Part shown: positions 1 to 639 of the stretch, piece by piece | Numbering within the stretch: the first letter of the stretch is position 1 | Layout: each line of letters opens with the position of its first letter | Source of the DNA: Escherichia coli | GTDB taxonomy: Bacteria > Pseudomonadota > Gammaproteobacteria > Enterobacterales > Enterobacteriaceae | Strand: one strand, 5' to 3' | Assembly: GCF_003334385.1 (NCBI RefSeq) | Contig: NZ_QOWN01000156.1 | DNA length: 639 nucleotides | The notes under the pieces: generated by a model | Databases searched by the model: none | What the model saw: the letters and a program-made list of their open reading frames with translations, nothing else | Told to the model about the DNA's origin: nothing | Position numbers and translations under genes: made by a program

Positions 1-150
1 GATTATCAGCCAGGATTCGTCAAAGTCCGGGATATAACGGCGGTTCTCCGGCAGGAAAAACTCCCTCGCCAGTATCACACTGTGTTCCTTCAGTAACGCC
101 TGCAGACCATACTCCAGATAGCGATTCCTGGTAGCCAGAATCACCTTCAT
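1..150 (-). CDS. Hypothetical protein, N-terminal 50 codons only. 3'-partial; the gene continues beyond the window's left edge.
   Basis: ATG at 150..148 (minus), preceded by an AGGAAGG Shine-Dalgarno at 7-nt spacing. The frame is open for all 50 codons to position 1: MKVILATRNRYLEYGLQALLKEHSVILAREFFLPENRRYIPDFDESWLII... It is absent from the ORF track, presumably because it has no in-window stop. I do not recognise the family from this fragment. Confidence 0.45.
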   Translation of the reverse strand, partial: MKVILATRNRYLEYGLQALLKEHSVILAREFFLPENRRYIPDFDESWLII

Positions 151-157
151 CGCAGCA

Positions 158-164
158 CCTTCCT
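158..164 (-). promoter_or_regulatory. Shine-Dalgarno / ribosome-binding site for the downstream minus-strand gene
   Basis: Minus-strand AGGAAGG (plus 158..164), then a 7-nt spacer (UGCUGCG), then ATG at 150..148. Confidence 0.5.
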
Positions 165-187
165 GTTTTTTATGCCCCATGAAAAAC
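165..187. repeat. AT-rich near-perfect inverted repeat (10-nt arms, CCC centre)
   Basis: Plus strand 165..174 gttttttatg and 178..187 catgaaaaac are reverse complements except for one T/G position. It lies between the terminator stem and the downstream gene's Shine-Dalgarno, and its right arm is the terminator T-tract. Confidence 0.4.
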
Positions 188-214
188 GGCAGACCAGAGT
201 CCTGCGCCTGCCGT
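181..214 (-). terminator. Putative Rho-independent terminator of the adhesin gene
   Basis: Minus-strand RNA reads CGGCAGGC-(11-nt loop GCAGGACUCUG)-GUCUGCCG followed by UUUUUC. This is an 8-bp GC-rich stem with one G.U wobble (plus-strand arms 187..194 and 206..213) and a T-tract at 186..181, about 25 nt downstream of the TAA stop. On the plus strand the same stem would have an A-C mismatch and no trailing U-tract, so it is directional for the minus strand. Confidence 0.55.
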
Positions 215-238
215 CATACTTCATGTCACCTTCAGCAA

Positions 239-639
239 TTAAAACTCGAAGTTCACACCAACATTCCAGGAGGCATCGCCATCACTGAATGCCACGCCTG
301 CTTTCGCTGCGGTCTGCTCGTTGAAGCGGTAACCCACACCCACTGCCAGTGCCTGCTGGTCGCTGTAACCACCAACCGCTGCCGTGGCGTTGAATTTACC
401 CACACTGTACGGCTGGAACAGACCTGTCAGGGCCGCAGACTGTGCTGCTGCTCGTTTCATTTCCTTATGGTTTTCATTAATCTGGCGCTGCTGGCTGTCC
501 AGACGTGCTGAATGTTGCTGCAGCGTACGGGTATTGGCTGCAATCGCCTTGCTGTTTTTCTCAATGGATTGCGTGTTACGGGTGACACGGCCATCAATGG
601 CACCAACTGCTGCATCAATACGGTCAGTACGACCAGACA
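239..639 (-). CDS. Trimeric autotransporter adhesin (YadA/Eib-like), C-terminal part: coiled-coil stalk plus beta-barrel membrane anchor. 5'-partial; the gene continues beyond the window's right edge.
   Basis: Minus-strand frame with first full codon at 637..635 is open from the window edge to TAA at 241..239. Translation: [132 protein letters not shown]. The last ~65 residues ([22 protein letters not shown]...WNVGVNFEF) have the Gly/Ala-rich alternating pattern and terminal aromatic (Phe) typical of the YadA-type anchor. The upstream ~60 residues show a strict heptad with hydrophobic a (I/V/L/M) and polar d (N/N/N/H/Q/N) positions. The ATG at 460..458 that starts the 73-aa track ORF is in this same frame and is an internal Met. 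Confidence 0.85.

Follow-up and report, generated by a model that had tools for sequence, protein, structure and literature searches.

The window, meaning here the entire 639-nt stretch of Escherichia coli DNA that was analysed, covers the eib/orf-156 junction of lambdoid prophages of the P-EibC/D/A type, and its coding capacity is confined to the minus strand. The adhesin gene in it is eib, whose product is an immunoglobulin-binding trimeric autotransporter carried in RefSeq under the name 'YadA C-terminal domain-containing protein'. Its sequence matches a chromosomal prophage region of E. coli SCU-104, and of related strains, at 100% identity; the figure is 99.7% for phage PhiR5_2 and 97.8% for the eibC and eibD loci that prophages P-EibC and P-EibD carry in E. 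coli ECOR-9. As a whole it was found in 42 E. coli genomes, at 112 places. In P-EibA and SCU-104 the genes J and lom, the tail-fibre genes, eib, orf-156, orf-60 and eaa lie on one strand throughout, and the block from eib to eaa has the same orientation as the phage late operon. The features of the window, by position, are as follows.

1..150, minus strand: 5' part of orf-156, the gene running off the window; ATG at 150..148; annotated as ORF-156C/D/A/E or as 'hypothetical protein'.
158..164, minus strand: Shine-Dalgarno-like AGGAAGG, 7 nt upstream of the orf-156 start; read from the sequence, with a presumed placement relative to the ATG at 150.
181..186, minus strand: U-tract, five U (186..182) and then C; U186 is shared with the basal A-U pair of the stem.
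186..194, minus strand: 3' arm of the putative terminator stem, GTCTGCCGT (also written GUCUGCCGU), with the U193·G207 wobble.
195..205, minus strand: loop segment of 11 nt, GCAGGACTCTG (also written GCAGGACUCUG); variable in sequence among homologues, where it has 8-12 nt.
206..214, minus strand: 5' arm of the putative terminator stem, ACGGCAGGC; its core GGCAGG is invariant in 16 of 16 intergenic variants.
215..238, minus strand: spacer of 24 nt from the stop codon to the hairpin (UUGCUGAAGGUGACAUGAAGUAUG); a few point differences among homologues, otherwise well conserved.
239..241, minus strand: TAA stop codon of eib, preceded by ...GTGAACTTCGAGTTT; the CDS ends in GenBank and RefSeq map to 239.
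242..639, minus strand: 3' part of eib, the gene running off the window; a YadA-type C-terminal anchor whose translation ends ...WNVGVNFEF.

The first-pass annotation of this DNA had proposed that an intrinsic terminator acting in one direction follows the adhesin gene, built from the arms CGGCAGGC and GUCUGCCG and the tail UUUUUC of the minus-strand transcript and set about 25 nt past the stop codon. Arms and tail were all found where it had placed them, and the distance is 24 nt by sequence. Positions 214..206 pair with 194..186 to give a G+C-rich stem of nine pairs, closed at its base by an A-U pair and including one G·U pair; past the 3' arm the minus strand continues with TTTTC (185..181) and then ATG (180..178). 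A worry attached to the proposal, that the 11-nt loop might block stable folding, proved unfounded. The loop does not stay open in the ViennaRNA fold. Instead, CAG (204..202) and CUG (197..195) come together in three inner pairs, with only a 1-nt bulge and a GACU tetraloop unpaired, and because these extra pairs close the loop and the hairpin is stable, the weak folding that would have spoken against a terminator is not observed. The hairpin has an energy of -16.9 kcal/mol over 27 nt and -18.7 kcal/mol over 34 nt. The free-energy calculation that had been suggested as a check bears the proposal out, the latter value standing against a mean of -8.0 kcal/mol (sd 2.0) for shuffles of the 34-nt segment (z = -5.3); none of the 200 shuffles folded as well. 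The hairpin is retained in a fold of its 301-nt context, in the minimum free energy structure and the centroid alike. In free RNA the spacer segment CAUGAAG (225..219) is able to pair with the U-run and CAUG at 184..178.

The site was also found by a simple terminator scan, on the minus strand. A discriminant combining hairpin and T-tail was then applied, of the type said to go back to d'Aubenton Carafa et al. in 1990. It gave d = +14.1 for the site on the minus strand and -12.7 for the best plus-strand site in the window, values for which a shuffle control is the safer reference, since the formula was used with modern energies and its zero point is approximate. In 150 dinucleotide-preserving shuffles of the whole window, searched on both strands, no site reached d >= 0 (0 of 150), and the maximum was -1.0. 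The terminator-type score that the first-pass annotation had named as a second check is thus positive, on the minus strand only. The directionality claimed there also holds, as the plus-strand RNA has a less stable fold (-14.4 kcal/mol) interrupted by an interior mismatch, carries the tail UCAUACUUCAUG without a U-tract and has a discriminant below zero. A bidirectional terminator was considered and rejected given this plus-strand tail and the negative d, which is found in the window and in all homologues. The element therefore displays the properties of an intrinsic terminator: a stable G+C-rich hairpin, a U-tract (UUUUUCAU) running from 186 downward, a discriminant above both threshold and chance, and a position 24 nt past the eib stop in sense orientation. 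A scan of the window against Rfam 15 (E <= 10) yielded nothing relevant, the sole match being CC0196 elsewhere in the window, whose 13 bits fall well short of the gathering score of 35 (E = 3.1).

The element is already known as a structure. The minus-strand interval 186..214 of the window coincides exactly with a 'stem_loop' feature of AF151674 (P-EibC) and AF151675 (P-EibD), and an equivalent 'stem_loop' lies past eibA in AF151091 (P-EibA) and past eibE in AF151676 (P-EibE). The stem-loop was marked by the depositors in GenBank in 2000, and it is an ordinary element of the standard terminator type. The eibA and eibE stem-loops share the stem of the window, whilst their loops differ and their T-runs are longer. 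The eibA version, whose pairs are all Watson-Crick and which has 8 U, is predicted to be the stronger terminator. The label in these records is 'stem_loop' only, with no function stated. Sandt & Hill 2000 is reportedly the original description of the eib locus; a search of the accessible literature found no mapped transcript 3' ends, Northern blots or in vitro termination assays from the locus, and the accessible Eib papers say nothing on terminators, promoters, operon structure or transcription units.

Homologous intergenic regions were collected from E. coli genomes with DNA identity as low as about 75%, from phage records and from IMG/VR contigs with an Eib C-terminus, and all comparative counts refer to distinct variants only, of which there are 16 for the intergenic region and 12 for the hairpin with its T-run. 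The GGCAGG/CCUGCC core together with a T-run of 5-8 is present in 16 of 16 intergenic variants. The least conserved part of the alignment is the stretch of about 30 nt that separates the T-run from the orf-156 ATG. A loose search by the adhesin stop context revealed no eib-type copy in the data set without the hairpin; its exceptions were a truncated contig (in which the hairpin is present), the distant locus L042 discussed below and one spurious match. The discriminant of the homologues ranges from +20 to +36 in the sense orientation and from -34 to -62 in antisense. The window variant, at d = 14, scores lowest in its family, and it is predicted to be the leakiest member because it has one G·U pair and only five U.

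Pairing is maintained across this family, 99% of cells being paired in the proposed register against 20-54% for slid registers. Two-sided compensatory covariation was looked for in the stem and none was found, seven of the nine pairs never varying, which also makes the shuffle control uninformative here. With seven of nine pairs invariant, counting pairs cannot by itself tell selection apart from recent shared ancestry. The single substitutions are more telling. A C>T change at position 8 of the 3' arm, which produces the G·U pair of the window itself, was seen on two loop backgrounds, and the other single stem changes are C>T at positions 2 and 9 of the 5' arm and A>G at position 1. In the minus-strand RNA each of these positions still pairs, as G·U, whereas the plus-strand RNA is left with a C·A mismatch. 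An exception is found in L012/L021, where basal pairs are lost and the T-run starts earlier. Depending on the count, the substitutions favouring the sense strand number 4-5 of 4-5, where half would be expected for neutral transitions (roughly p = 0.03-0.06). This strand asymmetry offers modest evidence that the sense RNA, and not a DNA palindrome, is under selection. More generally, when full covariation is lacking, stem changes that preserve G·U pairing on one strand only are an easy means of ascribing a palindrome to RNA-level and not DNA-level function.

A distant relative is found at L042:1873-1945 (IMGVR_UViG_2541047680_000009), where the adhesin C-terminus is 56% identical and an orf-156 homologue comes next. 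Its intergenic hairpin is unrelated (UCCCGGGGG-GAGU-CCCCCGGGA); it has about -30 kcal/mol in context and is followed by the tail AUAUAAUGAGG, without a U-tract. It may be that, at longer evolutionary range, conservation extends to a strong hairpin separating the genes and not to a canonical terminator.

Taken together, stability, score, position past the eib stop and retention at homologous loci support the earlier suggestion that the adhesin gene ends a transcription unit, and the element is very probably the Rho-independent (intrinsic) terminator of eib, an accessory ('moron') adhesin gene of lambdoid prophages. On this reading eib would be transcribed on the minus strand and the nascent RNA would fold into the 9-bp G+C-rich stem with its three inner pairs. 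The five U directly behind the stem would form a weak rU:dA hybrid whose disruption would release the transcript at about window 182..178. In the lysogen the main product would be a monocistronic eib mRNA with its 3' end protected by the hairpin, a minority of polymerases would leak through, and the co-oriented genes orf-156, orf-60 and eaa would be reached by read-through polymerases only. During lytic growth essentially all polymerases would be expected to read through, as Q-modified polymerase from the late promoter would ignore terminators. Such Q-driven read-through is plausible because the whole block is co-oriented with the late operon.

The element resembles canonical intrinsic terminators of E. 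coli in its G+C-rich hairpin with an immediate U-run, placed shortly past a stop codon and predicted to act in one orientation, and it differs from them in having a U-run at the short end (5 U, then C-A-U) and one G·U pair. Morons are defined as carrying their own promoter and terminator (PMC3594210, PMC8065619), which allows their expression while the prophage is repressed, and PMC8065619 counts eib among the virulence genes carried by phages. According to the same paper, Q enables polymerase to pass downstream terminators, and Eib protein and mRNA have been reported in wild-type strains (PMC4352079). In several respects eib conforms to the definition of a moron. It is an accessory gene in a prophage, lying between tail-fibre genes and the eaa autotransporter gene, and computation provides it with a terminator of its own. 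Base composition also sets it apart, with a GC content of 0.37-0.40 over the eib 5' end and the region upstream against 0.53-0.65 on either side, a dip that fits a horizontally acquired cassette. As for a promoter, a sigma-70-like TTGAGC-17-GATAAT (L004 9445..9417; 9 of 12 consensus positions) lies just upstream of the eib ATG, but it is no better than chance, the region having 5 promoter-like matches against 8.1 in shuffles.

The AT-rich region of about 680 bp upstream of eibC contains a second deposited stem_loop, at L001:4851-4879 on the minus strand, which consists of an AT-only palindrome (TAAATTTATAAAATTAATTTTTAAATTTA). A role in regulation or as part of the promoter region is more likely for it than termination, and any kinship with the hairpin described here was rejected, the two being unrelated.

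Comparison with the lambdoid morons HK97 gene 15, lambda lom and bor reveals a common plan, namely an accessory surface-protein gene in the late or tail-fibre region with AT-rich sequence upstream and a 3' terminator. The eib cassette departs from it in being directly trailed by the accessory genes orf-156, orf-60 and eaa, which have no evident promoter of their own. For orf-156 the caveat of the first-pass annotation, that the gene beginning at 150 is co-transcribed only by read-through, is apt. Its ATG at 150 lies about 30 nt behind the end of the U-run at 182, and no promoter-like site was found in the window. With the start this close and such a site absent, the sequence leaves no room for an orf-156 promoter between terminator and gene, and polymerases must arrive there either by read-through or after starting within eib. 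Its product, ORF-156, has 156 aa and is a constant downstream neighbour of the eib genes (full gene, L004:7680-8150). It matches PHROG 6585 (unknown function) and gave no match against Pfam.

The close attachment of orf-156 to eib underlies two other ways of regarding the hairpin. Attenuating hairpins occur inside operons after highly expressed surface-structure genes, as after papA in the pap fimbrial operon. The eib hairpin is similar in standing right past an abundant surface-protein gene, with co-oriented genes that are presumably needed less close behind; it differs in that a functional link between orf-156 and Eib is conjectural. It is unlikely, although conceivable, that the hairpin is a tuned, leaky intercistronic element which fixes the ratio of Eib to ORF-156, the latter being a partner of the adhesin in export, assembly or regulation. 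On that reading L042, which keeps the gene pair with an unrelated hairpin lacking a U-tract, would mean that the property conserved over long range is the formation or stabilisation of a transcript end and not termination as such. Less probable still is that the hairpin serves mainly as a stabiliser of mRNA 3' ends or a barrier to processing within a single eib-orf-156-orf-60-eaa operon, with most polymerases passing it. The upstream eib segment would then be shielded from 3' exonucleases after endonucleolytic cleavage, giving high eib and low orf-156 levels without real termination. Such a role would accommodate an orf-156 within 30 nt and without its own promoter, the short U-run of the window (5 U), and L042, at which the eib/orf-156 pair is kept with an unrelated, very stable hairpin. 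It is the absence of a U-tract at L042 that leaves a small probability both for stabilisation or processing and for a functional link between Eib and ORF-156. A pure stabiliser needs no U-tract, however, and 5-8 T stand directly behind the stem in 16 of 16 variants while neighbouring bases drift, with discriminant scores well above those of shuffles. Nor is stabilisation exclusive of termination; the two roles are compatible because a terminator hairpin also stabilises the 3' end.

It is very improbable that the hairpin is a regulated attenuator, switched by a competing fold, a leader peptide or a factor to control orf-156 and eaa. A 25-codon ORF (224..147, minus strand) does span the hairpin and end in an ATGA overlapping the orf-156 start, and an in-frame ATG lies at 180..178, directly past the U-run. 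Among homologues, however, the loop and the T-run differ in length by amounts that are not multiples of three, and because these differences shift its frame the small ORF is not conserved as coding sequence; a leader peptide encoded by it was accordingly rejected. Furthermore, no competing antiterminator pairing appears in the 301-nt fold, where the hairpin is present in both structures, and Rfam offers no riboswitch or leader family, the single match being at chance level and elsewhere. There is likewise little likelihood that the palindrome acts at the DNA level, whether as a dispersed element of the REP type, as a joint of phage-mosaic recombination or as a functionless chance palindrome. 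The variety of spacer and hairpin combinations does show recombination nearby, but stem substitutions that preserve pairing through G·U in the sense RNA only would not be favoured by a cruciform or by a palindrome bound by protein, and chance is excluded by the shuffles and by conservation beside variable flanks. Of 5,426 complete E. coli genomes just 34 contain the 36-nt hairpin segment, with a median of 3 places each, which closely tracks the eib window. A dispersed repeat of the REP/BIME type was rejected on this distribution, which follows eib loci.

As a terminator, the hairpin marks the 3' boundary of the eib transcription unit, and beyond correct annotation it is of little importance. 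The boundary is of use in designing eib expression constructs and in reading RNA-seq data from eib-positive E. coli, whether commensal or Shiga-toxin-producing. The terminator also leads to the prediction that orf-156, orf-60 and the eaa autotransporter gene would be expressed in lysogens mainly by way of read-through, and strongly only in prophage late transcription.

A number of smaller observations were made around the hairpin. Spacer variants (…GAAGGTGACATGAAGTATG, …GACAGTGACATGAAGCATG) are combined with different hairpin and loop variants, a mixing which indicates recombination breakpoints at or near the terminator, typical of phage mosaic joints. The ATG at 180..178 on the minus strand lies in frame, 10 codons upstream of the annotated orf-156 start; it is the start used in the phage GER2 record, and RefSeq uses the ATG at 150. 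On the plus strand, antisense to eib, a mechanically listed ORF of 110 codons (window 179-511) starts inside the terminator region and is unannotated in any record. Remoter relatives of orf-156 that are shorter at the N-terminus (L066-L078) have a different small gene upstream, with an unrelated terminator (CCGGAGCCCGGCTCCGG followed by TTTTTG) about 60-100 nt upstream of the start of the match, as at L067:620-650; their context is different, and they are uninformative on the eib hairpin. Between this terminator and the orf-156 relative lies a poly-G run, 7 to 10 long depending on the contig, which could be a phase-variable tract or a sequencing artefact.

Follow-up and report, generated by a model that had tools for sequence, protein, structure and literature searches.

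The stretch of DNA considered here (which we call the window, 639 nucleotides from Escherichia coli) belongs to the eib locus carried by lambdoid prophages of E. coli, with 97.8% identity to P-EibC and P-EibD and 95.2% to P-EibA among the ECOR-9 prophages, and it is matched at 100% identity by the chromosome of E. coli SCU-104. In that chromosome it sits in accessory DNA at one end of a lambdoid prophage, in the gene order tail protein J, tail fibre, DUF4376 protein, YadA-like protein, hypothetical protein and S6 family peptidase. Judging from the open reading frames and their translations, all the genes of the window are on the minus strand. Positions 239-639 hold the 3' end of an eib-type gene (a YadA-like trimeric autotransporter and immunoglobulin-binding protein), whose coding sequence runs on past 639, whose translation ends ...WNVGVNFEF and whose TAA stop codon is at 241-239; its SCU-104 counterpart, 100% identical, is labelled 'YadA C-terminal domain-containing protein', and the gene is 97.8% identical to eibC and eibD and 95.2% to eibA of the ECOR-9 prophages. 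A spacer of 88 nt separates this stop codon from the start of ORF-156, of which the window holds the first 50 codons (1-150, with the ATG at 150-148). ORF-156 is annotated as a coding sequence in SCU-104 and as orf-156A/C/D in the ECOR-9 prophage records, and the full gene (positions 11680-12150, minus strand, of locus L001) encodes 156 amino acids and lies between the eib adhesin gene and an eaa-type S6 autotransporter protease gene. A Shine–Dalgarno-like AGGAAGG, read from the sequence at 158-164, precedes the ATG by 7 nt, and other lineages carry a purine-rich motif of the GGAG/GGGG type at an equal distance from the ORF-156 start.

Prophages that carry the eib and ORF-156 cassette are integrated at differing chromosomal sites (beside yciE and a truncated ompW, beside btsS, and beside yodB/zinT, as seen in the flanks of L001, L004, L006 and L007), and the gene that follows ORF-156 varies among these flanks, being an S6 peptidase gene, a DinI-like gene or a YkgJ-family gene. 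Where a genome contains the window sequence, it matches at a median of 3 places. Two other features of the window caught our attention and can be dealt with briefly. Positions 141-149 and 226-234, on either side of the intergenic region, hold identical direct copies of a 9-nt sequence, TGAAGGTGA when read along the coding strand, one just past the eib stop codon and the other overlapping the ORF-156 start codon; we considered this repeat as a recombination scar and rejected it as chance, since about 0.8 exact 9-mers are to be expected in a stretch of 639 nt and since in other lineages the copies no longer agree. There is also an ORF of 110 amino acids with an ATG start at 179-511 on the plus strand, antisense to the eib 3' end, rich in Cys and His and with its start codon within the palindrome discussed below; no matching record annotates it, and it is most likely spurious. 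A full-text literature search found no paper containing the names 'ORF-156' or 'orf156', and the later papers on eib expression that we consulted held no mention of terminators or promoters under the terms that we searched.

Read along the coding strand, the spacer begins with TAA, 13 nt, CATGAAG (225-219), TAT and G (215), continues with the stem ACGGCAGGC (214-206), an 11-nt loop and GTCTGCCGT (194-186), then TTTTT (186-182), CATG (181-178), GGG and CATAAAAAAC (174-165), and closes with AGGAAGG (164-158), TGCTGCG and the ATG (150-148). It contains the hairpin at 186-214 on the minus strand, found by both the terminator scan and folding, whose GC-rich 9-bp stem folds at -19.3 kcal/mol and starts at 214, 25 nt past the eib stop codon on the coding strand. 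A GC-rich stem-loop, a U-rich tract directly 3' of it (the TTTTT at 186-182) and a position just after a stop codon are what an intrinsic terminator consists of, and all three are found here, so that we infer from the sequence that the hairpin and its U-tract terminate eib transcripts. Indeed, GenBank already annotates the equivalent stem as a stem_loop in AF151091 (5121-5149), AF151674 and AF151675, downstream of eibA, eibC and eibD; the AF151091 feature spans ACGGCAGGC...GCCTGCCGT and covers the terminator stem only. The minimum free energy and centroid folds both add a lower-stem extension, in which CATGAAG at 219-225 (minus strand) is the 5' arm and pairs with TTTCATG at 184-178, and this lifts the terminator from -19.3 to -27.0 kcal/mol. 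We weighed a bidirectional terminator as well and discarded it, since on the plus strand GTCATACTTCATG, and not a T-run, comes after the hairpin.

It is immediately downstream of this stem that the palindrome lies. The repeat finder reports arms at 165-174 (GTTTTTTATG) and 178-187 (CATGAAAAAC), each of 10 nt, complementary at 9/10 positions and separated by a 3-nt spacer, just as the sequence-only reading had described it, with 10-nt arms and a single mispaired position. That reading was equally right about where the arms fall. The T-rich arm, GTTTTTCATG at 178-187 on the minus strand, consists of the terminator U-tract (186-182) plus CATG according to the repeat finder and the terminator scan, so that it does double as the T-tract, the scan finding a stem at 205-189 and then CGTTTTTCAT; the A-rich arm, CATAAAAAAC at 165-174 on the minus strand, abuts the AGGAAGG at 164-158 as described and lies within the poorly conserved ORF-156 leader. 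The view that no convincing sigma-70 promoter is present also agrees with a consensus scan, which found 0 sigma-70-like sites on both strands of the window, a scan that weak or non-sigma-70 promoters could escape. A candidate -10 picked out by eye, CATAAA at 174-169, was dropped, since the -35 at 17-nt spacing, CTGGTC, matches at only 2/6 positions.

How surprising is such a palindrome? The answer depends on what is shuffled. If 'equal or better' is taken to mean 10-nt arms with at most 1 mismatch and a loop of 0-8 nt, shuffling the whole window with its dinucleotides preserved yields one in 13% of cases, and shuffling just the 88-nt spacer yields one in 1.4%; with the terminator held fixed and only the leader shuffled, 10-nt arms arise in 0.75% of cases and 8-nt arms in 6%. 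Among 57.9 kb of real DNA taken from related loci we counted 35 sites of equal grade, a density of 6 per 10 kb, equivalent to about 0.39 in a stretch of 639 nt. For a genome scan, the palindrome is not above chance. Across the surrounding 24.6 kb, which takes in the sequence ahead of eib and ahead of the S6 peptidase gene, neither the palindrome nor a relaxed half-site pattern turned up anywhere but at the site itself.

The comparison of homologous spacers is what tells the two arms apart. Our set comprised 42 loci encoding an ORF-156 homologue (6 diverged E. coli chromosomal loci, the exact-match locus and 35 viral contigs), which reduce to 19 distinct upstream sequences and, between eib and ORF-156, 12 distinct spacers. 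All 12 spacers preserve the terminator core, with 99% of alignment cells paired and changes of the GC/GU kind only, and each eib-linked locus has a run of 5-8 T after the stem; the lower-stem helix is 79.8% paired on the alignment of spacers. The full 10-nt palindrome, by comparison, occurs in window-type spacers only. It drops to 8-nt arms in the combinations T5/A6, T8/A5 and T5/A5, as in the P-EibA-type spacers (T-run 8, A-run 5) and in L009 (T-run 5, A-run 5); in the type represented by L006, L007, L025 and L026 what is left is TCATG-TGAG-CATGA, 5 nt perfect or 6/7 when extended; in L021 and L020 it is gone (3 nt); and L005 has an unlike 7-nt match in another register. The A-rich arm is absent from L021, L005 and L020, all of which keep the Shine–Dalgarno motif, the start codon and the terminator. 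Between representatives of the lineages, pairwise identity averages 95% in the stem, 87% in the upstream 3'-UTR, 60% in the loop and 62% in the leader that contains the A-rich arm, and from the closeness of these last two values we conclude that the sequence around the A-rich arm is under no more constraint than the hairpin loop. Comparing the arms across related loci, the check that the sequence-only reading had proposed, thus goes against a functional palindrome: the A-rich arm is unconserved beyond the closest relatives and compensatory change is absent. The two lineages that keep a repeat have their mismatches at different sites, both uncompensated (CATG/CATA in the window type, a C within the T-run in the L006 type). 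One count points the other way, in that the palindrome columns are 74.8% paired in column-wise pair counts on the spacer alignment, vs 50-59% for slid controls, a figure that we discount because 6/12 rows are near-identical window-type sequences, because the columns are rich in T and A, and because indels make the alignment unreliable there; column pair counting was replaced by an alignment-free search for the best repeat and by folding of each variant.

We also observed that the homopolymer lengths (182-186 and 165-171 in the window, and the matching positions of L002, L004, L005, L006, L007, L009 and L021) drift independently among loci that are otherwise near-identical, with T-runs of T5, T6, T7 and T8 and leader A-runs of A6, A5, A3 and A1. 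The differences in T-run length might alter read-through into ORF-156 and eaa. The T-run has, besides, a better-conserved partner than the downstream A-run, namely the CATGAAG at 225-219.

Could the palindrome act as RNA? Two such roles can be imagined, one before termination is decided and one after it, and folding speaks to both. In the first, pairing between the U-tract and the A-tract would compete with the terminator and thereby tune eib termination in an attenuation-like switch. The two structures do share bases 187-178 and are partly mutually exclusive, and in this the arrangement resembles attenuators such as the trp leader or the expression platforms of riboswitches, where two mutually exclusive pairings likewise involve part of a terminator. 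The antiterminators known from attenuators fold ahead of the terminator and take up the 5' half of its stem, so that in a real switch the partner lies upstream, whereas here it lies downstream of the U-tract, at 174-165, and is far weaker and unconserved. The A-rich arm is 8-17 nt downstream of the last U and is therefore still unsynthesised when termination is decided at 186-182, which bars it from acting as an antiterminator. The energies are no kinder: the AT hairpin alone folds at -3.2 kcal/mol (z = -0.94, with 37/200 shuffles folding as well, no better than shuffled sequence), it touches only 187-178 and displaces only the lower extension, not the GC core, and the GC core plus AT hairpin reaches -19.2 kcal/mol against -27.0 for the extended terminator, a cost of 7.8 kcal/mol. 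A permissive Rfam search gave no credible match in the region; a hit to CC0196 (E = 3.1, 13 bits vs a gathering score of 35) was set aside as noise, being on the other strand within the eib coding sequence. With the A-rich arm lost in three lineages as well, we regard a terminator-competing switch, one of the roles that had been suggested for this palindrome, as extremely unlikely, and the co-folding put forward as its check leaves the AT hairpin negligible (-3.2 vs -19.3 to -27.0 kcal/mol).

The second role would come into play once the transcript has been extended, the weak hairpin just 5' of the Shine–Dalgarno motif tuning the initiation of ORF-156 translation or the stability of the mRNA 5' end. 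It is a tidy idea, since the hairpin adjoins an uncovered Shine–Dalgarno motif and could keep it exposed, and a shortened repeat does persist in the L006 type, but the predicted pairing of the U-tract runs mostly in the opposite direction. When a read-through RNA is folded as an ensemble, the 12 nt beyond the stem have a mean P of 0.69 for pairing with upstream sequence and a P of 0.15 for pairing with downstream sequence; across the window-type and L021 variants the U-tract has P of 0.69-0.82 upstream vs 0.00-0.15 downstream, and in the L006/L007 type 0.47-0.49 vs 0.00-0.01. L005 and L020 alone pair it downstream, and their leaders have unrelated sequences. Add to this that the hairpin is marginal at -3.2 kcal/mol and that it is lost in three lineages which keep the Shine–Dalgarno motif and the start codon, and a post-termination role becomes very unlikely.

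The most appealing alternative concerns DNA, and it draws its appeal from the protein encoded next door. ORF-156 has no Pfam match and no NCBIfam match, and it falls in a PHROG family of unknown function; its 44 detectable homologues are without functional annotation, and each one that is given a name by its source is an E. coli hypothetical protein. Sequence profiles do not place it among response regulators, neither a GerE/LuxR helix-turn-helix nor a Response_reg profile being matched: residues 99-150 have a faint similarity to GerE/LuxR helix-turn-helix domains, 1/20 family members reaches E = 0.1 with the GerE profile on its own scan, and a PDB profile search gives E = 1. The structural model is another matter. 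Built from a 20-sequence alignment, it has a pLDDT of 85.7 and a pTM of 0.80 and consists of two domains, an alpha/beta receiver and a four-helix helix-turn-helix domain, and Foldseek matches it over its full length to StyR, RcsB, FixJ, EvgA, VraR and DosR with probabilities of 0.99-1.0, the TM-scores being low (0.3-0.5), as expected if the domain orientations differ. The faint GerE/LuxR similarity of residues 99-150 is in agreement with this fold. ORF-156, which bears a hypothetical label in every record seen, models confidently as a NarL/FixJ-like two-domain regulator, so far unannotated, and it may be an uncharacterised prophage-borne regulator. In the receiver-like domain, mapped by secondary structure only, the residues after beta1 are T7-R8-N9 and include no acidic pair, and the D52 that ends beta3 is invariant; in the helix-turn-helix domain the predicted recognition helix, KTVNTFLY, is invariant in all lineages. 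Many Stx-converting phages (933W, Min27 and many Stx2a phages; records H36-H69) match ORF-156 over residues 25-156 only and in two pieces, which lie under two separate annotated 'hypothetical protein' genes, and this suggests that their copy is disrupted or split. In L031 and L036 the ORF-156 homologue (at 2501) has no eib gene upstream, and the upstream region there is unrelated and has no terminator; it has a palindrome of its own, AATCATAAATTCTGATT at about 2435-2455, roughly 50 nt upstream, with 8-nt arms, 1 mismatch and a 1-nt spacer.

Is the palindrome, then, an operator? The proposal would be that the 10-3-10 repeat is bound by a dimeric helix-turn-helix regulator, the prime candidate being ORF-156 itself, and that it controls either ORF-156 or read-through from eib. 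NarL/FixJ-type regulators bind inverted repeats as dimers, ORF-156 is modelled as just such a protein, the inner 7 nt of the two arms are about 10 bp apart from centre to centre, and the site lies directly upstream of the ORF-156 gene, so that, as with the known operators of the LuxR/NarL family (the NarL 7-2-7 site, the RcsB box and the EvgA box), an inverted repeat of about 20 bp stands beside a gene for a predicted LuxR/GerE-type helix-turn-helix. Unlike those operators, the palindrome is not conserved along with the helix, has no promoter, occurs as a single copy and is made up mostly of drifting homopolymer runs. KTVNTFLY is invariant, yet the half-sites are not kept with their cognate recognition helix: L021, L005 and L020, as well as L031 and L036, which have no eib, lack the palindrome ahead of ORF-156, and no 6-mer of the leader is common to all lineages. 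The independent lengths of the T-run and A-run would in addition shift the register of the outer half-sites, the sigma-70 consensus scan offers no adjoining promoter for a regulator to act on, and the 24.6-kb neighbourhood provides no second site. A dimeric-regulator operator for the downstream gene, which had headed the list of suggested roles, therefore finds no support in the comparative data, with the palindrome lost where the helix is kept, and we consider it quite improbable. A narrower version would confine the recruitment to the window-type (eibC/eibD-like) lineage, where the 23-bp palindrome might have become an ORF-156 binding site; this too we hold to be very improbable. If it were true, ORF-156 bound just after the eib terminator would be a roadblock or an autoregulator that sets read-through to ORF-156 itself and to the S6 protease gene.

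We are left with the plainest of the readings, and it is very probably the right one: the palindrome is a coincidental by-product of a known and conserved terminator, whose U-tract happens to lie beside an A-rich, drifting leader. The eib gene ends at 241-239 and is followed by its intrinsic terminator (hairpin 214-186, U-tract 186-182 and the extension pairing 225-219 with 184-178), directly after which comes the short A-rich leader of ORF-156, with CATAAAAAAC, AGGAAGG, 7 nt and the ATG. The appearance of an inverted repeat arises because a T-run stands beside an A-run and each adjoins a CAT(G/A) motif. ORF-156 would be expressed by partial read-through or from an unrecognised promoter, and the A-rich leader would merely keep the ribosome-binding region unstructured. 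This is in keeping with the annotated eib stem_loop terminators in AF151091, AF151674 and AF151675, which likewise have a GC-rich 9-bp stem and a T-run, kept in all eib-linked loci; what the palindrome adds to them is another partner for the U-tract, the A-rich leader, which lies outside the terminator and is unconserved. There are points on the other side, and they should be given their due: an equal palindrome is rare within shuffles of the spacer (1.4%, or 0.75% when only the leader is shuffled), the L006-type lineage retains a shorter repeat, and a predicted DNA-binding protein is encoded directly downstream. Even so, of the roles that the sequence-only reading had listed, it is the last, simple coincidence in an AT-rich spacer, that the unconserved A-rich arm, the negligible AT hairpin and the chance-level frequency bear out.

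For the biology of the eib prophages, the palindrome would consequently be of little significance. Were it to prove functional, it would be a first handle on the transcriptional coupling of eib, ORF-156 and eaa. As matters stand, ORF-156 is the only part of the locus that may merit attention.

Follow-up and report, generated by a model that had tools for sequence, protein, structure and literature searches.

YadA of Yersinia is a plasmid-borne, collagen-binding protein, whereas the Eib proteins of E. coli are prophage-borne and bind immunoglobulins. Eib proteins show non-immune binding of IgG and IgA Fc and have a part in serum resistance, aggregation, chain-like adherence and the formation of biofilms (PMC12511318 and other cited papers), and prophages disseminate their genes among E. 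coli, both commensal and Shiga-toxin-producing. A C-terminal barrel, a left-handed coiled coil and a saddle are common to Eib proteins (PMC12511318). In EibG the substitution D391A abolished IgG Fc binding and left chain formation unaffected; the position beside this key Asp is Tyr in some Eib proteins and Ala in EibG (preprint 10.64898/2025.12.25.695649).

The stretch analysed here, referred to throughout as the window, comprises 639 nucleotides of E. coli DNA. Its minus strand almost certainly carries, at 239-637, the 3' end of a prophage-borne eib gene, which encodes a trimeric autotransporter of type Vc. The fragment is closest to EibA, EibC and EibD; it is real, correctly interpreted and already known. 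Conceptually it brings nothing new, and the leads that it offers are modest: a predicted LuxR-type protein, ORF-156, and a single Ig-binding 3' block common to different passengers. The following features were located in the window.

239-637, minus strand: 3' end of the eib gene, 132 codons plus the TAA stop (241-239), from the ORF and homology; the ORF exits the right edge
446-625, minus strand: membrane-proximal left-handed coiled-coil stalk, residues 5-64, from EibD 2XZR and the heptad phase
611-616, minus strand: codons for Asp8-Ala9 (motif RIDAAVG), from alignment to EibD D387-Y388 and EibG D391-A392
242-418, minus strand: YadA-like membrane anchor, residues 74-132, the protein ending in Phe, from Pfam PF03895 and 2LME
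182-214, minus strand: stem-loop resembling a terminator (186-214), with a T run on the coding strand after it (186-182), between eib and orf-156, from folding and a terminator scan
158-164, minus strand: AGGAAGG resembling a Shine-Dalgarno sequence, 7 nt before the orf-156 ATG, read from the sequence
1-150, minus strand: first 50 codons of ORF-156, with the ATG at 150-148, exiting the left edge, from translation and the annotated orf-156A/C/D/E

On the minus strand, no stop interrupts the frame between the right edge of the window (637) and the TAA at 241-239, and the product has 132 amino acids; bases 638-639 form a partial codon, which leaves 239-637 as the in-frame span. The first-pass annotation, made from the letters of the window, had placed the gene at 239-639. 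The gene stands, but the coordinates do not, as a literal translation of 239-639 is out of frame and riddled with stop codons. That annotation had also described a 132-residue minus-strand product with a Gly/Ala-rich C-terminal segment, alternating in hydrophobicity and ending in Phe, and this description is borne out by the translation and by composition: Gly and Ala together make up 32% of residues 68-132 against 19% of residues 1-67, and hydrophobic positions alternate in 68-132. Residues 1-70 follow a single dominant heptad phase, in which 16 of the 20 a and d positions are occupied by I, V, L, M, A or N, with Asn recurring. Codon differences between the eib part and P-EibC/D (seven synonymous, one non-synonymous) support coding in the minus-strand frame. 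The program-made ORF list also contains a plus-strand ORF of 110 amino acids (179-511). It was set aside as an artefact of the antisense strand, and the likelihood that it is a real gene is vanishingly small: it lies antisense to a frame with strong homology (E=1e-17 to 1e-27), substitutions follow the codon phase of the minus strand, its Cys/His-rich product has low plausibility, and it is annotated in no record examined. Searches of the window with Rfam (E<=1) and a tRNA scan found nothing, nor was a sigma-70-like promoter found there.

The product divides into an anchor and a stalk. The Pfam model YadA_anchor (PF03895) matched residues 74-132 from its first to its last position (model 1-60 of 60, E=4.7e-17), and in a search of PDB sequences the YadA anchor structure 2LME aligned to residues 55-131 (E=1.5e-19). 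Residues 5-64 matched 2XZR, the crystal structure of the EibD coiled coil (E=1.4e-27), with 56 of 60 aligned residues identical, the identity being unbroken across residues 11-62. Residues 1-39 matched, apart from residue 9, the C-terminal end of 2XQH, the structure of the EibD passenger (E=3.7e-15). Such matches are well outside what chance would give. The features of type Vc autotransporters found in the product are a full-length C-terminal YadA-like anchor, a terminal Phe and a coiled coil directly N-terminal of the anchor. The Pfam check thus agrees with the YadA-type anchor first proposed, and the EibD match with the proposal that a coiled coil precedes it. The passenger and head had been placed outside the window; this holds for the head, but only in part for the passenger, as the membrane-proximal stalk with its IgG Fc-binding position lies inside.

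All 639 nt are 100% identical to a segment of the E. coli SCU-104 chromosome, and identity of at least 99% was found in 20 complete E. coli genomes. A close copy is present in 42 of 5426 complete E. coli genomes, in every case on the chromosome and often several times per genome. Identity of the window DNA to phage and prophage loci is 99.7% for PhiR5_2 (an induced phage), 97.8% for both P-EibC and P-EibD, and 95.2% for P-EibA. Plasmid records gave only distant relatives (<=80% identity), and a plasmid origin is therefore unlikely. All 132 residues of the product are identical in six Eib-like proteins of 386-426 amino acids, from SCU-104, PhiR5_2 and four more E. coli strains. The resemblance to the Eib/YadA group that had been proposed at first reading can now be put in figures: 131 of 132 residues are shared with EibC and EibD and 130 of 132 with EibA, and identity to EibE is 77% over the region.

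Comparison with the named systems places the fragment within this group. Like EibA (P-EibA, E. coli ECOR-9, AF151091), it has RIDAAVG with Ala after the key Asp, and in both a terminator and orf-156 follow; a gene for an Eaa-type S6 peptidase follows at the SCU-104 locus also. It differs from EibA by two substitutions in the anchor (T85S and Q94E), by the loop and T run of the terminator, and in DNA identity, given above. With EibC and EibD (structures 2XQH and 2XZR for EibD) it shares the stalk, anchor, terminator and orf-156, but they have Tyr388 (EibD numbering) where the window has Ala. EibC and EibD carry a YadA-like LPBR head, whereas the 100%-matching SCU-104 locus has a passenger of the EibA type, and EibA is without the LPBR head (PMC12511318). 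EibG and EibE have the same architecture, the conserved Asp and a highly similar anchor, but only about 75-77% identity in the region and a coiled coil that is shorter by one heptad (7 residues). YadA itself shares the fold and mechanism of the anchor, as the 2LME alignment illustrates, yet its anchor is only about 43% identical to that of the window. YadA proper (NCBIfam NF033478) was considered and rejected, the full SCU-104 protein scoring 70.3 bits against a cutoff of 750; NCBIfam searches with that protein gave only sub-threshold matches to YadA, Vomp and EmaA. The window protein works like YadA, yet is not YadA.

The window encodes the implicated Fc-binding position in the Ala form seen in EibA and EibG, because Asp8-Ala9 align to EibG D391-A392 and to EibD D387-Y388; the corresponding pair in EibE is D370-Y371. 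The mapping of the IgG site rests on the 2025 preprint (10.64898/2025.12.25.695649). The EibG numbering could be traced in the 508-amino-acid protein of strain JNEC-KY171, which carries RID391-A392 and matches the published EibG both in length and in its D391-A392 numbering. The 'EibE D378/Y388' numbering in the same preprint is internally inconsistent and does not fit the sequences.

The sole amino acid difference from EibC and EibD is this change from Tyr388 to Ala, which involves every base of the codon (611-613). The sequences suggest that it arose by allele exchange rather than by point mutation, the Ala form being common to EibA and EibG. From near-identity to proven binders, the window protein would be expected to show non-immune binding of IgG and IgA Fc, and we infer that the gene is expressed, and its product trimerises and binds Ig, in the source strain. 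The presence of Ala beside the key Asp, in place of the Tyr of EibC, EibD and EibE, is weak counter-evidence, because Ala is likewise found in EibA and EibG, both known to bind IgG. A relative that binds no Ig and shares only its anchor with Eib, such as a Cla chain-like adhesin or the GER2-type phage 'adhesin', is a very improbable source of the window. Trimeric autotransporter adhesins that have similar anchors and do not bind IgG do exist (preprint 10.64898/2025.12.25.695649), and the 354-amino-acid adhesin of GER2 is 72% identical over the window region. However, the segment SGRTDRID is missing in the GER2-type protein and intact in the window, Cla proteins do not conserve the residues that bind IgG, according to the same preprint, and the stalk and anchor of the window are 98.5-99.2% identical to those of the proven IgG binders EibA, EibC and EibD.

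With the fragment read as the end of an Ig-binding Eib protein, a mechanism can be proposed, drawn mostly from established YadA and EibD biology and from PMC12511318. The full protein would be exported by Sec, as knowledge of YadA and EibD suggests. The last 59 or so residues of each of three chains (242-418) would supply four beta-strands per chain to a 12-stranded barrel in the outer membrane, and the helix preceding the anchor would occupy the pore of this barrel. The left-handed coiled coil (446-625) would project from the surface and carry the site for non-immune binding of IgG Fc, including Asp8 (equivalent to EibG D391). Beyond the eib gene, a hairpin resembling an intrinsic terminator precedes orf-156.

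The window alone shows the last third of the gene; the 5' two-thirds of the source gene, with the signal peptide and head, lie outside. At the 100%-identical SCU-104 locus the eib gene is an intact ORF of 386 amino acids, 89% identical to EibA. Its protein begins MSKKLAKTVLSAAMAGVLFGVSFDIMA/AEE, a signal-peptide-like N-terminus by inspection, and has an EibA-type passenger; Pfam detected the anchor in this protein, and no YadA head or stalk domain. The first-pass annotation had reckoned with an insignificant anchor match, or with an upstream frame that is interrupted or lacks a signal peptide; the anchor match is significant, and the ORF of SCU-104, 100% identical over the window, is intact with a signal-peptide-like start. 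It is very unlikely that the window is a decaying 3' remnant of eib, a pseudogene within a degraded prophage. The best match is only a partial copy in 13 of the 42 genomes with a close match, and fragmented tail-fibre genes adjoin eib in the SCU-104 prophage, as might be seen in decay. Set against this are the 132 codons, all of them open, the identity of the encoded protein to that of intact genes, and the fact that changes relative to P-EibC/D are nearly all synonymous, in addition to the intact ORF at the identical locus.

The genomic setting of the intact gene was examined at nine close loci (at least 95% DNA identity), and all proved to be prophage or phage DNA with tail genes flanking eib, as had been supposed when a prophage accessory region was first suggested. 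In these nine loci, and in the phages GER2 and PhiR12_3, eib sits after genes for a tail fibre and for tail-fibre assembly (DUF4376; ORF-191 in the ECOR-9 records). Downstream of eib lie orf-156, usually a short ORF at the position of orf-60 and, in some loci, an Eaa/S6 autotransporter protease. The fragment indicates that its source is an accessory region of an E. coli prophage, with a potential virulence or colonisation factor.

When the SCU-104 locus was compared with the other loci by BLASTN, a conserved block was found that extends from about -475 to +730/+740 in window coordinates. This block of about 1.2 kb corresponds to about 11525-12740 of the SCU-104 locus (L001) and comprises orf-60, orf-156, the intergenic hairpin and the saddle-to-anchor part of eib. 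Across prophages with unrelated eib passengers its identity is 93-99% (L001 against L002-L012); in GER2 and PhiR12_3 the identity is 90-93% and the block stops short, at about +510 to +560. Beyond the block follow about 640 nt of unrelated passenger, after which the sequences are again similar around the signal peptide and in the region upstream. As judged by these alignments, the arrangement looks like a cassette-style exchange of passengers between prophages. Because the window lies wholly within a block that is joined to several unrelated passengers, its sequence does not reveal the type of head.

The identical Ig-binding stalk and anchor also occur in Eib-like proteins of 417-426 amino acids, whose passengers are unlike those of EibA, EibC, EibD and EibE. 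These are encoded at five loci.

L005, 12239-13498: Eib-like protein of the 417-426-amino-acid type
L006, 6239-7492: the same type
L007, 6239-7501: the same type
L008, 6239-7516: the same type
L009, 6239-7519: the same type

No name for this passenger type was found in the literature examined, and in a speculative reading, which we consider rather unlikely, these proteins would be undescribed Ig-binding adhesins. The GER2 'adhesin' (L011, 5239-6303), by comparison, is without the segment that bears the Asp for IgG Fc binding and has a coiled coil reduced by one heptad; it may be equivalent to the Cla-type adhesins, which do not bind Ig.

Between eib and orf-156, the sequence from 151 to 245 folds with a minimum free energy of -30.7 kcal/mol (z=-2.56), and the terminator scan detected the hairpin. 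A stem_loop is annotated in the ECOR-9 GenBank records AF151674, AF151675 and AF151091. Compared with the window, the EibA and EibE loci retain the stem but have a different loop.

The full ORF-156 gene lies at 11680-12150 of the SCU-104 locus, and in all 14 loci it is directly downstream of an eib-type adhesin gene. Its product has been 'hypothetical' in every record examined since the GenBank records of 2000, and the homologues named by sequence searches are all E. coli hypothetical proteins. It falls in PHROG 6585 (E=2.9e-99), a group whose function is unknown, and had no match in Pfam or NCBIfam. An AlphaFold2 model built from a 23-sequence alignment (pLDDT 86, pTM 0.81) was compared with known structures by Foldseek, and its neighbours in the PDB were regulators of the FixJ/NarL/LuxR type, namely FixJ, DesR, RcsB, EvgA and StyR (E=7e-4 to 1e-2). 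Against AFDB the model matched E. coli proteins annotated as LuxR (TM 0.83-0.93, 30-41% identity) and, more weakly, EcpR. A profile of ORF-156 matched solely LuxR/GerE HTH proteins among PDB sequences, and these weakly (E=0.09-0.25). The receiver-like domain of the model is shortened, with four strands, and has a near-invariant D52 after beta3; the canonical acidic pocket of receivers is absent from ORF-156, which has ATRN after beta1 and no Asp pair. The model suggests that this domain is atypical and probably independent of phosphorylation. ORF-156 is thus a probable atypical regulator of the LuxR/FixJ type, as far as the predicted fold can indicate. A more speculative reading, which we consider rather unlikely, is that ORF-156 might move together with the eib 3' block as an atypical transcription factor of the LuxR/FixJ type, with eib or other surface factors under its control. 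If so, control by ORF-156 could account for the unexplained induction of Eib in static culture.

Two further observations concern SCU-104 (L001, 6529-11406). Its eib prophage abuts a truncated ompW near the trp-yciEFG region, and downstream of orf-156 it encodes a 1341-amino-acid autotransporter protease of the S6 family (Eaa-like), as is also the case in P-EibA and P-EibC.

Follow-up and report, generated by a model that had tools for sequence, protein, structure and literature searches.

The 3′ end of an Escherichia coli eib-family gene encodes the already known polar-core stalk of the Eib adhesins

A protein fragment encoded on the minus strand of a short Escherichia coli contig (NCBI RefSeq assembly GCF_003334385.1, contig NZ_QOWN01000156.1) carries polar residues at every seventh position across six consecutive heptads, and this raises the question of whether Asn, His, and Gln side chains form the core of a trimeric stalk and, if so, whether the His and Gln among them make that stalk special. 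Here, "the window" denotes the whole stretch of DNA that was analysed (639 nucleotides), and residues are numbered from the first one encoded at its edge. Our explanation of the pattern as a whole is a membrane-proximal, left-handed, parallel trimeric coiled coil of an Eib protein with a polar core at the d positions, a reading to which we assign a probability of about 0.93.

The sole long sensible reading frame in the window lies on the minus strand and runs from the window edge at position 637 to a stop codon at 241-239. Judged by its sequence, the encoded protein is an Eib-family trimeric autotransporter adhesin (immunoglobulin-binding and prophage-borne), and more precisely an EibA-like variant of 386 aa. 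The chromosome of E. coli SCU-104 matches the window at 100% identity, the feature being annotated there as a YadA C-terminal domain protein, and identity is at least 99% in 20 complete genomes. Among 5,426 complete E. coli genomes, 42 carry a match to the window, the median being three copies per genome and all copies chromosomal. When compared with a phage collection, the window was 97.8% identical to the ECOR-9 prophage records P-EibC and P-EibD and 95.2% identical to P-EibA, and the features lying under these matches are annotated as eibC/D/A, stem_loop, and orf-156C/D/A.

The full-length SCU-104 protein (386 aa; gene L001:6239-7399) shares 90% identity with EibA and 58% with EibC and EibD, forms a one-member cluster at 90% identity, and begins with an N-terminus (MSKKLAKTVLSAAMAGVLFGVSFDIMAA, outside the window) that appears signal-peptide-like by eye. 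Its C-terminal ~160 residues, from the saddle onward and with the polar heptads included, are essentially invariant across the SCU-104 protein, EibA, EibC, and EibD, so that the identity with these Eibs takes in the C-terminal saddle, the left-handed coiled coil, and the anchor. The gene in SCU-104 lacks a YadA-like beta-roll head, unlike EibD, and shares its head-less architecture with EibA (ECOR-9 P-EibA, 392 aa), which likewise has Ala at residue 9 and an Eaa/S6 autotransporter encoded downstream. In comparison with EibA, the SCU-104 protein is without one LEAQKGK heptad of the upper stalk and shows scattered substitutions toward the N-terminus, while in the anchor two residues differ, T85/S and Q94/E (fragment numbering).

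The genomic surroundings agree with this assignment. The gene order in SCU-104 (L001) is the gpJ tail-tip protein, tail-fibre fragments, DUF4376, eib, a 156-aa ORF, and an S6-family autotransporter, and P-EibA, P-EibC, and P-EibD of ECOR-9 have the identical order of orf-191 (equal to DUF4376), eib, orf-156, and eaa (equal to the S6 peptidase); the gene is thus located on a lambdoid prophage, after the tail-fibre genes. The S6-family (SPATE-like) autotransporter is 1,341 aa long and is encoded at L001:1381-5406, just downstream of eib and orf-156, and may be compared with eaaA and eaaC in ECOR-9. No separate orf-60 is annotated in L001 between orf-156 and this autotransporter gene. Moreover, when the DNA of the last 400 nt is compared, departures from eibA are concentrated where the anchor is encoded and departures from eibC/D at the 5′ end of the stretch, and this opposite clustering suggests mosaic exchange between eib paralogues.

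At the C-terminal end, the last 59 residues (328-386 of the 386 aa) match the Pfam family YadA_anchor (PF03895) with an E value of 3.5e-16, and a phmmer comparison matched the anchor to the YadA anchor structure 2LME (E = 1.5e-19). Two marks of a trimeric autotransporter (type Vc) are thereby present in the protein, namely a C-terminal YadA-like anchor and a trimeric coiled-coil stalk that leads straight into it. The positions of these and the other features of the window are listed in Table 1.

Table 1. Features located in the 639-nucleotide window, with residue numbers of the encoded fragment and, where available, of EibD
Feature	Position	Strand	Basis or remark
3′ end of eib-family gene	239-639	minus	last 132 residues plus stop codon (241-239)
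R6-I7-D8, RxD-type motif at start of left-handed coiled coil	614-622	minus	alignment
Left-handed heptad coiled coil, V18 to M60	458-586	minus	EibD 397-439; 397-438 inside the 2XZR insert
N21 (EibD N400), d layer, V-x-x-N heptad	575-577	minus	
N28 (EibD N407), d layer, I-x-x-N heptad	554-556	minus	
N35 (EibD N414), d layer, I-x-x-N heptad	533-535	minus	
H42 (EibD H421), d layer, L-x-x-H-x-x-R heptad	512-514	minus	
Q49 (EibD Q428), d layer, L-x-x-Q heptad	491-493	minus	
N56 (EibD N435), d layer, I-x-x-N heptad	470-472	minus	
YadA-like membrane anchor, four beta strands per chain, F74 to F132	242-418	minus	matches to PF03895 and 2LME
Intrinsic-terminator-like hairpin followed by a U run	181-215 (wider stem 178-225)	minus	folding; stem_loop in AF151675, AF151674, AF151091
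Start of conserved 156-aa ORF (orf-156) found after every eib gene	1-150 (ATG 150-148)	minus	L001:5680-6150

Between the motif at the helix start and the anchor lies the stalk, for which the original prediction had described hydrophobic residues at a and polar residues at d. On re-translation, the residue numbers and d-codon coordinates given for N21, N28, N35, H42, Q49, and N56 all proved correct, as did the a positions I25, I32, L39, L46, I53, and M60, and the a series opens one heptad earlier, with V18. A search of solved structures revealed that residues 12-61 (G12 to K61) are identical to EibD 391-440 and match 2xzr_A; EibD 391-438 is the insert of PDB entry 2XZR. Similarly, residues 1-39 match 2xqh_A, also from EibD, with a single difference, Tyr to Ala at residue 9. 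The likeness to EibD (ECOR-9 P-EibD; residues 391-438 in 2XZR and 160-418 in 2XQH) takes in all six polar d layers, and the anchor, the downstream stem-loop, and the orf-156 arrangement are the same as well, with Tyr (Y388) in EibD where the window has Ala. With YadA_anchor following directly, the identity to a crystallised EibD segment bears out the claim that the region belongs to the stalk of a trimeric autotransporter. The polar-core stalk is thus already known, and the observation made on the window is correct but ordinary, since the identical sequence has been crystallised.

The original prediction had further pointed to an alignment with the characterised stalks of EibD, SadA, and UspA1, and this held in part, in that EibD is identical, whereas SadA and UspA1 have no alignable homology in the segment beyond the coiled-coil pattern (2wpr, E = 0.63). 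The likeness to SadA and UspA1 is therefore one of motif and mechanism only: the N@d stalks of SadA, UspA1, and AtaA (Hartmann et al. 2009) likewise combine [I/V]xxN heptads, a parallel trimer, and buried chloride, and they too have His and Gln in their cores.

As regards the individual layers, the N@d rule ([I/V] at a and Asn at d in a parallel trimer) holds for V18/N21, I25/N28, I32/N35, and I53/N56, and these pairs correspond to the rule for halide sites, [I/V]xxNxxx (PMC12933892). For the layers of H42 and Q49, where the a residue is Leu, the term N@d does not apply in the strict sense. That Asn at d is a hallmark of such stalks, with an anion in the core, agrees with what is published for EibD itself: the legend of Fig. 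9 in PMC9543794 describes the N@d motif of 2XZR as sequestering chloride, close to the membrane anchor, and EibD is listed among the stalks with chloride-binding N@d layers (PMC6839023). A simulation study from 2026 computed chloride binding to be unfavourable in the three model trimers tested (PMC12933892), and so the extent to which chloride stabilises cores of this kind is debated. The d layers of UspA1 differ in what they bind, chloride in the case of Asn and water in that of Gln407 and His428; moreover, two core His residues in UspA1 527-665 bind phosphate, and in adhesins of this type Gln ranks with the polar residues seen most often in the core, QxxHxxx being a frequent motif (PMC6839023).

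For the window, we consider that the axis of the trimer is faced by the a residues, which are beta-branched or aliphatic, together with the d residues, and that each of the four Asn layers ([I/V]xxN) is an N@d layer in which, as the literature has it, three amide groups hold a buried chloride. The His (LxxH) and Gln (LxxQ) layers are polar layers of the core as well and, by analogy with UspA1, most likely contain water, with another anion as a possibility. The suggestion in the original prediction that ion binding might be altered at these layers is accordingly a plausible one, given that His and Gln at d hold water and not chloride in UspA1, although the ligand at the His layer is uncertain because the core His residues of UspA1 527-665 bind phosphate rather than water. 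Such a polar core would fix both the trimeric state and the register. Following a published hypothesis, it may also maintain the passenger in a soluble, export-competent form up to the point at which this has moved past the 12-stranded C-terminal barrel, whereupon the passenger would zip up outwards, starting from the anchor. On this point, PMC6555100 relays the idea that anion coordination by hydrophilic residues in the core may assist the folding of otherwise difficult sequences once they have been exported.

In addition to its polar core, the outer face of the stalk's N-terminal half may serve to bind IgG Fc. The Fc site was reportedly mapped by Leo et al. in 2011 to about EibD 384-418, which would correspond to window residues 5-39. 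The EibD stalk has two regions that bind IgA and IgG (PMC7247746); PMC5450701 gives no information on the position of the Fc-binding region. In the R6-I7-D8 motif, the alignment pairs D8 with the Asp that is reportedly necessary for IgG Fc binding, and in EibG, replacement of the Asp in the RID motif (D391A) causes a loss of Fc binding (bioRxiv 10.64898/2025.12.25.695649). At residue 9 (611-613, minus strand), we noticed Ala, as in EibA and EibG, and Tyr is found there in EibC and EibD (EibD Y388); the position is said to contribute to IgG Fc binding. The Tyr that follows RID in the EibC-E type is Ala in EibG, and both EibA and EibG, with Ala in place of Tyr, still bind Fc (bioRxiv 10.64898/2025.12.25.695649).

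To place the His and Gln layers among related stalks, we drew on 61 relatives from a 90%-clustered database and on the best 150 of 751 hits among 50%-identity representatives. The stalks were anchored on the invariant LFQP motif and read backwards without gaps, and 83 of them were left once segments at least 60% identical to each other had been removed; the counts at each layer are approximate, because insertions would shift the distant layers. With this ungapped reading, the position of H42 is occupied approximately by N in 23, H in 13, L in 9, T in 7, and M in 7 stalks, that of Q49 by L in 44, V in 12, I in 6, N in 6, and Q in 3, and that of N56 by L in 56 and N in 13. The description of the two layers as a less typical variant can therefore be retained for Gln, which is rare (3 of 83, against 44 with Leu), and has to be dropped for His: N or H stands at this layer in 36 of the 83, and so a His there in place of Asn is nothing odd.

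As far as these sequences go, H42 is in fact the most widely shared of the polar layers, typically in the form H/N-x-x-R-[LIM], with HxxR four heptads before the anchor, and it is the Gln and the last Asn layers that distinguish the Eibs, their relatives having mostly Leu there. The H/N-x-x-R-[LIM] layer is seen from the Eibs to Haemophilus, Aggregatibacter, and Pasteurella and in a neisserial fragment in 6TIK. YadA-family adhesins of Pasteurellaceae and Neisseria (the 6TIK fragment; Haemophilus, Aggregatibacter) have a homologous anchor and homologous last four heptads, and where the Eibs have H42, their stalks retain a polar residue (H or N, then xxR[LIM]); in contrast, next to the anchor they have two Leu layers, for which the Eibs have Q/N. 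Among 141 representatives, 28 (~20%) contain at least six consecutive [ILVM]xx[NQH] heptads somewhere in the sequence, with runs of up to 16, and several of the long polar runs end in ...HxxR. In five unrelated-looking YadA-family adhesins (P0108, P0110, P0114, P0115, and P0116), runs of 8-14 IxxN heptads end in a His layer with xxR after it (IATHTQR, IAAHNQR), and this suggests a conserved motif, a "last polar layer" at a fixed distance before the anchor.

The alternative that survives best is that the His and Gln layers are a functionally special, Eib-specific adaptation and more than two further polar core layers, for example a pH- or anion-sensitive soft spot that would let the stalk bend for IgG Fc binding or would control zipping during export. 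We consider this unlikely, even though the Eib type stands alone among the 83 stalks in having N, Q, or H at all six membrane-proximal d layers (1 of 83 in the ungapped survey), with Leu being usual at the positions of Q49 and N56. The idea of softness can also draw on the phosphate-binding core His residues of UspA1 (PMC6839023) and on the account given in PMC7688925, where 2XZR is credited with five small interior cavities (34-65 cubic Å), though with no mention of the layers at which they lie, and a proposal that cavities allow bending is relayed. However, the His layer is not specific to Eibs, being shared as N or H with over a third of the stalks and often closing the long N@d runs of unrelated adhesins as ...HxxR, and polar runs of six or more d layers are found in about one-fifth of the representatives. 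The residues identified so far as Fc-binding lie upstream of both layers, at D8 and residue 9 (bioRxiv 10.64898/2025.12.25.695649). Moreover, the DNA of the segment shows zero differences from eibC and eibD between -373 and -229, counted from the 3′ end of the stop-inclusive CDS, and because it is near-identical among eib paralogues, conservation within the Eibs reflects recent exchange or recombination and is silent on selection.

The heptad register was judged from Fourier power, from shuffled sequences, and from the frame of the adaptors in 2XZR. Hydrophobicity power peaks at a period of 3.5 (51.8), as against 8-9 at the hendecad period of 3.67, and 61 of 20,000 shuffles reach this peak. 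Six consecutive in-phase [ILVM]xx[NQH] heptads arose in none of 200,000 shuffles of the 63-residue helix, for which the maximum was four (5 shuffles). More conspicuously, a reconstructed construct of GCN4-pII, EibD 391-438, and GCN4-pII equals the deposited 2XZR chain A residue for residue (1-106), with window residue i being chain residue i+18. In the GCN4-pII of 2XZR, the a positions are chain residues 1, 8, 15, 22, and 29 and the d positions 4, 11, 18, and 25, and the second adaptor begins at M78, 77 residues (11 heptads) past M1 and with no phase shift. As the adaptors stand 11 heptads apart, one continuous a/d frame is imposed through the EibD insert, and in this frame, the d positions are I14, N21, N28, N35, H42, Q49, and N56, the same register as that claimed from the sequence of the window.

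A register in which the stripe of N, H, and Q residues is exposed to solvent and other residues form the core, which the original prediction had named as the outcome that would speak against it, is hence very improbable. There is a single strongly hydrophobic stripe, at the a positions, for which the stripe three residues later is the sole geometric partner; the crystallised construct, with in-frame GCN4-pII at both ends, runs its a/d pattern through the N, H, and Q residues; and the published figures, as far as the legend in PMC9543794 describes them, place the Asn layers with chloride in the core. We therefore excluded the wrong register on the basis of the adaptor frame of 2XZR and the published chloride in the Asn core layers.

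The strict 21-nt periodicity that had been read from the window holds for the classes of residue encoded at a and d, and does not hold for the DNA, which has no 21-nt repeat. That the periodicity goes back to a DNA tandem repeat, produced when a 21-bp unit was recently duplicated, and not to a structural constraint on the protein, is highly unlikely and can be excluded for the window, for although whole heptads are gained or lost in related adhesins (the LEAQKGK that EibA has in addition to the SCU-104 protein, or SIEKNSK, which is absent from other Eib types), Tandem Repeats Finder detected no array in the window even at a score of 30, base identity at a lag of 21 (0.32) falls at background, within the 0.21-0.36 of other lags, and the heptads are alike only in residue class at a and d.

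Beyond the stalk and anchor, a GC-rich hairpin followed by UUUUU lies 24 nt past the eib stop codon, at a site where the ECOR-9 records of P-EibA, P-EibC, and P-EibD carry a stem_loop. It folds with -27 kcal/mol (z = -3.8), and none of 200 shuffles folds as well. This hairpin is probably the eib terminator, in which case orf-156 would need either read-through or a promoter of its own. The reading frame of orf-156 runs off the window, and its cluster at 90% identity has 797 members; searches of Pfam and NCBIfam returned no domain match for it. By eye, the C-terminal third of the orf-156 product resembles a LuxR-type helix-turn-helix (putative). On the plus strand, a Cys/His-rich ORF of 110 aa with an ATG start extends over 179-511, antisense to eib, and is most likely a by-product of the composition of the coding strand in the eib frame.

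With respect to its wider meaning, the motif of a coiled coil with a polar core dates back to 2009, and its presence in precisely this sequence has been on record since 2011. The gain is thus little more than an annotation, in which the window can confidently be assigned to the end of a lambdoid-prophage eib gene, the part that encodes stalk and anchor. It is doubtful that the Eib-lineage-specific stripe of six polar layers, continued up to the anchor with Gln and Asn in place of Leu, tunes the stalk for Fc binding or export instead of being a neutral N@d variant; if it were to do so, softness of the stalk, cavities, or a response to pH or anions would be the means. The Eib proteins to which this stalk belongs are found in some E. 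coli, commensal as well as Shiga-toxin-producing, as a factor in serum resistance, adhesion, and immune evasion.

Follow-up and report, generated by a model that had tools for sequence, protein, structure and literature searches.

An internal methionine codon behind a Shine-Dalgarno-like hexamer in the prophage-borne eibA-type adhesin gene of Escherichia coli

Does a short, anchor-only protein start inside the 3′ part of an adhesin gene, or is its apparent start codon an ordinary internal methionine? The question is raised by a 639-nt stretch of Escherichia coli DNA (contig NZ_QOWN01000156.1; the whole stretch is referred to here as the window), for which a program-made list gives a 73-aa open reading frame (ORF) on the minus strand (239..460). 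At its start the minus strand reads ...AAC CAT AAG GAA ATG AAA CGA..., with the ATG at 458..460 (-) directly adjoining a Shine-Dalgarno (SD)-like AAGGAA at 461..466 (-), as the initial annotation had described. The SD-to-ATG spacing of about 1 nt given there holds for the AAGGA core (1 nt), whereas the whole hexamer leaves a gap of 0 nt. The frame had also been said to stay open upstream to the window edge, and it is indeed open, with no stop, from 637 down to the TAA at 241..239 (132 residues). Between 637 and 460 the open frame contains no ATG, GTG or TTG. The listed ORF begins at 460 for that reason alone and is an artefact created by the window cut.

The extent of the gene beyond the window was read directly from E. 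coli SCU-104 (NZ_CP053284.1, 2187359-2187997), which is identical to the window in 639 of 639 bases and is the only identical one among all loci compared; the window is present at full length in 28 other complete genomes. In the SCU-104 locus (L001, in which each coordinate equals the window coordinate plus 8000), the ORF runs from 9399 to 8239 (-) and encodes 386 aa with the N-terminus MSKKLAKTVLSAAMAGVLFGVSFDIMAAEE, its ATG lying 760 nt past window position 639. The same ORF is annotated by RefSeq as WP_174147698.1, a "YadA C-terminal domain-containing protein". The real coding sequence is thus longer than the 73-aa ORF and the methionine is internal, as the initial annotation had proposed. 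It had also reasoned that an in-frame stop just past 639 would make a short ORF plausible; as the SCU-104 frame stays open for 781 nt past that position, up to a first in-frame TAA at L001 9420..9418, this ground for a short ORF falls away. No start-type codon is present between that TAA and the ATG at 9399. The ORF likewise extends upstream in all 27 phage or prophage relatives that were read. The upstream extent rests on one 100% identical record (SCU-104) together with near-identical ones, and copies with a broken upstream frame occur elsewhere. Homologs measured 357-423 aa in all of the at least 120 cases among the matches listed, and some of them are named "Immunoglobulin-binding protein from prophage P-EibA" (88% identity).

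At 239..639 (-) the window thus carries the 3′ part of a gene for a trimeric autotransporter adhesin of the eibA type, as indicated by the open frame, the 386-aa ORF in SCU-104, the identity to EibA and the matches to EibD and YadA structures. Its eib codons at 637..242 (-) correspond to about residues 254-386 and are followed by the TAA at 241..239, while 639..638 are the final two bases of about codon 253. The methionine in question, residue 60 of the window frame, corresponds to Met314 of the complete protein, to Met320 of EibA and to Met439 of EibD, and the hexamer forms the codons of Lys312 and Glu313.

An upstream start and a signal peptide, which the initial annotation had suggested looking for beyond the window, were found at the ATG of L001 9399. 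The N-terminus, MSKKLAKTVLSAAMAGVLFGVSFDIMA|AEE, resembles a signal peptide, with a basic start, a hydrophobic core and an I-M-A site, and its Kyte-Doolittle maximum over 11 residues is 2.26. The same type of signal peptide is seen in most of the 27 related loci, and the 386-aa protein is predicted to carry an N-terminal Sec signal peptide. At the annotated eib start itself (L001 9399-9420, minus strand), an AGGG 10 nt upstream gives only weak pairing with the anti-SD sequence (-3.9 kcal/mol), and several pseudo-sites inside the gene pair more strongly.

At the other end of the protein, a YadA-like membrane anchor domain of the kind that closes trimeric autotransporter adhesins (type Vc secretion) was detected directly at 242..418 (-), residues 328-386, where Pfam PF03895 matched over its whole model (1-60 of 60, E = 3.5e-16). 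Such an anchor contributes four strands per chain. A PDB sequence search returned EibD (2xqh, 1.5e-31; 2xzr, 5.4e-27) and the YadA anchor (2lme, 1.3e-18), the last matching the same domain. The coiled-coil stalk runs into this anchor without a break, given eight unbroken heptads up to Met314 and the identity to the EibD stalk. By sequence the protein belongs to the Eib family, being 88.8% identical to EibA and, across the stalk and anchor that the window encodes, 100% identical to EibD, and its prophage location and orf-191 / eib / orf-156 / orf-60 arrangement place it there as well. Eib proteins have been reported as heat-stable trimers in the outer membrane, and as being produced in static cultures at stationary phase (PMC5450701). 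Judged by its sequence identity, the SCU-104 Eib would be expected to bind the Fc part of IgG or IgA non-immunely.

The stalk segment in the window (449..619, minus strand; window-frame residues I7-A63) shows why this methionine is kept. It is marked by its heptads, by Asn at d positions, by its identity to EibD and by 7-residue indels. Counting heptads with the methionine at a, the a series reads V11, V18, I25, I32, L39, L46, I53 and M60, and the d series I7, I14, N21, N28, N35, H42, Q49, N56 and A63. Aliphatic a residues combined with Asn at d are the pattern of trimeric autotransporter stalks. Eight consecutive I, L, V or M residues at 7-residue spacing, with the methionine as the last, were reached in none of 20,000 shuffles, which agrees with the earlier description of a register passing seamlessly through this a-position methionine. 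Our statements on the register are based on our own heptad count and on the alignment with 2xzr. The EibD constructs 2xqh and 2xzr are identical to the window stalk through ...QINENHKEM; in the 2xzr alignment MK comes next after HKE, after which there is no further match to Eib, and the non-Eib part of 2xzr is presumably a GCN4 adaptor with its own Met at a. The assignment of the methionine to an a position is supported by two independent observations, this end of the 2xzr match just after ...HKE-MK and the indels among the 29 aligned relatives, which are of exactly 7 residues. Met314 is a core a residue of the left-handed coiled coil and lies shortly ahead of the membrane anchor. The methionine is kept in 28 of the 29 aligned sequences and is replaced by Leu in the most distant one (L028), as can be explained by its place at a core a position.

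The hexamer behaves otherwise in the same alignment. The codon pair before the methionine is AAG GAA in 10 sequences, AAA GAG in 1 and GAA GAG or GAA GAA in 17, and the remaining one of the 29 has AAG GAG followed by TTA. The AAA GAG pair is a synonymous change without GG, and the GAA pairs encode Glu-Glu (a K-to-E change), again without GG. The nucleotide motif is therefore not conserved beyond what the coding needs, and synonymous-site constraint on AAGGAA was rejected, as the hexamer varies in relatives while the methionine is kept. Since it is lost while the methionine stays, it is a Lys-Glu codon pair and not a ribosome-binding site, in line with the "chance SD-like motif" of the initial annotation. 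Within the window AAGGAA occurs twice against 0.28 expected (7 of 200 shuffles also reach 2). Each copy is read in frame as Lys-Glu, the second lying at 90..85 in orf-156. The longer string AAGGAAATG occurs once in 16.6 kb, which 32 of 200 shuffles also reach. Pairing of AAGGAA with the anti-SD sequence at the 16S 3′ end was calculated at -6.2 kcal/mol with a 0-nt gap. The idea that it is an unusual motif within eib was dropped, as three other in-frame start-type codons (ATG, GTG or TTG) of the gene pair about equally (aa18, -6.8; aa36, -6.1; aa67, -7.9 kcal/mol).

There is thus very little doubt in our minds that the ATG at 460..458 codes for an ordinary methionine inside a known eib gene, an observation that was correct and is unremarkable. 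The explanation that we hold almost certain is that Met314 lies inside a trimeric autotransporter adhesin of the EibA type, encoded on a P-EibA-like prophage of E. coli. The protein starts about 940 nt upstream of the Met314 ATG with a predicted Sec-type signal peptide, and its passenger and coiled-coil stalk run unbroken into the C-terminal YadA-like anchor, with Met314 as the hydrophobic core residue of the last stalk heptad before the barrel. AAGGAA is a mere Lys-Glu codon pair whose anti-SD match is incidental and whose 0-1 nt gap is too close for the ribosome.

It could be argued instead that initiation at Met314 gives rise to a 73-residue protein that consists of the anchor, is distinct from the full adhesin and is functional in its own right, for instance by forming empty barrels or by modulating export. 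Such a product would hold the complete YadA_anchor domain, and the pairing of AAGGAA at -6.2 kcal/mol and the conservation of the methionine among relatives both speak for it. However, E. coli ribosomes use an SD-ATG spacing of roughly 5-9 nt, far above the 0-1 nt found here; the hexamer has not been retained across relatives (GAAGAG or GAAGAA stands in 17 of 29 and the synonymous AAAGAG in one, all without GG); and the core a position, occupied by Leu in L028, accounts for the conserved methionine. The N-terminus of the 73-aa product is weakly signal-like in outline, in that a mildly hydrophobic stretch comes after basic residues, but its hydropathy (11 residues) peaks at 1.1, whereas the real signal peptide reaches 2.26. 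Sec export of trimeric autotransporters depends on a signal peptide at the N-terminus (PMC12511318). As a product started at Met314 would have none, it would most likely stay in the cytoplasm. In the literature collection searched, no paper combines internal translation initiation with autotransporters. We infer that there is no meaningful initiation at Met314, and consider a functional anchor-only protein very improbable.

A further explanation would be that the gene of the window is itself a broken copy, damaged upstream by a nonsense mutation, a frameshift or a 5′ truncation, with the 73-aa ORF as its longest callable piece. Such copies do exist. The exact 73-aa protein has been deposited as "Adhesin yadA" (CAM3402879.1, CAM3416657.1 and GCW15049.1), the exact 73-aa gene has been called on at least 9 contigs, and in all six of the contigs read the upstream frame was either broken or without a start. 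In L034 a TAA replaces a Lys codon two codons before the ATG (TAA GAG ATG, 1433-1438) and splits the gene into 476 and 73 aa. L037 has a CAG to TAG change 19 codons upstream of the ATG (286-288), L035 a frameshift upstream of the ATG, and L036 unrelated upstream DNA with a stop 44 codons upstream, while L032 and L033 are remnants of eibD-like genes, truncated at the 5′ end and lacking any other start codon. The nonsense alleles in L034 and L037 may be either real mutations or assembly or sequencing errors. None of the contigs with a called 73-aa gene is identical to the window, though; the best, L037, differs at a single base, namely that of the nonsense mutation. No stop interrupts the frame within the window, and the sole 639/639 match among the compared loci, SCU-104, has an intact ORF. 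That the window holds a broken copy is thus also highly unlikely, if by a hair less so than a functional anchor-only protein.

The concern that gene callers could be misled by this ATG was well founded, as the 73-aa "Adhesin yadA" stands in public databases on broken or truncated copies. The problem is real for fragments and pseudogenes, not for the intact gene matching the window. For annotation this means that ORF finders report a 73-aa "YadA adhesin" wherever windows or contigs are cut within eib or eib copies are broken, and recognising such fragments prevents spurious anchor-only proteins from being counted; our knowledge of Eib proteins and trimeric autotransporters is unchanged by the finding. 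On sequence grounds one might imagine that the ATG after Lys-Glu serves as a restart codon in broken eib alleles, so that L034 would give a secreted anchorless passenger plus a 73-residue anchor peptide by termination-reinitiation, and that in intact alleles AAGGAA would pause ribosomes briefly before the anchor, but we regard this as little more than a long shot.

The relation of the SCU-104 protein to known systems was established by comparing its locus with AF151091 and AF151675. GenBank records AF151091, AF151674 and AF151675, which represent prophages P-EibA, P-EibC and P-EibD of E. coli ECOR-9, annotate the whole of the window as eib, stem_loop and orf-156. EibA (AAF63234.1, 392 aa; P-EibA of ECOR-9, AF151091) is 88.8% identical to the SCU-104 protein, with a nearly identical C-terminal part of about 190 residues, the same type of signal peptide (MSKKFTKAVLSAAMAGVLFGVSFDIMA) and the same internal stretch around the methionine, which likewise lies 73 residues from the end. 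The SCU-104 protein is six residues shorter, and its N-terminal passenger differs from that of EibA by small indels and by substitutions at scattered positions. The neighbours are also the same in both loci (orf-191, stem-loop, orf-156, orf-60 and eaaA), and the SCU-104 Eib is an EibA allele and not a separate protein. In case of EibD (AF151675; 2XQH and 2XZR), the 48-residue stalk segment encoded in the window is identical to the crystallised protein, and the anchor and ORF-156 are 98-100% identical to their SCU-104 counterparts, whereas EibD as a whole has 511 aa, a larger head region and only 45.8% overall identity to the SCU-104 protein. YadA of Yersinia (2LME, NF033478, PF03895) shares the C-terminal anchor domain after a coiled coil. 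On the other hand, its passenger is unrelated to that of the SCU-104 Eib, and its gene is on the virulence plasmid, whereas the SCU-104 eib is prophage-borne. The SCU-104 protein scored 70 bits against the NCBIfam model for YadA (NF033478; cutoff 750), and it is therefore not YadA itself.

Among the other loci, Eib paralogs in L003, L004, L005 and L027 (ORFs of 401-473 codons) have C-terminal 132 residues that are 100% identical to those of the window, while their passengers and signal peptides differ greatly. Such a shared 3′ module suggests, as far as sequences can tell, recombination or gene conversion, and it may be the cause of short-read assembly breaks within these genes. A short Eib-like ORF (about 190 codons) that is cut off by the end of the contig was observed in L026 (2719-3348); it starts with MSNTVVNPALKNQVGELSGR..., its N-terminus has no signal-peptide-like features, and it may be a deletion derivative.

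Downstream of eib, a stem-loop of 29 nt, ACGGCAG...CTGCCGT (214..186), followed by TTTTC, occupies 181..214 (-) and lies 24 nt past the eib stop (fold z = -2.7). AF151091 and AF151675 both carry a stem_loop annotation at this position, and the structure is probably the intrinsic terminator after eib. The first 50 codons of ORF-156 (156 aa in full) then follow at 1..150 (-), preceded by a good SD sequence, AGGAAGG at 164..158, which lies 7 nt before the ATG at 150 and pairs at -7.8 kcal/mol. ORF-156 of SCU-104 shares 97-99% identity with ORF-156A and ORF-156D, the gene being conserved downstream of eibA, eibC and eibD. It matched PHROG 6585, a function-unknown family, with E = 2.9e-99, and gave no match in Pfam or NCBIfam; it was first annotated more than 20 years ago. 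An impression, from reading, of a LuxR-type helix-turn-helix at the ORF-156 C-terminus was dropped, as no search supports it. The window thus consists of the 3′ end of an eibA allele, a probable terminator and the first part of orf-156, each of which has been described before and is already known from the GenBank records.

An antisense ORF of 110 aa is also present in the window at 179-511 (+), opposite the eib coiled-coil and anchor region. A 93-aa antisense "gene" has been called on the truncated contigs L032 (227-508) and L033 (355-636). The antisense ORF is probably spurious.

The synteny of the SCU-104 locus was seen directly. Tail-fibre and gpJ genes lie upstream of eib, and the order of tail-fibre genes, orf-191 (DUF4376), eib, stem-loop, orf-156, orf-60 and a gene for an EaaA-type S6 autotransporter peptidase matches that of P-EibA. 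ORF-60 (L001 7498-7680, minus strand; 60 aa) is 98% identical to ORF-60A of P-EibA and is unannotated in SCU-104, and a shorter version of 43 aa is annotated at its place in S1-CAM-02-A. The end of the P-EibA-like prophage, with a 1341-aa S6-family (EaaA-type) autotransporter peptidase, was identified at L001 2529-7406. It adjoins a truncated OmpW gene near yciE, yciF, yciG and trpA, which suggests that the prophage is integrated into or beside ompW in SCU-104.
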